Shown piece after piece: positions 1 to 64,000 of a stretch of 64,000 bases of DNA (its first letter is position 1; every line of letters begins with the position of its first letter). The DNA is taken from the NCBI GenBank assembly GCA_963703955.1, contig CAVPGK010000010.1, positions 64,001 through 128,000 of the forward strand. Reading direction: 5' to 3'. Source of the stretch: Nitrospirota bacterium (GTDB lineage Bacteria > Nitrospirota > Nitrospiria > Nitrospirales > Nitrospiraceae). The position numbers were made by a program, and so were the translations under genes. Below the pieces are notes generated by a model. The model worked only from the letters and a program-made list of their open reading frames with translations, did not search any database and had not been told where the DNA came from.

Positions 1-721
1 CGGCGCCGCCAAGCGGATCCACACCCAGCACGGGACCCGCCTCGCGGATGATCTCCATGTCGATCACATTCCGAAGGTCTTGAACGTAGGGCGGGATGAA
101 ATCTTCCTGCCGCGTGGTCGCAGCCTTGAACGCCTTCTCGAACGGCACGCGTTTGACGCCGGCGTTACCTTCCCGCAGTAATGCATTCGCACGATCCTGC
201 ATCCATTTCGTCACATCAGTATCGGCCGGTCCGCCGTTGGGCGGGTTGTACTTGATGCCCCCGTCCTCCGGCGGGTTATGCGAGGGCGTGACAACGATAC
301 CGTCCGCGGGATGCGCCTTGCGGCCCCGGTTGTAAACCAGGATGGCTCGTGAAATGACAGGCGTAGGCGTCACCTCGTCGTCCTGTTGGATGACGGTGTG
401 CACGTCGTTCGCCGCAAGGACTTCGAGCGCCGTGCGCTGAGCCGGTCCGGACAGCGCGTGCGTATCCTTGCCCATATAGAGCGGGCCGTCGGTGCCCTGA
501 CCGCGCCGGTAGTCGCAAATGGCCTGCGTAATGGCGAGAATGTGCGCCTCGTTGAACGAGCCGCGGAACGACGATCCGCGATGCCCGCTCGTGCCGAAGG
601 CGACCGACTGGTTGGGATCTCCCATATCCGGCTTGCGCGCGTAATAGTCCCCTTCGAGCTTGGCCAGATCCACCAACATCTCCTTCGGAGCCGGCTTGCC
701 TGCTAAGGGTGAAATCGCCAT
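1..721 (-). CDS. pgm: Phosphoglucomutase (alpha-D-glucose-1,6-bisphosphate dependent), 3' end outside window
   Basis: Not in the ORF track because it is open at the edge. Manual translation from ATG 721: MAISPLAGKPAPKEMLVDL...FGTSGHRGS...GKDTHALS...TPSHNPPEDGGIKYN, with the active-site Ser motif TPSHNP. Confidence 0.93.
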   Translation of the reverse strand, partial: MAISPLAGKPAPKEMLVDLAKLEGDYYARKPDMGDPNQSVAFGTSGHRGSSFRGSFNEAHILAITQAICDYRRGQGTDGPLYMGKDTHALSGPAQRTALEVLAANDVHTVIQQDDEVTPTPVISRAILVYNRGRKAHPADGIVVTPSHNPPEDGGIKYNPPNGGPADTDVTKWMQDRANALLREGNAGVKRVPFEKAFKAATTRQEDFIPPYVQDLRNVIDMEIIREAGPVLGVDPLGGA

Positions 722-758
722 GAGTTTCCTTCCTTCTCTGTGACAGATCGTCGTGGTG

Positions 759-954
759 TTACGGCCAGCGTTGTGACACGAGATCGCGAATCGACCGTGC
801 CACCGCTTCGAACTGTTGACGCAAGTCGGCCTTCTTGAGACCAACACATGGTCGAAGGTCAGATGTCGTCATACAGGGCATCGTTCGTGCCGGAGAACTG
901 GATGGGTCCGCATCCGTATCGTTCAAGAATTTCATTCAGATGGTCCTTTTGCAT
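759..954 (-). pseudogene. glgP: N-terminal remnant of a second glycogen phosphorylase
   Basis: RBS (AGGAGG) plus ATG 954 gives MQKDHLNEILERYGCGPIQFSGTNDALY. After frameshifts it reads RHLTFDHV and QQFEAVARSIRDLVSQRW-stop. This matches the N-terminus of glgP at 12619 (YGCGPVEFYGTDDALYERHLVFD...QFEALARSIRDVISQRW). Confidence 0.8.
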
Positions 955-1043
955 ACAACCTCCTGTAGACGGAACGCTCCTGCTCAGTTACTCGCCCGAT
1001 ACGTCCATACGAGGTTCAATCAGATTCATGGCGTATCTAGCCA

Positions 1044-3452
1044 TTAGACGTTGTCTCCCTCCGTCGTGGTCCTCCGCCTCGTTGCCGCTTTCACCTTACC
1101 CCATTGCCAGTCGGTGATCTCGGGCATGTCTTCGCCGTACGTGGCGATGTATTCTTTGTGTGCGAGGAGCTTGTCGCGAACTGCTTGCTTGGCATAGGCG
1201 GCGCGGGACCCGAGTTGCGGCAGCCGATCAATCACGTCGCCGAAGAGGTGGAACCGGTCGAGATCATTCATTACCACCATGTCGAACGGCGTGCTCGTTG
1301 TCCCTTCCTCCTTGTAGCCGCGCACGTGCAGGTTCTTGTGGTTTGTCCGCCGGTAGGTGAGCCGATGGATGAGCCAGGGGTAGCCGTGGAAGGCAAACAC
1401 GATCGGCTTGTCCTTGGTGAACAGCGCATCGAAGTCCAGATCGGACATGCCGTGCGGGTGCTCGCTCGGCGGCTGCAGTTTCATCAGGTCGACGACATTA
1501 ATGACACGGATCTTCACAGCGGGGAGATGCTGACCGAACAGATCCACGGCGGCCAGCGTCTCCAGAGTAGGCACGTCTCCGCAACAGGCCATGACGACAT
1601 CCGGCTCTCCCTCCTTGTCATTGCTGGCCCATTCCCAGATTCCGATACCCGCTGTGCAGTGTTTGATCGCCTCTTCCATCGTCAACCACTGCGGGGCCGG
1701 TTGCTTGCCCGCGACGATGACGTTCACATAATTGCGGCTGCGCAGACAGTGATCGGTGACCGACAACAGTGTGTTGGCATCCGGCGGCAGATAGACGCGC
1801 ACGACCTTCGCTTTCTTGTTCACGACGTGATCAATGAAGCCGGGGTCCTGGTGACTGAACCCGTTGTGATCCTGCCGCCAGACGTGTGAGGACAGGAGAT
1901 AATTGAGCGAGGCGATCGGCCGCCGCCAAGGAATATCGTGGCAGACTTTCAGCCACTTGGCGTGCTGATTGAACATCGAGTCGATGATGTGAATGAACGC
2001 CTCGTAGCAGGAAAAAAACCCGTGCCGGCCGCTTAAGAGATACCCTTCCAGCCACCCCTGGCACTGGTGCTCACTGAGCATTTCCATCACACGGCCGTCA
2101 GGAGCCAAATGGTCATCGTAGGGATAGCGATCCGCCATCCACGCGCGATTGGTAACCTCCATCGCATCTTGCCAGCGGTTTGAGTTGTTCTCGTCCGGAC
2201 TGAACAGACGGAAATTGCGGCTCTTCATGTTCAGCTTCATCGTGTCGGCCAGGAACTTTCCCATGTGGCGGGTGGATTCTGCCGAGATGGCTCCCGGGGT
2301 CGTGACCTTGACGGCATAGTCTCGGAAGTCCGGCAGACGCAGGTCCCTGAGCAGAAGGCCGCCGTTGGCGTGCGGATTGTTGCTCATACGGCGTTCGCCC
2401 TTCGGCGGCAGATCAGCGAGCTCGGGGATCAGCCGACCGGTTTTATCGAACAACTCTTCTGGCTTGTAGCCCTTCATCCATTTCTCGAGGATCTTCACAT
2501 GCTCGGGCTTTTCGTGCATTTCACCCATTGGCACCTGGTGGCTGCGCCAGTAGTCCTCGGTCCGTTTGCCGTCGATTTCCTTCGGGCAGGTCCACCCCTT
2601 CGGTGAACGGAGGATGATCATCGGCCAGCGCGGCCGCTCCTTCACACCCTTCGTCCGCGCCTGGGTCTGGATGCTGCGGATTTGCTCCATACAGGTGTCG
2701 ATGGTGGCAGCCATGAGCTGGTGCATCTTGACCGGATCGCTGCCCTCGACAAAATGGGGCGTGTAGCCGTAGCCGCGGAAGAGCTGATCCAATTCTTCGT
2801 GGCTGATACGAGCCAGCACGCAAGGATTGGCGATCTTGTACCCGTTCAGGTGCAGGATCGGCAGCACGGCTCCGTCGGTCGCCGGGTTGAGGAACTTGTT
2901 GGAGTGCCAGGAGGTCGCCAATGGTCCGGTTTCCGCCTCGCCGTCGCCGACGACGCAGGCGACGATCAGGTCGGGATTGTCATACGCAGCCCCGTAGGCG
3001 TGAGAGATCGCATACCCCAATTCGCCGCCTTCGTGTATTGAGCCGGGGGTCTCGGGGGCCACGTGGCTGGGAATGCCTCCGGGGAACGAGAACTGCTTGA
3101 ACAGCCGCTGCATGCCCTCTTCGTCCTGTGCGATGTTCGGATAGACCTCCGAGTAGGTGCCTTCCATGTAGGCATTGGCGACGATGCCTGGGCCGCCATG
3201 GCCCGGACCGATAATGTAGATCATGTTAAGGTCCCGTGCCTTGATCGCTCGATTCAGATGGGCATAAATGAAATTCAGGCCCGGGGTGGTGCCCCAGTGA
3301 CCCAGCAGCCTCGCCTTCACATGTTCCTTACTCAGCGGCTTCTTCAGCAGCGGGTTATCGTACAGATAAATCTGCCCCACCGACAGATAGTTCGCCGCCC
3401 TCCAGTAGGCGTCGATCAATTTCAGTTCCTTCTGCGATAACGGATTTTCCAT
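1044..3452 (-). CDS. xfp: Xylulose-5-phosphate/fructose-6-phosphate phosphoketolase
   Basis: Intact 802 aa ORF with [24 protein letters not shown] and [13 protein letters not shown] motifs. Confidence 0.97.
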
Positions 3453-3491
3453 GACCTCTCCTTTCCCTCTGTTATAGTCGGCTCTGTCGAC

Positions 3492-4718
3492 TTATGGATC
3501 TACGCCTCGCACACACCGAACCGTCTCCCTGGCAATCCAGGTTTCTTCGTCCGCCGCGACCACGTAGGCCCCCAACCGCGATCCATCCACACTGATTTTT
3601 GCCGCGCGACCCGGCGCAAGCCCAATCGCCGCTCGATCGAGGTCACGGCTGAGTTCCAGGCCGCACCATTCCATGTTCTGGCAAATCCGCTCACGAATCT
3701 CCGGCGCGTTTTCTCCGATCCCGCCTCCGAAGACGACGGCATCTGCGCCATCCAAGACGGCAAGGTAGGCGCCGAGATACTTTCGCGCCCGATAGCAGAA
3801 CAGATCAATGGCGAACTCCGCCCGTTTGTCCTGCTCCTGCTCGGCCGCGCGGAGCAACTCCCGCATATCGTTTGACCGCCCGGACAGTCCGAGGAGGCCC
3901 GACCGCTCGTTGAGCCACCGCTCGACTTCAGCTGCTTCGACCTTCTCCCGATCGGACAAGTAGCCGACAATGGAAGCATCCACATCGCCCGAGCGTGTCC
4001 CCATCACCAATCCCTCCAGCGGAGTGAACCCCATCGAGGTTTCGACCGACCGGCCTTGTGCGATCGCGGCGACGGAGCAGCCATTGCCCAACTGTAGGGT
4101 GATCAGACGCATCTGCTCAAGCGGATTCCCCGTATAGGCCGCGTACCCGTTCGCGAGCGAGGCATGCGCAATCCCGTGAAAACCATAGCGGCGAATCCGA
4201 TGCCGCTCTGCCAGGTCAACAGGGAGTGCATACTGCTTGGCGACATGCGGCATGGTTTGGTGAAAGGCCGTATCAAAGACGGCGACCATTGGTAACGCCG
4301 GACCAAACGCCGCGCGCGCTCCGCGAATTCCCGCGAGACACGAAGGATTATGCAGCGGAGCCAGTTCCGACAGCGCATCGATTCCGGCCTCAACCTGCTC
4401 AGTAATCATTGTGGACTTCACGTACTGATCTCCTCCGTGCACCACCCGATGCCCGACCGCTTCGATCTCGCCCAGAGAACCGGCCAGGCGATCGAGCAGA
4501 ACCCGCAACGCATGCGCATGGTCCCGAATCTCCAAGGTCGTCGTCGAACGGCCTACAGTCTGTCCCATCACCTCGAAGGTTGCGACCCCCCCGATGCCTT
4601 TCACGGCGGCTTGGAGCAATACCGGTTGAGTTGTCAGTATTCCTCTCGGCTCCTCAACGACGTGAACAAGCCGAAATTTGATTGACGAGCTCCCGCTGTT
4701 GATCACCAGAACCTGCAT
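3492..4718 (-). CDS. ackA: Acetate kinase
   Basis: 408 aa; INSGSSSIKF, GHRVVHGG, RRYGFHG, ETSMGFTPLEG and FGGGIGEN motifs. Confidence 0.95.
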   Translation of the reverse strand: MQVLVINSGSSSIKFRLVHVVEEPRGILTTQPVLLQAAVKGIGGVATFEVMGQTVGRSTTTLEIRDHAHALRVLLDRLAGSLGEIEAVGHRVVHGGDQYVKSTMITEQVEAGIDALSELAPLHNPSCLAGIRGARAAFGPALPMVAVFDTAFHQTMPHVAKQYALPVDLAERHRIRRYGFHGIAHASLANGYAAYTGNPLEQMRLITLQLGNGCSVAAIAQGRSVETSMGFTPLEGLVMGTRSGDVDASIVGYLSDREKVEAAEVERWLNERSGLLGLSGRSNDMRELLRAAEQEQDKRAEFAIDLFCYRARKYLGAYLAVLDGADAVVFGGGIGENAPEIRERICQNMEWCGLELSRDLDRAAIGLAPGRAAKISVDGSRLGAYVVAADEETWIARETVRCVRGVDP

Positions 4719-4755
4719 GTCAACGCTGAAGCCTCAGAGCATAGGGAGGGTGTCG

Positions 4756-5823
4756 TCAGTCATCGTGCCAGTCCGAGCGATGCGCCGGCTCACTCGCACC
4801 GGACGGCTCGCGCTCCAGCTTGTCGGTATAGCGGCCCAATGCCGCCTCGCTGTTGCACTTGGCCCGATGATGGAAGGCCTGTTGGCCCGCCTTCAAGTTT
4901 TCCTTTTGTCCGTGCCAGGCCTCCAGCGCCACGTCCTGCAGGGCGCGACCGTATGAAAAACTGATCGACCAGGGTTTCGGTCCGCTCAGGCGATTGATGG
5001 CATCGAGATGCGCGGTCGCCGTCACGCTCGGCTGTCCGCCGGACAAGAACACGATGCCGGGAACAGCCGCCGGCACATGCCGGAGCAAGCAGCGCAACGT
5101 AGCCGTTGCGACCTCCTGCACGGAGGCCTGCTTGGGACAAACTTTTCCGGCGATCACCATGCTGGGTTTTAGGAGCATGCCTTCCAGCCGGACGCACTGT
5201 TCGAAGAGCGCGTCGAAGACCGTATGGAGCACTGAACTCGTGACCTCCTCGCAGCGTTCGATGGTATGAGCCCCGTCCATCAGAACCTCTGGCTCCACGA
5301 TCGGCACGATGCCTTGCTCCTGGCACAGGGCAGCATACCGAGCCAGCGCATGGGCGTTGACGTTCACACACATTGAGCGGGGTAGTGCGTCGGTGATGCG
5401 AATGACCGCCCGCCACTTGGCGAATCGCGCGCCCATGGCCGCGTATTCCTTCAGGCGGTCCCGGAGCCCATCGAGCCCTTCGGTCATTTTTTCCTCCGGT
5501 GAACCGGCAAGCACCTTTGCGCCGGTATCCACTTTGATCCCCGGAATGATCCCTTGCTTGGACAACCCCTCGGCCAACGATATACCCGCGGCGTTCTTCT
5601 GGCGGATGGTCTCGTCATACATGATGACGCCGCTGATAAAAGCGGCAGCTCCCGGCGTCGTAAAAAGCATTTCGCGATAGGAACGGCGGCTGTCCTCGGT
5701 GGAGGCAATCTTCAGAGCGTCGAATCGCTTGGTCAGGGTCGGCACCGTTTCGTCGGCAGCCAGAATGCCCTTTCCTGCGACAACCAGAGCCTTTGCCGTC
5801 TTTTCCAGTTCCTGTCGTCCCAT
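4756..5823 (-). CDS. fba: Class I fructose-bisphosphate aldolase (eukaryote-like Glycolytic family)
   Basis: 355 aa; GKGILAADE, FAKWRAV, VPIVEPEV, LLKPSMV and SFSYGRAL motifs. Confidence 0.95.
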   Translation of the reverse strand: MGRQELEKTAKALVVAGKGILAADETVPTLTKRFDALKIASTEDSRRSYREMLFTTPGAAAFISGVIMYDETIRQKNAAGISLAEGLSKQGIIPGIKVDTGAKVLAGSPEEKMTEGLDGLRDRLKEYAAMGARFAKWRAVIRITDALPRSMCVNVNAHALARYAALCQEQGIVPIVEPEVLMDGAHTIERCEEVTSSVLHTVFDALFEQCVRLEGMLLKPSMVIAGKVCPKQASVQEVATATLRCLLRHVPAAVPGIVFLSGGQPSVTATAHLDAINRLSGPKPWSISFSYGRALQDVALEAWHGQKENLKAGQQAFHHRAKCNSEAALGRYTDKLEREPSGASEPAHRSDWHDD

Positions 5824-5958
5824 TGTGGGTGGCCTCCTCTGAAATAGGATTGTGGGCTCCCGAGACCGTTAGTAGCTCACCTTGGCGCCAATGGACGGAA
5901 CAGGCACACCGTGCCGCAAAACCACACAGCCCTCCATCCTCTGCGCGAGCCGTGCTTC

Positions 5959-6375
5959 CTACTTGAGGCGGCTCATCTCCAGGTAATGGTGATGGCCGTT
6001 AGTCAGGGCCGCTTGGATCACCAGCAACGGCACGCCAGCCTTAGTATGAAGCGTCAGCATCGCAATCCCCTGTTTCCCGTTCGCAACCACCGTCCCGTCG
6101 ACTATGGTTAGGATCCCGGTCCCCAATAACACTTCTTCGCCGCGATTGCTGATGAAATTGAACCGCCCTTCTTCTCTGATGATCAACATGACATAGGCGT
6201 CGTTCCGCATCTCCGGCACCGTCTGGCTGACACCTTGCCAGTCCCCCGCAATCGTAGCGAAGGAGGAGACGGGAAGGGTCTTGAGATCAGACACCGGTTG
6301 CCGCATTGCACAACCGAGGCCCGCTGACCACAAGCAGGCCAGAGCGAAAAGCTTCCAGTTCGTGAGCCGATTCAT
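5959..6375 (-). CDS. Hypothetical lipoprotein
   Basis: 138 aa; hydrophobic signal ending in GLGC (lipobox-like), followed by a beta-rich body. Confidence 0.65.
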   Translation of the reverse strand: MNRLTNWKLFALACLWSAGLGCAMRQPVSDLKTLPVSSFATIAGDWQGVSQTVPEMRNDAYVMLIIREEGRFNFISNRGEEVLLGTGILTIVDGTVVANGKQGIAMLTLHTKAGVPLLVIQAALTNGHHHYLEMSRLK

Positions 6376-6462
6376 TTTGTTCCCCTGGCTACAAGACGCT
6401 GCTTATCGAAGCTCAAACCATGTCCTCCCGCTCTTTTCTTGGCCGCATGGACGCCTCAGGTC

Positions 6463-7722
6463 TCAAATGACCCCATAGGCCTTTAAGTGCCTCGCGGTGC
6501 TTCTGATGAAGACTGTGAAGACGGTAATGACGGGAATCGCAAGGATAGCACCGACAAGACCAAACATCAGCGTGCCGCCCACGAACCCGATGATGATCAC
6601 GAGAGGATGAAGCTGTACCGCCCCACCGAGCACGAGCGGTTCATAGACCGCGTTCTTCGTGAGCTCGGCCAGTGCCACGACCACAATGACCCAGATCGCG
6701 AAGCTCTCCGTCTCCACGATCGGCAATACGGGATGGAACTCCTCCCCGAAGAAAGCATAAGCGAGCCCCGCCAGTAAGGCGACCATGGATCCCAGGTAGG
6801 GGACCACGTTGGTCACCGCCGCTAATACACCGATGGCAAACGCCCAGCGGAGGGGCACGCCGATGAGGGCAAGGAACAGCATAATGGTGAGGCCGAGCAA
6901 GGAGCACGACAAGGAGACCCCCCGCAAGTAATCGCCCACCGCACGGTCCAAATCCGCCAGAATGTCGAGCACCGGCTCGAAGAGCCTATTCGGGACAAGT
7001 GTGAGAAGACCACGCTTGATCTCGCCCGTATCGCGGAGCAGAAAGAAGAACACCAGAGGCGCGATGAGCCAGGTGGAGAGCAGATCACCAAGCACCGTAA
7101 GAGGCGATCGCACAAACTTGGTCCACCCTTGGCCGAAAGCCTGGTCTGCGCCGCCCCCCGTGCCGGGAGCGGTGGACAGTGTCCGGCCCCGCGCCGTGCG
7201 TGTCAACAGATTGGCACGGTATTCACTGAGCAATTGGTCTGAGCCTGGCCCGACCAACGGTCCCGCATGGGTCGCAATAAACTCAGCCTGCTCTTCCGGC
7301 GACAGAGCGAGCACCTCGTTGACGTGATCCATGAGCGGATCGACGTCCCTGTGCACGAGTCGGTAGGGGCGGTTTCCGGTCGTCGGCGACTGATCGAGGC
7401 CCATCAACGCCTTGTAACGCTCGTTGGCGCCATAGAGCGCGTGGACTTTCATCTCGATGAGTTTGTGTTCCGTGGGAACGACCGCCTGTACGCCGACAAT
7501 GATGACCAGGCACGCCAAATTGAAGCCGGCCAGCAGAAGCCCAATTGCCAGGCCACGCCCCACATGATGACGCTCCAGACCAGTCACGAGAGGACGACAG
7601 ACGTACGCCAGCAGGCCGCTCACCGTAAGGGGGAGAATCAAACTCCGCAGCTCCCAGGTGAGATAGGCGGCGAGCACTATGCCCGCCGCGACGATAACCG
7701 GTTTCCATAAAACGTCGCTCAC
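6463..7722 (-). CDS. AI-2E family transporter
   Basis: 419 aa, multi-TM; VPYLGS, EPLVLGGAVQLHPL and GLVGAILAIP motifs; start overlaps the upstream stop. Confidence 0.88.
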   Translation of the reverse strand: MSDVLWKPVIVAAGIVLAAYLTWELRSLILPLTVSGLLAYVCRPLVTGLERHHVGRGLAIGLLLAGFNLACLVIIVGVQAVVPTEHKLIEMKVHALYGANERYKALMGLDQSPTTGNRPYRLVHRDVDPLMDHVNEVLALSPEEQAEFIATHAGPLVGPGSDQLLSEYRANLLTRTARGRTLSTAPGTGGGADQAFGQGWTKFVRSPLTVLGDLLSTWLIAPLVFFFLLRDTGEIKRGLLTLVPNRLFEPVLDILADLDRAVGDYLRGVSLSCSLLGLTIMLFLALIGVPLRWAFAIGVLAAVTNVVPYLGSMVALLAGLAYAFFGEEFHPVLPIVETESFAIWVIVVVALAELTKNAVYEPLVLGGAVQLHPLVIIIGFVGGTLMFGLVGAILAIPVITVFTVFIRSTARHLKAYGVI

Positions 7723-8318
7723 TCCGAGTCCTTTTGCTCGCTGGTCAGCTCCTCGACGAGCATTTGAAATTTCAGGGCGGTGATCTGGGCCACCTTCGCA
7801 AGAAGCTTGTTGGCCAGGAGTGGAAAGTTGTGGCTGAGTGTCTCCAGGTCAGAACGTCCAAGTGCAACTATGGAGACTGGGCCACGAGCCCGCGCGGAAT
7901 ACCAATGCACGGCTTCGGCTGCCATGAGGACGGATTCATCTAATGAGGCAGGCGGCTGCAGGATAGCCAGATGCACTTCCCTGCCATCATGGCTTCGCCT
8001 CAGGATCTCAACGGTACCGGTGCGGATGACAAATATGGCTGCGCCGGGTTTCCCTTGCTCGAAGATGTACTCGCCATCCCGGTAGCTTCGTTCATGCACG
8101 TGCCGGGCGAGCCGCCTGAGATCCCCAACTCCGAGGTCCTCGAAGAGCTGGACCCGTTTCAGGAAGTCCTCGAGACCCTGGCCGCTCTCCTTGGTCGAGG
8201 TTCTCGGAAGAAACCCGAACAGCGCGCGTGTTGGGCCTCCGGTCCCCATCACGTCCAAGCCTTTTACCGGAAACAAGAGCTTTTTGATACCGATCAGTTT
8301 GAATTTTGTCTGCGTCAT
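7719..8318 (-). CDS. Cyclic nucleotide-binding domain protein (no HTH)
   Basis: LFEDL...ERSYRDGEYIFEQGKPGAAIFVIRTGTVEI, a Crp-like effector beta-roll. Confidence 0.85.
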   Translation of the reverse strand: MTQTKFKLIGIKKLLFPVKGLDVMGTGGPTRALFGFLPRTSTKESGQGLEDFLKRVQLFEDLGVGDLRRLARHVHERSYRDGEYIFEQGKPGAAIFVIRTGTVEILRRSHDGREVHLAILQPPASLDESVLMAAEAVHWYSARARGPVSIVALGRSDLETLSHNFPLLANKLLAKVAQITALKFQMLVEELTSEQKDSE

Positions 8319-8444
8319 GTTACGTCACTGACGTGCGTCATTTGGTTGTTCGTGGGCTACCGACGAGACGCCGCTTAGGCACGGCCTCCGAGACGCGCCT
8401 AGCTTACAACTTCTCGGGCGCCGTCGCCAGCCAGGATGTCGACG

Positions 8445-9282
8445 TCATGCAATCGTAATGTCATTACAGAGATAGACGTCCTGCACCGCCTTCAGCAATG
8501 CCACGCCCTCTTTCATCGGACGCTGGAACGCCTTGCGCCCGGAAATCAGTCCCATCCCGCCCGCCCGCTTGTTGATCACCGCCGGTCCGGCCCATGTAGC
8601 AATTGGCCACCTGATACCGGCACAGATCGATCGGGTGCTCGGAAACGAGGTCGGTATAGATCCGCTCATCGAATTTGCCGTACCCGGAGGTGCCCATGTT
8701 CAGCGCGCGATAGCCGCCATTATTCTCCGGCAGCTTTTGCTTGATGATGTCCGCCTCGATCGTCACGCCGAGATGATTGGCCTGGCCAGTCAGATCCGCG
8801 GACACGTGGTAGTCCGAGTCTTTGAACGCACTGTTGCGGAGATAGCACCAGAGCACGGTGGCCAGCCCCGCGTCGTGGGCCTGGGCGAGCATCTGACTGA
8901 TCTCCACGATCTGCCGCGTGGCTTCCTGTGAGCCAAAATAGATGGTCGCCCCCACGGCGACAGCGCCCATGTCAACGGCTTGTTTCACCGTGCCAAAGGG
9001 AACCTGGTCGAATTTGTTGGGATAGGTCAGCAGCTCGTTATGGTTGATCTTCACGATGAACGGAATCCTGTGCGCGTACCTTCTGGACACGATGCCGAGC
9101 ACACCGAACGTCGAGGCCCAGATGGGCTCTTGCGGATCGAAACGCAGAAATCGTTGCCACAGACAGTATGCGACCGGCGCCAGAGCCATCGGCGTTCCCG
9201 GATGGCCCGAGTTCGCCTGTTGGATGGCATCCATGGACTAGGTACGGATCGTGGTGATACAGAGCTGGTCTTTGTCCATCAT
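8445..9282 (-). pseudogene. Chimeric remnant: transketolase N-terminus fused to DhnA-type class I aldolase (FbaB) C-terminus
   Basis: [28 protein letters not shown]...DPQEPIW (tkt, in-frame TAG at 9238-9240) joins at about 9117 to ASTFGVLG...[11 protein letters not shown]...ADIIKQKLP...(internal deletion at about 8585)...[21 protein letters not shown] (FbaB). Confidence 0.88.
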
Positions 9283-9305
9283 CTGCGACTGCTCCTCACG
9301 GCCGT

Positions 9306-10115
9306 TCAGTACTTCTCCCGGACGAATGTTCGCCCTACCAACGACGCTTGATCGTCGTATTTCTGTTTCTTCGATCGCTTGGGCATCTGCACTTTGTCGC
9401 GCCGGATCTTCCTGTAGGGGACGAGCTGGAGCAGATGGGAGATAGAGTTGAGGCGCGCCCGTTTCTTGTCGTCCGACCGGACGATGTACCAGGGCGCGTG
9501 CTTGGTGTCCGTGGCCTCCAGCATCAGGTCGCGCGCGCGCGAGTACTCGTACCACTTTTCCCGTGATGGCAGATCCATAGGACTGAGCTTCCACTGGCGA
9601 AGGGGATCGTCGATGCGGGCCTCGAACCGTCGCTCCTGTTCCTCGTTGCTCACCTCGAGCCAGTACTTGATCAGCATGATTCCACTTTCCACGACATGCT
9701 TTTCGAACAGCGGACAGAGCTCGAGGAAACGGTCGCGCTGCTCCTTGGTGCAAATGCCCATGACGTACTCGACCCCGGCACGGTTATACCAACTCCGGTC
9801 GAAGATCACGATCTCGCTGGCCGCCGGGAAATGTTGGAGATAGCGCTGGGCATGCAGCTGAGTCTTCTCGCGGTCTGTGGGCGCCGGGAGCGCCACGACA
9901 CGGAAAACCCGGGGGCTGACGCGCTCGGTGATGGCGCGAATGGTGCCTCCCTTTCCGGCGCCGTCGCGTCCCTCGAACACCACGATGATCCGGAGGCCTT
10001 TCTGTTTGACCCAGTCCTGCAGGAGGCACAGCTCAGCCTGAAGCCGGCGCAGCTCATTCTCGTAGGCCTTGCGTTTTAGCTTGGGCTTTACGTCGTCTTG
10101 GTTGTCTTTGGCCAT
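9306..10115 (-). CDS. ppk2: Polyphosphate kinase 2 (single-domain), copy A
   Basis: [11 protein letters not shown]alker [10 protein letters not shown] and WKLSPMD motifs. Start placed at ATG 10115 by comparison with copy B. Confidence 0.95.
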   Translation of the reverse strand: MAKDNQDDVKPKLKRKAYENELRRLQAELCLLQDWVKQKGLRIIVVFEGRDGAGKGGTIRAITERVSPRVFRVVALPAPTDREKTQLHAQRYLQHFPAASEIVIFDRSWYNRAGVEYVMGICTKEQRDRFLELCPLFEKHVVESGIMLIKYWLEVSNEEQERRFEARIDDPLRQWKLSPMDLPSREKWYEYSRARDLMLEATDTKHAPWYIVRSDDKKRARLNSISHLLQLVPYRKIRRDKVQMPKRSKKQKYDDQASLVGRTFVREKY

Positions 10116-10147
10116 CGTTCTACTCGTCAGGTCGTCACGCCACTGTT

Positions 10148-12619
10148 TTACGTCACCGGGCACGGCTTCACATCCCAGATTTCCGCTGCATACTCCGCGA
10201 TCGTCCGGTCGCTCGAGAATTTGCCGGAACTAGCGACATTGAGGATCGCTTTCCTCGTCCACTCAGAGGGGACAGCGTAGAGCCGCCCCACTCTCTCCTG
10301 GGCCTCGCTGTACGATTTCAGATCGGCCAGGTGCATGTAATGGTCGCCGTGCGTCAGCAAGGCCTCGCGGATGGGAGTGAAGACTCCGGGCTCATTCCGG
10401 CTGAAATGGTCTGAAAAGATCAGATCCAGCGCCTCACGCGTGTCGGGCTCGTGTTCATAGTGCCACCACGGGTTGTACCAGCTGTGGCTATTCGCGACTT
10501 GTTCGGCGGTGAGGCCACAGAGAAAGACGTTCTCCTCGCCGGCCTCCTCCGCGATCTCGATCGTCGCGCCGTCGCGGGTACCGATAGTCAGCGCACCGTT
10601 CATCATGAACTTCATGTTGCTCGTCCCGCTGGCTTCATAGCCGGCGGTCGAGATCTGTTCCGAGACGTCGCTGGCCGGGATCAGGCGTTCGGCTATGGAG
10701 ACGGAATAATCGGGCACGAAAACGACTTTCAGACGTCCGCCCACTGCGGGATCGCCCTTGATGGTCCCCGCGAGATTGTTGATGAACTTGATGATGAGCT
10801 TGGCGAGCGCATAGGCGGGAGCCGCTTTGCCGGCGAAGAGAAACGTTCGGGGAGCGAAGTCGAGACGCGGATTTGCGCGCAGACGGTTGTACAGTACGAC
10901 GATGTGCAAGGCATTGAGGAGCTGCCGCTTGTATTCATGGATGCGCTTGATCTGGCTATCGAACATCGTGTCGGGATCGACGACCTCACCGGTCGCCGCT
11001 TTCAGCCAATCCACGAACTGCGTCTTGGCTTCACGTTTGGCCTTGCGAAAGGCGTCCTGAAAGCTGCTGTCGTTGGCGAGCGGCTTCAACCGGGCCAGTT
11101 GGCTTAGGTCTGTGATCCAGCCATCGCCGATCGCGTCAGTGATCACTCGCGCCCATGTGGGATTGCAGAGCAGCAACCAGCGACGTGGGGTGACCCCGTT
11201 GGTCTTGTTGTTGAAGCGTTTCGGGAACATCTGGGCAAGGTCCTTGACAGTCATCGTCCGCAGCAGTTCTGAGTGAATGGCCGCAACACCGTTGGTGCTA
11301 TGTGAGCCGACGATGGCGAGATGCGCCATGCGCACCTTCGGGTCCGTGCCTTCCTCGATGAGACTGACGCGGTTCAGACGGGCTTCGTCGCCCGGGAACT
11401 GGGCACGGACCGAGCCGAGGAAGCGCCGGTTGATCTCGCAAATGATCTCCGCCAACCGCGGGGCCCACATTTCAAACAAGTCGAGCGGCCATTTCTCGAG
11501 CGCTTCCGGCAACAGTGTATGGTTCGTGTAGGCCATCGTACGTTCGGTGAGATCCCAGGCTTGCTCCCAGCTGAGGTGTGCTTCATCGAGCAGGATCCGC
11601 ATGAGCTCAGCCACGGCCATCGCAGGGTGCGTGTCGTTCAATTGAATGGCGGCCTTATCTGGCAAGGCACTCCAGTCGCCATTGATCCGTCGGAAGCGGC
11701 GAATGAGATCGGCGAGTGAGCACGCGACGAGGAAATACTCCTGCACGAAGCGCAGCCGCTGTCCCACACTGGTGGAGTCGTCCGGGTACAGCACCCGCGT
11801 GATCGATTCCGATGCCACCGTTTGGGTCAGCGCGCCAACGAAGTGACCGCGGCTAAATTGCTGCAAATCAAAATAGTCCGGCGTGGCGGCGGACCAGAGA
11901 CGCAGCGTATTGATCGTCTTCCCGCCATAGCCGATCACCGGCCGGTCGAACGGAATGCCGAGCAGGAGTGCCGGCCGTCCGATGACCGGCCGCAGTTCAC
12001 CCTCGTGGAGGTCGACTGACGAGTGCAAATGGACTTCAACGGCTTCTTCCAGTCGGGGCACCTCCCAGGGATCGGGACGCCGCAACCAGTTGTCGGCTTG
12101 CTCCACTTGCCAGCCGTCCTTGATGCTCTGTTTGAACATGCCGTATTCGTAGCGCAGACCGTACCCCATCCCTGGCAGCCCGAGCGTGGCCATCGAATCC
12201 AGGAAGCAGGCGGCCAAACGACCGAGGCCGCCGTTCCCGAGTCCGGCGTCGGGCTCCGTCTCGACCAAGCCCGGATCGACATGGCCTTTCTTCTTCATGA
12301 TCTCGAGCGTGATGTCCAGCAGCCGCGCATTGACGACGTTGTTGGCCAGTACGCGCCCTAGGAGGAACTCCATGGACAGGTAGTACACGCGCTTGGGATT
12401 CTTCCGCTCATACGTCTTCTCCGTTAGGAGCCATCGCTGCGAGATGACGTCCCGGATCGAGCGGGCCAGGGCTTCGAACTGCGCTCGCGGTCTGGCTTCC
12501 TCCGGATCGATCACCGCGTCGAACACCAGATGTCGTTCATAGAGTGCGTCGTCTGTCCCGTAGAACTCGACCGGCCCGCATCCATATTGTTTGCGAAATT
12601 TCTCGAAGCGGTCGTTCAT
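10148..12619 (-). CDS. glgP: Glycogen/starch phosphorylase
   Basis: 823 aa; GLGNGGLGRLAAC, QLNDTHP and KRIHEYKRQ motifs; PLP-lysine motif EASGTSNMKF. Confidence 0.97.
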   Translation of the reverse strand: MNDRFEKFRKQYGCGPVEFYGTDDALYERHLVFDAVIDPEEARPRAQFEALARSIRDVISQRWLLTEKTYERKNPKRVYYLSMEFLLGRVLANNVVNARLLDITLEIMKKKGHVDPGLVETEPDAGLGNGGLGRLAACFLDSMATLGLPGMGYGLRYEYGMFKQSIKDGWQVEQADNWLRRPDPWEVPRLEEAVEVHLHSSVDLHEGELRPVIGRPALLLGIPFDRPVIGYGGKTINTLRLWSAATPDYFDLQQFSRGHFVGALTQTVASESITRVLYPDDSTSVGQRLRFVQEYFLVACSLADLIRRFRRINGDWSALPDKAAIQLNDTHPAMAVAELMRILLDEAHLSWEQAWDLTERTMAYTNHTLLPEALEKWPLDLFEMWAPRLAEIICEINRRFLGSVRAQFPGDEARLNRVSLIEEGTDPKVRMAHLAIVGSHSTNGVAAIHSELLRTMTVKDLAQMFPKRFNNKTNGVTPRRWLLLCNPTWARVITDAIGDGWITDLSQLARLKPLANDSSFQDAFRKAKREAKTQFVDWLKAATGEVVDPDTMFDSQIKRIHEYKRQLLNALHIVVLYNRLRANPRLDFAPRTFLFAGKAAPAYALAKLIIKFINNLAGTIKGDPAVGGRLKVVFVPDYSVSIAERLIPASDVSEQISTAGYEASGTSNMKFMMNGALTIGTRDGATIEIAEEAGEENVFLCGLTAEQVANSHSWYNPWWHYEHEPDTREALDLIFSDHFSRNEPGVFTPIREALLTHGDHYMHLADLKSYSEAQERVGRLYAVPSEWTRKAILNVASSGKFSSDRTIAEYAAEIWDVKPCPVT

Positions 12620-14760
12620 AAGACCTCCGCGGCAGAATTCAAGAGTTGTTGTCGTCCAGGGAAGGGCGTGCTCTGCCCGGCGACGCTCGTCCTGAATGCG
12701 AACAAACCGACCACCGATCGCGGTTGAACCACATAAGTCTCACCCGGAAGGAGCGGCGCGTCAGGCCCGTCACAGATGTCATCCGGCGACTCCAGAGAGG
12801 TGTCTATGGCGCGACGCCACCCCTGGTGCGTCCCCGCCGCGCGTGGCGGCAGCTCGAATGTGAGTGGCTCCCAATAGGCATTGAACATGAGGTGGACGAG
12901 AAACCGACCGTCAAGGGTGCTGGCCGTCGCGGCCAGGCTGTGGGATTCATCGCTCCAGTCTGGCCGATCGAGCTTGCAGCCCATGCCACTCGATTCTGGC
13001 CCGGCGAAGGACCTCGTTCAGGGTCCAACCGCTCCTCCTTCGCGCCAAATCCGCATGCATGCGCATCAGGAGCAGAAGCCGCACGAAACGATGAATGTCG
13101 GCATGCGTCTGCAGGTCCGTCCAGTCGAACCAGCTAATCTCATTGTCCTGGCAATAGGCGTTGTTGTTCCCACGCTGTGTGCGCCGGACTTCGTCGCCCA
13201 TGAGCAAGAGCGGCGCGCCGGCCGGTAGTAGGGTCAGCGCCAGGAAGTTTTTGACTTGCCGGTTGCGCAGGCGCTCGATGGCCGGATCGTCGGTCGGCCC
13301 TTCCACGCCGCAGTTCCAGCTCAGGTTGTCGTCGCTTCCGTCACGATTGCCCTCGCCGTTCGCCTCGTTGTGTTTCTCGTTGTACGACACCAGGTCATTC
13401 AACGTGAACCCGTCATGGCAGGTGATGAAATTGATGCTCTTCTCCGGCTCTCGTTCCTGCGCGCCATAGAGATCCGGACTGCCTTGCAGCCTCCGAGCGA
13501 GGCGGGTAACGGTCCCGCGGTCCCCCTTCATGAAGCGGCGAACGTCATCCCGAAATTGCCCATTCCACTCTTTCCAGCTATCGCCGACGAACGAGCCCAC
13601 CTGATACAGGCCCGCGGCATCCCAGGCTTCCGCAATGAGCTTCGTCCCCGCCAGGACCGGATCCGATTCGATGTCCCACAGGATCGGCGGATTGGCCAGC
13701 GGCCGGCCATCCTCGCCGCGGGAGAGAATCGAGGCCAGGTCGAAACGAAAGCCGTCAATGTGCATCACTTCAACCCAGTAATGAAGACTGTCAAGGATCA
13801 AACGGCGGACAATAGGCTGATTCGCATTCAAGGTGTTCCCGGTGCCGGTATAGTTGGCATAGCGAGATCGGTCCTCCTCCAAGATGTAATAGGCCCTGTT
13901 GTCCAAGCCGCGGTAGCACAGCGTCGGCCCGGCATGGTTGCCCTCCGCCGTATGGTTGAAGACGACATCGAGGATGATCTCAATGCCGGCCCGATGAAGC
14001 GCCTTCACCATGTCGCGAAACTCGTCGATCGGGCCCAGATGATCCTTGCGGGAGCTATATCGGTGATGCGGCGCGAAGAACGACACGGGGCTATAGCCCC
14101 AGTAGTTCACCAGGCCATCCGGAGCGTCCTGCTCGTCAAACTGAAAGACCGGGAGCAGTTCCACTGCCGTCACGCCGAGGTCTCGAGATACGGAATCTTG
14201 TCGATCAACCCCCGATACGTGCCTCGTGTTTCGGGGGGCAGACCGGAGCTGGGATGACGGGTAAACCCTCCCACATGCATCTCATAGATGACGGTCTGGG
14301 CAAACGGCCGGTTCAGGGGCACATCCCCTTCCCAGTCATACCCACTGGGATCAGCCACCACGCTCTTCATCGCGGTCGCGCAATTGTCACCCGGTTCGGA
14401 GGCGCTGAGGCGGCTGTAGCGTGCCGGAACGACCATCGCCTTTCCGTACGGGTCGAACAGCACCTTCCCAGGATCGAATCGAAGGCCTCGCTGGGGCTCG
14501 AACGGGCCGAACGCGCGGTACCCGTAAATCTGTCCCTCCTGAATTCCCGGAACGAAGACGTGCCAATAGTGATACGTCCGGTTCCGGGAGGGCTCGAGCG
14601 GAATTGCGGTCGTCGGTTTCGCATCGTCGACCCGATCAAAGAGGAGCAGTTCGAGGGCCGTGCTGTTCTTAGAGAACACGCTGAAATTGACGCCCTCCGG
14701 GTCGATCGTGGAGCCCAGCGGATAGCACTGGCCGGGCGTGATTCTCGGATCGCCATTCAT
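12616..14760 (-). CDS. glgX: Glycogen debranching enzyme GlgX (frameshifts near 14185 and 12982)
   Basis: Three contiguous ORFs (14170-14760, 12947-14173, 12616-12984) with YPLGS..GVNFS, IYEMHV, NYWGY, DGFRFDLA and EAWD motifs. Stop overlaps the glgP start. Confidence 0.92.
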
Positions 14761-14799
14761 CGGCCGCCTCTCATCGCCGCAACTGGGCGATACGCGCTG

Positions 14800-15150
14800 T
14801 CATGCCGGTACCGCCCACTTCCAGTCGCGGACTTCGGGCATATCGTCTCCGTACTTGCAGACATACGCCTTGTGGTCCAACAGCTTTTCGCGGATGGCCT
14901 GTTTGGCGTACGCAGTCCGCGAGCCGAGCTGCGGGAGGCGGTCGACCACATCGCCAGCCAAATGGATGTCCAGGTCGTTCACGACGACCATGTCGAACGG
15001 CGTGCTGGTCGTGCCTTCTTCCTTGTAACCGCGCACATGCAGATTGTGATGGTTCGGCCGTCGATAGGTCAGCCGGTGGATCAACCAGGGATAGCCGTGG
15101 AACGCGAAGACTCCGATTCCGGCTGGGAGGCTCAGGCTGAACATCTGCAT
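14800..15150 (-). pseudogene. xfp: C-terminal remnant of a second phosphoketolase fused to an unrelated 13-aa start
   Basis: [13 protein letters not shown] joined to [46 protein letters not shown], near-identical to the last ~100 aa of xfp 1044-3452. Confidence 0.9.
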
Positions 15151-15166
15151 TCTGTTCCCCTCTGCC

Positions 15167-15511
15167 TCACCGTGAAAGAGACCGTACATACGCGAGCACT
15201 TCGCGGGCCTCCTCATCGGAAAGCGCCCACTTCCACGCTCCCATCGCCGTATTCGGGCGACCATCATGGATCGTCTTGAACAAGTCGGCATCGAGCTTTT
15301 TCTGCACGGAGGGGGAAGTCAGATCGGCGGGTGGTGGATTGAGCACACGATAGCCATCCCCTTTGCCCCCCTGGCCATGACACACGAGACAGTTTTCCTC
15401 GTACAGCCGCTTTCCCTTGGATGTATCGCCCTCAATAGCCAATACGCCGCATCCCTGGAATGCCGACGTGAATACGATAAGGATGACCACTGCGGGAGTC
15501 AACCCGTTCAT
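15167..15511 (-). CDS. Monoheme c-type cytochrome
   Basis: Signal peptide, CLVCH heme motif, PPADLT, and distal Met in TAMGAW. Confidence 0.88.
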
Positions 15512-15597
15512 GTTCGACTCTCTTTCTGCACCCACTTTCGGTATTGATCGTCGCGTTCGTCTTACAGGCTCCCTTGATTTTGGCGGACGGCGTTTGA

Positions 15598-16585
15598 TCA
15601 AAAGTTCAAATACAGCCCGAGACCGACCTGCTCGATCTTCAGGGCGAAGAACTGCCCGTAAGGAGCGTAGCCATAATAGTAGTTCAGGAGCAGCCTGAAG
15701 CGGCGGTCGGCGCCAGCCTTCGACCATTCCAGGCCAGCAAGGACATTGGTGTTAATGCTCCAATCCAGTTCCTCCCAGGTGTGAAAATTCGATCCCAACA
15801 CCGGGGTGAGGCGAAGCCCGGGCAGTCTCAATATCGGCGCTGCGATGGTCGGCCCCCGCAGCTCGAATCCCCACTGCACTCCATTCTTGTCCAGGGTTGA
15901 GGGTGAGACGTGCACCAAATAGGTTCCTCCGGCGTACACCCGTCCCCACCCTCCTGGCGCATCGAGGGACAGGATCGCCTCAAGCGCCTCGAAACTCAGG
16001 TCCACCCGAGTGACGCCGGGATTGCGCAACAAAAACTCATCCCCCAGGTGGCTGCTGTTATGGTAGACGCGCACACGGGTCGAGAAGAGCCCGCTCCGCC
16101 ACGAGACAGGAATTCCGATGTTATAATCTGCATTGAGAAGGTCGTTGGAGCCTGAATCCAAATTGAATTGGGCAAAGACGGCGCCGAGAACGCCGACCTG
16201 CCAGCCATTACAGCCATGGCGCCGTCCAACTAGACCAAAGTTATCGCCAAAGCCGACCGACGCCAAGATTGAGATAGGTGTCGTCGGACAATTGCGGGTC
16301 CGCCAGAAAGGCGGCGAAAAACTGTGGCTGCTTCGGATCGGCCAAGAGCGGCCGAAAGACATCGTTCTCCGGAAAGAGCTTCCAACCCAGAAGAGCCACC
16401 GTTGGCTGAAGATCCTTGCCAATCCCTTCATAGCGACAGTCCCTCTTCGTCGAGTCGCTGACCGCCGATCTCTTCGCCAGACACCGGAATCGCGTTAACT
16501 GGGCACGAAACCTCGATCACCGAACCGAACAGAAGCCATGCCCGAAGACGTCGCTCTCCTGTCCTTCCGTCACTAAAGGACTCAT
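15598..16585 (-). CDS. DUF1207-like outer-membrane beta-barrel protein (frameshifted 5' part)
   Basis: ELFPENDVFRPLLADPKQPQF in an alternate frame, then DLLNADY, HNSSHLGDEFLL and a C-terminal aromatic LYLNF. Confidence 0.72.
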
Positions 16586-16637
16586 TCGAATCCTCTCCTT
16601 GATCGGACACCAGAAGAAGAAACTGGCCCCGCCTCTC

Positions 16638-17770
16638 TCAGCTTTGGGCGGCGAGGCTGGCCCGGAAACGCAACAACGCGACGACGAAAAACACCAGCCC
16701 GAGGCCCACAATCGCCGCAAGCTGAGGCCAGACCACATCGAAGTCGGCGCCGCGATACAGGATGGCCTGTGCCAACGCGGTGAAATGCGTCGTGGGCGCC
16801 ACGAGCATGATGTGTTGGACGATCTCCGGCATGCTTTCGCGCGGCGAATAGCCGCCGGACAGCATTTGCAGCGGCAAGATGACGATGAATCATCAGCAGT
16901 CCGAACTGCGGCATGGACCGGGCAATTGTCGCCAGAAGGATGCCGATCGACGTGGTCGAGAACAGGTGCAGCATCGCGCCGAACACGAACAACAGGATGG
17001 AGCCGGCGATGGGCATCTCCAAGGCTCCCTCGATGACGAAGCGCAAGGACAGCGCCGGCGCGATGAGCACCACGAGACCGTTCGCCCAGACCTTGGCGGC
17101 CATGATCTCGAACGGGGTGAGCGGCATGACCAGGAGGTGCTCGATGGTGCCGTGTTCGCGTTCCCGGATGACGGCGGCGCCGGTCAGGATGATCGAGAGC
17201 ATGGTGACCTGATTGATGAGCTCCACCACGCCGCCGAACCAGATGCCGTTCAGGTTCGGATTGAACTTCACGCGTTGTCACAAGCCTGATCGGCAGGGCG
17301 GCGTCGGTCCGGCGTCGCTGGACGAACTCGTCCACTTGTCCGGTGACGATGCTCCGGATGTAATTCTGGCCGATGTAGGCTTGGCTCATCCGTGTCGCAT
17401 CGATGTTCACCTGGAGGATTGGTTGTCTCCTCGCCAACACGTCTTCCTGAAAGGAGGGAGGAATGTCCACCACGAAGCTGTACGTTCCCGAATCGAGGCC
17501 CGGGTCGATCTCATCTTTTGAGATCGAGTGGGGGTTCTGGAAATATGGGGGATAGAATGCGGTGAAGATGCGTCCCGAGAGCGGCGTATGATCCTCGTCC
17601 ACGATGGCGATCGAGGCGTTGCGAAGCTCTCGCGACAACGCCTGCGCGCTAGAGTAAATCACGACGGTGAACATGGCGCCGATGAGCATCAAGAGCACGG
17701 TGTCCTGCCGCAGGCTGTACAACTCTTTGATGCCGAGTCGAATGATATTGGTCAGGTGCCTCATGGTCAT
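16638..17770 (-). CDS. yhhJ: ABC-2 permease YhhJ-like (frameshifted)
   Basis: LGIKELYSL, REREHGTIEHLLVMP and LSGGYSPRESMP across three ORFs. Confidence 0.85.
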
Positions 17771-20529
17771 GTGCCTTGTTTCTTGAGAAACACCATGCTG
17801 AACATGGTCAGAATGGGAATGTATGCTGCCAGGATCAGCACGAAGGGGTAAAGGTCGGCGAAATCGAGCGCTTTTGCGAACGTGCCTCGGGTGATCACCA
17901 TGAAATAGGTTGCCGGCCAGATCGTCGCAATGAACGCGCCAAATCCTTCGAGCGACGAGACGGGAGTGGACATCCCGGAAAAATTCGTCGTGGCGCTCAT
18001 ACTCAGGATGGCGGTGCCGGCGAGCGCCGCGATCTGCGTCCGGGTGAAGGCGGACATGAGCAAGCCGACCCCGGTCGTCACGGTCACGTACAGGAGTCCT
18101 GCCAGCGTGAGGCAGGCAAAGCCGCCCTTGAGTGGGATGTGGAACAGATACACCGCCATCGCCACCAGCCCGAAGAAGCTCACCATGCTGACGGCGATAT
18201 AGGGCAACTGTTTGCCGAGCACGAACTCCAGGCGCGTGGTCGGCGTCACATAGAAATTGGTGATGGACCCCAGCTCCTTCTCCCGCACCACTGAGAGCGC
18301 CATCATGACGGCCGGGATCATCATCACCAGAAGCGGAATGATGGTGGGGACCATCGCATCAAGACTCTTGAAGTCCTGGTTGTACCGGTACCGGAAAGCG
18401 AGACGGGCGAAGCCGCCTTCGCGGCACAATGCCCAAGGTACGCTGAGCGACATCGGACAAGTACTGGTAATGCATGCCGTGGACGTATCCCTTGATCGTC
18501 TCCCCACGGAAGGGATCGGCCCCGTCGATCCACACGCCGACCTCCGGCCGGCGTCCCGCTTGAAGATCCCGGCCATAGCCCGGCGGGATTTCCACGGCCA
18601 GGCTGACCTCGCCGCTCTGCATGCGGCGTTCCAGCTCCACATCGTCGTGCAGCGGCGGGCGTTCGATGAAGTAGTACGAGCCACTGATGTTCCGAATGTA
18701 GTCACGGCTCTCGTACGTTTCGTCACGATCCAAGGCTGCGAAACGCAGGTTCTCGACGTCAAAGCGTGATGCCGTATCCGAAAATGAACATCAGCAACAC
18801 GCTGCCGAGCAGCGCCGCCGTCATCCGGATGGGGTCTCTCTTGAGCTCCATGCTTTCCCGCATGGCGATGGCGAAAAAACGGCGGAAACTAAACCCGCCG
18901 CTGGCATGAGGTCGTGAGGCTGCCGTTTCTGTCGCGCCCTGGACGCTTCCGACGGTTTCCTCCTCGACCTCTTCCTCGACCACCTTGCCGCCGGCTTCCT
19001 CAAGGTAGCTGATGAAGGCGTCTTCGAGATTCGCCATGCCGCGATTGCGGACCAGTACAGCCGGCGGATCGCTCACCAGCACACCTCCCGCGTGCATCAG
19101 CGAGATGCGGTCGCACCGCTCGCCCTCGTTCATGAAATGGGTGGAGATGAAGATCGTCACATTATCCTTGCGCGAGAGTTCGATCAACAGCTCCCAGAAG
19201 CCGTCACGGTTCACAGGGTCCACCCCCGATGTCGGCTCATCGAGGATCAACATCTCCGGTTGGTGGACCACGGCCACCGCAAGCGACAGGCGCTGACGAA
19301 TCCCAAACGGAAGTGCCTGCGCGAGCTGGTCCAGATAGTCTTGCAGCGTGAACCGTTCGGTCAGTTCCGCCACACGTCCGGGGATCCGCTCCGGCGGGAG
19401 ATGGAAGAGCTGGGCGTGGAGCTCGAGGTTCTGGCGCACCGTCAGTTCTCCGTACAGGGAGAAGGCTTGCGTCATGAAACCGACCCGTTTCCGCGTCTCG
19501 AGATCTCGCGGGTTCACCGGTTGACCGAACAGCCACGCCTTCCCCTCGGAGGCGGGCAGGAGCGCGGTGAGCATCTTCATCGTGGTCGTCTTGCCGCAGC
19601 CGTTGGAACCGAGAAAGCCAAAGATCTCGCCCCGCTCGATACGGAAGCTCACGTGATCGACGGCGGTAAAATTGCCGAACCGCATGGTCAGGCCCTCGGC
19701 CTCGATCGCCGGCGGACCTTCCGGCGCCTGGCGAGGTGGAATCGTGATCGCCTTGTGGCCGCGGCGCTTTTCTTCAGGCAGCAGCGCGATGAAGGCCTCC
19801 TCCAACGTGCGCGCCCCGAAACGCGCCTTCAGCTCCGTCGGGAGTGCCGGTCGCCAAGACCTTTCCCGGCGTCCATGGCCACGAGCCAGTCGAACCGCTC
19901 GGCCTCTTCCATATAGGCGGTGGCGACCAGCACGCTCATCCCGGTGCGCCGGATGCGGATGCGGTCGATCAGCTCCCAGAACTGCCGGCGCGACAATGGA
20001 TCGACGCCCGTGGTCGGCTCATCCAGGATCAAAAGATCAGGGTCGTGGATCAGCGAGCAGCAGAGGCCGAGCTTCTGTTTCATCCCGCCGGACAGTTTTC
20101 CGGCGGGGCGGTCGCGAAACGGCGTGAGACCCGTGCTCTGCAACAACTCATTGATCCGCCAGTCCCGCTCTTCGCGGCCTTGACCGAAGAGTCGGCCGAA
20201 GAAATCCGCGTTCTCGAAAATGGACAGCGTGGGATACAGAGTTTCCGCCGAGTCCCTGTGGCATATAGGCGATTCGTGGGTAGACCTTACGGCGATATCT
20301 GCAGCCGAGCTCATGTCGCCGCCCAGGACTTCGACCCGGCCGCTTTGGATTTTCTTCGCGCCGGCGATCAATCCCAGCAGGCTCGATTTACCGACGCCGT
20401 CCGGACCGATGAACCCCACCATGCGACCCGGCGGAATCTACGACCGTCACGGCATCGAGCGCGATCGTGTTCCCGTAGCGGTGGGTGACCGCCTCAACCC
20501 GCGCAGACTGGTGCAGGTACGTCACTCAT
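17767..20529 (-). CDS. rbbA: Ribosome-associated ATPase/ABC transporter RbbA-like (two NBDs + permease; several frameshifts)
   Basis: NBD1: [28 protein letters not shown]2: [18 protein letters not shown]. Permease: YRYNQDFKS and [17 protein letters not shown]. Confidence 0.88.
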
Positions 20530-21518
20530 GGCGACAGCTTGGCTTCAAGATAGGCGGCCATTGAGCGGCCCATCGAGTTGCACGTAGGCGATGCCCGGAA
20601 GTCCCGGCTTCACCATCGCCTCGTGGCCCTTGACCAAATTCGCATCAATCTGCACTTTCACCCGGAACATCAGTTTCTCCCGCTCCGTCATGGTCTCCAC
20701 ATCCTTCGGGGTGAACTGGGCCTTGTCGGCGACGAATGTGACGGTTGCCGGAACCACTACGTTCGGTAGCGCGTCGAGCGTAATCCGTGCCTGTGCGCCC
20801 AACGGCACTTTCCCCGCCAAGGCTTCGGGCAGGAACACGTACATGTAGACATCGGTCGGGTCCACGACGGTCAGCACCCTTGCCGCCCGCCTGGCAGCAC
20901 TTCCCCCGGCTCAGCCAGTCGATACTGCACTCGGCCGTCGCGCGGGGCTTTCAGGATGCTGTCCTTGAGGTCCGCCTGAATGCGTTCGGCTCTCGGCGAT
21001 GGCCGCCGTGATCGATGCTTCGGCTTCAGCCAATTGCGCCTCAGCCTGCGTGGTCGACGCTTCGGCCGTTTTCATCGCGGTCTGTGCGCGGTCGTAGTCC
21101 TTCACCGAAATATTCGCTTGCACGTACAGGCCGCGGGCGCGATCCAGATCGCGTGAGGCCAGGAGTTGCTCGCTCTGCCGTTGCGCGATCAACGCCTTGG
21201 ATGTGAGTCGTTTCTTTCGAGCCTCCTCGACTTTGGCTTCTGCTTGCCGCAGTTGAGCTTCCAGCGAACTGGTGTCCATACGGACCACAACCTGCCCGGC
21301 CTGGACCGGATCGCCTTCATCGACGAGTACTTCCTTAATGCGTGCGTGGAACTTCGTAGCCACGTGAATCTCCTTCACCTCCAGCCGCCCGTTCCCGCTC
21401 ACGATGCCGACGAGCGGCGGGGTGCGAAAATACAGCCACCACACGGCGCCCCCTGCCGCGGTTAACAACAGGCGAGTGCTGCTATGATAATGGGCCGGGA
21501 AATCTTCAGCTTCGACAT
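20526..21518 (-). CDS. HlyD/YhiI-family membrane fusion protein (frameshifted)
   Basis: [30 protein letters not shown], coiled coil, and [19 protein letters not shown]. Confidence 0.87.
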
Positions 21519-21532
21519 GGGCGCTCCTCTCC

Positions 21533-23947
21533 TTAGCGTTGCATCGGCGCGACGCCGGCGCCAGCAAAGAACGTTTTCAACCGGTCGAACCAGGCGGCTC
21601 GTTCCTCCGCGCCCTGGAAAAAGCTCATTTGCCCGGTCGCCCGTTGAACCCTCGCAAGGTCGATGAGAAAGTCATACACCGCATTGGCCGCGGCCTCGTT
21701 CGCGGTCACGGCTGCATTCTGTGAATTCAGCAGTTTGATGATATCCACCGCCCCTCGTGAGTATTGATCTTCGACGAGATCCAATGTCTTGCGGGCTGAC
21801 TCGGCGGATTTCTGCGAGAGCCGAATGCTGGGAAACGACGCACCGGTTTGATACAGGGCGCTGCGGACACGCTCCGTCGACGCGTTGCCGTGTCGCGTCG
21901 CGCTCGGTCTGCAGTTGGCGGAGCTCTTCGCGCGATTTCAGCGCGGTGGCCTTTTTATTGCCGCCTTTGAACAAGCGGAAAGGTCAGTGTGATACTCCCC
22001 ACATACGAATTGACATCTGGCCCCGTCGTGACACCGGCAATCGGTCCACCCGGAAGGGCCAGGCCCCCTACTCCTCCTGACTGGCTGGCGTACTGCTGCG
22101 CAGCCGTTCCGAACATGACGAGATCGGGCATGTAATAGGCGCGCTCAGCATTGAGGATGGTGCGCTCGCTTGCTGCGATCAACGCGTCAAGCGCCCGTAT
22201 CTCGGGAGCGGCCTTGATCCCTTCTTCGACTTGGAAGTCCCGAAACACCTGAAACCCCCGTGGATTCTCGACGTACGCAAACAGTTCTCCCCTATCGCCG
22301 AGCACGGCCGGGTCCTCGAGGGTCTGCTCCACCGTGGAAAATGCCTCCTCCAACGGACGGTTGAGCACGCGGTTCAAGACCACTTCCGCCTGCCGAGCTT
22401 GTGCGTCCGCTGACACCACATCCTTTTGCCCGTTGGCGATCTCGGACTCCCAGCGAAAGACTTCGTCTCGCAGGGCATAGCCGGCGAATTCTCGAGCAGT
22501 GGCCAACTCTAAATTGGAGCGCGTCAGCTTCAGATTGTCTTTGTGGATGCGCCGCACCGTCTTTGCGCGAAGCACCCTCAGATAGGCAATCGCGCCAGCT
22601 TGACCAGTGTCCAGCCGCAACTGGTTTCTTTCCTCTTCGCGGGACACTTGCTTCTTCTGTTCGACCCTGTAGCGCGTCCAGATGTCGTCCGAATAGAGAG
22701 TCTGTCGAAATCCACCAAGCAGCGATCGCCGATTGCCCCGGATCAGCACCCGTTCCGAAGGTATCCGGCCCCCGGCCCGCGATGACGCCCGCTGTGCCAA
22801 CGAGAACCTGCGGCAGAAGGTCGGACCGCGCCTGCCCCACCGCTCCGCGTCCCGCCTCTACCTTCCGGTTCGCCGCAGCCAAATCCAGGTTTCCTTCCAT
22901 GGCCTGGCGCACGGCATCAAAGAGCGAGAGGCGGGGGCCGGGCCTGACCGCATCTTCATTCAGCAGATCCGCCTCCGTGAGAACCTGAAAGCTAGGCCAC
23001 TTATCGATCGCCCGGACCGTCGCCATATTGATCGTGAGATGCTCACCCCGTGCAAAGGCGACTTCAATCTGTCCCGCGTCGGTTCCCGACAAGATGCGTT
23101 GAACATTCGCCGCAACGGTCCGCGCCAATTTCCTGACATCGACGTCGGGTGAAAGCGCGACGGCGATCCCCCGATCAACGTCGCGCTGTCCGAGGCTCGA
23201 AAAGCTCGGAAGACGGCGTTCGATCAGACCGGCCGCCAGGCGAGCGAACTCCGGCGATGACACACGCGGCAGCACCGACACGTACACCGCTTCGGTATCT
23301 GGAGGCAGTGCGTTCAGTGCCGTTTCAGCCGAGGCCGCCACGGGAATGATCGTGGCCTCTACGCCGACCTTTTCCGCCATCCGTCGGATGCGGCTTTCGA
23401 GGGATGGGGTGGTCTCCAGCAAGGAGCCATCGATGAGGACGCTGAGACGGGTAAACGGAAAGATTTCCTTGAATGTTGTGAGGTTCCGCTCGGATCCCTT
23501 TAATGACGTCAGATAATGCAAGTTCTTTATGCCGCTGGCTCCCTTTTTCAGCGGCAATCCCTGCAAGTGCGGATCGAGTGCCACCGGAGCGATGACCGGT
23601 TTCGGCAAATCCTTCCGCTGGGACACGTCACTGGTGGCAAGGAAACCAAGCGCGATGACGACATTGATGCGACGATCGCTCAGGACCCGGTCCAACGCCT
23701 GTTTGACGCCCTGTGCCGACCACCCGCCCTGCAGCTGCACATCGTTGGGAAACCGGACGTCAAATTCGCGGCTCGTGACCTCACGGATTTCTTGCTGGAC
23801 CAAGCTCACGAATTCCGGCACCACGTCGGACGAACCGTCCTCTACAATTGCGATTTGGACGACAGGCAGCGGCTTGGTCTCCGCTTCCTGACTCCAGGAC
23901 AGGGCGAGACCTACAGCGATGATGTAAGTCCACGTTTTGAGATGCAT
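21533..23947 (-). CDS. TolC-family outer membrane protein with an N-terminal periplasmic-binding-like domain (frameshifted)
   Basis: Signal peptide plus a ~330 aa alpha/beta domain, then TolC-type helical repeats (LSLFDAVRQAMEGNLDL..., YSRGAVDIIKLLNSQN..QRATG). Confidence 0.8.
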
Positions 23948-24137
23948 AGGCCGTCACTCCTCAACAAGGTTACTTGTCCTTTTCGATACGAATTCCTGCC
24001 TCGCTCGACGCCTACCGCCCTCCGCATGTCTTCGACACGTGATGACCGACGGGCAAACTTGCGGACGAGATGTACCCGCTTCTTGTAGAACGTCCAAGTA
24101 GCTGATATTCACCGGTTCAATCTGGATCGCCCTCAAT

Positions 24138-24383
24138 TTACAAAGGTTGTTTATGACCGAGAATCTCTCGCTCCGCTTCGAGCCAATCGTCGAGCGCATG
24201 GCCTTCTCGGTAGCCCCCCTCTGCGTACAATTCATAGGCGTGCTTGGCGATCAACTGGTGCACATCCGCTGGCGTAATCTCGGGGGCGGAAGCTCCGCTA
24301 TGTTCGCCGGGAGACTTCCTAGTGATGGGCATAGCCGCTGGCTTGTCCTTTTCCTTCTGCTTCCTCAGCACGGTACGGAACAT
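24138..24383 (-). CDS. DUF2934 domain protein
   Basis: IAKHAYELYAEGGYREGHALDDWLEAEREI is the family signature. Confidence 0.85.
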   Translation of the reverse strand: MFRTVLRKQKEKDKPAAMPITRKSPGEHSGASAPEITPADVHQLIAKHAYELYAEGGYREGHALDDWLEAEREILGHKQPL

Positions 24384-24671
24384 GGGGCTTCTCCTTTCTC
24401 TCCACCTACCACCGGCAGAGTGGAATGGAGCTTGAACAGATCCTCTGCAGCTGATAATTGCCGGTGCCTACCACGGAACGTCCTTGTTACACAAAGATAA
24501 TGAGCGGCTTCAGAATCCCATCGGCCTTCGTTCTCATCAGATCAGTCGGGTGAACATAGCCTCGGCTTCTCTTTAGTTGAGCGAAGCGCTGTAGCATGCG
24601 ACAAACATGAGCGAGCGACCCACGCCACAATCCATCCGTGGCGTGGCAACGTTTAGCCGGTCTCCTCCTCA

Positions 24672-24932
24672 TTATCGTTCCGCCCGTTCTTTGCGAATCC
24701 ACTCACGGATGTAGCTGGGACAGTTGGTGATTCGGCCATTGTGGGTTTCGAAACGCACCAGGAATCTGACTGCATCTCGATCAACGAGCTTAACGTCTGT
24801 CAAATTGAGAACCACGGGCTTGCGATAACTTTCCATTACCCTTTTCAGTTCCGGCAGATCGTCGGCCTGGATGCGACCACTCAGAGCAAGCGTCACGAGA
24901 TCTGGACGCTCTGATGTTTCAATCCGAATCAT
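24672..24932 (-). CDS. Small STAS-like protein, copy 1
   Basis: MIRIET...LSGRIQADDLPELKR...VVLNLTDVKLVDRDAVRFL...NCPSYIREWI. Confidence 0.75.
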   Translation of the reverse strand: MIRIETSERPDLVTLALSGRIQADDLPELKRVMESYRKPVVLNLTDVKLVDRDAVRFLVRFETHNGRITNCPSYIREWIRKERAER

Positions 24933-24958
24933 TGGACCATGTAGGTTGCTTGGATTGC

Positions 24959-24973
24959 GCAATGTTAATGCCA
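24959..24973 (-). promoter_or_regulatory. Sigma54 (-24/-12) promoter, copy 1
   Basis: Minus strand reads TGGCAT-TAACA-TTGC (GG-N10-GC), about 27 nt upstream of the STAS-like ATG. Confidence 0.75.
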
Positions 24974-25100
24974 ATCGCAACCGGTGGATACTTCGATGAC
25001 TATGAGAGCCGATAGTGATGAAGAACTCGCAAATTTACGACTTTCGTGAAAAGTGATTTGCTTCTTAGGAACTGTGTCGCATGCGAAGAACATACGAACA

Positions 25101-25232
25101 TCATTCTGAGGTCCTTCGGCAATACTCAGGACAGGCTCCTGCGAAGAATCCGCGGAGCGTTCTCAGTGCAGCGAAGAATCTCAGTTCCTTCCCTACGTTC
25201 AGGACTAGTCTTCGCTGCGGCTCAGGATGACA
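25101..25232. repeat. REP/MITE-like nested palindromic element
   Basis: Outer arms TCATTCTGAG...CTCAGGATGA (1 mismatch); inner perfect arms GCAGCGAAGA (25168-77) / TCTTCGCTGC (25209-18); direct repeat GCGAAGAATC at 25141 and 25171. Confidence 0.65.
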
Positions 25233-25306
25233 AATGCGAATGTTAGCGGTGGAAGAATGCACCCGACTTCCGCAGCTCGCATAATGAGAGCCTCGGAATT
25301 GGGATA

Positions 25307-25835
25307 CTAAGACACGCGCCCGGCGATCCGATCCATCTCCTCCATCACGTAGCCATAGGACAAGCCGTGAAACCCATAACGTTGAACCTGTGGAATCGCG
25401 GGATCGCGGTCCGTACAGGCGTCGATAAGTGAAATCTCCAGCGGCAAATGGTCTGGATCCAATGGACAGAGGGCGCGAAGCACGTCGATGAGTTCGGCGG
25501 AAATCCAGTGAGGCTGGCGGTACCGTACGCCTCCATGCACGATGCGATGTCCGATCGCCGCCACGACCTTCAAACCGACCTTCTCTTCGAGAAAGTCCAG
25601 GACCGGCCCCACGCAGCCAGAGGGCTCTGAGGCGTTCAGGACGACCGAGTGGGATTGCCCGAGTCATCGCGCTCGTTGCCGTCAATGTTGTCCCCGGCAG
25701 GCCGATCCGCTCGACCTTTCCTGAGAGGATCCGGCGTAGCCGCCGGCTCATCGCAAACAGCCCAAACTTGATACTCGATGAGCCGCCGTTCATCGTGATG
25801 ATGTACGGCTTGCGCGTATCGGGATTCGTTCTCAT
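25307..25835 (-). pseudogene. ackA: Second acetate kinase, degraded (frameshift, internal deletion, 3' truncation)
   Basis: ITMNGGSSSIKF and GHRIVHGG, then PQV joined directly to QRYGFHGLSY (FDTAFH block missing); stops shortly after. Confidence 0.85.
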
Positions 25836-25861
25836 GTCTTCGCTTTCTAGCTCTTCACGGT

Positions 25862-26155
25862 CTATACAGCGAGTCGCTTCCTCGGCCTCGCGAGGCTCAC
25901 CAGATATTCCCCTCGGCCAATGACCCGCAGGGTGATCGCGCCGGCTCGGCTGAGCCGATCTACGGCGAGGAACAGCTGCGCCCAGCTGGCCGACGGAACC
26001 GAGGCCCCCAGGTCATCCAAAGTCTGCGGGCCGTTCCGTTCAAGAATCGCCAGCAACCATTCGTGTCGCCCCGGTTGCTTGGCAGAGTCCATCTCATCAT
26101 CGGGATCGATCGCCGCAAGAGCTGTGATCGGTTCATCTTTCGCCATCGTCGTCAT
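25862..26155 (-). CDS. Small hypothetical protein, winged-helix-like
   Basis: 97 aa; ILERNGPQTLDDL...WAQLFLAVDRLSRAGAITL; RBS AGAAAGG. Confidence 0.6.
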   Translation of the reverse strand: MTTMAKDEPITALAAIDPDDEMDSAKQPGRHEWLLAILERNGPQTLDDLGASVPSASWAQLFLAVDRLSRAGAITLRVIGRGEYLVSLARPRKRLAV

Positions 26156-26221
26156 GCCTTTCTTGTTCCGTGATCTACCAGCTTTGGCGTGCGAAGACGC
26201 CTGTACCGAGGGTCGTTTACT

Positions 26222-26455
26222 TCAGCGCTTCAGGCGGCTCACGTCTCCAAAACGCTCGCGGAAGGCCGCGCGGGTCATGGCCACGCTTGAGGTATATCGC
26301 ATCACCGCTTCATCGTTGCCAACATCCGCCTCTGACAGCCGAACCATATAGCGGCGTGCGATTTCATACGAGCAGGACCAGGTATCGACCAGGCGAACCC
26401 TGGTGCGGCCGGTGACCGGGTCCAACATCGAGCTGAATGGGATGGGCAGGAACTC
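26222..26455 (-). pseudogene. C-terminal remnant of a PPi-type 6-phosphofructokinase
   Basis: EFLPIPFSSMLDPVTGRTRVRLVD...YEIARRYMVRL...FRERF, recognised from memory as the C-terminus of this PFK subfamily; no N-terminus present. Confidence 0.62.
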
Positions 26456-26610
26456 ACGCCGAATTTCTTACCGCGTCCGCTCGCACCCATGGGACACCTT
26501 CTTTGCGTGACACCATTAATATGCGCTTCGACAATGCCTCTTCCTTCTCTGCTCCGCGCAGTGCCCTAAAGAGTTTTGACCGGATATGGTCCGTGGAATC
26601 TGTTCACAAC

Positions 26611-28707
26611 TTAATCTGATGCATGCTTCCACGACATCGCCGCTCGCGCACGAAAGAGATCGGCGTAGATGTCACGATACGATAAGCCGTCCACGCGTTC
26701 GGCCTGGACACTCACCCGGCCCCACCGCCCAGGGATGTTATCGATTCTGAGCGAGGTGATCCACTGAGGGAGGGCCGGTGCGGACGTGAGTGTGTCGCCG
26801 AGCGGCTCGAGGCCGAGCAGGACACGGAAGGCCAGGAGCGGAGTTCCTGACGCCCAGGCCTGTGGGCTGCAGGCGGTGGGGTATTCGACCGGGAAGACCG
26901 TATGGTCGCGGCCGTAGCCGGCAAACACTTCAGGCAGCCGATTCTGGAAAAAGTAGGACGCCTGCAGGATCGCCAGCGCAACCCGGCTTGCCGCCTCGCG
27001 CTGTCCGTACCGGGCGAGCCCCGCCGCCAGGATGGAGCAGTCGTGGGGCCACACCGTGCCGATGTGGTACCCGATGGGGTTGTAGGCCGCCTCACTTTGT
27101 GCCATCGTCCGCACGCCCCACCCTGAGAACAGATCGGGTCCGGTCAGATGGCGAACGACAGGGGCCGCTTTGTCCTCATCCACGATGCCGCTCCAGAGCA
27201 GATGCCCCATGTTCGACGTCAGCGTGTCCACTTGTCGCTTCGCTCCATCAAGGGCGAGCGCAAAGCACTCCCGATCGGCAACCCAGAAGTCGCGATTAAA
27301 GCGGCTTTTTAGAAGGGCCGCTTCGCGCATGAGTCGGTCGGCCAACGCGGGGTCCCCCCAGATCTCTCGTGCGAGTCTGCTGCAACGCCTCTTGGCGTCG
27401 TACACATAACCCTGGATCTCGCACGTGGCCCGCGGCGTTGGGGCAAGTCGCCCATCGGGATAGACGATCGAGTTCCAGGAGTCCTTCCAGCACTGGTTTT
27501 CAAGACCCGCCTCGGTCTTCCGTTCGTACTCGATATAGCCGTCTCCATCGGAGTCGCCGAACCGGTCGATCCAGTCAAAGGCTGCCCGAGCCGATCCTTC
27601 CAGCTCGCCGACGAGCGCAGTATCTCCCGTCCAGCGCTCGTACTCATCGAGCAGAACCAGAAACAACGGCGTCGCGTCGGCGGTCCCATAATAGGGACCG
27701 TGCGGCCTTTCGCCAAATGCGGTGAGCTCGCCGAAACGCAGCTCGTGAAGGATTTTTCCGGGTTCCTCTTCCCGGTAGTGATCGACCTCCCTGCCCTGCC
27801 GTGCCGCGAGCATGCGGAGCGTGGTCGCGGCCAGCTCGGGGACGAACGGCAACGCCTGGTAGCTGGTGATCAAGCTGTCCCGGCCGAACAGCGCCATGAA
27901 CCAAGGCAGGCCGGCGGCGGGCAGTAATGCTTCCTCGAGGATTCCCGGGTTGAAACGCAGACTGGCGAGATCGACCATGCTGCGCTCATATGTTTGGCGC
28001 AGCAAATCCGGATAGGCCGACACGCTCGGAGTATTCTCTACCCACTGCTGCAGGCTCCGGCGCGGGTTTCGATACGGGGCCGTAGGACTACGGTGCGTCG
28101 GCCGCTGAACCTCTTCACCTATCGCCGGTTGGACGGTCAGGTATGTAGTCCATTCCGATCTCGCACCGAGCTGAACCTTGAATGAGAGACCCTGCGCGTC
28201 TACCTCGAAGGGCTCGCTGGAGCTGATCGACGTTTCGCGGACAAAGTCGGCGCGCCGATAGCCAAGGACGAGGTTGCCTTCACGGATCTCGCGATAGTAC
28301 TCGCCCTTCTTCGTGAGGACCTCCTTCACCTCGAACAGATCGGCGAAGTCCGCCCCCGCCTCAAAACGCACGATCAGCGCCGTAGGGTCCGCGCCGTGGT
28401 TCATCAGAGTCACCTGTTCGACAAAGCCCTCCTCGATGGAACGCTTCCGCATGACGGAAAGAGTGCCATCTTCCCCGATGCGACCTGTTGGCAGCCTGAG
28501 GAAGAATTGAACGAAATAATACTCGAGCGTGTCGGCAGAGAGGGCCTCCGGGGCGACATCATTGACCGTGAGGACCCAGTGTGACAGATGCCGAGTATCC
28601 TTGTAGAAAAACCCGCTCGGCTCGGCGGGCGACGCGTCGATGTCACCGGCGCGGTTCGAGACTACGAACGTCGATCCAGCCAAAACGCTGATCGAGTCGG
28701 CTGACAT
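26611..28707 (-). CDS. Amylo-alpha-1,6-glucosidase / glycogen debranching enzyme (GDE N-terminal domain + catalytic domain)
   Basis: DTRHLS, AGLPWFMALFGRDS, EEPGKILHE, YYGTADAT, NQCWKDS, YHIGTVWPHD and CSPQAW motifs. Likely start ATG 28707; the ORF extends in frame to 28881. Confidence 0.92.
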   Translation of the reverse strand: MSADSISVLAGSTFVVSNRAGDIDASPAEPSGFFYKDTRHLSHWVLTVNDVAPEALSADTLEYYFVQFFLRLPTGRIGEDGTLSVMRKRSIEEGFVEQVTLMNHGADPTALIVRFEAGADFADLFEVKEVLTKKGEYYREIREGNLVLGYRRADFVRETSISSSEPFEVDAQGLSFKVQLGARSEWTTYLTVQPAIGEEVQRPTHRSPTAPYRNPRRSLQQWVENTPSVSAYPDLLRQTYERSMVDLASLRFNPGILEEALLPAAGLPWFMALFGRDSLITSYQALPFVPELAATTLRMLAARQGREVDHYREEEPGKILHELRFGELTAFGERPHGPYYGTADATPLFLVLLDEYERWTGDTALVGELEGSARAAFDWIDRFGDSDGDGYIEYERKTEAGLENQCWKDSWNSIVYPDGRLAPTPRATCEIQGYVYDAKRRCSRLAREIWGDPALADRLMREAALLKSRFNRDFWVADRECFALALDGAKRQVDTLTSNMGHLLWSGIVDEDKAAPVVRHLTGPDLFSGWGVRTMAQSEAAYNPIGYHIGTVWPHDCSILAAGLARYGQREAASRVALAILQASYFFQNRLPEVFAGYGRDHTVFPVEYPTACSPQAWASGTPLLAFRVLLGLEPLGDTLTSAPALPQWITSLRIDNIPGRWGRVSVQAERVDGLSYRDIYADLFRARAAMSWKHASD

Positions 28708-28902
28708 ACTGGAACCCTTCCGGCGTCTGTGTTCATCGTTCTGACAAGTGCTTGCCCTCCGGCTCAACGGGACGGCAGGCATCGTCCCTGCAACATGACC
28801 GCCTCCGTCGTATTCCTCTAAGATCGCGCCAACTATGCCAAGCGCAGTCAGCTTGAGGAGGGTCCGGCGAAGGAACTTCATTCTTCTTGCACCAGCGCCA
28901 CG

Positions 28903-29262
28903 CTACTTCGGGCTCACGGGTTGTCCAACGACCGGGCCGACAGGCTGAGAAGGCGCCCCTTCAGGCGACCACCCTCCTCCTAACGCCTTGTAGAGCTGCA
29001 CCATCATCGTGAGCTGCGCCCGGCGTGTGTCCGCGAGCGACAGTTCCGCAGAAAACAGACTGCGCTGCGCCGTCAGCAGGTCAAGATAACTGGCCCGCCC
29101 GCCCTGATAACGCTGCATCGCGAAGCCCAGCGCCGACTGCAACACCGCCATTCTCCAGGTCTTGGAACGCCGACAGGATGGTGCGCTGATAGGCCGCCAG
29201 CGCCTGCCGCATCTGGGCTTCGTTGGCTTTCACCTGAGATCCGACGGGAGACCCGGCGGGAC
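28903..29262 (-). pseudogene. C-terminal remnant of a NodT/OprM-type efflux outer membrane lipoprotein
   Basis: QALAAYQRTILSAFQDLEN, then after a deletion/frameshift RYQGGRASYLDLLTAQRSLF...VQLYKALGGGW. Confidence 0.82.
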
Positions 29263-29452
29263 CTGTTTCGAAATTCGCCAGAAATGTGACTACCTCGCGA
29301 TGGACCAGCGTGACTCCTTTCAAATCGAGAATCACAGGAGGCTTGTGACTTTCGATTAACCTTTTTAGCTCCGGCAAATCGCTTGCTTCTATCCGGCCAA
29401 TCACAGCGAAGATCACTCGATCCCGACGCACCGATGTTTCAATCCGAATCAT
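29263..29452 (-). pseudogene. Small STAS-like protein, copy 2, truncated and fused to the efflux remnant
   Basis: MIRIETSVRRDRV..GRIEASDLPELKRLIESHKPPVILDLKGVTLVHREVVTFLANFET parallels copy 1 and diverges after FET. Confidence 0.75.
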
Positions 29453-29480
29453 TTAGACCATCTCTCGTTGCTTGCATTGC

Positions 29481-29495
29481 GCAATGTTCATGCCG
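29481..29495 (-). promoter_or_regulatory. Sigma54 (-24/-12) promoter, copy 2
   Basis: Minus strand CGGCAT-GAACA-TTGC; same position relative to the STAS-like ATG as copy 1. Confidence 0.72.
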
Positions 29496-29548
29496 ATCGC
29501 AACCGTGGATACTTTCGATGACTATGAGGGCCGATGGTGATGAAGAAG

Positions 29549-29562
29549 TCGTAAATTTACGA
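29549..29562. promoter_or_regulatory. Candidate upstream activator site (perfect palindrome)
   Basis: TCGTAAATTTACGA, about 55-70 nt upstream of the -24 box. The cognate site in copy 1 is TCGCAAATTTACGA. Confidence 0.5.
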
Positions 29563-29677
29563 GTTTCGTGAAAAATGTTCTGCTCTTTGGCTGGAGAGTG
29601 AAACGCAACCGTGGGTGGACAAGCCTGAGGAAGGTCTAGGGATGGGATCGAAGGGCTTGGAAGAATCTGGAGCGGAA

Positions 29678-32600
29678 CTAGTCGAGGGCTTTGAAGCGAT
29701 GCTTATTAATCTTCAACGATCGGATTCTTGATTCCAAAGTCGTTGAGGGAATGCCGAGTTTCCTTGCGGCACCGGAAGGTCCCGATACTCGCCCTCTGCT
29801 TTGAGCGAGGGCGGCCTCGATTGTCTCTTTCTCCCGATCCGGCGGCAGTTTGGAAAGCGTCCCCGTTGCCGGTTCCTCCGTGCCGGACTCTGTGGACAAC
29901 CAACTCTCTTCAATCCAGAGAACATCGCCTTCAGAAACAATGACCGCCCGTTCAATGACGTTCTGTAGTTCGCGAATATTGCCCGGCCATAAATACAACT
30001 GAAGTAAGTCCAACGACTGCTGGTTCATGCCCCGGATCTTTTTGCCCATCTTGCTGGCATAACGATCGATGAAGTACTGCACCAGCATGGGAAGATCGTC
30101 TTTGCGTTCGCGCAGAGGACGGATCTCGATGGGAAAGACCTGAAGCCGATAGTAGAGATCGTTCCGAAACGTCTCATTCATTATGGCGGCCTTCAAGTCA
30201 CGATTGGTGGCCGCAATCACCCGAACATCCGCGCGAATCGTTTTCGTTCCACCGACACGCTCAAATTCCCGCTCCTGCAGAACGCGCAACAGCGTGCTCT
30301 GCGTTTCGGGCGGCAGCTCGCCGACTTCATCGAAAAAAATCGTCCCTCCTTCGGCGAGTTCAAATCGCCCGATACGCCGTTGCAGGGCGCCCGTAAATGC
30401 TCCCTTCTCATGTCCGAATAATTCCGAGCCGATCAGTGTGGATGGGATCGCCGCGCAGTTCACGGTAACAAACGCTTTTGCGGCGCGCTGTGAGCGTTTG
30501 TGGATGGCACGAGCGATGAGCTCCTTTCCGGTCCCGGTCTCTCCCATGAGGAGCACTGTGGCATCTGTCGGCGCGACTTGCGACACCCGAGAAAGCACCT
30601 CTTTCAGGGCAGAGGAAGAGCCGACGATCTCCTCGAACATCGAGGCTCTGTCGATTTCTTCGCGCAGCGCGACGTTTTCTTTTTGAACCCGCTCTTCGGC
30701 TCGCTTGCGATCGTCAATGTCGGTCGCGGTTGCGTATCGCCGGATGATCTTTCCAGCTTCATCGCGGAGCGGGTTGGAACGAATCAAAAACCACCGGTAC
30801 TCGCCGTCCTTCCGTCGTAACCGCAGTTCTCCTTCCCATGCGGCACCACGCGCGACGGCACGCTCGCGCTCTTGTAACACGCCACTCGCCACATCATCTG
30901 GATGAACAAACCTCGCATAGAAATCATTCGCCCGAATGGCCTCCAAGCTTGTCCCGAAGTAGTCCCGCATCGCCTGATTCTCGTATTGGCGAGTGCCATG
31001 AGCATCCATGACCAGAACGTGCTTCGGAACAAAGTTGATCAATTGCCGAAGCTCGGCTTCGTCCTGTTTGAGTTTCTGTTCCGCAATCTTTGCCGCTGTG
31101 ACATCTCTCACCGCCCCGATGAATTCGACATGTCCGGAATCATCGCTACGTCGGTGGGCCACGACATGCAGATATTTGATTCTTTGGTCCGGCATCAGTA
31201 ATCGATGTTCTGTACCGAAATTGCTTCCGTCCTGGGCTGCCCCTTCGATCACCTTCCGGACAAAAGCTCTGTCCTCCGGATGGACCCGCTGGATTACGAG
31301 TTCTACCGTCGGTTGCGTTTCAGGGCCGTATTCAAAAATCCGGAACGTTTCCTCAGACCAGAAGATTTCCCCGGTGGACACAACCCAGCCGAAACTGCCG
31401 GTGTGACTCAAGCTCTGGGCTTCCGCCAGGTAAGCTTCACTCTTGGCGTGGTCGTGATAAAGAAGGCTGTTCTCGAGTGACATGGCCGCTTGCGACGCCA
31501 GCACATTCAAGACTTTCAACCGAGCTGATGTAAACATCCGCTCGGCCAGGTTGTTCTCCAGATAGAGGAGCCCAATCAGAGCACGCTGTTTAATCAGAGG
31601 CAGGCAGAGGACTGAACGTGTACGCTTCGCACGGAAATAGTCGTCCACTGAAAAGGGATTCTGCGCCGAAGCATCCTCTATAATCACACTCTCGTATGTG
31701 CGCGCCACATAGTGGATAACTGACTCGGGAAGTTCAGCCGCCGAGACGGGTGTCTCGCGGAGACTCACCATCACGGACGTCCCGCTGGTATTCGCTTCCG
31801 CCCGGATTGACAGTTCGCCACGGTGCGTCAAAATCAGCAGCCCCCGTTCCGCGCTCGCCTGCTCGATGGCCGTCCGCAGCAGCGTCTCGACGAGCTTTTC
31901 CAGCACGATCTCACCTGAGACAGCTTGCGACACCTTGACGACGGTCGCCAGATCCAGATCTTCAACGGGCGCTCCAATCGTACCGATCGGGTTGGGCACT
32001 GGCGCGTTCTCCCCCGGAGGTGCGGATAGAGCCTATCGAGTTGCCGCACCTTCCCGTCGGCTCCCCAGCGAACATAGCGGTCGCGGGCCTTTCGCAGATA
32101 TATCTCCGAGATCTGCTCAAACCCACGTGCCGCGTAGAACCGCGCCGCCAGTTCGTAGGCGAGCGCCTCGTTCTGCACAAACCCGTTTGCCTGTGCCGAG
32201 CGGATGGCCTGTTCGTAAAGGTCCATAGCATCGAGCGCCCGGTCTTCGAGGCGAGCGATCTCCGCCTGGAGCAGTGCAGCGCGGTTCGCGAAGTTTTCCG
32301 GGCAATGCTGCGCCCACGCCTCGAGCTGCCGATAGTGTGCGGCCAGCGCTTCGACGTGTTTCTGCCGTTCGCCGGGGGCGGCAAGGTCGAACGATGCTGC
32401 ATGGGAAAGCCCGGCATAAAAATGGTATTCAGCCGTCTCGAACTGTGACAGTGAAGTCCACAGCAGCCGTTCTGCTCTGGAGGCGGAGTCGAGTGCGATT
32501 GCATAGTCGCCGGCAAAAAAGCGCGCCTGCAGTTTGCGAATCCAGTACCAGCATTCTGCGAACGCCCAATCCCGGTTCGCGGCAAACCGCTGCTCGATTC

Positions 32601-35600
32601 GACGCTCATCAAAATCTGCGTCGTCGAAGACCCCGAATACTGGGCTCAAGCCGCGTAGCGTCCGGATCAATGCGAGCTGGGTCGAGGCCACATCAACTGC
32701 AAAGTGGAAGCGAATGTTCCGCAAAAACACGAGGCCATTTTCGACCTCGCATTGCGCCTCTGAAAGCGGGTCGCCGGCCGCGAGCAGGTTCGTGTTGAGA
32801 TGGTAGCAATCGAAGGCGGCATGGGTAAGATCGCCATCCCGATTGGCGACCTCGAACGCTCGGCGCTGCACAGGACGAGCAGCCCGGACGTGACTGCTCC
32901 ACGCCATGAGGAATCCGCAGACATGATACGTCCTGGCCTCGAAACGCCGGAATCCCAGTCGTTCGACGAGTTCGTAGGCGAGCTTCGCCAACCGAAAGCC
33001 GGCCTGGTAGTCGCCAAAATATGGTCCAATAACGGTGGCAAGCTCGGCATAGGCGTAGCATGAAGCGTCGCAGTTCCCGTGTTCCAGAATGAGACTGACG
33101 GCGCGGCACATCAACAAGCAGGGGAGGTTGGGATCGAGAGTTAAGGCAGTCGGAACCATTCTCACGAGGACATGAATCGTCGCCAACCGCTGCCGCATCG
33201 CTCGCCAGCGGAAGACCAATGAGTTCCTCGATGGAGCGGCTGCCGAGCAGAGACCCGATTCTTTCATATTCGCGCAGCGCATCCTCTTTGCCCGGATGCG
33301 CCGGCCATTCGATTCCCACACGTCGGAGATACTCAAGGCCGACGGCAACCGCACGCTCTATATGGGTCATCGCGTACAGGTCGATCCGCAAGCAAGCAAC
33401 GGTTGCGTGTTCTGTGTCGTCCGCGCCACGGTTCGAAAGCACGATCAGGCGCTCCTCGGCGAGCGCCAATTCGCCGGTTACGAACTCACATTCCGCTCGA
33501 TGCAGCTCCAGCGCAAATTTAAGCTCGTGCAGACGCTCCCATGAATCGTCCGCCAATAAGGCCGACCCAGTGGTGAGGTACGTGAGCGCCGATGCGTACG
33601 CAGCAGTCGTTTTCGCGCGTTTGCCTGCAATCAGGTTCAGCTCGGCGAGTTGCTCGCGTTCCTCGCGCGAGGTGATTAAGGCGATCCCGCGATTCAGCTG
33701 GTTGACGATTTCGAAGATCGCCTCCTCCCGTTTCTCCGGCGGCGTATGCGCCGCCAGCAGGCGTCCGATCCCGAGATGCGTTTCGGCGCGGGATTCCTCT
33801 GGAATCAGCGAATAGGCGGCTTCCTGCACCCGGTCATGGATAAACCTGTACGAGCCGTCCTGCAGGTCAACGAGCTCGGCGCGCACCGCTTCAAACAGAT
33901 CCGCATGGACCTGCGCCTCCGCTGTGCCGCAAACCAGAGACAACGTGCTGACTTTCGCGGCGTTGCCGAGGCAGGCCAGCTTCTGGAGTGCGATTTGAGC
34001 CTCGACGGGCAGACGGCCCACTTTGCCGACCATGAGCTCGACGATATTGTCTGTGTACCCCTTCGCATGAATGCGCTCGATATCCCAAGTCCAGTCCCGC
34101 TTGCCATGATCGAAGACGAGCAACCCCTCTTCCGCGAGGGCTGACAGGAACTGGATCGTAAAGAATGGATTGCCGCCTGTCTTCTCGTGCACCAGTTGGA
34201 CGAGCGGCGCGGCGCGCTCCGGTGTGCAGCGAAGCGCATCCGCAACAAATTGCTCCAGGTCGTCACGGAGGAGCGGCCCAAGCCTGATCTCTTGTACCGG
34301 CGCGCCCGCATGACGGATCGCATCGAGTTTGCGCCTGAGCGGGTGCGAGACATCGAGTTCATTGTCGCGATAGGCTCCGATCAGCAACAAGTGCCGAAGA
34401 TCCGATTGAGTCAGCAGGTCTTCGATGAGATCCAATGTGGCCGCGTCGAGCCATTGCAAGTCGTCGAGAAAGAGCGCCAGTGGATGCTCCGGCCTGGCGA
34501 ACACGCCGAGGAAGCGCCGGAAGACCAGGTGGAAGCGGCGTTGCGCGTCCTGGGGCGGAAGCTCGGGAACCGGCGGCTGCTCGCCGATGATGAGCCTCAG
34601 CTCGGGGACCAGATCTTCAATGAGCTGCCCGTTCGGAGCCAACGCCTCCTGCAGCGCATCACGCCAGCGGGCGAACTCCGCTCCGCTCTTGCCCAGGAGC
34701 GTGCGGATCAGACCCTGAAAGGCGTGCGCGAGGGTGGCATAAGGGATGTCGCGCTTGTACTGGTCGAACTTGCCCAATGCGAACAGGCCGCGCGGCGGCA
34801 CCAGCACCTTGTGCAGCTCGTTGACGACGGAAGACTTGCCGATCCCGGAATAGCCGGAAACCAGCACGAGTTCCGGCGCGCCGCCCTTGACGATGCGCTC
34901 GAAGGCGGCGAGCAGGCTCTCGATCTCGCGCGAGCGCCCGTACAGTTTCTCGGGGATCAGCAACCGGTCGGCCGTGTCATGTTCGCCTAGCGGAAAGTCG
35001 CCGATGCGTCCCTCCGCCTCCCATTGCGCCAGGCAACGCCGAAGATCGTGCTCCAGACCTGCCGCGGTCTGGTAACGCTGCTCGGCCGTCTTCGCGAGCA
35101 GCTTCATGACGATGGCCGAAACCGGGGCCGGCACAGTTTCCAGTCGCTCGGCGGGCGGGACCGGGCGCCTCGCGATGTGGCAGTGCACCCACTCCAGCGG
35201 ATCGGCTGCAGTGAACGGCAGGCAGCCCGTGAGCATCTGGTAGAGTGTGACGCCGAGCGCGTAGAGGTCGCTGCGGGCATCGATCGACCGGTTCATGCGT
35301 CCGGTCTGTTCCGGAGCCATGTAGGCGAGGCTGCCCGCGATGGTCTCCGGAGGCGCGGGCGCCTGCCGCTCGCGCTGGAGTCGCGATGCGATCCCGAAGC
35401 CCATGAGGCGAACGTGACCCGTTCCCGCATCCACCAGCAAATTGGCCGGCTTGAGGTCCTTGTGGATCAGATGTCGGGTATGGAGCTTGCCCAAGGCACC
35501 CGCCGCGCTGACGGCAAGCCGCAGGAACGGTCCCAGCTCTATCGGCCCACGGATAAGTCGGTCGAGCGGCTCGCCCCCGGGATCGTCTAGGACGAGCATC

Positions 35601-35842
35601 GGCCACCCGTCCTCCTCAACCAGGTCGAGGGGTCGGACCGCCCAGTCCGGATGGAGGTCCATCCTCAGGGAGAATTCATGCTCTAGCTTTCTGGCGCTCT
35701 CTCGTGAGGGGCGCGTCGACACCACGAGGAGCACCTTCGCTTCGTTTTCCCGGCCGGCCGGCCGGGCGCGGTAGAGAATGAACTCGCCATTGTCGCGAAG
35801 CGCCTCCCGCAAGTAGTGTTGTGAAACCCGCACCGGTGTCAT
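29678..35842 (-). CDS. Ser/Thr kinase-STAND(AAA)-GAF-PAS-PAS-sigma54 enhancer-binding protein (about 2050 aa; frameshifts near 33200 and 32010)
   Basis: Kinase HKDLKPAN/GFG/APE; Walker A GYSGIGKS; LFLDDLQW; GAF (LCLPL..LYLEN); two PAS (VHPEDR, VHPDD); AAA+ GETGTGKE with intact GAFTGA; FhlA-like HTH SGPSGAARKLG. Confidence 0.9.
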
Positions 35843-35854
35843 GCCGGCTCCTCT

Positions 35855-36075
35855 GATCGGCAAGGTGCACTAAAACGCGGCGCCTCGGTCGTCCCGGGCA
35901 GTAGCCCACAGGCGTCCGCCGTGCGCCTCGATGGTGGAACGGCTGATCGCCGGTCTTATCCCAAGGCCGCCGCGCTTGGTGGAACAGAAGGGCTCAAAAG
36001 TGGCGGTCACCCGATTCGATTGAACCCGTGTCCCGAATTTTGGACCGTCACGAGGACATGGTGCTCGTCATGTGC
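35855..36075 (-). pseudogene. Histidine kinase HATPase remnant
   Basis: VLVTVQNSGHGF...FEPFCSTKRGGLGIRPAISRSTIEAHGGRLWATARDDRGAAF*CTLP, with degenerate G1/F/G2 boxes. Confidence 0.75.
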
Positions 36076-36245
36076 GACCACGAGGCAGTACGCATACAGC
36101 TCCACGCCCGCTGCCGATAGCGGTCCGCCGCCCTCCAAGAATGCCTCATAGTCGGCCGTCTCTCGGAACACGGCCTGGCGCGCCGCGCCTCGAATCATGA
36201 CATGGCAGAAGCCCCGGGAAACTCAATGCGGACGGGGCGGGCCAT
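36076..36245 (-). mobile_element. REP-associated tyrosine transposase (RAYT, IS200/IS605 Y1) N-terminal remnant
   Basis: MARPVRIEFPGA, a frameshift, then HVMIRGAARQAVFRETADYEAFL...VELYAYCL; truncated before the HuH motif. Confidence 0.78.
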
Positions 36246-36706
36246 GGCGGCAGGATAGCCCATGAAGGTAGAATCAATCAACAATACGAATTGAGTCATC
36301 TAAAATCTTACCCAAGAGGCCTTCGTTGCGACATCTGTTTTTCTTACCTTCCGGGCCCCATCATGCGGAATGAACGGTTCGTTCGCGATGACCATGGGTT
36401 GAACCTGAGACGCTGTGACCTACGGCTGCAGCCGATGGCAAATTCAGCACGCCTCAATGGATGTATCACGCTCAGATCGATAACAAAAATCTTATTCCGC
36501 AGGTCACGGCGTCCTAGGCCCTACGTGCTTATACTTCCACAAAAGCTTGGTTCCCAGAGAACGCTAGGTCTTGGGGAGGAGCTTGTTCAGACTGAGAGGA
36601 AAAATAATTTTTTACTTTGCAGCTGACGCGGCTGGAACTCGTCGCTGATATCCGACGTAGGTGGGCCGAAGAGGGTGGGAAGAGCGAGAGTAGGAGGGAT
36701 GACAGC

Positions 36707-36913
36707 ATGAACTCACAAGTTACGGGATTGCGAGTGGCAAGTGTTGTGTTCGGTCTGATAGCCATCGCGCAATTGGGGCGACTGGTAATACGCCCAGAGG
36801 TGCTTGTCGCCGGTCATCTGATACCCTTGTGGCCCAGTGTGCTGGCCTTCATCATTTTGAGCGGTCTAAGTCTTTGGATGTGGAAACTCGCTCGAGCCTC
36901 CGAGCGCGGCTAG
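36707..36913 (+). CDS. Small two-TM membrane protein
   Basis: RBS AGGAGG; 68 aa with two hydrophobic segments. Confidence 0.65.
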   Translation: MNSQVTGLRVASVVFGLIAIAQLGRLVIRPEVLVAGHLIPLWPSVLAFIILSGLSLWMWKLARASERG

Positions 36914-37139
36914 AGGAGGATCCTGAGATGGCTGCACCACGAAAACTCCTCGTCGGCAGCCGGCTGTTCACTGAGTTCGGCGTCCCCAGCACACCTCAGC
37001 AAAGACCTCAGCGAAAAATAACCAAGTACGAGTGGACTAGACTCCGCCGCCTGGTCACTCCTTCCGGACATGATCAAGCATGCCACGCATCGGGCGACAC
37101 AACATGGGCACGTGCGGCCGAGCTGTCACCACATCACGG

Positions 37140-39848
37140 TCACCGGCTGCCACCCTTCTGGAATGCCGCCACCTTGCCCCCTTCCAGGACCCGCTTGGCG
37201 TCGAGGAGCCCGAAGAGTTGGATCGTTTTGGCCACGCACCCGGTCCAGCCGGTCTGATGGCTTGCGCCCAGTCCCGCCCCGTTATCACCGTGAAAGTATT
37301 CATAGAACAGGATGAGATCCCGCCAGTGGGGATCGGATTGGAACTTCTGCGTGCCGCCATACACAGGGCGCTGGCCGCGCTTATCCCGCAGGAAGATCCG
37401 GCTCAGCCGATCTGCGATCTCCTTGGCGACCTCGAAGAGGTTCATCATCTTGCCGGATCCGGTGGGGCATTCAATTTTGAAATTGTCACCATAGTAGAGA
37501 TAGTAATTCAGGAGCGCCCGAATAAGGATGACATTCACCGGCATCCAGACCGGCCCCCGCCAGTTCGAGTTGCCGCCGAACATGCCGGTGTCGGACTCGG
37601 CCGGTAGATAGTTCACCCGGTACTCCTGGCCGCCCACGTTGAAGATATAGGGGTTCCGCTCGTGAAACTTGGAGAGCGCACGGAGCCCGTAGGGGCCCAG
37701 GAATTCATTTTCGTCGAGCATCTTCGAGAGGATCCGGCGGAGCCGCTCCGGATTGATCAGCGCAATGATTCCCCGCTCGTTCACGCCAAAATGCCCCGGG
37801 CCGGTGGGGTGCATGGATTTCATGAGTTCGGGCATCTGGCGCGCGCGCGCAACAAAAGCCGCGACGACCTGCGGAACGAGTTCCCGCTGCCACGGCTCGA
37901 CGACGGTCGTGGCGCACAGCGGCAGCAGCCCCACCATCGAGCGGACCTTGAGCCGCTGGGCACTGCCGTCCGGGAGTCGCAGCAGATCGTAATAGAAGCC
38001 GTCCTCCTCGTCCCACATGCCCTCCGGCCCGGGCCTGTTCATTCCCGCGGCAATATATAAGAAGTGTTCGATAAATTTTGTCACCATATCCCCGTAGGTG
38101 GGGTCGTGGACCACCAGCTCCACCGCAAGTTCCAACATGTTCTGGCTGAACAGGGCCATCCAGGCTGTGCCGTCCGCCTGCTCAAGGTGGCCCCCGGTAG
38201 GCAATGGGGCGCTGCGGTCGAAGATGCCGATGTTGTCGAGGCCGAGGAACCCCCCCTCGAACACGTTCTTGCCGAACCGGTCCTTCCGGTTCACCCACCA
38301 GGTGAAGTTCAGCAAGAGCTTGTTGAAGGCCAGCTTGAGGAAGTTCACATCCGTCTCGCCGCGCACGGCCTGCTCGGTGCGGTGCAGGAAGAGGGTCGCA
38401 AAGGCGTGGACCGGCGGGTTCACGTCGCTGAAGTTCCATTCGTAGGCGGGAACCTGCCCGTTGGGGTGCAGATAGAACCCATGTAGCATCAGGTGCATCT
38501 GCTGCTTCGCGAAGTCCGGGTCGACGATCGAGAGCGGCAGCGTGTGGAAGGCCAGGTCCCAGGCCGCGTACCAGGGGTATTCCCACTTGTCCGGCATCGA
38601 GATGACGTCCTCGTTGACCATGTGGAACCACTCCGAGTTCCGGGAGATACGATAGCCGGTATGGAGGGGGTTGGAGTTGTGCTCCTCCAGCCAACGATTG
38701 CCATCAAAGTAATAGTACTGCTTGGACCAGAGCATGCCGGCCAGGGCCTGGCGCATCACGTTAGCCGCGTCCGGGGAGACGGACGGCGGAGTGACGGCAC
38801 GGTAGAACTCGTCCGCCTCCTTCAAGCGGGCCGCGAAGGTCTCTGCAAACGCCGGCCCGAAGCGGACTGCAGAAGGGGCTTGGCTGGTGAGACGCAGACG
38901 TACGATCATCGATTGGCCGGGCCCCACCATCTGCCGATAGTGCGCCGAGGCCTTCGTTCCCTGGTGCGCAGGATTCACCGCCTCCTGGCGGCCCTGCACC
39001 ACATAGTCATTGATGCCGTCTTTGACGTAGGGGGTGGGGTTCGGGTATTGAGGAAAGAGCCGGGCGTTGTTCGTTTCATTCTCGGTGAACAGCAGCGGCA
39101 CATTGCCTTCGCAGTACAGGTAGTACGTGCCCAGTGTCGAATGCTGCGCTGAGAGTGCACTCGTGCCCGCCGGTCCCTGGCTCTGCTTGAGGATCGGTTT
39201 CTGGGCAGGTCCGGCAATCCATGTTGCCCAGTCGTTGCGGAACCACAGGGTCGGCAACAGGTGCAGCTCGGCCTGCTCCGGGCCCCGATTGACCGCGGTG
39301 ATCTGCACCAGGATGTCGTCCGGGCCATCCTTGGCATATTCCACGAATACGTCGAAATAGCGATTGTCGTTGAAGACGCCGGTATCGAGCAGTTCATACT
39401 CCATCTCGTTCCGGGAACGTCGGCGGTTGGTCTCCACCAGATCGAGGTAGGGGAAGGCCGCCTGCGGGTACTTGTAGAGGTACTTCATATAGGAATGCGT
39501 CGGCGTGCTGTCGAGGTAGAAGTAATACTCTTTGACGTCCTCGCCGTGGTTGGCTTCGCTGTTGGTGAGCCCGAAGAGCCGTTCTTTGAGGATCGCGTCT
39601 TTCCCGTTCCAGAGGGCGAGCGCAAAGCAGAGCCGCTGTTTCTCGTCGCTGATACCCCCGAGACCATCCTCGCCCCAGCGATAGGCCCGCGAACGGGCCT
39701 GATCATGGGTGAAGAAATTCCAGGCGTCCCCGTTCTCGCTGTAATCCTCCCGAACGGTGCCCCATTGCCGCTCGCTCAGGTACGGGCCCCACCGTTTCCA
39801 GTTGGAGCCGTCTTGTACCAACCGTGTATGCTCAGCCGTTTGTGCCAT
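37140..39848 (-). CDS. GH63 / MGH1-like glucosidase
   Basis: 902 aa; WGPYLSERQWGTVREDYS, MPDKWEYPWYAAWD and EYFHGDNGAGLGASHQTGWT motifs. Confidence 0.93.
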   Translation of the reverse strand: MAQTAEHTRLVQDGSNWKRWGPYLSERQWGTVREDYSENGDAWNFFTHDQARSRAYRWGEDGLGGISDEKQRLCFALALWNGKDAILKERLFGLTNSEANHGEDVKEYYFYLDSTPTHSYMKYLYKYPQAAFPYLDLVETNRRRSRNEMEYELLDTGVFNDNRYFDVFVEYAKDGPDDILVQITAVNRGPEQAELHLLPTLWFRNDWATWIAGPAQKPILKQSQGPAGTSALSAQHSTLGTYYLYCEGNVPLLFTENETNNARLFPQYPNPTPYVKDGINDYVVQGRQEAVNPAHQGTKASAHYRQMVGPGQSMIVRLRLTSQAPSAVRFGPAFAETFAARLKEADEFYRAVTPPSVSPDAANVMRQALAGMLWSKQYYYFDGNRWLEEHNSNPLHTGYRISRNSEWFHMVNEDVISMPDKWEYPWYAAWDLAFHTLPLSIVDPDFAKQQMHLMLHGFYLHPNGQVPAYEWNFSDVNPPVHAFATLFLHRTEQAVRGETDVNFLKLAFNKLLLNFTWWVNRKDRFGKNVFEGGFLGLDNIGIFDRSAPLPTGGHLEQADGTAWMALFSQNMLELAVELVVHDPTYGDMVTKFIEHFLYIAAGMNRPGPEGMWDEEDGFYYDLLRLPDGSAQRLKVRSMVGLLPLCATTVVEPWQRELVPQVVAAFVARARQMPELMKSMHPTGPGHFGVNERGIIALINPERLRRILSKMLDENEFLGPYGLRALSKFHERNPYIFNVGGQEYRVNYLPAESDTGMFGGNSNWRGPVWMPVNVILIRALLNYYLYYGDNFKIECPTGSGKMMNLFEVAKEIADRLSRIFLRDKRGQRPVYGGTQKFQSDPHWRDLILFYEYFHGDNGAGLGASHQTGWTGCVAKTIQLFGLLDAKRVLEGGKVAAFQKGGSR

Positions 39849-40133
39849 CGTATCCTCCGTTTGCTCAGCTCAGTGCAGAAGCTCTATGCCGACGCACCAA
39901 CTGAATCCAGTTCAAGGTTGGTGCCCGGTTCCCTCACCACCAGCGCCACGTCGGAGTGGGACGCCTCACTGTGCCTGTCAGCATTTCTGACGAGCGGGAG
40001 GGATCCGGATGGCTGGCGAATGGCGGTAGAACTCCTCATAGGTTGTGTCTTCCGCGCCACCCTTCGCGAACAACTTGCCGCCAATGCCCTGCTTCTTTCA
40101 AAAAGAGATTTCGGAGTTCTCGCGGCGTGTCTC

Positions 40134-40850
40134 CTATTTGATGACTTTGGCCACGGCAGCGCGCAGGTCGGCCGATTTGGGGTTCTCGACGCTGTGCTTG
40201 ACCAGGATGTCCGTGGGGCGTACTTCCTTGCCATAGTAGGCCGCGTTGGAATCATTCGACACGGCGACCGCTGCCCCATCCAGTTGCATGCCTGCGAAGA
40301 TGCCCTTGCTGCTGGCATACGAGAGCAGGTCGGCCGTCACTCCTGTGACTGCTCCACCCCCGCCGACACGGCCCGCCGAGAGGCCTGCGTCGACGCCCAT
40401 CTTGAAGTCGTTCCGATAAAACTGCTCGAGACCGCGTGTTGTCCTGATCAGGAACACCAGTTGCGACGCGTCCGCGCCGGCTTGCAAGCCGAAACTCACC
40501 GAGCCCATCGTGTAAAAGGCCGGCTGCGACCAGGCTCCCGTCTTCTCATCCCGGACGAGAAGGACGCCGCTCCCGCCCCTGCCGCCGAAGATAAACGCGC
40601 CCCTCAGCAACTGGGGGACGATGAAGATACCTTTAGGATCCTTGACGTCAGCCTGGAGGGCCGCTTTCAGGTCCGGATTGGCGCCAAAGGCGTCGATGGT
40701 CATCTTCGCCTTATCGATCAGCTGCTGCTGTTCGGCAAAATCTGCCGTGATTGCCGGTGCCGGAAGGGCAACCAGCGCAGCAACCCATACGGTGGTGAGA
40801 ATGAAGAATGCCACTATCGAACCTGTTTTCCGCCTCGTTCTACCATTCAT
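40134..40850 (-). CDS. Ysc84/SYLF lipid-binding domain protein, exported
   Basis: Signal peptide; GAFIFGGRGGSGV, WSQPAF, SFGLQAG and SKGIFAG...NAAYYG. Confidence 0.88.
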   Translation of the reverse strand: MNGRTRRKTGSIVAFFILTTVWVAALVALPAPAITADFAEQQQLIDKAKMTIDAFGANPDLKAALQADVKDPKGIFIVPQLLRGAFIFGGRGGSGVLLVRDEKTGAWSQPAFYTMGSVSFGLQAGADASQLVFLIRTTRGLEQFYRNDFKMGVDAGLSAGRVGGGGAVTGVTADLLSYASSKGIFAGMQLDGAAVAVSNDSNAAYYGKEVRPTDILVKHSVENPKSADLRAAVAKVIK

Positions 40851-41585
40851 GTGCGTGCCTCCTTGTGAATTCCTCGGCCGTGTACCACGGCCTTGGTCAT
40901 GTTATCTATGAGTTGGTGCTTCTTGTCGGTGCATGCATGTGAGCATTTCTTAGCGGCGAGCCGCACCCACCGTCTGGCCAGCCTGCGCCGCGAAGGCGCC
41001 CTTGATGCCGCCTTCCAACATCCGCAAGCGTGTACGTGTTCAAGATTGGTGCCTGTCATCAACAGCGACACGTCGAAGTTGGCATCATATGATTTCGTGG
41101 GATTAGCAGTGCGTATAAGAGAACCTGCTCAAAATGATAAGGAGCATTCCTTTCTACGCGCTAAGGAGCCGGGAAGCATTCTGTAACGGACGGCCGGTGA
41201 TGTAGGTGCAGCTTCTCATCTTGTTGCATTAGGCAACAGGCTCAATGCATGGGACTGTCCCGAAACGCCCCAATGGCGTCGCTGTTCCGTGGCAAACCGC
41301 AGTTTTCATTCCCGGATATACATTCGGGCCGAGGCAGGCTTCTGGTGGTGCTTGCGCCGGCCTGACAGAGGAATCAGCGTGAGTGTAGCGAGAAAGATTG
41401 GACGGTGTGACGGGTGAACAGGTCATGGGGCCAATACTGATCGATGATCCGATTCTGACACCCGGCATGAGGGGCTGTATTAGGAACATCGTTGCAGATA
41501 TACTGGAACGCCCGAAAAATGGAGCCGAACACGCATCTGTTTCCGCGGGGTCTTCCGCACACTCATCTAGGATAGGGGGAGCAGG

Positions 41586-42405
41586 ATGGCGAAAGACAAC
41601 GGACGGGAGGATGACGGCAAGTCCAAGCTGAAGCGAAAAGAATACGAGAAGGAGCTGCGCCGGCTTCAGGCCGAACTGTGCATTCTTCAGGACTGGGTGA
41701 AACACAAAGGCCTGCGGGTCATGGTGGTATTCGAGGGGCGCGATGGCGCCGGCAAGGGAGGCACCATTCGCGCCATCACCGAGCGCGTCAGCCCACGCGT
41801 GTTCCGTGTCGTGGCGCTACCAGCGCCCGTCCGATCGCGAGAAAACCCAGATGTACCTCCAGCGCTACATGGCGCACTTCCCGGCGGCCGGCGAGATCGT
41901 CATCTTCGACCGCAGTTGGTACAACCGTGCCGGGGTCGAATACGTCATGGGCTTCTGCACCAAGGAACAGTACGAAGGCTTCCTCGAACACTGCCCGATT
42001 GTCGAAGGGTATATCACGAGGGCCGGGATCATCCTGATCAAGTACTGGCTCGAGGTGAGCAACAAGGAGCAGGAGCGGCGCTTCGAGGCCCGCGTCGAGG
42101 ATCCGTTGCGCCAGTGGAAGCTCAGTCCAATGGACCTGCCGTCGCGGGAGAAGTGGTACGAGTACTCCCGGGCGCGTGACCGGATGCTGAAGGCCACGGA
42201 CACGAAGCATGCGCCCTGGTACATCGTGCGGTCGGATGACAAGAAACGCGCGCGCCTCAACTGCATCACTCATTTGCTGTCGCTGATTCCCTACAAAAAG
42301 CTGCCGCGTGACAAAGTGAAGATTCCCAAGCGATCGAACAAGGACGAATACGATGACCAGGCGACGTTGAAGGGGAGAAAAAAGTTCATTCCGGAGAAAT
42401 ACTGA
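41586..42405 (+). CDS. ppk2: Polyphosphate kinase 2, copy B (frameshift near 41828)
   Basis: Same motifs as copy A, split over two ORFs. Confidence 0.92.
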
Positions 42406-42431
42406 AAGCGGATTTGGAGCAGACCGATAGC

Positions 42432-44502
42432 ATGACAGACAAACAATCTGATCAGCTCTGCATCAACACGATCCGCACGCTGTCGATGGACGCCATCCAG
42501 CAGGCCAACTCCGGCCATCCCGGGACGCCCATGGCCTTGGCCCCCGTGGCGTACTGCCTGTGGCAGCGATTCCTCCGCTTCGATCCGCAAGACCCGATCT
42601 GGCCCAACCGCGACCGCTTCGTTCTGTCGATCGGCCATGCCTCGATGCTGCTGTACTCGCTCCTTGCATCTGACCGGCGTGAAGGCCGTCAGCAAGGATT
42701 ACGAAACCCTCGGCGACCCCTCGGTGCCGCTGGATGCCATCAAGCAGTTCCGCCAATTGGGCAGCCGCTGTCCAGGCCATCCCGAGTACCGCTGGACATC
42801 CGGCGTCGAAACCACGACGGGTCCGCTCGGGCAGGGCGTCGCCAACAGCGTGGGCATGGCCATCGCCGGCCGCTGGATGGCCGCGCATTTCAATCGGCCC
42901 GGCTTCGACGACGTGATCGATTTCAACGTCTACGCGCTGTGCGGCGATGGCTGCATGATGGAAGGCATCTCGCACGAGGCGGCGTCGCTGGCCGGTCACT
43001 TGGGTCTCTCGAATCTGTGCTGGATCTACGACAACAACCATATCACGATCGAGGGCAACACCGCGCTTGGCCTTCTCGCGAAGATGTCGCCACGCGCTTC
43101 ATCGCGTACGGCTGGAATGTGACGCGCGTCGGCGACGCCAACGATCTGGAGATGCTGCGAGCGCGCGTTCCGCACCTTCCAGAAGACGACGGATCGGCCC
43201 ACGCTGATCATCGTGGACAGCCATATCGCCTACGGGGCGCCCAACAAGCAGGACACCTCGGCCGCGCACGGCGAACCGCTCGGCGAAGAGGAGGTCCGGC
43301 TGACCAAGAGAAATTACGGCTGGCCGGAGGACGCCAAGTTCGCCGTGCCCGACGGCGTCTATGAGCACTTCCGGAAAGGGATCGGTGCTCGCGGGAAGAC
43401 ACTCCGCGATGCCTGGTTCACGCGCATCAAGGAGTACAAGGCCAAGTATCCGGAGCTGGCCGATCAGTTGTATCGGATGCAGCACCGGCAGTTGCCCGAC
43501 GGATGGGACAAGGATCTGCCCGACGTTCCCGCCCGAGCCCAAGGGCCTGGCCACGCGCGTCTCTTCCGGGCAGGTGTTGAACGCGGTGGCGAAGCGGGTG
43601 CCCTGGTTGATGGGAGGATCGGCGGACCTGGCCCCTTCGACCAAGACGCGCTTGACGTTCGAAGGAGCGGGCGACGTGTCTGCCGACAATCCCGGCGGCC
43701 GCAATCTGCACTTCGGCATCCGCGAGCATGCCATGGGAGCGATCTTGAACGGCATGGCCCTGGTGAAGGTGCGGGCGTACGGCTCCGGGTTCCTGATCTT
43801 CAGCGACTATGCCCGGGGTGCGATCCGGCTCAGCGCGCATCATGGAATTGCCGGTCATCCACATTTTCACGCACGACTCGATCGGCGTGGGCGAAGACGG
43901 TCCGACCCATCAGCCGGTCGAACAGCTCGCCTCGTTGCGCGCGATGCCTGGATTGATCGTGATCCGTCCCGCAGATGCCAATGAAGTGGTCGAGGCGTGG
44001 CGCGTGATCATGGACTTGCACCATCGAGCCCGTTGTGCTCATCCTGACCCGGCAAGACGTGCCGACACTGGATCGTACGATCTATGCATCCGCTGCAGGC
44101 TTGGCGAAGGGGGGCTACGTGCTGGCCGATGCCGTCGGCGGCAAACCCGATGTGATCCTGATCGGGACCGGCAGTGAGGTGTCCGTCTGTCTCGCCGCAT
44201 ACCAGCAGCTTAAGTCGGAGGGCATTCAGGCTCGCGTTGTGAGCATGCCATCCTGGGAGCTGTTCGAGCAGCAGGGCCAGACCTATCGGACCGAGGTCCT
44301 GCCGCCGTCCGTCGCCGCGCGCGTGGCAGTTGAACAGGCTTCGACATTCGGGTGGGCGCACTACGTCGGCACGGCGGGAACGATCATCGGCATGACGACG
44401 TTCGGGGCCTCGGCTCCGCTCAAGGAGCTGCAGAAGGAATTCGGATTCACGACGGAGCACGTCGTCGAGGCAGCCAGGCAGCAGGTGAAGCAAGCGAGGT
44501 AG
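42432..44502 (+). CDS. tkt: Transketolase (several frameshifts)
   Basis: [62 protein letters not shown] and TFGASAP motifs. Confidence 0.93.
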
Positions 44503-44505
44503 CCA

Positions 44506-47500
44506 GTGCGCGTCGCGATCGGGTCCGATCACGCCGGATTTGAATTGAAGGAGGCCTTGAGAGACTATCTCAACGACCTCAAGCACGACGTGTTGGACCT
44601 GGGCACTTACGGCACGACTCCGGTGGACTACCCGGATTATGCCGAGGCGGTCGGCGTCACCGTGCGTCAAGGGAAGGCGGATCGCGGGATTATGATCTGC
44701 GGCAGCGGCGTCGGCGCGTCGGTGGCCGCCAACAAAGTGCCCGACATTCGTGCAGGTCTGTGTCACGATACCTATTCGGCTCACCAGGGTGTGGAACATG
44801 ACGACATGAATGTGCTGGTGTTGGGCGGGCGCGTCATTGGGGTGGAGATGGCTCGTGAGCTGGTCCGGGCCTTCCTCGGAGCCCGCTTCACCGGTGATGA
44901 ACGGCATCTCAGACGACTCACAAAGGTGATTACCATGGAGAACCCGTTAAGAGCGTTACAACACTATGGGCAGTCGGTGTGGTTGGACTATATTCGTCGG
45001 AACGTGATCACCAGCGGTGAGCTGCAACGCATGATCGACGACGATGGCTTGCGCGGGGTGACGTCGAACCCGGCCATCTTCGAGAAGGCCATTGCCGGGA
45101 GCACGGATTATAAGGATATTCTGACGTCTCCGGACTCACGGAAGCTCGACGCCAAGACCTTGTACGAGCGGATTGCCGTTCGTGACATTCAGGAGGCCGC
45201 CGACCTGTTGCGGCCGGTCTATGACCGGTCGAAGAAGCGCGATGGGTATGTGAGCTTGGAAGTCTCGCCGACGCTTGCGCACGAGACGAAAGGGACCCTC
45301 GAGGAGGCCCGGCGATTGTGGAAAGCGGTGGCGCGACCGAACGTCATGATTAAAGTTCCCGCGACCGGGGAAGGCATTCCCGCCATCCAGCAATTGATCA
45401 GCGAAGGCATCAACGTCAACGTCACGTTGCTCTTCTCGCAGGACACGTACGAACGCGTGGCCGAGGCCTATCTGGCGGGTCTGGAGAAGTTCGCCGCGAG
45501 CAACGGTGATCTCAGCCGCGTCGCCAGCGTGGCCAGCTTCTTTATCAGCCGGATCGACTCGGCGATCGATGGCCTCATCACCGCTCGGGTGAAGACCGTG
45601 ACGGATGCCAGGGAGCAGGCGCTCCTTCGCAGCCTGCTCGGTAAAGTGGCGATCGCCAACGCGAAGCTGACCTACCAGCGGTATCGCGAGCTCTTCGGCG
45701 GCCAACGGTGGCAGGCGCTCGCAGGCCGAGGTGCGCAGACCCAGCGGCTGTTGTGGGCCAGCACGGGCACCAAGGATCCCAATTATCGAGACGTGCTGTA
45801 TGTCGAGGAACTTATCGGCCCTGACACCGTGAACACGATTCCGCCCGCGACGTTCGACGCCTTTCGCGATCACGGACGGCCTCGCGCTAGCCTCACCGAG
45901 GAGGTGGACGAAGCGTTCGACACCATGGCCTCGCTGGCCAAGGTCGGCATTTCGATGAAGGAGGTCACGGACAAGCTGCTCGCCCAGGGGGTGCAATTGT
46001 TCGCCGATGCCTTTGACAAGCTGCTCAAAGCGGTCGGGCACCAGGGCAAGGATGTCGGCGCCGGCAAGATCAATCGCCAGACCTACAAGTTACCCGAGCC
46101 ACTGGCCGCCGCCGTGAAGCCTCGTTGGATGACTGGAAAGCCCACGCCAAGGTACGGAAGCTCTGGGCGCGCGATGCCTCGCTATGGACCGGGGCGGATG
46201 AAGGACAATGGCTCGGCTGGCTGGGCATCACGAACGGTCAACTGGCCCACATTGACCGCTTGAAGACCATCTCAAACGACGCGAAGAGTGCCGGATTCTC
46301 CCATGCCCTGCTGCTCGGCATGGGCGGGTCGAGCCTGGGCCCGGAAGTCATCAAAATGACATTCGGGAAGATCGCCGGCTATCCTGAGCTGCACGTGCTG
46401 GATTCGACCGATCCGGCTCAGGTCAGGACCTTCGAGAAGCCAGGTGGATCTGGCGAAGACATTGTTTATCGTCTCGAGCAAATCCGGTAGCACTCTGGAG
46501 CCGAACATCTTCAAGCAGTATTTCTTCGAGCGGGTGAAGCACGTCGTCGGCGAGAAGGAAGCGGGCAACCGGTTCATCGCGATCACGGATCCCGGGTCGA
46601 AGATGCAGCAGGTGGCCGAGAGCGACGGCTTCCGCCACATCTTTTTCGGATTGCCGAGCATCGGAGGCCGGTACTCGGTCCTCTCCGATTTCGGCCTGGT
46701 GCCCGCAGCGATCATGGGTGTGGACGTGCCGAAGTTGCTCGATCGGAGCGAGGAAATGGTGTACGCTTGCATGCCCGTCCGTCCCCGTTGAAGAAAATCC
46801 CGGCGTCGTGCTGGGTCTCATCCTCGGAGCGGCGCACAATCAGGGCCGCAACAAGCTGACCTTGATCACGTCGCCCGGAATCGGCGACTTGGGCGCCTGG
46901 CTCGAGCAATTGATCGCTGAATCAACCGGCAAGGCGGGAAAGGGAATCGTTCCCGTGGACCGGGAATCGCTCGCCGCTCCGGCCGTGTACGGCCATGACC
47001 GCCTGTTCGTGTACGTCCGGCTTGAGGCGGCGCCCGATCGGGCACAGGATGCAGCCGTGGAGGCGCTGGAACGGGCAGGCTATCCGGTCGTGCGCATCGG
47101 AGTGGACGAAACGTATGACCTCGGCGAAGAGTTCTTCCGCTGGGAAATCGCGACCGCTGTGGCGGGGGCGGTCATCGGCATTCATCCGTTCGACCAACCC
47201 GACGTGGAGGCCAGCAAGGTGGCCACACGCAAGCTGACCTCGGAATACGAGCAGACCGGTAAGCTCCCCCCGGAAACACCGTTCTTCGAGGAAGGCGGTC
47301 TCAGACTCTTCACAGACGACAAGAATGCGGCCGCGCTGGCAGCGGCGGTGGGAAAGAGCCCGTCGATCTCGGCCTATCTCAAGGCCCACCTCAACCGGAT
47401 CAAGGCCGGCGATTACTTCGCCCTGTTGGCCTACATCGAAATGAATGAGACTCACGAACGCGCCTTGCAAACGATGCGACATGCCGTTCGGGATCAACAA

Positions 47501-47792
47501 ACGGGTTGCGACCTGTCTCGGCTTCGGTCCGCGCTTCCTGCACTCGACCGGTCAGGCGTACAAGGGCGGGCCGAACACGGGCGTCTTCTTACAAATCACG
47601 TGCGACGACGCCCTGGACCTGCCGGTTCCCGGCCAGAAATATACGTTCGGTGTCGTGAAAGCCGCGCAGGCGCGTGGCGACTTCCAGGTGTTGGCAGAGC
47701 GCGATCGCAGAGCACTTCGGATCCATCTTGGCCGGGATGTGGCCGCGGGCTTGGCGAGGTTGGATGAGGCCATCAAACCAGCGCTGACCTAG
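44506..47792 (+). CDS. RpiB-transaldolase-phosphoglucose isomerase triple fusion (frameshifts only in the linker/PGI part)
   Basis: RpiB (GSDHAG, CGSGVG, HDDMNVL) runs in frame without a stop into Tal ([35 protein letters not shown]), then PGI ([39 protein letters not shown]). Confidence 0.9.
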
Positions 47793-47823
47793 AGCGCTTC
47801 GTAGTAAGAAAGGAACAGAGTCT

Positions 47824-48843
47824 ATGCAACTCGGGATGATCGGTCTCGGCAGGATGGGGGCAAACATGGTGCGCCGTCTCATGCGTGGCGACCATCAGTG
47901 TGTCGTCTTTGACCAAAATCGTGATGTTGTGCAGGGGCTGGTCAAGGAAGGGGCGGTCGGGACCGCCTCCCTCGACGAGTTCGTCGCCAAACTGACCCCG
48001 CCGCGAGCGGCATGGCTGATGGTGCCGGCGGCGGTTGTGGATAGGACGGTCCACGACCTGTCTTCGCGGATGCAGAAGGAAGACACGATCATTGACGGCG
48101 GGAACTCCTACTACGTTGACGATATTCGTCGTTCTCGAGAACTCCAACCAAAAGGCATTCACTATGTCGATGTCGGCACGAGCGGCGGCGTGTGGGGTTT
48201 GGAGCGAGGGTACTGCCTCATGATCGGCGGAGAGAACGAGACGGTGCGCCGGCTTGATCCCATATTCAAGACGCTCGCGCCGGGAGAGGGTTCGATCCCG
48301 CGCACACCCGGCCGTGAGAAGGCAGGAGGAACGGCGGAATCCGGCTACCTGCACTGCGGACCAAACGGCGGGGGTCATTTTGTGAAGATGGTCCACAATG
48401 GGATCGAATATGGCCTGATGGCCGCCTATGCGGAAGGATTAAACATTTTGAAGCATGCCAACGTCGGAAAGCGGGGCCGGACTATCGATGCAGAGACCAC
48501 CCCGCTGCGGGATCCTGAGCACTATCAGTATGACTTCAACCTGGCGGATGTCGCCGAAGTCTGGCGGCGCGGGAGCGTTATTGCATCATGGCTGCTTGAT
48601 CTCACCGCGAGTGCCTTGCTCAAGCAGCCGGACCTGGCGATGTTCTCGGGGAGTGTGTCCGATTCCGGTGAAGGGCGTTGGACCATCACGGCCGCCATCG
48701 ACGAAGGGGCTCCGGTTCCCGTCTTGAGTGCTGCGCTGTATCAGCGTTTCACCTCGCGCGGCGAAGACGATTTCGCCACGAAAATCCTGTCGGCCATGCG
48801 TTTCGAGTTCGGCGGTCACGTCGAAAGGCCGACGGGAGGGTAG
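47824..48843 (+). CDS. gnd: 6-phosphogluconate dehydrogenase, decarboxylating (short form)
   Basis: [25 protein letters not shown] and DSGEGRW motifs. Confidence 0.96.
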
Positions 48844-48863
48844 AAGGGGCGGAGGTCTAAGCC

Positions 48864-50255
48864 GTGGTGACCAATCATCAATCGGGTAACGATCCTTCCG
48901 ATGCCCTCGTGTTCTTTGGCGCGACGGGCGACCTTGCCTACAAGAAAATCTTCCCTGCGCTCCAGAACATGGTCCGGCGCGACGCCCTGTCGATTCCCGT
49001 CGTGGGCGTCGCCAAATCCGGTTGGACGCTGGAGCAATTGCGAGCCCGCGCTCGCGACAGCCTCACCCAACACGGTGGTGTCGACGAGACGGCGTTCGCC
49101 CAACTCGTGCAACGGCTCCAGTATATTGACGGCGATTATCAAGACCCGGCAACGTACCAACAGTTGCGGAAAGCGCTCGGCGACGCGACAAGACCGGCGC
49201 ACTACTTGGCCGTTCCGCCGAGTCTGTTTGGTGAGGTGATCGAGGGACTAAGCCGATCCGCTTGCGCAGAGAACGCGCGGATTATCATCGAAAAGCCGTT
49301 CGGGCGAGACCTGTCCTCAGCCCAGGCCTTGAACGTGACGGTGCGCTCGGTGTTCCCGGAAACCAGGATCTTCCGCATCGACCATTACCTTGGAAAAGAA
49401 GCGGTCGAGAATCTGGTCTTCTTCCGCTTCGCGAACACCTTCCTCGAACCGATCTGGAATCGCAACTATATCCACAGCGTGCAAATCACCATGGCCGAGA
49501 AATTCAGCGTCTCCGGCCGAGGCCGGTTTTATGATGAGACCGGCGCGATCCGCGATGTCGTGCAGAACCATATGCTCCAGGTGATTAGCTTGTTGGCGAT
49601 GGAACCGCCGACGCTGACGTACCACGAATCGGTTCGGGATGAGCAGGTAAAGATCCTTCGCATGATTCCGCCCCTGCAGCCCGATGATGTGGTCCGCGGG
49701 CAGTTTCGCGGTTATCGCAAAGAGCCCGGAGTCTCCCCAAACTCCTACGTGGAGACGTTTGCCGCGGTGCGCCTGCGCATCGATTCATGGCGTTGGGCCG
49801 GTGTGCCCTTCTTGGTTCGGGCAGGGAAATGCCTGCCGACCACCACGACCGAAGTGTTGGTGAAGCTCAAACAGGCTCCGATCAGCCGACTCGGTCCGGC
49901 GCAGGGTAACTATTTGCGTTTCCGCCTGGGACCGGAATTGTCGATCAGTCTGGGCGCCAGGGTGAAACGCCCCGGTCCGCAGATGATCTCCATGCACACA
50001 GAGCTGATGGCAATGAGGCAAGATCAGAGCGATGAAATTGACGCCTACGAGCGCCTGCTCACTGAGGCCATGCGTGGGGAAAATTTGCTTTTCGTCCGGG
50101 CGGATGGTGTGGAGGCATCCTGGGCCATTGTCCAGTCCATTCTAGGGAATGCGACCCCGGTCTATGACTATGAACCGGGAACGTGGGGACCGACCGAGGC
50201 CAATGGGCTGGCGACGGAGATTGGCGGCTGGCACAATCCTGAAGCGACATCATGA
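48864..50255 (+). CDS. zwf: Glucose-6-phosphate dehydrogenase
   Basis: [21 protein letters not shown] and DVVQNH motifs. Confidence 0.96.
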
Positions 50256-50956
50256 AAATCCTTGTCATCGACGTAGGGGGGACCAACGTGAAGGTGCTTG
50301 TTTCCGGTGAACGCACCTCGCGGAGGGTCCCCTCCGGGCCATCCATGACTCCGCCCACAATGGTTCAAGCCGTCAAGCGCCTCACGAATGACTGGAAGTA
50401 TGAAGCTGTGTCCATCGGCTACCCGGGACCGGTGCTGCACGGGCATCCGGTTGCCGAGCCAAGGAACCTCGGCGGCGGCTGGGTGGGGTTTGATTTTCGC
50501 AGGGCATTCAGGCGTCCAGTGAGGATGATCAATGATGCGGCCATGCAGGCGTTGGGAAGCTACGAGGGTGGGCGCATGCTGTTTCTGGGAGTCGGCACCG
50601 GCCTTGGCTCCGCCTTGATTATCGATGGGCACCTGGAACCTCTGGAACTGGCGCACCTGCCATACAAGAAGGGGCAGACGTACGAAGACTATGTCGGATT
50701 ACGGGGATTGAGGCGTTGCGGAAAGAAAAAGTGGCGTCGCCACGTCGCGAAGGTGGTCGAGTCGCTGAGTAAGGCCCTTCAGGCCGACTATGTGGTGCTG
50801 GGAGGCGGCAATGCGAAGAAACTCAAGACCCTGCCCAAAGGGGCCCAATTGGGTAACAATAGCCATGCCTTCATCGGCGGATTTCGCTTGTGGGGAGAGC
50901 TTCAGCCTGAACGATTCCGAAGCACGTCGACAAGGCGAAAGACGAAATCTTCGTAG
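50252..50956 (+). CDS. ROK family kinase (polyphosphate glucokinase-like)
   Basis: [23 protein letters not shown] and ELAH motifs. Confidence 0.85.
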
Positions 50957-50984
50957 ATGACAAAGTTTTCGGTGGAGGATCGGC

Positions 50985-51668
50985 ATGGGGCCACCCTCTG
51001 TGACGTTCCTGTTCGATGTGGACAATACCTTGCTCGATAACGATCGAGTCGCGGCCGATCTCAAGCGGCATTTAGAACGCGAGGTCGGTCACGAGCGACA
51101 AGAACGCTATTGGGCGATCTTCGAAGAGTTGCGGACCGAACTCGGCTACGTCGATTACCTGGGGACGCTCCAGCGCTATCGGGTCGAGTGTCCGCGCGAC
51201 TCGCATCTGCTGACAGTCTCCCGATTCCTGGTGAACTATCCGTTCGCCAATCGCCTGTTCCCCAACTCGCTCGATGTGATCGAATACTGCAAACAGTGGG
51301 GTCCGGCGGTCGTTCTGTCGGACGGCGACGTTGTCTTTCAGCCGCGCAAGATTGAGCGCTCAGGATTGTTCGATGCCGTCGACGGTAACGTGCTCATTTA
51401 CATTCACAAGGAGCATGAACTGGACGACGTGGAGCGACGGTATCCCGCCCGACACTATGTCCTGGTAGATGACAAGCTGCGCATCCTGGCCGCGGTGAAG
51501 AAAGTGTGGGGCTCTCGGGTGACGACCGTCTTTCCCCGCCAGGGGCACTATGCTCGAGATCCGCAGGCGCTGGCAATGTACCCCGCGGCGGACGTGACCA
51601 TCGAGCGCATCGGTGATCTAATGGGCGTTGACCTGCCGAGATTGCTGCCCACGGCAGGAATGCCGTGA
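50985..51668 (+). CDS. HAD-like hydrolase
   Basis: Motif I FDVDNTL, LSDGD, HK and VDDK. Confidence 0.87.
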   Translation: MGPPSVTFLFDVDNTLLDNDRVAADLKRHLEREVGHERQERYWAIFEELRTELGYVDYLGTLQRYRVECPRDSHLLTVSRFLVNYPFANRLFPNSLDVIEYCKQWGPAVVLSDGDVVFQPRKIERSGLFDAVDGNVLIYIHKEHELDDVERRYPARHYVLVDDKLRILAAVKKVWGSRVTTVFPRQGHYARDPQALAMYPAADVTIERIGDLMGVDLPRLLPTAGMP

Positions 51669-51741
51669 CATTTCATCTCGCCGCCGTTGTACCTTCGATC
51701 GCTTGCTAGCGATCTCAATTTGGACCACTGTTGGAATTTCC

Positions 51742-52176
51742 TCGAAGGCAAGAAGAAGCAGGAACGTGGCTTTAAGGTCTTCAAGCTGGCTGAGTCGAAC
51801 TTCACACCCTGGGATACCGAAGCGGCCACGGAGGCCGAGTCGCTGGCCAAGCAGCTCGAACTGCACATCCGCCACGCGCGCGATGGCCGTACCGAGCAGG
51901 ATCCTCTTTGAGCTTCTGCTCAAAAGCGGGTTTCCGCTCACCATGCCGGTGGAGACGCTTCAGCTTGCCGGCAAGACCGTGCACGGTGTGGCAAACGGAG
52001 CACTGTTCATCTGCCTGGAGCGTGAACTGACCCTCGAACTGATCCGCGCCATGGCCGACAAGAAGCCCGAGCGCGTGGTCTGCCTCGACGAAGGCTTTGC
52101 CGGAAACGACCAGCTCAAGGCGAACGCCGTGCAGATCTTCAAGACCAAGGGCGTCACCAGCTTCAAGACGGTGTGA
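51742..52176 (+). pseudogene. mod: Type III R-M methyltransferase (Mod), C-terminal remnant
   Basis: GFKVFKLAESNF...ILFELLLKSGFPLT...VVCLDEGFAGNDQLKANAVQIFK; catalytic DPPY and FxGxG motifs absent. Confidence 0.85.
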
Positions 52177-52181
52177 GGCCG

Positions 52182-52442
52182 ATGCCCACGATCAGCACAT
52201 TCTTCGGGATCGTGATTCAGATGTTCTGGCGGGAGCACGGGCCGCCGCATTTCCACGCGATCTACGGCGAGCATGAGGTCGTGATCGACATTCGGGAACT
52301 GCGCGTGACGCGTGGGTCCCTTCCACGTCGGGCACTGGCTCTCGTGCTAGAATGGGGCGCAGAGTACCGCGAAGAGTTACTGGAGGACTGGGATCTATGC
52401 AGCCAATTAAAACCACCCAAGCCAATCCCGCCCCTGGAGTAG
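52182..52442 (+). CDS. DUF4160 protein (putative HicA-like toxin)
   Basis: MPTISTFFGIVIQMFWREHGPPHFHAIYGE...GSLPRRAL..VLEW...PIPPLE. Confidence 0.88.
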   Translation: MPTISTFFGIVIQMFWREHGPPHFHAIYGEHEVVIDIRELRVTRGSLPRRALALVLEWGAEYREELLEDWDLCSQLKPPKPIPPLE

Positions 52443-52735
52443 TGCCGGCGCCTCAGCCATCCGTGGCCTGGCGGGTCATGGCCGTCGAGCCGCATCCTGA
52501 CATGCGGCTTCGCGTGCGGTTCATCGACGGAACGTCCGGAGACGTGATGCTCCGCACCTTCCTTACCAGCCCACGGGTTGACGGCACGATCTTCGAGCCG
52601 TTACGAGACCCTGAGGTCTTCCGACAGGTCCGGGTCGAGATGGGCGCTATTGCCTGGCCGAACGGTGCGGACCTTGCTCCGGATGCCATGTACGACGCCA
52701 TTCGGACCCACGGACATTGGGTGGTCGAGGAGTGA
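52442..52735 (+). CDS. DUF2442 protein (putative antitoxin)
   Basis: LRVRFIDGTSG...IFEPLRDPEVFRQV...IAWPNGADLAPDAMY; GTG start overlaps the upstream TAG. Confidence 0.85.
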   Translation: MPAPQPSVAWRVMAVEPHPDMRLRVRFIDGTSGDVMLRTFLTSPRVDGTIFEPLRDPEVFRQVRVEMGAIAWPNGADLAPDAMYDAIRTHGHWVVEE

Positions 52736-53609
52736 AACTCCAGTTCGATCCCAACCAGTCCTTCCAGCTCGACGCGGTGGCTGCTGTCACAGACCTCTCT
52801 GGGATCGGATCAAGCCGAAGACCACCTACCGCGTGGAGTTCGAGACCGACACGCTCGTGGTGCGCGCGGTGGACGCCATCAAGCGCATGGAGAAGATCGA
52901 AGCGCCGAAGATCCACGTCGCCGCAGGGCAAGTCCAGGTGGCAAAGGGTGGGGTGATCACGACTGCCATGAGCGTCGCTGAGGAGCAGCCTGTCTACCTC
53001 GTGCGCGCGCTACCGGATATCCTCGCCTACCTCCAGAACGAGACTGAGCTGACCCGCTCGACGCTTGTCCGCATCCTCAAGGAGTCCGGGCGCCTTGCGG
53101 ACGTGTTCCTGAACCCGCAGCGCTTCCTCGACCAGGTGGCGGCGATCCTCAAGCATGAACTGCATCGCTTGCTCGTGGACGGCATCAAGTACGAGCGGCT
53201 GCCCGGCACCGGTGCGGACACCGAGTGGGAGATGCTGCTCTTCAAGAACGAAGAACTCGTCAACTACCTGGACGCATTGCAGGTGAATAAATCGGTTTAC
53301 GAATATGTAGTCTACGAGTCGGAGGTAGAACGCGCGTTCGCAAAGAAGCTTGATGAGCGCGAGGACATCAAGCTCTTCGTGAAGCTTCCCGCTTGGTTCA
53401 AAGTGGATACCCCGGTGGGCGAGTGTAACGCCGACTGGGCCATCGTCAAGCACGACGGCCAAACGCTCTATCTCGTGCGCGAGACGAAGGGGACACGGGA
53501 CTTCCTCAAGCTGCGGACCACCGAGGCAGACAAGGTGCGCTGTGGCCAACGGCACTTCGAAACGCTCGGCGTGCCCTTCGCCGTCGCTGTGTCTGCCGAC
53601 GAAGTCTAA
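52732..53609 (+). pseudogene. res: Type III restriction subunit (Res) with the helicase core deleted
   Basis: MKLQFDPNQSFQLDAVAAVTDL joins at about 52797 to LWDRIKPKTTYRVEF...ESEVERAF...KLPAWFKVDTPVG..NADWAI..VRETKG (endonuclease region); no DEAD-box motifs. Confidence 0.85.
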
Positions 53610-53651
53610 TCCCGCGGCATGCTGAGCAGGTGTCTGAAACCACGACCATGG

Positions 53652-53694
53652 CAGTTCGCCGCCTGGCGGCCACGAGCGGCCAGGCGGCGAACTG
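53652..53694. repeat. Perfect 16-bp inverted repeat (hairpin; terminator- or REP-like)
   Basis: CAGTTCGCCGCCTGGC-N11-GCCAGGCGGCGAACTG; no U-tract. Confidence 0.7.
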
Positions 53695-53738
53695 ACAATT
53701 GGTGGTACGGCAGAATCGGAAATACCGGAGCAAGGCTT

Positions 53739-54533
53739 ATGGCCACAGAGTACGTGATTGATTACCTGCCTCTCTGGGGGGTGTTTATTGCGACGGTAGG
53801 GGTGGTCCTCATCTCGGTCGCCGTCGGTTACGGAGTGGGTAGGTATGAAGAGCGACATTCTGGCAATGAGCATGAGCCGGCTATTGGTGCAATCGTTGGG
53901 GCAACCCTTGGTCTGCTTGCATTTCTTCTCGCGTTCACGTTCGGAGTGGCGGCGTCCCGGTTTGACGTCAGAAAGCAATTGGTCCTGGACGATGCCAACG
54001 CGATCGGCACCTCCTATTTGCGGGCGAAGCTGCTTTCTGAACCCTATGCCACGGAAATACGAAAACTGTTGCGGGAATATGTGGATATTCGCGTCGAGGG
54101 CATTCGGCAGGAGAAGCTCCAGAGCGTGATGGCCAGGTCGGAAGAATTGCATCACTTGCTTTGGTCTCAGGCGATCGCCTTCGGAGAGAAGAATCCCACT
54201 TCAATTGTCGGCGGACTCTTCATTCAGTCACTGAACCAGGTGATCGACCTTCATGCGAAGCGAGTGGCGGCAGGACGACAAAACCGGATTCCCGGAACCA
54301 TCTGGGTTGTCCTGTATGTGGTGACCGGCCTAGCGATGGCTTTGATGGGCTACCATGCGGCGCTGGCCGGGGTGCGCAGGACAACCGCCATTGTGCTTCT
54401 TTCGCTTGCGTTCTCGGCGGTCATCTTCCTGATCGCGGACCTGGACCGTCCGTTGGAAGGCCTGCTGAAAGTGAGCCAAGAGGCCATGGCCGATGTCAGG
54501 GAGAGTATCCTGCGCGATCTCTCGCGAAACTGA
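53739..54533 (+). CDS. DUF4239 / bestrophin-like membrane protein
   Basis: LGLLAFLLAFTF, DDANAIGTSYLRA and IADLDRPLEG motifs. Confidence 0.8.
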   Translation: MATEYVIDYLPLWGVFIATVGVVLISVAVGYGVGRYEERHSGNEHEPAIGAIVGATLGLLAFLLAFTFGVAASRFDVRKQLVLDDANAIGTSYLRAKLLSEPYATEIRKLLREYVDIRVEGIRQEKLQSVMARSEELHHLLWSQAIAFGEKNPTSIVGGLFIQSLNQVIDLHAKRVAAGRQNRIPGTIWVVLYVVTGLAMALMGYHAALAGVRRTTAIVLLSLAFSAVIFLIADLDRPLEGLLKVSQEAMADVRESILRDLSRN

Positions 54534-54703
54534 ATGCGTGCTGTGTGAGGGTGACGGAGTCGTCTACTCCGGGGCGCTTGAACGATCGATGGACTGATAG
54601 TCTTTGGCGGGTATACCGGCCTTTCTGGCCTTAACCTCACCTCTGCCCATCTCAAAGGATTTCGAGAGGCAGCAAACTAACAAGCCGCAGGTCAAGACTT
54701 CAG

Positions 54704-56149
54704 TCATTGAGGCGAAACCGCGTTGTACTCTGTCAATTCATAAGCCGACTGCGAGATCAACGGAGTTTTGGCAGCCTCCGTCTCCAAGTCCCGTAGAAGC
54801 CGTTGAAACTCCTTGTCGTTCCGGATGAGACGGGACGCGGCCAGGAGCAGGTCGTCGAGTTGATGATCGGTCAGCGCCAGATTCGTGGGAATTTTCATGA
54901 CGCGCGCCTGCTCCTCCGGATCTTCCAACTCCGACAAACTGACATTGATGAAGTAAATGTCGGCATCGGGCGTGAAGACACTCGGACCGGTCTGTGCTCG
55001 CTGGCGGAGTTGTGCCCGCCATAGTTTGACGGCCTGACCCATCAGTTCGAAGGTGTCGTCGGAGTACCGATTGATCGGGATGTCGATCAAGGCGTTCAAC
55101 ACCCGCGTGAGGCTGGGAAGTTCATCCAGTTTGTACTGGTTCACATCCGGATGGGTCTCCGCGCTCACCATCAGGTAGACGAGTTTCCGGATTGTTTTCA
55201 CCCCGAGCACCTGGAACGAGGCTTCGACGTCCTCAACGAGTGCGGCTAGCTCTAACACACTGCGCATGCCGATGTTGTCAGCCAACGCGCCGTCCAACAG
55301 ATGGATGTACGGGCGCTTCTCGGCATCGAGATACGACCGCAGCTCGGTCGCGCGCCTTCGGCCCCACGAGGTCCGGCTCTCCGCGCTAATGTACCGCGGC
55401 GGGTCAAATCCGCACTGCCCGGCGTAGTTCTTCAACGAAAGGGGACTGAGGATCAAGGGGAGTGCGCTCGATGCGGCGGTCGCAACCGACAGCGGCAGTT
55501 TGCTGAGATCGGAACAAATCAGGTCGAACTGTCGCTGGTTGAATTCGAACCGCGAGACGGTTGCCATGTCGGAGGCATGAAGGAAGATGATCGGCCGCTG
55601 ATCACTTGAGACGAGGTCATTGAACGTGTGCCGGTCGAACAGCGCTTCGTCCAGCAATTCGGAAAGGATGTGGGCACGGCCGAAATAGGGGGACAAGAGC
55701 CGTAGCCAATTTTTGGGAGACCGCAAGATCCGCGCGCGAAGTTCGCTCTCCCAATCTTTCCGAAGAAAGCGATATTCGAAGTCATGAAAAATGCGGTCGT
55801 GATAGAGCGCATAATACGCCGCCGTGAAGCTGCCGCCCGATAAGGCATTGATGATATTGATTTCGTCGACCAGTCGCTTCCGATGGCCTTCCCACACGAT
55901 CGGTGTCCGGGCCAGTTCCCGCAACACGCCGTAGGAGAGCGCTGACGCCCGCGCGCCGCCACCGGAGAAAGAGGCCACAATAAAGAAACTGTCCGTGCTG
56001 CCGGCCACGGACGGAGGGAGGTTGGCGTAACGATACCCGTAGGCAGGATTCCACCGAGGAAGCGGAGCGTTCATGGTGGGGCGCACATACTCGCAGCCGA
56101 GCGTCAGGCTCAGCAGAGCGATCAATAGCCATACGCCTGCCTGCTTCAT
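54704..56149 (-). CDS. Patatin-like phospholipase lipoprotein, paralog 1
   Basis: Lipobox LTLGC; SGGGARA, ALSGGS nucleophile and DGALADN. Confidence 0.88.
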   Translation of the reverse strand: MKQAGVWLLIALLSLTLGCEYVRPTMNAPLPRWNPAYGYRYANLPPSVAGSTDSFFIVASFSGGGARASALSYGVLRELARTPIVWEGHRKRLVDEINIINALSGGSFTAAYYALYHDRIFHDFEYRFLRKDWESELRARILRSPKNWLRLLSPYFGRAHILSELLDEALFDRHTFNDLVSSDQRPIIFLHASDMATVSRFEFNQRQFDLICSDLSKLPLSVATAASSALPLILSPLSLKNYAGQCGFDPPRYISAESRTSWGRRRATELRSYLDAEKRPYIHLLDGALADNIGMRSVLELAALVEDVEASFQVLGVKTIRKLVYLMVSAETHPDVNQYKLDELPSLTRVLNALIDIPINRYSDDTFELMGQAVKLWRAQLRQRAQTGPSVFTPDADIYFINVSLSELEDPEEQARVMKIPTNLALTDHQLDDLLLAASRLIRNDKEFQRLLRDLETEAAKTPLISQSAYELTEYNAVSPQ

Positions 56150-56723
56150 GAGTTGGGGAAGGTTACAAAGCAGAGAGACGGGTGTCAAGGTACCCAAGAA
56201 CTGGCATGATTGACAGGGTATTCTCTTCACTGTGCACTTCAGATGCAACCTTTTGCTTGCCCGTCATTTTGCTACCTCTCCGCTACCAGAACGGGACAAA
56301 CCAGCACGATCAGGGGGGACCATGATGGATCCCTGTCGGGCCGCAAGACACCACAGATCTAAGGACGCGCGATCGATCGCTATGGCTACCTTTGACTCTT
56401 ATCTTTTGGATGGTCGAGTTCGAAGTGTCCGGCAATGCGTCACGATTCGAGGGGGAAGGGCCGGCTATTGTTCCCCGCAACCCAGACGGTACATGAGCTG
56501 GGATGACGCCATCTCTCGTCGCCTCTCACGGTGTCGGGGAGGTCGAAGCCTGTTATAGAACCCTATGAATCAAAAAGCCTGGGTCCGTAGAAGAGTCCAG
56601 CTCCTGCGCCTCGTTGCTCAAAATGTGAAGACTCACTTCGTGATGGGAAACTCGACAAGGACCGTGTCTTCATGCCGGATGGCGATGAGTTTCATCAATG
56701 GTGAGTCGGCGCATCTTCATTTC

Positions 56724-57440
56724 TCACGCTTTCGGCGGGACGCAGTTCTGTCCCCCCCGCTCTGTGCACAACCTGAACCGGGCTTGCTCCGCCCAGAACT
56801 CCAAGGTCTTGTAGACGTCATCCCAGGAATCAAACGAGTCCGGATCCAGGCGTTTCTTGCCGACACGCCGGTCGGCTGAGGCTCCCAGTACCTCGCCGGT
56901 TTGAGCATCGGAGATCTTCATTTCGATGCTGGCGTCCCCGACAAAAAGAGGCTTCCCGGTTCCGAGGTCTTTGAGCAGCGAGCCGAGGGCGAAGGCGTTC
57001 ATGGGAGCGGGGATGGTTGAGACAGCGCGCAACACCACATAGGCGGGGTCCGCTCTCGTGATCGCGGCCTGAATGCGCAGAGTATTCGGGCCAGGCTCAG
57101 AAACCATTTCGTAGTCTTTCGACAGGCTGAGGTAGGCAAGGCCGTAGAGGATATCAGCGATATGTTGGGCGTTCTTTTGCCGAGTCACATCGGTGGTAGG
57201 GGGACCCCAGACCTGGGCATGATCCAAGAGCATCTTCTTGTAAGTCCCGCGTGGAATGGTGGCAACCTTGGGGTTCTTGTAAAGCAGGAGCGCTTCCCCC
57301 TTTTCGCCCTTGTGCATCAGCGGGTAGAGATCGCCAAGGAAGCCGGATGTTTCAACCGACCGAGCCTGCTTGGTCGGCGCACATCCGATGAGCAAAGTCG
57401 TCAAGACAAGAACCACAAGGATGCGGGTAATAGCAATCAT
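56724..57440 (-). CDS. DUF3313-like lipoprotein
   Basis: Lipobox LLIGC; ETSGFLG, PGPNTLRIQAAIT and DAQTGEVLGASADRR. Confidence 0.8.
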   Translation of the reverse strand: MIAITRILVVLVLTTLLIGCAPTKQARSVETSGFLGDLYPLMHKGEKGEALLLYKNPKVATIPRGTYKKMLLDHAQVWGPPTTDVTRQKNAQHIADILYGLAYLSLSKDYEMVSEPGPNTLRIQAAITRADPAYVVLRAVSTIPAPMNAFALGSLLKDLGTGKPLFVGDASIEMKISDAQTGEVLGASADRRVGKKRLDPDSFDSWDDVYKTLEFWAEQARFRLCTERGGQNCVPPKA

Positions 57441-57695
57441 GGGATGTCTCCTGGCTGGTACGGAGCCTCTCCAGGAATCTTCCTGCTCGACGGTGGTGGT
57501 AGTAGCATCTGATCAAGACCTAAAAGCTAAGTGCCGTAGATAGCCATCGATCCGCGCCGACAGACGATCCGATGGTAGTTGATGGCTTTGAAGCACCGGA
57601 GCCTATCTCACCTCCCACAGGATTGCAAACGCTCTTTCGAAGTGGTATGAGACCCGCGCCGAAGGGGAGCAGCCTCAATCGTGATCGGGAAGACC

Positions 57696-58316
57696 ATGAC
57701 GCACTCGGCTCAGATAACCATGTTGGTCGGGTTGGTGCTGACCGCCGGTGTGCTGACCGGCTGCGGGGGAGCCTCAGTCTATGCACGGGCCGCCAAGGCT
57801 CAAGCCAGCGAGTTGAATGTCTTGGCCCAAGCGCGCGACGACAGATTGAAGATGCACCTGCGCGAGGCGATCCTCGCCGACCAGGCCTTATCCGCTCTCA
57901 CCATTGCTCCTTACGTGTTCATGGAGCGCGGATTCGTCGTCGGACACGTCGGCAGCGCAGAGCAGGCTGAAGCCGTGCTTCGCGCCGCTCGAGGTGTGTC
58001 AGGCCTCCGCTCAGTAGACGGGTACCTTCCGGTCAAGCATTCCTCTCCGCAAACCAGTGTTGTGTCGAATACCGCCTCCGACGCGACGATCACGGCCGAA
58101 ACTAAGTCGGCCCTCGGGCTTGCTGGAGTTGTTGTGAGGCGGGTCAGCGTAGAGACGTTTGATGGGCAGGTCGTGTTGCTCGGGGTGGTATCCTCCGAAC
58201 AGGAGCGACTCCAAGCCGAACGAGCCGCGGCGGGTGTGAACGGCGTTCATGGCGTCACAAACTGGCTGTTGTTGCCGGAATCCGAATATTCGACGGTGCG
58301 GCCAAAGCTCAGGTAG
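57696..58316 (+). CDS. BON-domain lipoprotein (two BON domains)
   Basis: Lipobox LTGC; DDRLK..., and DATITAETKSAL..VSVETFDGQVVLLGVV..AAGVNGVHGVTN. Confidence 0.85.
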   Translation: MTHSAQITMLVGLVLTAGVLTGCGGASVYARAAKAQASELNVLAQARDDRLKMHLREAILADQALSALTIAPYVFMERGFVVGHVGSAEQAEAVLRAARGVSGLRSVDGYLPVKHSSPQTSVVSNTASDATITAETKSALGLAGVVVRRVSVETFDGQVVLLGVVSSEQERLQAERAAAGVNGVHGVTNWLLLPESEYSTVRPKLR

Positions 58317-58326
58317 GTTGGATAGG

Positions 58327-59697
58327 ATGAACATTCTTCGTTCCTCGGTCGTTGCACTCATGTTGGCGGCCTTCACCGGGTGCGAGTATGTCCGGCCTAC
58401 CCTCAATGCTCCACTTGAGCGGTGGGATCAACGGTACGGGTACCGGTACACCAATTTCCCTCAAGCTCCTGACGGCAGCACGGACAGCCTTTTTTTCGTG
58501 GCCTCGTTTTCGGGCGGAGGCATGCGCGCCTCGACCCTTGCCTACGGGGCCTTGCAAGAACTCGCCCGCACGTCGATCATGTGGGAAGGACGCCAAGAGC
58601 GCCTGCTCGATGAACTGAGCATCGTCACGGCGCTGTCCGGCGGCAGTTTCACGGCTGCCTACTATGCGCTGTATGGCGATCGGATCTTCCACGACTTTGA
58701 ATACCGTTTTTTGCGGAAAGATTGGGAACACGAGCTCAAGTCTCGGATGTTCTGGTCGCCGTACAACTGGTTCCGTCTCTTATCCCCATATTTCGGTCGC
58801 ACCCACATCCTGTCGGAACTCCTGGATGAAGCCTTGTTTGACGGCCATACCTACGGCGACCTGCTGAGACGTGGTCACCAACCGATGGTGTATATCCACG
58901 CCTCCGACATGGCCATGCTGTCCCGCTTTGAGTTCAACCAGCGTCAGTTCGACATCATCTGTTCGGACCTCAGTCAACTGCCGATCGCCACGGCGACCGC
59001 CGCCTCCAGCGCCCTTCCCTTGCTCCTCAGCCCAATCTCACTGAAGAACTATGCCGGGCGCTGTGGATACCAGCCGCCGCCGTGGTTACAAGAAGCACAC
59101 AAGACCGCGACGGGGCAACAGCGGGCCAATGAGCTCCGGTCCTACTTCGATTCGAAGAAGCGTCCGTATGTCCATCTGTTGGACGGTGGGTTGGCAGACA
59201 ATGTCGGGATGCGGAGCATGGTGGAGACGGTTGCACTCGTGGGAGATGTTGAAACACTGTTTAAGGTCCTCGGGGTCAAGACGGTCCGAAAGCTGGTCTT
59301 CCTGGTGGTGAGGGCGGAAACTCTCCCGGATATGTCCTCCTACCAGTTCAGTAAGATTCCGTCTCTCTCTCGAGCGTTGGATGCGCTCGTTGACATCCCG
59401 ATCAATCGATACTCCATTGACACACTCCACCTCATGCGTCTGGGTGTGGATGGGTGGAGGACTGAACTCCGACACCGAAAGCAGAACACGGAGAGCGTGT
59501 TTGCGCCTGATGCCGACGTGTATTTCATCAATGCCAGTCTGAGTGAATTGGAGGATGCGGACGAGCGCGAGTATCTCATGAAGATTCCGACGACCCTGCA
59601 GCTCAATGATGAACAGATCGATCGGCTGCTCGCCGCTGCGACTCACCTGATCCGCAATGACCCGGATTTTCAGCGTCTGATGCGTGACCTGCAGTAG
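58327..59697 (+). CDS. Patatin-like phospholipase lipoprotein, paralog 2
   Basis: Lipobox FTGC; SGGGMRA, ALSGGS and DGGLADN; colinear with paralog 1. Confidence 0.88.
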   Translation: MNILRSSVVALMLAAFTGCEYVRPTLNAPLERWDQRYGYRYTNFPQAPDGSTDSLFFVASFSGGGMRASTLAYGALQELARTSIMWEGRQERLLDELSIVTALSGGSFTAAYYALYGDRIFHDFEYRFLRKDWEHELKSRMFWSPYNWFRLLSPYFGRTHILSELLDEALFDGHTYGDLLRRGHQPMVYIHASDMAMLSRFEFNQRQFDIICSDLSQLPIATATAASSALPLLLSPISLKNYAGRCGYQPPPWLQEAHKTATGQQRANELRSYFDSKKRPYVHLLDGGLADNVGMRSMVETVALVGDVETLFKVLGVKTVRKLVFLVVRAETLPDMSSYQFSKIPSLSRALDALVDIPINRYSIDTLHLMRLGVDGWRTELRHRKQNTESVFAPDADVYFINASLSELEDADEREYLMKIPTTLQLNDEQIDRLLAAATHLIRNDPDFQRLMRDLQ

Positions 59698-59736
59698 CGG
59701 CGAGGTAGGCGCCCGCCTTGCAGGTCCCATGGTGTG

Positions 59737-59828
59737 GTCGGCGCATCTCGCTCTCACGCTTTCGGCGGGGCGCAGTTCGGTCCCCCCCGGCTCTATGCAC
59801 AACCTGAACCGAGTTTGCTCCGCCCAGG
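59737..59828 (-). repeat. Diverged direct copy of the DUF3313 gene 3' end (56706-56798)
   Basis: CTCACGCTTTCGGCGGG..GCAGTTC.GTCCCCCCCG..TGCACAACCTGAACCG..TTGCTCCGCCCAG occurs at both loci. Confidence 0.85.
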
Positions 59829-59883
59829 GAGCTATCGCTTGTCCAGGTGGGGTCAGTCTTTCCAATTCTCACCATTTCGGTCG

Positions 59884-60177
59884 TTATGATGCTTTTGCCG
59901 GTCTCTTGTTGAATTCCATTTGGACACGCTCCGCCACAAATAATTTGAGTAGCGTCTGATATGGCACGTCATGTTTATTGGCTAGTATCTTCAGTTGTTC
60001 TAGCAGCGACTTTGGGAGTCGCAGGGAAATAGTTTCAGTTGAGGGTTTTAAACGAGGAAATAGCGTCCGTTTCGCTTTCGAATAATCAACATAGTCCGCC
60101 GAATCGTGTGTGGACCAGAAGTCGGACTCCTGCTTTTCATTCTTGAATTTCGGCATCTTTTTTAGTTTGCTCATCAT
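59884..60177 (-). CDS. BrnA/CopG-type antitoxin
   Basis: PKFKNEKQESDFWSTHDSADY...ISLRLP..LK..A...VPYQTLLK (ribbon-helix-helix). Confidence 0.88.
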   Translation of the reverse strand: MMSKLKKMPKFKNEKQESDFWSTHDSADYVDYSKAKRTLFPRLKPSTETISLRLPKSLLEQLKILANKHDVPYQTLLKLFVAERVQMEFNKRPAKAS

Positions 60178-60457
60178 ACCTGCTCCGTTCCTTCTTGCTC
60201 ATGTCCCTCGCCGAGATAACCCGAATGCGTTGATTCCTCACTGTAAAGACGATGAAAAGGAGGCGGCCCGTGTCAGTCCTTCCTAATACGAAATACCGTC
60301 CCTCTGCGACCGAATGCCGAATATCCTCAGTCACAACCAGAGGTTCATTGAAAAATACCTGCTCACATTCTGGAAGCGTGACGTGATGCTTCTTCCAGTT
60401 CTTTGTCTGGTTTCCTTCGTCCCAATCAAATCCCTCAAGCCTTGCGAGGTCGTTCAT
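60137..60457 (-). CDS. BrnT family toxin
   Basis: FDWDEGNQTKNWKKH, ECEQVF, HS..E.R...LG and IRVISARDM motifs. Confidence 0.9.
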   Translation of the reverse strand: MNDLARLEGFDWDEGNQTKNWKKHHVTLPECEQVFFNEPLVVTEDIRHSVAEGRYFVLGRTDTGRLLFIVFTVRNQRIRVISARDMSKKERSRYDEQTKKDAEIQE

Positions 60458-60467
60458 CCGATCGTTC

Positions 60468-60506
60468 GTATATGATAACCATATACATCTAGATTGGCCA
60501 TGTCAA
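60468..60506 (-). promoter_or_regulatory. Sigma70 promoter and operator of the brnTA operon
   Basis: Minus strand TTGACA-N17-TATGGT; inverted repeat GTATATG-N5-CATATAC (60468-60486) overlaps the -10 box. Confidence 0.7.
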
Positions 60507-60648
60507 CAAATCATCCGTGAAGTGGCGGAGTACCCCCCAAGCATTCGAAGGTGGTCCGCTTCTCCGCCATCCCTGGAATCGACTCCCATTAAGTGGCCTT
60601 TCATTTCGTTCGAGCCTGCAAATACTAGTATTTCTTCTCTTCAACGTG

Positions 60649-60677
60649 TTGACACGCTCCCGGGTAAAAAGTAGCCT
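60649..60677 (+). promoter_or_regulatory. Sigma70 promoter candidate for the TIR-STAND/DGR operon
   Basis: TTGACA-N17-TAGCCT; TCAAC-N2-GTTGA overlaps the -35; perfect palindrome AAATACTAGTATTT at 60620-60633. Confidence 0.55.
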
Positions 60678-60788
60678 TGGTCACGTTAACCACCCACTCA
60701 GCGCCATGGCAACGATCTATCCGTCATCCAAAGGTTCGTTCCCTGGTTAGCGCAGCAGTGCGGTTTGATCGGACCGGGAAGAGACCAC

Positions 60789-63294
60789 ATGCCTCCGGAA
60801 AACTTCGATGTGTTTCTGAGTTACCACTGGCGTGATCATGCACCTGTAGAAGCGCTTGCACGACGGTTGCGCGAGCAGGACCTCACGGTCTTTCTCGACC
60901 GATGGTATCTCACGCCGGGGCAATCATGGCCGAAGGCATTGGAGGCGACCCTTGCGCAATGTCGAGCGGTGGCCGTCTGCATCGGGCAGGGCGAAATGGG
61001 ACCGTGGCAGCAGCGGGAGCAATATCTCGCGCTGGAGCGGCAGGTGGCGGCTGAGCGCCGTGGTCAACACTTTCCCGTCATTCCCGTTCTGCTCCCCGGC
61101 GCAGAACCGCCGCTGGGGTTTCTCAGTCAAAATACCTGGGTCGATTTGCGCTCGCGTGTCGACGATCCGACCCTGCTCAACACGCTCGTCAGAGCCATAC
61201 ACGGCCAGTCGCCTGGCCCGGATGCGCAAGAAACGATCCGTGAGACGCTCACCAGCATCTGCCCCTACCGGGGCCTCCTTTATTTCCGCGAGGAGGACGC
61301 CCCATTCTTTTTTGGACGTGAAGAGGCCATCACTGAGCTGGTTCGCGCCGTTCAGCAGCACAGCCTTGTAGCGGTTGTCGGGGCCTCGGGCAGCGGGAAG
61401 TCCTCGGTCGTGAGGGCAGGACTCGTGCCGACTTTACGGAGAAGTCGTGAGCGAGTCTGGGAGGTGGCCACCTTCGTGCCGACCGATCGTCCGATCTATT
61501 CGCTCGCAGCAGTGCTCATGCCGTTCCTCGAGCCGGACATGAGCGAGACCGCCCGGTTGATAGAAACGAATAACCTGGTTGATGCCCTGGTGGAAAGGAA
61601 AGTCAAGCTGCGCGATGTCGCTGATCGCCTTCTTGCGAAGCAGCCCGGCACAGACCGGCTGCTCCTCATCGTTGATCAGTGGGAAGAGTTGTTCACGCTC
61701 TGTCAGGACGACGCCGCACGCCGGTGCTTCATCGACAGTGTGCTGGATACCACGGCCACGACGAGGGTGAGCGTGGTGCTCACCCTGCGAGGAGACTTTT
61801 TGGGTCGCGCCATTACCGCCTATCGGCCCCTGTCGGATCGTGTGCAAGGCGCCCAAGTGAACTTAGGGCCGATGAATCGGGAGGAATTGCGCCTTGCCAT
61901 CCAAGAGCCGGCACGCCAAGTGGGGCTGACGTTTGAAGCAGGCCTCATCGATCTGATTGTGGAGCAAGCCGGTGACGAACCCGGCCATTTACCCTTGCTT
62001 GAATTCGTGCTTCGGCAGCTCTGGGAGCAACGGCGAGGAGGGGAACTTCACCATGAAGCTTACAAGGCCATGGGGCAACTGCATGGCGCCGTCGCCCAAA
62101 AAGCCGAGGCTCTGTACGAACGATTGAATACGCAACAACAACGAGCCCTGCATAGGATTTTCATGCGTTTGGTTCGCCCTGGCGAGGGCGAGGCGGATAC
62201 GAGACGACGGGCGACCTTCGCGGATCTCGGCGAAGAGGCGCGACCTCTAGTGAAAACACTCGCCGATGCGCGATTGTTGGTGACTTCCCAGCGTCAAGGC
62301 AGTGCGCAGGAAACGATTGAGGTGTCGCACGAGGCGTTGATCCACCATTGGAAGCGACTCGAAACGTGGGTGGACGCGGACCGCCCATTTCTCGCCTGGC
62401 AACAGGGGCTGAACGTGGCGATGAAAGCGTGGGAAGACCAGCAAGGGGCACTCCGATTTCTTGCTCCGCGGGCGTCCGCTGGACGAAGCGTTGGATTGGC
62501 TCCGGAAAAAGTCCGAGGAACTCTCGCCACGCGAACGAGAGTATCTGGCGGCCAGCAAGAAACGCAAGATCAGAGAGCGCGTTGTCGTCGCTATCGCCGC
62601 CAGCCTCGTCCTTGCGCTGGTTGGTTGGCCGATCGCTTGGTTGTGGAAGGAAGGGGTAACGGTCCAATATGCCTGGTCGGTTCTGCGGGTGAGGTTGCCT
62701 CTGGTTCAGGTCCCCGAACCGGAGATGGTGCCAATTCCCGGTAAGCCGTATGCCATGGGGCGCTACGAAGTCACCTTTGAGGAATACGATGCGTATGCAA
62801 GATTAACCGGGCGACGAGTGCCGACCGATCACGACTGGGGTCGAGAGAAGCGTCCCGTGATCAACGTGTCGTGGGAGGATGGAGTGGCATACGCGAAGTG
62901 GCTGTCACAAGCCACGGGTAAACGTTACCGACTGCCGACAGAAACCGAGTGGGAGTATGCGGCGCGAAGCGGAGGGAAAAACGACATCTGGCCTGGAACC
63001 TCAGACGAGAGTCAATTAAAGGACTACGCGGTGTACAACACAGATCGCACAGAGCCTGTCGGCGGGAGAAAACCCAACGCTCTCGAGCTGTATGACATGA
63101 GCGGGAATGTGTGGGAGTGGGTGCAAGATTGCTACGACAAAGCGTATGAGGACAACTGCCGCCTGCGGGTGATCCGCGGTGGGTCCTGGCTCGGCACTCC
63201 GGAGGACTTGCGTGCCTCGAACCGGAATGGGGCCGACGCTGGCGACCGGGTCGGCGCCATCGGCTTTCGTCTGGCCCAAGACCGTCCGCAATAA
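60789..63294 (+). CDS. DGR target: TIR - STAND (nSTAND1-type) NTPase - TM - FGE-sulfatase/C-type lectin-fold protein (one frameshift near 62448)
   Basis: TIR FDVFLSY..VFLD..WQQRE; CPYRGLLYFREEDAPFFFGRE, Walker A GASGSGKSS, Walker B LIVDQWEE, LPLLEF and SHEALI..W; then LLRGRPLDEA, a TM helix, and FGE motifs YEVTFEEY, RLPTETEWEYAAR, LYDMSGNVWEW and RVIRGGSW...IGFRLA. Confidence 0.9.
63166..63282 (+). other. Putative DGR variable region (VR) and IMH
   Basis: 3' end of the CLec domain, RVIRGGSW-LGT-PEDLRAS-N-R-NGADAGD-R-VGA-IGFRLAQD. Most variable positions are NNC codons (CTC GGC GAC AAC GCC GAC GGC GAC GTC GGC GCC), as expected from AAC template codons. Confidence 0.75.
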
Positions 63295-63375
63295 CCCTGT
63301 GCCCTTTGCCTTTTGGACCCTTTGCCTCTTCTCCGATGCCAGGGGTTATGAATCGGTGAAAAATCTCATGGACGA

Positions 63376-63735
63376 ATGATGGCTTCCACCGTGCCCCAGG
63401 CCGTGCAATCGTGCCATGACCTGCTCCTGTGGCTGATTCCGCAGCTCGACAATTTCCGCGCTCGCGCCGGTTCACGCTGGGTGAACGAATAGAAGCCGGG
63501 GTGCTCGACGTGCTGGAGCTGCTCGTTGAAGCGGCGTATACGCGCACCAAGGAGGCAGCGCTGCGGCGCGCGAATCTGCGGCTGGAGGTGGTGCGCCACC
63601 TGTGGAGACTTGCCCACGAACTGAAGGTCATGGCGACCCGCCAGTACGAGCATGGGGCGAGGTTGATCGACGATCTTGGGCCGGCAGATCGGCGGCTGGC
63701 TCCGCAGCCGGGACACCTCGCAGGCAAGCACATGA
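63376..63735 (+). CDS. avd: DGR accessory variability determinant Avd (four-helix bundle; compensating indels near 63451 and 63679)
   Basis: Not in the ORF track. Reconstructed as MMASTVPQAVQSCHDLLLWLIPQLDxFPRSRRFTLGERIEAGVLDVLELLVEAAYTRTKEAALRRANLRLEVVRHLWRLAHELKVMATRQYEHGARLIDDLGRQIGGWLRS..., with FP..R..LG..I and GRQIGGW signatures. Its TGA overlaps the RT ATG. Confidence 0.88.
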
Positions 63736-64000
63736 AACGGCTCGGCGGTATCTTGGCCACAGCTGGTGAGTTTCGAGAATCTACTCAGCGCGTATCGCAA
63801 GGCGCGGCGGGGCAAAGGCGGCACGTCTGGCGTGGCGGAGTTCGGCCTGGATCTGGAGCGGGAGCTAATCGCACTGCAACGCGAGCTGCAAGAACGGCGA
63901 CTATCGGCCCGGGGATTACCGCCTGTTCACGATCTATGACCGCAAGCCGCGTGTCATCGCGGCGGCGCCGTTTCGCGACCGGGTCGTGCACCACGCGGTG
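63732..64000 (+). CDS. DGR-type reverse transcriptase, 5' part only (extra bases near 63753 and 63895)
   Basis: Not in the ORF track. Reconstructed as [28 protein letters not shown]...[53 protein letters not shown] (N-terminal RT blocks). The YxDD motif lies outside the window. Confidence 0.88.

Follow-up and report, generated by a model that had tools for sequence, protein, structure and literature searches.

The window analyzed here, a 64,000-nucleotide stretch of a Nitrospirota genome (contig C10, positions 64001 to 128000; genome of 3.3 Mb, 82% complete), carries close to its end the target gene of a diversity-generating retroelement (DGR). To judge from the aligned sequences, this gene is a single open reading frame (ORF) across its family, coding for a TIR domain, an nSTAND1 NTPase, a hydrophobic helix, and a C-type-lectin (CLec) domain (Table 1). 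It is a real feature and adds a member to an already predicted kind of system. The reading as a whole, that of a Nitrospiraceae effector-nSTAND1-FGS conflict system in which one inner-membrane receptor acts through the steps proposed below, the break in the assembled gene is likely an artifact, and the variable repeat is old, we hold to be somewhat better than even. The locus is ordered target-avd-RT-TR, and the contig sequence places part of the DGR beyond the end of the window. The best relatives at the target gene come from Nitrospira or Nitrospirales, and the full-length protein that served as reference (L043) has a 100% identity match in a genome of the same family.

Table 1. Features of the DGR locus (coordinates in the window unless prefixed by C10).
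Feature	Coordinates	Strand	Basis and remarks
DGR target gene, TIR-nSTAND1-TM-CLec	60789..63294	+	About 833 aa; one extra base interrupts it in the assembly
TIR domain	60810..61157	+	PF13676 (TIR_2), residues 8-123, E 1.9e-22
WQQRE motif with Glu77	61017-61019 (Glu77)	+	Motif location
nSTAND1 NTPase and helical domains	61263..62444	+	PF20703, residues 159-552, E 1.6e-122
Walker A, GASGSGKS	61380-61403	+	Motif location
Walker B, LLIVDQWEE	61662-61688	+	Motif location
+1 frameshift, one extra base	62437..62448	+	DNA alignment with 10 relatives; G4 run at 62445-62448
Single predicted membrane helix, KKRKIRER in front	62581..62646	+	Hydropathy 2.46; K/R 6 before, 1 after
Amphipathic helix after the membrane helix	62650-62697	+	Predicted model
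FGE-type C-type-lectin (CLec) domain	62719..63291	+	PF03781 (FGE-sulfatase), second frame, E 8.1e-42
Cys pair of CLec	63130, 63157	+	Sequence
Variable repeat VR1	63163..63279	+	Comparison with TR
Pyrimidine-rich non-hairpin element directly past the stop codon	63292..63325	+	Conserved in relatives
avd accessory gene	63376..63735	+	PF22296 (bAvd), E 9.2e-12; 2 indels in the assembly
DGR reverse transcriptase (RT), 5' part	63732..64000	+	RVT_1; YVDD retained; 8 indel events; continues past the window end, up to about C10:128823
Template repeat TR	C10:128814-128930, outside the window	+	Follows the RT; 32 adenines, mostly in AAC codons

A preliminary description of this DNA had proposed that the TIR, STAND, membrane-spanning, and CLec parts form one protein, and the family bears this out. 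Among 79 loci retrieved with the N-terminal part, 32 are Nitrospirota records, of which 28 are informative. The target runs uninterrupted from the TIR domain to the end of the CLec domain in 16 of the 32, and one more is open at a contig end; the others comprise 11 broken copies (stop, frameshift, or truncation), three that are uninformative (contig end or N gap), and one with a second TIR domain instead of the CLec domain. TIR_2, nSTAND1, and FGE are all present in 99 of the 120 best homologs from a protein search scored with Pfam. In the window gene, the HMM check proposed earlier matched TIR_2, nSTAND1, and FGE-sulfatase, and the WQQRE motif, both Walker motifs, and the helix lie where the preliminary description had put them.

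In the window, the coding sequence occupies two frames (ORFs 60765-62744 and 62461-63294), parted by the one base that is extra relative to 10 relatives. Separate TIR-STAND and CLec proteins, named beforehand as the case that would undo the proposal, are excluded at the family level, since the gene is fused in relatives and none of the 32 Nitrospirota loci is broken at codon 552. The one-base break near 62445-62448 is, on these alignments, no natural split. A programmed or otherwise natural division into TIR-STAND and TM-CLec proteins could appeal to a possible ORF start at TTG 62461, but the fusion of these parts in the family contradicts it. The break also interrupts a helical region that is conserved, and the product of the upstream frame would finish with about 100 residues read out of frame; we regard such a division as very improbable.

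The origin of the break in this genome was approached through the background of frameshifts in the assembly, against which the proteins encoded in 58 regions of a complete relative were compared. Of the 293 orthologous genes, 23 are frameshifted; the 304 kb compared hold 27 events, or 0.089 per kb, and a gene of 2.5 kb thus has a 0.20 chance of one such event. The suggestion from an early small sample that assembly errors are mostly insertions was dropped, as the larger sample is balanced (14 insertions and 13 deletions), and an argument from excess insertions is thus valid only locally. Such a local excess is seen in the avd-RT stretch, where there are 10 indel events in 1.4 kb, nine of them insertions, well above the background rate of 0.089 per kb (Poisson P 2e-16). 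When the RT is read against an intact frame, no nonsense codon appears and two of 224 residues invariant among six relatives are changed (1 to 8 in the relatives), and the target is changed at 11 of 351 invariant sites (3 to 16 in relatives), which is no excess of decay; gapped codons were set aside in these counts. The many indels without substitutions in avd and the RT favor a locally poor consensus over neutral decay, and we conclude that these indels are probably assembly errors. For the break in the target gene itself, assembly error is the most likely origin, and we place fair confidence in it. Six sequencing runs, none of them of RNA, contained at most 0.12 of the sequence words, and four that were mapped to all contigs gave no coverage at 62430-62650. 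We note a second frameshift-dense patch at about C10:135900-137800, where the ORFs are in several pieces; we take these ORFs to resemble glycerol kinase and glycerol-3-phosphate dehydrogenase genes.

The contrary explanation, which concerns this copy only and leaves the family as described, is that the gene is a real and recent pseudogene in a dead DGR, with frameshifts that lie in the chromosome. We consider this possible, with the balance against it. The extreme indel density of avd and the RT can be read in its favor, as can the background chance of only 0.20 for a gene of this length, and true loss of function is common, since 11 of the 28 informative Nitrospirota copies are broken; an avd remnant is all that is left of the avd and RT genes in seven loci of relatives, with the target intact in some. 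Neutral decay would not be expected to leave ten indels without a single nonsense codon and with so few changes at invariant RT residues, nine of the ten are insertions, and the ORF lists indicate that unrelated genes a few kilobases downstream are apparently fragmented too. The variable repeats and the CLec fold, considered below, bear on the same question.

The C-terminal repeat of the target has the marks of a DGR product at the sequence level: the TR/VR pair is adenine biased, the RT and Avd genes adjoin, and the VR lies at the C terminus of a CLec-fold target. Of the 32 TR adenines, 20 are changed in VR1, against nine of the 85 non-adenines (Fisher P 4e-8), in keeping with the earlier claim that the DGR is directed at the C-terminal CLec domain. 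The RVT_1 match directly after avd is the only one in the genome. Diversification is plain in the family, with an entropy of 2.95 bits at 19 TR-adenine codons compared to 0.67 at the other 20 (120 homologs), and about 2e18 VR peptides are possible from the TR.

The preliminary description also took this copy to be hypervariable at present, which is not supported, as VR1 is stale relative to the TR. In six relatives where avd, the RT, and the TR adjoin, each VR has 13 to 24 adenine differences and 0 or 1 non-adenine difference, and the non-adenine total over all six (1 of 506 sites) contrasts with the nine of 85 in VR1 (P 2e-7). None of these nine VR1 differences alters the encoded protein, whereas the share of synonymous changes expected is 0.38 (P about 2e-4). 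An excess of non-adenine differences, all of them synonymous, implies that VR1 drifted from the TR under purifying selection on the protein, and VR1 thus appears to be an old, selected variant with no recent rewriting. Up to 11 non-adenine differences are reported for some DGRs, and more in Lineage 4, in the accessible parts of Wu et al. (PMC5758913); noncanonical mutagenesis is a poor fit for VR1, however, because it would not be limited to synonymous sites. No TR among seven taken from relatives is a better fit for VR1 than the TR of this genome, and neither a second RT nor a better-matching TR was found in the genome (82% complete). The staleness of VR1 suits a pseudogene, but the exclusively synonymous character of its non-adenine changes speaks against one.

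Two further VRs are present in the genome. VR2 (C10:130002-130117) is an orphan with 16 adenine and five non-adenine differences and one 1-base gap; it has no gene in front, sits just after two small toxin-antitoxin-like genes, and suggests a remnant of a second target. VR3 belongs to a remote TIR-FGE target on contig C21 (132478-133650, minus strand) that has no evident membrane helix and is broken by an in-frame stop and a frameshift. VR2 and VR3 have five non-adenine differences in common, which suggests an earlier TR. The gapped orphan VR2 and the broken C21 target can also be counted toward a pseudogene in a dead DGR. Among relatives, one target gene ends in TR sequence plus the TR 3' flank with avd and the RT missing (L021:3620-3760), an apparent recombination of VR by TR that removed both genes. 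Another locus (L110:9306-11060, genome G023) has a repeat after the RT that looks half TR and half VR, together with a strongly diverged target VR, and looks like a decayed or chimeric DGR.

The pyrimidine-rich element past the stop codon of the VR gene consists of repeated CTTT(G) units and recurs after VR2 (C10, about 130127), after VR3 (C21), and after most VR genes of relatives. It is absent after seven TRs. No hairpin was found after the VR, where predicted folds are weak. The element is a candidate homing or recognition signal.

The catalytic residues of the TIR and nSTAND1 domains are kept, as far as sequence conservation shows. The glutamate of WxxxE-type motifs is the catalytic residue of TIR NADases. 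Glu77, the candidate catalytic glutamate of the preliminary description, corresponds in an alignment to the glutamate of WPQKE in the PDB 3h16 TIR domain and is conserved in all 117 homologs with a residue at that position. The Walker A and B motifs, earlier described as intact, are likewise conserved, with K204 in 119 of 120 homologs and D296, E299, and E300 in 120 of 120. The structure predicted for an intact relative (pLDDT 70.5, pTM 0.38) gave fold matches to FGE-fold proteins and to STAND proteins (RPP1 core, Apaf-1, and Avs4); a homodimer prediction for residues 1-450 scored 0.00 and carries no weight either way.

Topology was scored by hydropathy scan only, in which a membrane helix was a 19-residue segment of hydropathy ≥1.6 after nSTAND1. 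The CLec pattern matched 79 of 121 sequences, and the 42 partial or nonmatching ones were dropped; the resulting counts come from homologs, which are kin and not independent. The helix is present in 78 of the 79, Lys and Arg are richer before it than after it in all 79, and a Cys pair flanks a loop before the VR in 78; among more distant homologs, the pair occurs in four of five forms with a membrane helix and in neither of two that lack one. The helix, the positive-inside charge, and the Cys pair favor a periplasmic CLec domain, so that the extracytoplasmic placement suggested earlier is supported, and we infer that the TIR and STAND domains are cytoplasmic. Alternatively, the hydrophobic and amphipathic helices could form a re-entrant anchor and leave the CLec domain in the cytoplasm as part of a membrane-tethered, NLR-like intracellular sensor. 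An amphipathic helix does follow the membrane helix in both models, and the accessible text of PMC10907252 describes the nSTAND1 targets of its DGR 6 as predicted to be cytoplasmic. The next hydrophobic segment reaches at most 1.39, however (mean, 0.90; 79 sequences), and neither the charge pattern nor the Cys pair, kept in 78 of the 79 and absent from the two helix-less forms, fits such an arrangement, which we judge to be quite unlikely.

Structure prediction of the CLec domain, also proposed in the preliminary description, gave a pLDDT of 87.9 and a best fold match to TvpA (PDB 2y3c, E 8.8e-17). The window CLec is without a beta-hairpin, having nine residues where 76 homologs have 17 to 45, the shortest hairpin region of all those scored. 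This in-frame loss can be counted toward a pseudogene, but the shortened domain still folds well in the model.

At a cutoff of E ≤1e-100, 40 of the 300 genomes of the family have a match; the distribution is patchy, and the count includes other nSTAND1-FGS types. In other phyla, the TIR-nSTAND1 core carries WD40, TPR, or S8 tails, mostly after a hydrophobic segment; one core with such different tails suggests that the outer tail is a swappable module. We also note a TIR-nSTAND1-TIR variant (L033:6001-8442) in which a second TIR domain replaces the TM-CLec part. ORF clustering over 33 loci found no conserved partner or defense gene beside the family. PADLOC returned only weak TIR-level and P-loop matches, with no defined Avs model matched, and the partners of Thoeris, TIR-CBASS, and SPARTA (ThsA, cyclase, and short Argonaute) were not found in the locus.

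The neighbors in the window are BrnT/CopG and patatin lipoprotein genes. A BrnT toxin and CopG antitoxin pair (59884-60457, minus strand) lies directly upstream of the target, and the ORFs downstream of the DGR presumably resemble HicAB and Mla-type transporter genes; toxin-antitoxin-like pairs are present on both sides of the DGR. Two divergent patatin paralogs farther upstream (54704-56248, minus strand, and 58249-59697, plus strand) are 72% alike over 707 nucleotides; their lipoprotein-like N termini suggest that they are exported, and no tie to the DGR locus is established. A repeat of roughly 75 nucleotides is found at 56722-56796 and 59752-59827, and type III restriction-like remnants with a RE_endonuc domain (51628-53609) are interrupted by a small gene pair.

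We propose that the periplasmic CLec pocket, varied by the DGR, would bind something foreign or non-self, for example a protein or glycan from a phage or a predator, and that ligand binding would cluster the receptors. The STAND domains would then exchange nucleotide and oligomerize, and the TIR domains brought together in this way would consume NAD+, leading to dormancy or death of the cell in its aggregate. The ligand, the coupling across the membrane, the oligomerization, the NADase output, and the immune role are all proposed by analogy to known systems, and a kin-recognition role, also raised in the preliminary description, may be envisaged in the same way. In its fullest form, the proposal is of a single-chain periplasmic receptor for non-self that draws on a DGR repertoire and signals through one helix to a STAND-TIR NADase, with a useful variant subsequently fixed and the RT shed, and with a 3' element that may mark homing. 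We offer this form tentatively and would sooner doubt it than rely on it. If true, it would describe a mutationally adaptive immune receptor of nitrifiers that form aggregates, one that acts when cells touch or when phage DNA enters, or before such entry.

A nonlethal role in signaling or adhesion would instead have the CLec domain bind surfaces or neighbors in the aggregate, with the STAND-TIR part regulatory, either through a nucleotide messenger or as a protein scaffold. Intact targets outlast loss of the RT, as this would allow, and the closest solved fold, TvpA, is that of what we take to be a surface protein. In the accessible parts of a preprint by Roux (bioRxiv 2020.04.01.020958), most cellular DGR targets are membrane anchored and are read as cell or particle binding. 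The invariance of Glu77 and the Walker motifs fits poorly with such a role, conflict genes are typically, as here, patchily distributed and often broken, and no conserved receiver of a downstream signal was found beside the gene; we therefore consider this alternative unlikely.

DGR-diversified CLec sensors on STAND proteins as bacterial adaptive receptors are a published idea, for which this clade offers a test system. A single gene of about 870 codons combines the effector, the NTPase, the membrane helix, and the variable sensor, and the clade provides roughly 100 natural variants, NAD+ loss as a simple readout, and at least six genomes with an apparently working DGR adjoining. The clade could reveal whether a STAND protein can be switched on from across a membrane. 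The window copy, broken in the assembly and without recent diversification, adds little alone, and its intact relatives are better material.

Several known systems invite comparison. TvpA of Treponema denticola is also a DGR target with an FGE-type CLec domain, but it lacks TIR and STAND domains; we take it to be a surface lipoprotein. Animal Toll-like receptors join an outer sensor made of LRRs to a cytoplasmic TIR domain through one membrane helix, and the proteins described here share this general plan. They differ in that the chain order is reversed, a CLec domain replaces the LRRs, a STAND domain is interposed, and the TIR domain is probably enzymatic, such that the resemblance is one of analogy only. 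Avs and the bacterial NACHT proteins are treated in a preprint by Kibby et al. The accessible text of that preprint (bioRxiv 2022.07.19.500537) names FGS-type "antigen receptor" sensors, with the term "antigen receptor type," and considers that TM-bearing forms may sense periplasmic signals. The effector-STAND-sensor order is the same as in these proteins, and the fold matches include Avs4. The tested Avs and bNACHT proteins have repeat or short sensors and are shown to protect against phages, whereas the sensor here is a CLec domain past a membrane helix, and any phage protection by it is a proposal.

Precedents in print are also found in STAND-FGS proteins and clade 5D DGRs. Kaur et al. 2021 (PMC8195603), in the parts accessible, describe DGR-linked STAND-FGS proteins with TIR and other effectors, with nSTAND1 named, and propose them as hypermutated receptors and potential analogs of adaptive receptors; Kaur 2020 (PMC7159879), likewise available in part, is a further work that we compared. 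The source data for Figure 2 of the 2021 paper hold 38 occurrences of TIR+nSTAND1+FGS, and its source data also list nSTAND1+TM+FGS and EAD7+nSTAND1+TM+FGS in Chloroflexi and DrHyd+nSTAND1+FGS in Nitrospira. The exact string TIR+nSTAND1+TM+FGS is absent from the 10 "TM+FGS" matches in one source file of PMC8195603. The proteins described here resemble those of PMC8195603 in joining an N-terminal effector (TIR among them), a central nSTAND1, and a C-terminal FGS domain in one chain, with an RT and a four-helix accessory gene adjoining; they differ in that FGS is treated in the accessible text as an intracellular sensor, whereas a membrane helix and Cys pair are near universal in this clade.

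In the accessible parts of Doré et al. 2024 (PMC10907252), clade 5D DGRs diversify CLec domains on nSTAND1 or NACHT proteins, some with TIR; one NACHT target is predicted to have its CLec domain in the periplasm, some loci are described as degenerate or remote, and Nitrospira marina is listed with TIR and FGE genes adjoining its RT. The target of the window DGR is likewise a CLec domain on an nSTAND1 protein with TIR. The cytoplasmic nSTAND1 targets predicted for DGR 6 in PMC10907252 work with an EAD8 adaptor and a separate protease, and the present proteins are unlike them in that effector, NTPase, membrane helix, and sensor form a single chain. STAND-linked CLec domains are described there as lacking experimental characterization, and our literature searches, with most subscription papers outside their scope, brought up no experiments on any STAND-CLec protein. 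The claim that this is a little-characterized new system is not supported, as both the effector+nSTAND1+FGS+DGR arrangement and the idea of an adaptive antigen receptor are already in print in the accessible parts of PMC8195603, bioRxiv 2022.07.19.500537, and PMC10907252.

Follow-up and report, generated by a model that had tools for sequence, protein, structure and literature searches.

We report here a chromosomal diversity-generating retroelement (DGR) in a Nitrospiraceae genome, arranged as target, avd, reverse transcriptase (RT) and template repeat (TR). Its assignment to the DGRs is practically certain, all four parts being present: the target gene, avd, the RT and the TR, together with adenine-specific differences between the TR and three variable repeats (VRs). 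In the reading we favour, with a probability of roughly 0.78, the RT and Avd are predicted to diversify the C-type lectin (CLec) tip of what is likely a TIR-STAND immune receptor anchored in the membrane, and the frameshifts in the cassette are likely assembly errors. DGRs with TIR/STAND-CLec targets and one Nitrospira DGR are already in the literature (PMC10907252, PMC5758913). The window analysed is a stretch of 64,000 nucleotides whose last position, 64000, corresponds to position 128000 of contig CAVPGK010000010.1 (C10); C21 is a second contig of the same assembly. The genome is 82% complete, with about 18% missing.

The target gene and its likely function

60789-63294, + strand: DGR target gene, TIR-nSTAND1-TM-FGE-type CLec, with one +1 frameshift near 62436-62451
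60810-61157, + strand: TIR domain (Pfam TIR_2, E 2e-22)
61263-62444, + strand: nSTAND1 NTPase (Pfam nSTAND1, E 1e-122)
62581-62646, + strand: predicted transmembrane (TM) helix (hydropathy)
62743-63276, + strand: FGE-type CLec (Pfam PF03781, FGE-sulfatase, E 8e-42)

An ORF of 659 aa (60765/60789-62744) and a second one carrying the CLec (62461-63294) form a single target gene split by one frameshift. Over its full length, and allowing for a single shift, the target can be aligned to six intact relatives (877-925 aa) at 54-71% identity. The FGE/CLec domain with a VR-like end, as described in the original prediction, was recovered, and the VR is followed by the stop codon at 63292-63294. The predicted model of the CLec (pLDDT 86) matched PvdO and TvpA in Foldseek, and TvpA (2y3c) was among the top PDB matches both by sequence (E 7e-20) and by predicted fold (TM 0.78). 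The order TIR- or DUF4062-nSTAND1-CLec was found in the targets of 10 of 17 hand-picked relatives, and in relatives' targets a hydrophobic helix lies about 270-290 aa before the C-terminus.

Judging from the domain order, the CLec would lie outside the membrane, with TIR and nSTAND1 inside. Binding of a ligand may then lead to STAND oligomerisation and to TIR activity, either NAD+ cleavage or signalling, and the outcome would be an abortive defence in Nitrospira microcolonies. We give an immune function of the target, read from its sequence, an even chance. The same DGR may instead serve a receptor for adhesion or environmental signalling rather than a defence sensor, which we consider unlikely. 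It is opposed by the combination in the target of nSTAND1 with a TIR domain carrying a WxxxE motif, by the toxin-antitoxin pairs adjoining both DGR loci of the genome (C10 and C21), and by the N-terminal domains of the relatives' targets, which include TIR, caspase and metallophosphoesterase. In its favour, CLec VRs are general binding surfaces, PADLOC returned just short TIR-level or P-loop matches on the locus, and PMC10907252 states that CLec-STAND proteins lack experimental characterisation.

Template and variable repeats

63163-63279, + strand: VR1, variable repeat at the target 3' end
C10:128814-128930, + strand: TR, 117 nt, overlapping the RT stop codon; its 32 adenines fall in 19 codons
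C10:130002-130117, + strand: VR2 (orphan), about 1.1 kb downstream, with its own pyrimidine tract
C21:132608-132488, - strand: VR3 (remote), in a remnant locus

A TR had been expected beyond the window, downstream of the RT, as a repeat of about 110-130 bp differing from the VR almost only at TR adenines, and the 117-nt TR lies there. VR1 departs from it at 20/32 adenine and 9/85 non-adenine positions (Fisher p=4e-8). The corresponding counts are 15/31 and 5/85 for VR2, and 17/32 and 8/85 for VR3, with p from 4e-8 to 1e-6 across the three VRs. Adenines account for 69%, 75% and 68% of the mismatches in VR1, VR2 and VR3, respectively, at or slightly below the 75% given as typical by Roux et al.

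All nine non-adenine differences between VR1 and the TR are synonymous. Among 51 relatives, such non-adenine mismatches number at most 2 in 40 and at least 8 in 4, VR1 standing at 8-9. Because VR1 has nine synonymous non-adenine differences, against at most two in 40/51 relatives, the TR of this genome has probably not rewritten VR1 recently; VR1 may last have been written by another or older TR and would now be a “frozen” variant. VR2 belongs to a target remnant, and all that is left at the C21 locus is a broken target with an avd stub of 30 nt. Five differences from the TR are common to VR2 and VR3. Both agree more closely with other Nitrospira TRs (2 and 5 mismatches) than with their own (5 and 8), a pattern that suggests turnover of the TR on two contigs rather than one mixed spot.

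Structured RNA and proposed mechanism

C10:128792-128802 with 129008-129018, + strand: predicted 11-bp duplex flanking the TR
C10:128925-129114, + strand: structured RNA of 30 pairs, of which 23 show compensatory change across 32 loci
C10, beyond the window end, + strand: hicB-hicA pair (HicB/HicA domain matches)

The structured RNA had no match in Rfam up to E 5. By analogy with the DGR of phage BPP-1, a transcript comprising the RT 3' end, the TR and the spacer would fold on RT-Avd, and cDNA would be primed in cis from the 3' end of the TR and halt at the duplex upstream of the TR; the adenine-mutated cDNA would then replace the VR in the CLec tip. A predicted duplex and stem-loops are present around the TR, their correspondence to BPP-1 elements being one of position only. 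A priming adenine proposed by analogy to Sp A56 was rejected, the invariant CCATG being out of register with helix 1.

Frameshifts in the cassette

63376-63735, + strand: avd, 119 codons plus stop (NF033474, PF22296), frameshifted by -1 near 63452 and by +1 near 63675
63732-64000, + strand: 5' part of the DGR RT, the gene continuing to C10:128823, with 7-9 insertion events amounting to 9 extra bases and no in-frame stop

The Avd-type protein of about 119 aa predicted after the target is thus encoded at 63376-63735, its coupling to the RT through the ATGA at 63732-63735, where the avd stop overlaps the RT start, was verified, and indels do break both genes (in the RT, +1 near 63753 and 63893). 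The further claim that the ORF track shows only antisense shadows stood in part: such shadows exist, but short or 3'-open sense ORFs at 63429-63998 and 63766-63939 carry pieces of avd and RT. It is likely that the DGR parts are masked mainly by assembly errors.

The target, avd and RT together hold 10-12 indels. From the sequence we judge these probably to be assembly errors, since they come with no stop codons, dN/dS is about 0.1 and rpoD itself has five frameshifts. Despite the indels, avd and RT contain zero stop codons, dN/dS of the cassette is 0.06-0.13, and private changes at conserved RT columns amount to 3/218, compared with 2-12 in 16 relatives. In 69/79 relatives the aligned part of the RT is free of frameshifts, and three of the extra RT bases are absent from related contigs in sequencing runs X2 and X4. 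Shifts also occur in 14 of 57 control orthologs of the source genome, RpoD having five, four of them +1. The 19 control indels, some of which fall in orthologs of 53-66% identity and could stem from misalignment, comprise 10 insertions and 9 deletions and so show no insertion bias. Indel density is 6-8 per kb in avd and RT, with a control mean of 0.27 per kb (about 25 times lower) and 2.8 per kb in the RpoD cluster. Genome-wide, a self-trained model called 117 (+1) and 65 (-1) frameshifts, which is a lower bound because it caught only 3 of the cassette events.

A real but dead DGR, in which the indels are true mutations and a fixed receptor variant is kept while avd and RT decay, appears improbable. 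It would agree with a VR1 that is stale relative to the TR, with the orphan VR2 and the reduced C21 locus, with a local indel density far above the genome mean, and with 27 family genomes that have a tract-marked target and no RT match. True decay is also seen in kin, namely a TR/VR chimera in one relative (G023) and an IS plus another insertion in a second (G007). Yet about ten indels have left neither a stop codon nor excess amino-acid change, frameshifts also affect the target gene and rpoD, and the indels are nearly all insertions, whereas decay in bacteria is deletion-biased. We find it equally improbable that two strains, each possibly with an active matched pair, were merged into one consensus here, their mixed haplotypes giving rise to the indels and to the synonymous VR/TR mismatch. 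All non-adenine differences are indeed synonymous, as expected between strains, and pieces from run X1 are 98.7-99.5% identical on the 5' part of the target and about 85-93% on RT and spacer, a weak observation at depth 2-4. However, the X1 RT pieces may derive from other organisms, and the VR2/VR3 pattern speaks for turnover on separate contigs. Assembly error remains our preferred explanation.

Avd and reverse transcriptase

The middle piece of avd matched NF033474 (DivGenRetAVD) at E 1e-15, below the cut-off because it is only a fragment; an intact ortholog passes. Compared with two intact orthologs, 96 of 113-116 aligned residues are identical (about 83-85%). The avd fragment had no match in the PDB.

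The N-terminal RT motifs are as first described, and the extended contig supplied the anticipated YxDD as YVDD at C10:128427, with IGNLTSQ at C10:128330; the (I/V/L)GxxxSQ motif is DGR-specific (PMC3521204). The best PDB match of the window piece was 8ub7, the BPP-1 bRT (E 8e-19; GsI-IIC, 2e-14), and a near-full ortholog separated the two further (4e-41 and 1e-17). Identity of an RT ortholog to bRT is only about 33%. The predicted DGR placement was borne out in a quick tree, which gave long-branch warnings and contained neither PB-PSB1 nor another clade 5D reference RT: the source RT falls in an 8-row Nitrospirota clade (SH-aLRT 99) nested in a 39-row DGR clade (97), outside a 5-row group II intron clade and separate from three retron-like RTs, of which one exceeds the NF038233 cut-off. 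Its neighbours are RTs of Chromatiaceae, Thiotrichaceae, Methylococcaceae and Competibacteraceae. No DGR-RT model of NCBIfam matched. The alternative of a group II intron maturase or retron RT beside an unrelated FGE gene is refuted by the tree together with the TR/VR pattern, and also conflicts with the coupled avd and with the SQ found in place of the intron motif QGxxxSP, even though the top NCBIfam match was group_II_RT_mat (TIGR04416), at 141 bits far below its 300-bit cut-off. The assembly gave no RT match other than this one, and at 82% completeness no second RT, avd or spacer RNA was detected in the genome except for the avd stub on C21.

A pyrimidine tract at the target stop

63292-63323, + strand: 31-nt pyrimidine tract beginning at the target stop codon, a candidate target-site signal

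The tract, with the consensus TRACCCTTTGYCCTTTGTCCTTTTACCCTTT, is absent after the TR; it follows most VRs in the clade and was present in 30/30 sampled family matches. With a matrix trained without the source genome, the source tract ranked 2nd genome-wide, and none of 14 other scored FGE gene ends in this genome carried one. No GC hairpin with a stem of at least 7 bp was found after VR1, VR2 or VR3; such stems follow 4/14 VR ends from Nitrospirota and 24/46 from elsewhere. A GC-rich hairpin after the VR, which BPP-1 requires, is present in only 34% of DGRs and so is not strictly defining, and Wu et al. suggested that recognition may need to reach downstream of the IMH (PMC5758913). The parts of the text and supplement of PMC10907252 consulted hold no description of the tract. 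Tentatively, it may act as the signal for the target site in a large DGR clade that spans phyla, replacing the BPP-1 cruciform where the hairpin is absent and marking all past and present targets, including frozen receptors in RT-less genomes. Pairing of the tract with the DGR RNA was dropped, the duplexes being long, irregular and variably placed in a run without control, as was the tract as a mark of four-helix-bundle genes, other CTTTT-type runs in this genome lying near unrelated genes.

Relation to known systems and distribution

The closest parallels, clade 5D DGRs such as DGR 3 and DGR 6 of Thiohalocapsa PB-PSB1, come from multicellular bacteria and have STAND-CLec targets (Dore et al. 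2024, PMC10907252); the dataset of that study includes a Nitrospira marina DGR. Clade 5D shares with our locus nSTAND1 with a C-terminal FGE/CLec, TIR among the known N-terminal effectors, a pair of targets at one locus, and remote and degenerate loci, and some of its CLecs face the periplasm. Its trait of combining a STAND NTPase with a CLec, frequently in two targets at a locus, is seen here as an nSTAND1-CLec target with a VR remnant downstream. What differs is that among the scanned Nitrospirota loci a single chain of TIR (or DUF4062)-nSTAND1-TM-CLec is the common target.

With the BPP-1 DGR (mtd-avd-TR-brt) the locus shares the RT, Avd, adenine-specific TR/VR differences and a CLec-fold target, as well as a duplex upstream of the TR and stem-loops downstream (for BPP-1, bioRxiv 10.1101/2023.10.23.563531). 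Unlike BPP-1, it is chromosomal, has the order avd-RT-TR with the TR overlapping the RT stop, and its VRs are without the GC hairpin, whereas BPP-1 is without the pyrimidine tract. The FGE-subtype CLec with a C-terminal VR resembles Treponema denticola TvpA and the FGE-type CLec1 “category b” targets (Wu et al. 2018, PMC5758913), a study that lists combinations of Toll-like receptor and NTPase domains in nine DGRs; from TvpA the target differs in its N-terminal TIR-nSTAND1-TM part and in its host.

Through the conserved VR-linked tract, one could test directly how DGRs that lack a hairpin recognise their targets; it could also be used as a sequence tag for remote DGR targets. A DGR-type RT match was present in 27 of the 371 family genomes searched. 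The locus is a further example of DGR-diversified TIR-STAND-CLec receptors, and its DGR clade occurs repeatedly in this family, whose members are likely nitrifiers.

Cassette layout and repeats

The locus is a real diversity-generating retroelement (DGR) of an already known type. Contig C10 extends beyond the window end and the whole cassette can be read.

Features of the cassette and its flanks (window coordinates; C10 marks contig coordinates)
59884-60457: BrnT/CopG, toxin-antitoxin flank on the 5′ side
60789-63294, +: target gene, encoding TIR, nSTAND1, a hydrophobic helix (62581-62646) and CLec
62743-63276, +: FGE/CLec domain of the target (PF03781)
63376-63735, +: avd, 119 codons, one -1 and one +1 indel (NF033474)
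63732-63735, +: ATGA overlap of avd and RT
63732 to C10:128823, +: RT
C10:128814-128930, +: template repeat (TR), 117 nt, AAC-rich, overlapping the RT stop codon
After TR: HicB/HicA, toxin-antitoxin flank on the 3′ side

The FGE/CLec domain, the Avd-type protein of about 119 residues and its translational coupling to the RT were thus correctly recognized in the original prediction, which also rightly expected TR outside the window, most likely downstream of the RT. Three strong matches were obtained when the target 3′ end was searched against the genome by BLAST, and the expected adenine bias was recovered: over 117 nt, the variable repeat of the target (VR1, 63163-63279) differs from TR at 20/32 adenines and 9/85 other bases (p=4e-8). 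An orphan repeat downstream, VR2 (C10:130002-130117), differs at 15/31 adenines and 5/85 other bases; it is located after the hicB-hicA pair and retains only a CLec C-terminal remnant. VR3, on the minus strand of contig C21 (C21:132608-132488; 17/32 adenines, 8/85 other bases), lies at the end of a broken TIR-CLec gene, after which only about 30 nt of avd remain, and C21 is therefore read as a second, decayed cassette. This locus (L002:6400-7700, minus strand) comprises the broken target, VR3, a pyrimidine tract and the 30-nt avd stub, with toxin-antitoxin-like pairs on either side and an integrase-core (IS-type) gene nearby.

Reverse transcriptase and the RNA after TR

A 116-aa RT piece from the window has as top match 8ub7, which we take to be BPP-1 bRT; its length of 328 aa equals that of the annotated bRT. 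The phylogeny called for by the original prediction, a quick tree with long-branch warnings, placed the RT in a Nitrospirota clade (SH-aLRT 99), itself inside the DGR clade (97). Its 47 rows were our RT (frameshifts bridged by X), alternate relatives having 300 or more aligned residues (without L114), 5 DGR-type references, 5 group II intron RTs and 3 retron-like RTs. Beyond the window, the RT carries IGNLTSQ and the anticipated YVDD; (I/V/L)GxxxSQ, as opposed to QGxxxSP, is the DGR mark in PMC3521204. No second RT was found across the assembly (82% complete). The nearest RTs share 75-83% identity with the ortholog query and belong to records labelled Nitrospira, Nitrospiraceae, Nitrospirales or Nitrospirota; the next nearest are mostly from Gammaproteobacteria (79 loci in all). 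Within the family, 27/371 genomes have an RT match at E<=1e-60, a set overlapping the 79 loci and containing non-independent kin. In one related DGR (G007:C7, L006), the target is disrupted by what is presumably an IS30-like transposase, and a small ORF, to our eye GIY-YIG-like, is inserted between avd and RT.

About 190 nt after TR (C10:128925-129114) are conserved. Compensatory change is seen in 23/30 predicted RNA pairs and 95.5% of cells pair across 32 loci, which were hand-chosen and supplied the very alignment from which the structure was derived; 0/500 shuffles reach the observed value, and slid controls give 36-45%. An Rfam search of this spacer RNA returned no match. The last RT codons are predicted to pair with the spacer in an 11-bp duplex, followed by a stem-loop and invariant adenines; across 42 loci, own pairs give -20.4 versus -16.2 kcal/mol for cross pairs, the own partner being best in just 12. 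Duplex, stem-loop and adenines fit the cPRT-Stop element, reported in 207/278 Avd-bearing DGRs (10.1101/2023.10.23.563531), and are therefore expected DGR anatomy.

Frameshifts: error or decay

The frameshifts (two in avd, one in the target, 7-9 in the RT amounting to nine extra bases, all insertions) are probably assembly errors. These genes contain zero in-frame stops; at 218 conserved RT columns our genome has 3 private changes, 16 relatives having 2-12; pairwise dN/dS (0.06-0.13) is similar to that of intact pairs; the RT has no shift in 69/79 relatives, and three of its extra bases are missing from related contigs. In a control set of 57 orthologs (69.6 kb, queries from the genome G023), 19 shifts fall across 14 genes, five of them in a gene on C20 (near 37400-39200) that we take to be RpoD, where four are +1; this gene cannot be dead. 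Many indel errors must therefore be present in the assembly, and other split-gene findings need caution. A genome-wide frameshift model called 117 +1 and 65 -1 events. The counter-view, that the indels are real and the DGR decayed, draws on an indel density about 25x the control mean, on control events being balanced (10 insertions, 9 deletions), and on true DGR decay in kin. Related loci in other assemblies (L114, L064, L065) are also frameshifted without stops, the L114 RT having 14 shifts, mostly insertions. Another error cluster is likely at L001:11240-14310 (C10:134700-137800), where the coding regions of presumably glycerol kinase-like and glycerol-3-phosphate dehydrogenase-like genes are split among several ORFs.

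Relation of VR1 to the present TR

Judging from the repeats themselves, VR1 is probably not currently rewritten by the present TR. Its nine non-adenine differences are all synonymous and distributed along the repeat, and hence are not random errors. Among the 51 relatives of the 79 loci with a scoreable cis VR, such differences number at most 2 in 40 (median 0) and at least 8 in 4; up to 11 were reported in one target (Wu et al., PMC5758913). VR2 and VR3 have five differences from TR in common and fit other Nitrospira TRs better, a fit partly inflated because adenines there match anything. A second TR missing from the assembly, or a strain mix, may possibly account for the VR1 mismatch; turnover of the avd-RT-TR module above longer-lived targets is the simplest reading. 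In G023, TR is chimeric (L004:2990-3250), its 5′ half TR and its 3′ half VR including the stop; spacer RNA and a 5′ piece of avd are located at a distance of 1.5 Mb, next to a further STAND-CLec target, an arrangement that suggests recombination between TR and VR.

The target as a putative receptor

End-to-end alignment with six intact relatives (877-925 aa) shows that the 659-aa ORF belongs with that of the CLec in a single gene, with one shift near 62436-62451. The 32 TR adenines fall in 19 codons, allowing ~10^18 protein variants. The predicted CLec model (pLDDT 86, alignment of 27 sequences) matches PvdO with TM 0.83 and TvpA, a DGR target, with TM 0.78. We infer that the variable binding face would lie outside and TIR-STAND inside. 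Among 17 relatives' targets chosen by hand, Pfam gave TIR-nSTAND1-CLec in 7 and DUF4062-nSTAND1-CLec in 3, the remainder having nSTAND1 alone, TIR alone, caspase, AAA_35 or metallophosphoesterase-NACHT. TIR/NTPase-FGE targets are listed in PMC5758913, and PMC10907252 describes clade-5D DGRs whose targets are of the nSTAND1/NACHT-CLec type, TIR being present in some, lists Nitrospira marina and proposes a hypothetical antigen-sensor role.

The genome has 21 FGE-domain matches overall. Upstream of the cassette, two similar patatin-like genes face apart (54704-56248, -; 58336-59697, +; PF01734 shown for the second), and at 51628-53609 the pieces of a type III restriction-modification-like locus (PF19778 endonuclease domain) are separated by a DUF4160/DUF2442 pair.

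A pyrimidine tract at variable repeat ends

Behind most VRs of the clade, a 31-nt tract made up of C/T runs begins at the stop codon; TR has no such tract downstream. Information content (58 ends) is 1.04 bits at positions 1-31 and 0.09 beyond, in Nitrospirota and other phyla alike. With a matrix trained on 54/66 relatives' VR ends, without our genome, its three VR ends rank 1, 2 and 4 genome-wide; trained on other phyla only, they rank 1, 3 and 8 of 89 sites. No tract was found at other FGE gene ends of the genome (0/14 scored, two more unscoreable). Short, heptamer-like CTTTT runs resembling the tract are also present elsewhere (C9:21022-21045, C14:93107, C6:128435 and 129913, C27:20793, C12:123146, C18:68280), frequently with a purine arm and a pyrimidine arm opposite each other close to a gene start. 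No hairpin was found after our three VRs; one follows 4/14 Nitrospirota and 24/46 other ends, and the two elements can thus occur together. Inverted repeats are reported in 34% of DGRs (PMC5758913). The BPP-1 and ANMV-1 DGRs, unlike ours, are without the tract, and that of Anabaena 90 is weak. The tract is a candidate target-site signal; alternatively, it may serve in Rho loading or pausing, mark a site of RNA processing, or simply be inherited along with the CLec 3′ end.

A strict pattern matched 46/371 family genomes and no controls, missing our genome's own copies; because these VRs were the source of the pattern, it is tested independently through its specificity alone. In all 30 loci examined, the tract starts at the stop codon of a gene of CLec type; 29 of these genes end, by eye, with the VR-type motif G-x-R-L-x-[QR]-D (20 pass a strict regex) and one has lost the VR, and avd follows in 14. 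No description of the tract was found in the literature searched, including passages of PMC3240598, PMC7517822, PMC3521204 and 10.1101/2020.04.01.020958, though supplements of PMC5758913 and bioRxiv may annotate tract or RNA; the tract is the one lead that could be new. Of the tract-positive genomes, 19/46 have an RT match and 27/46, many incomplete, have none (e.g. L138-L140, L145-L148, L150-L152, L159); in G361 the tract occurs seven times, again with no RT match. CLec genes with VR-type ends and the tract in such genomes with no RT match are candidate frozen DGR targets.
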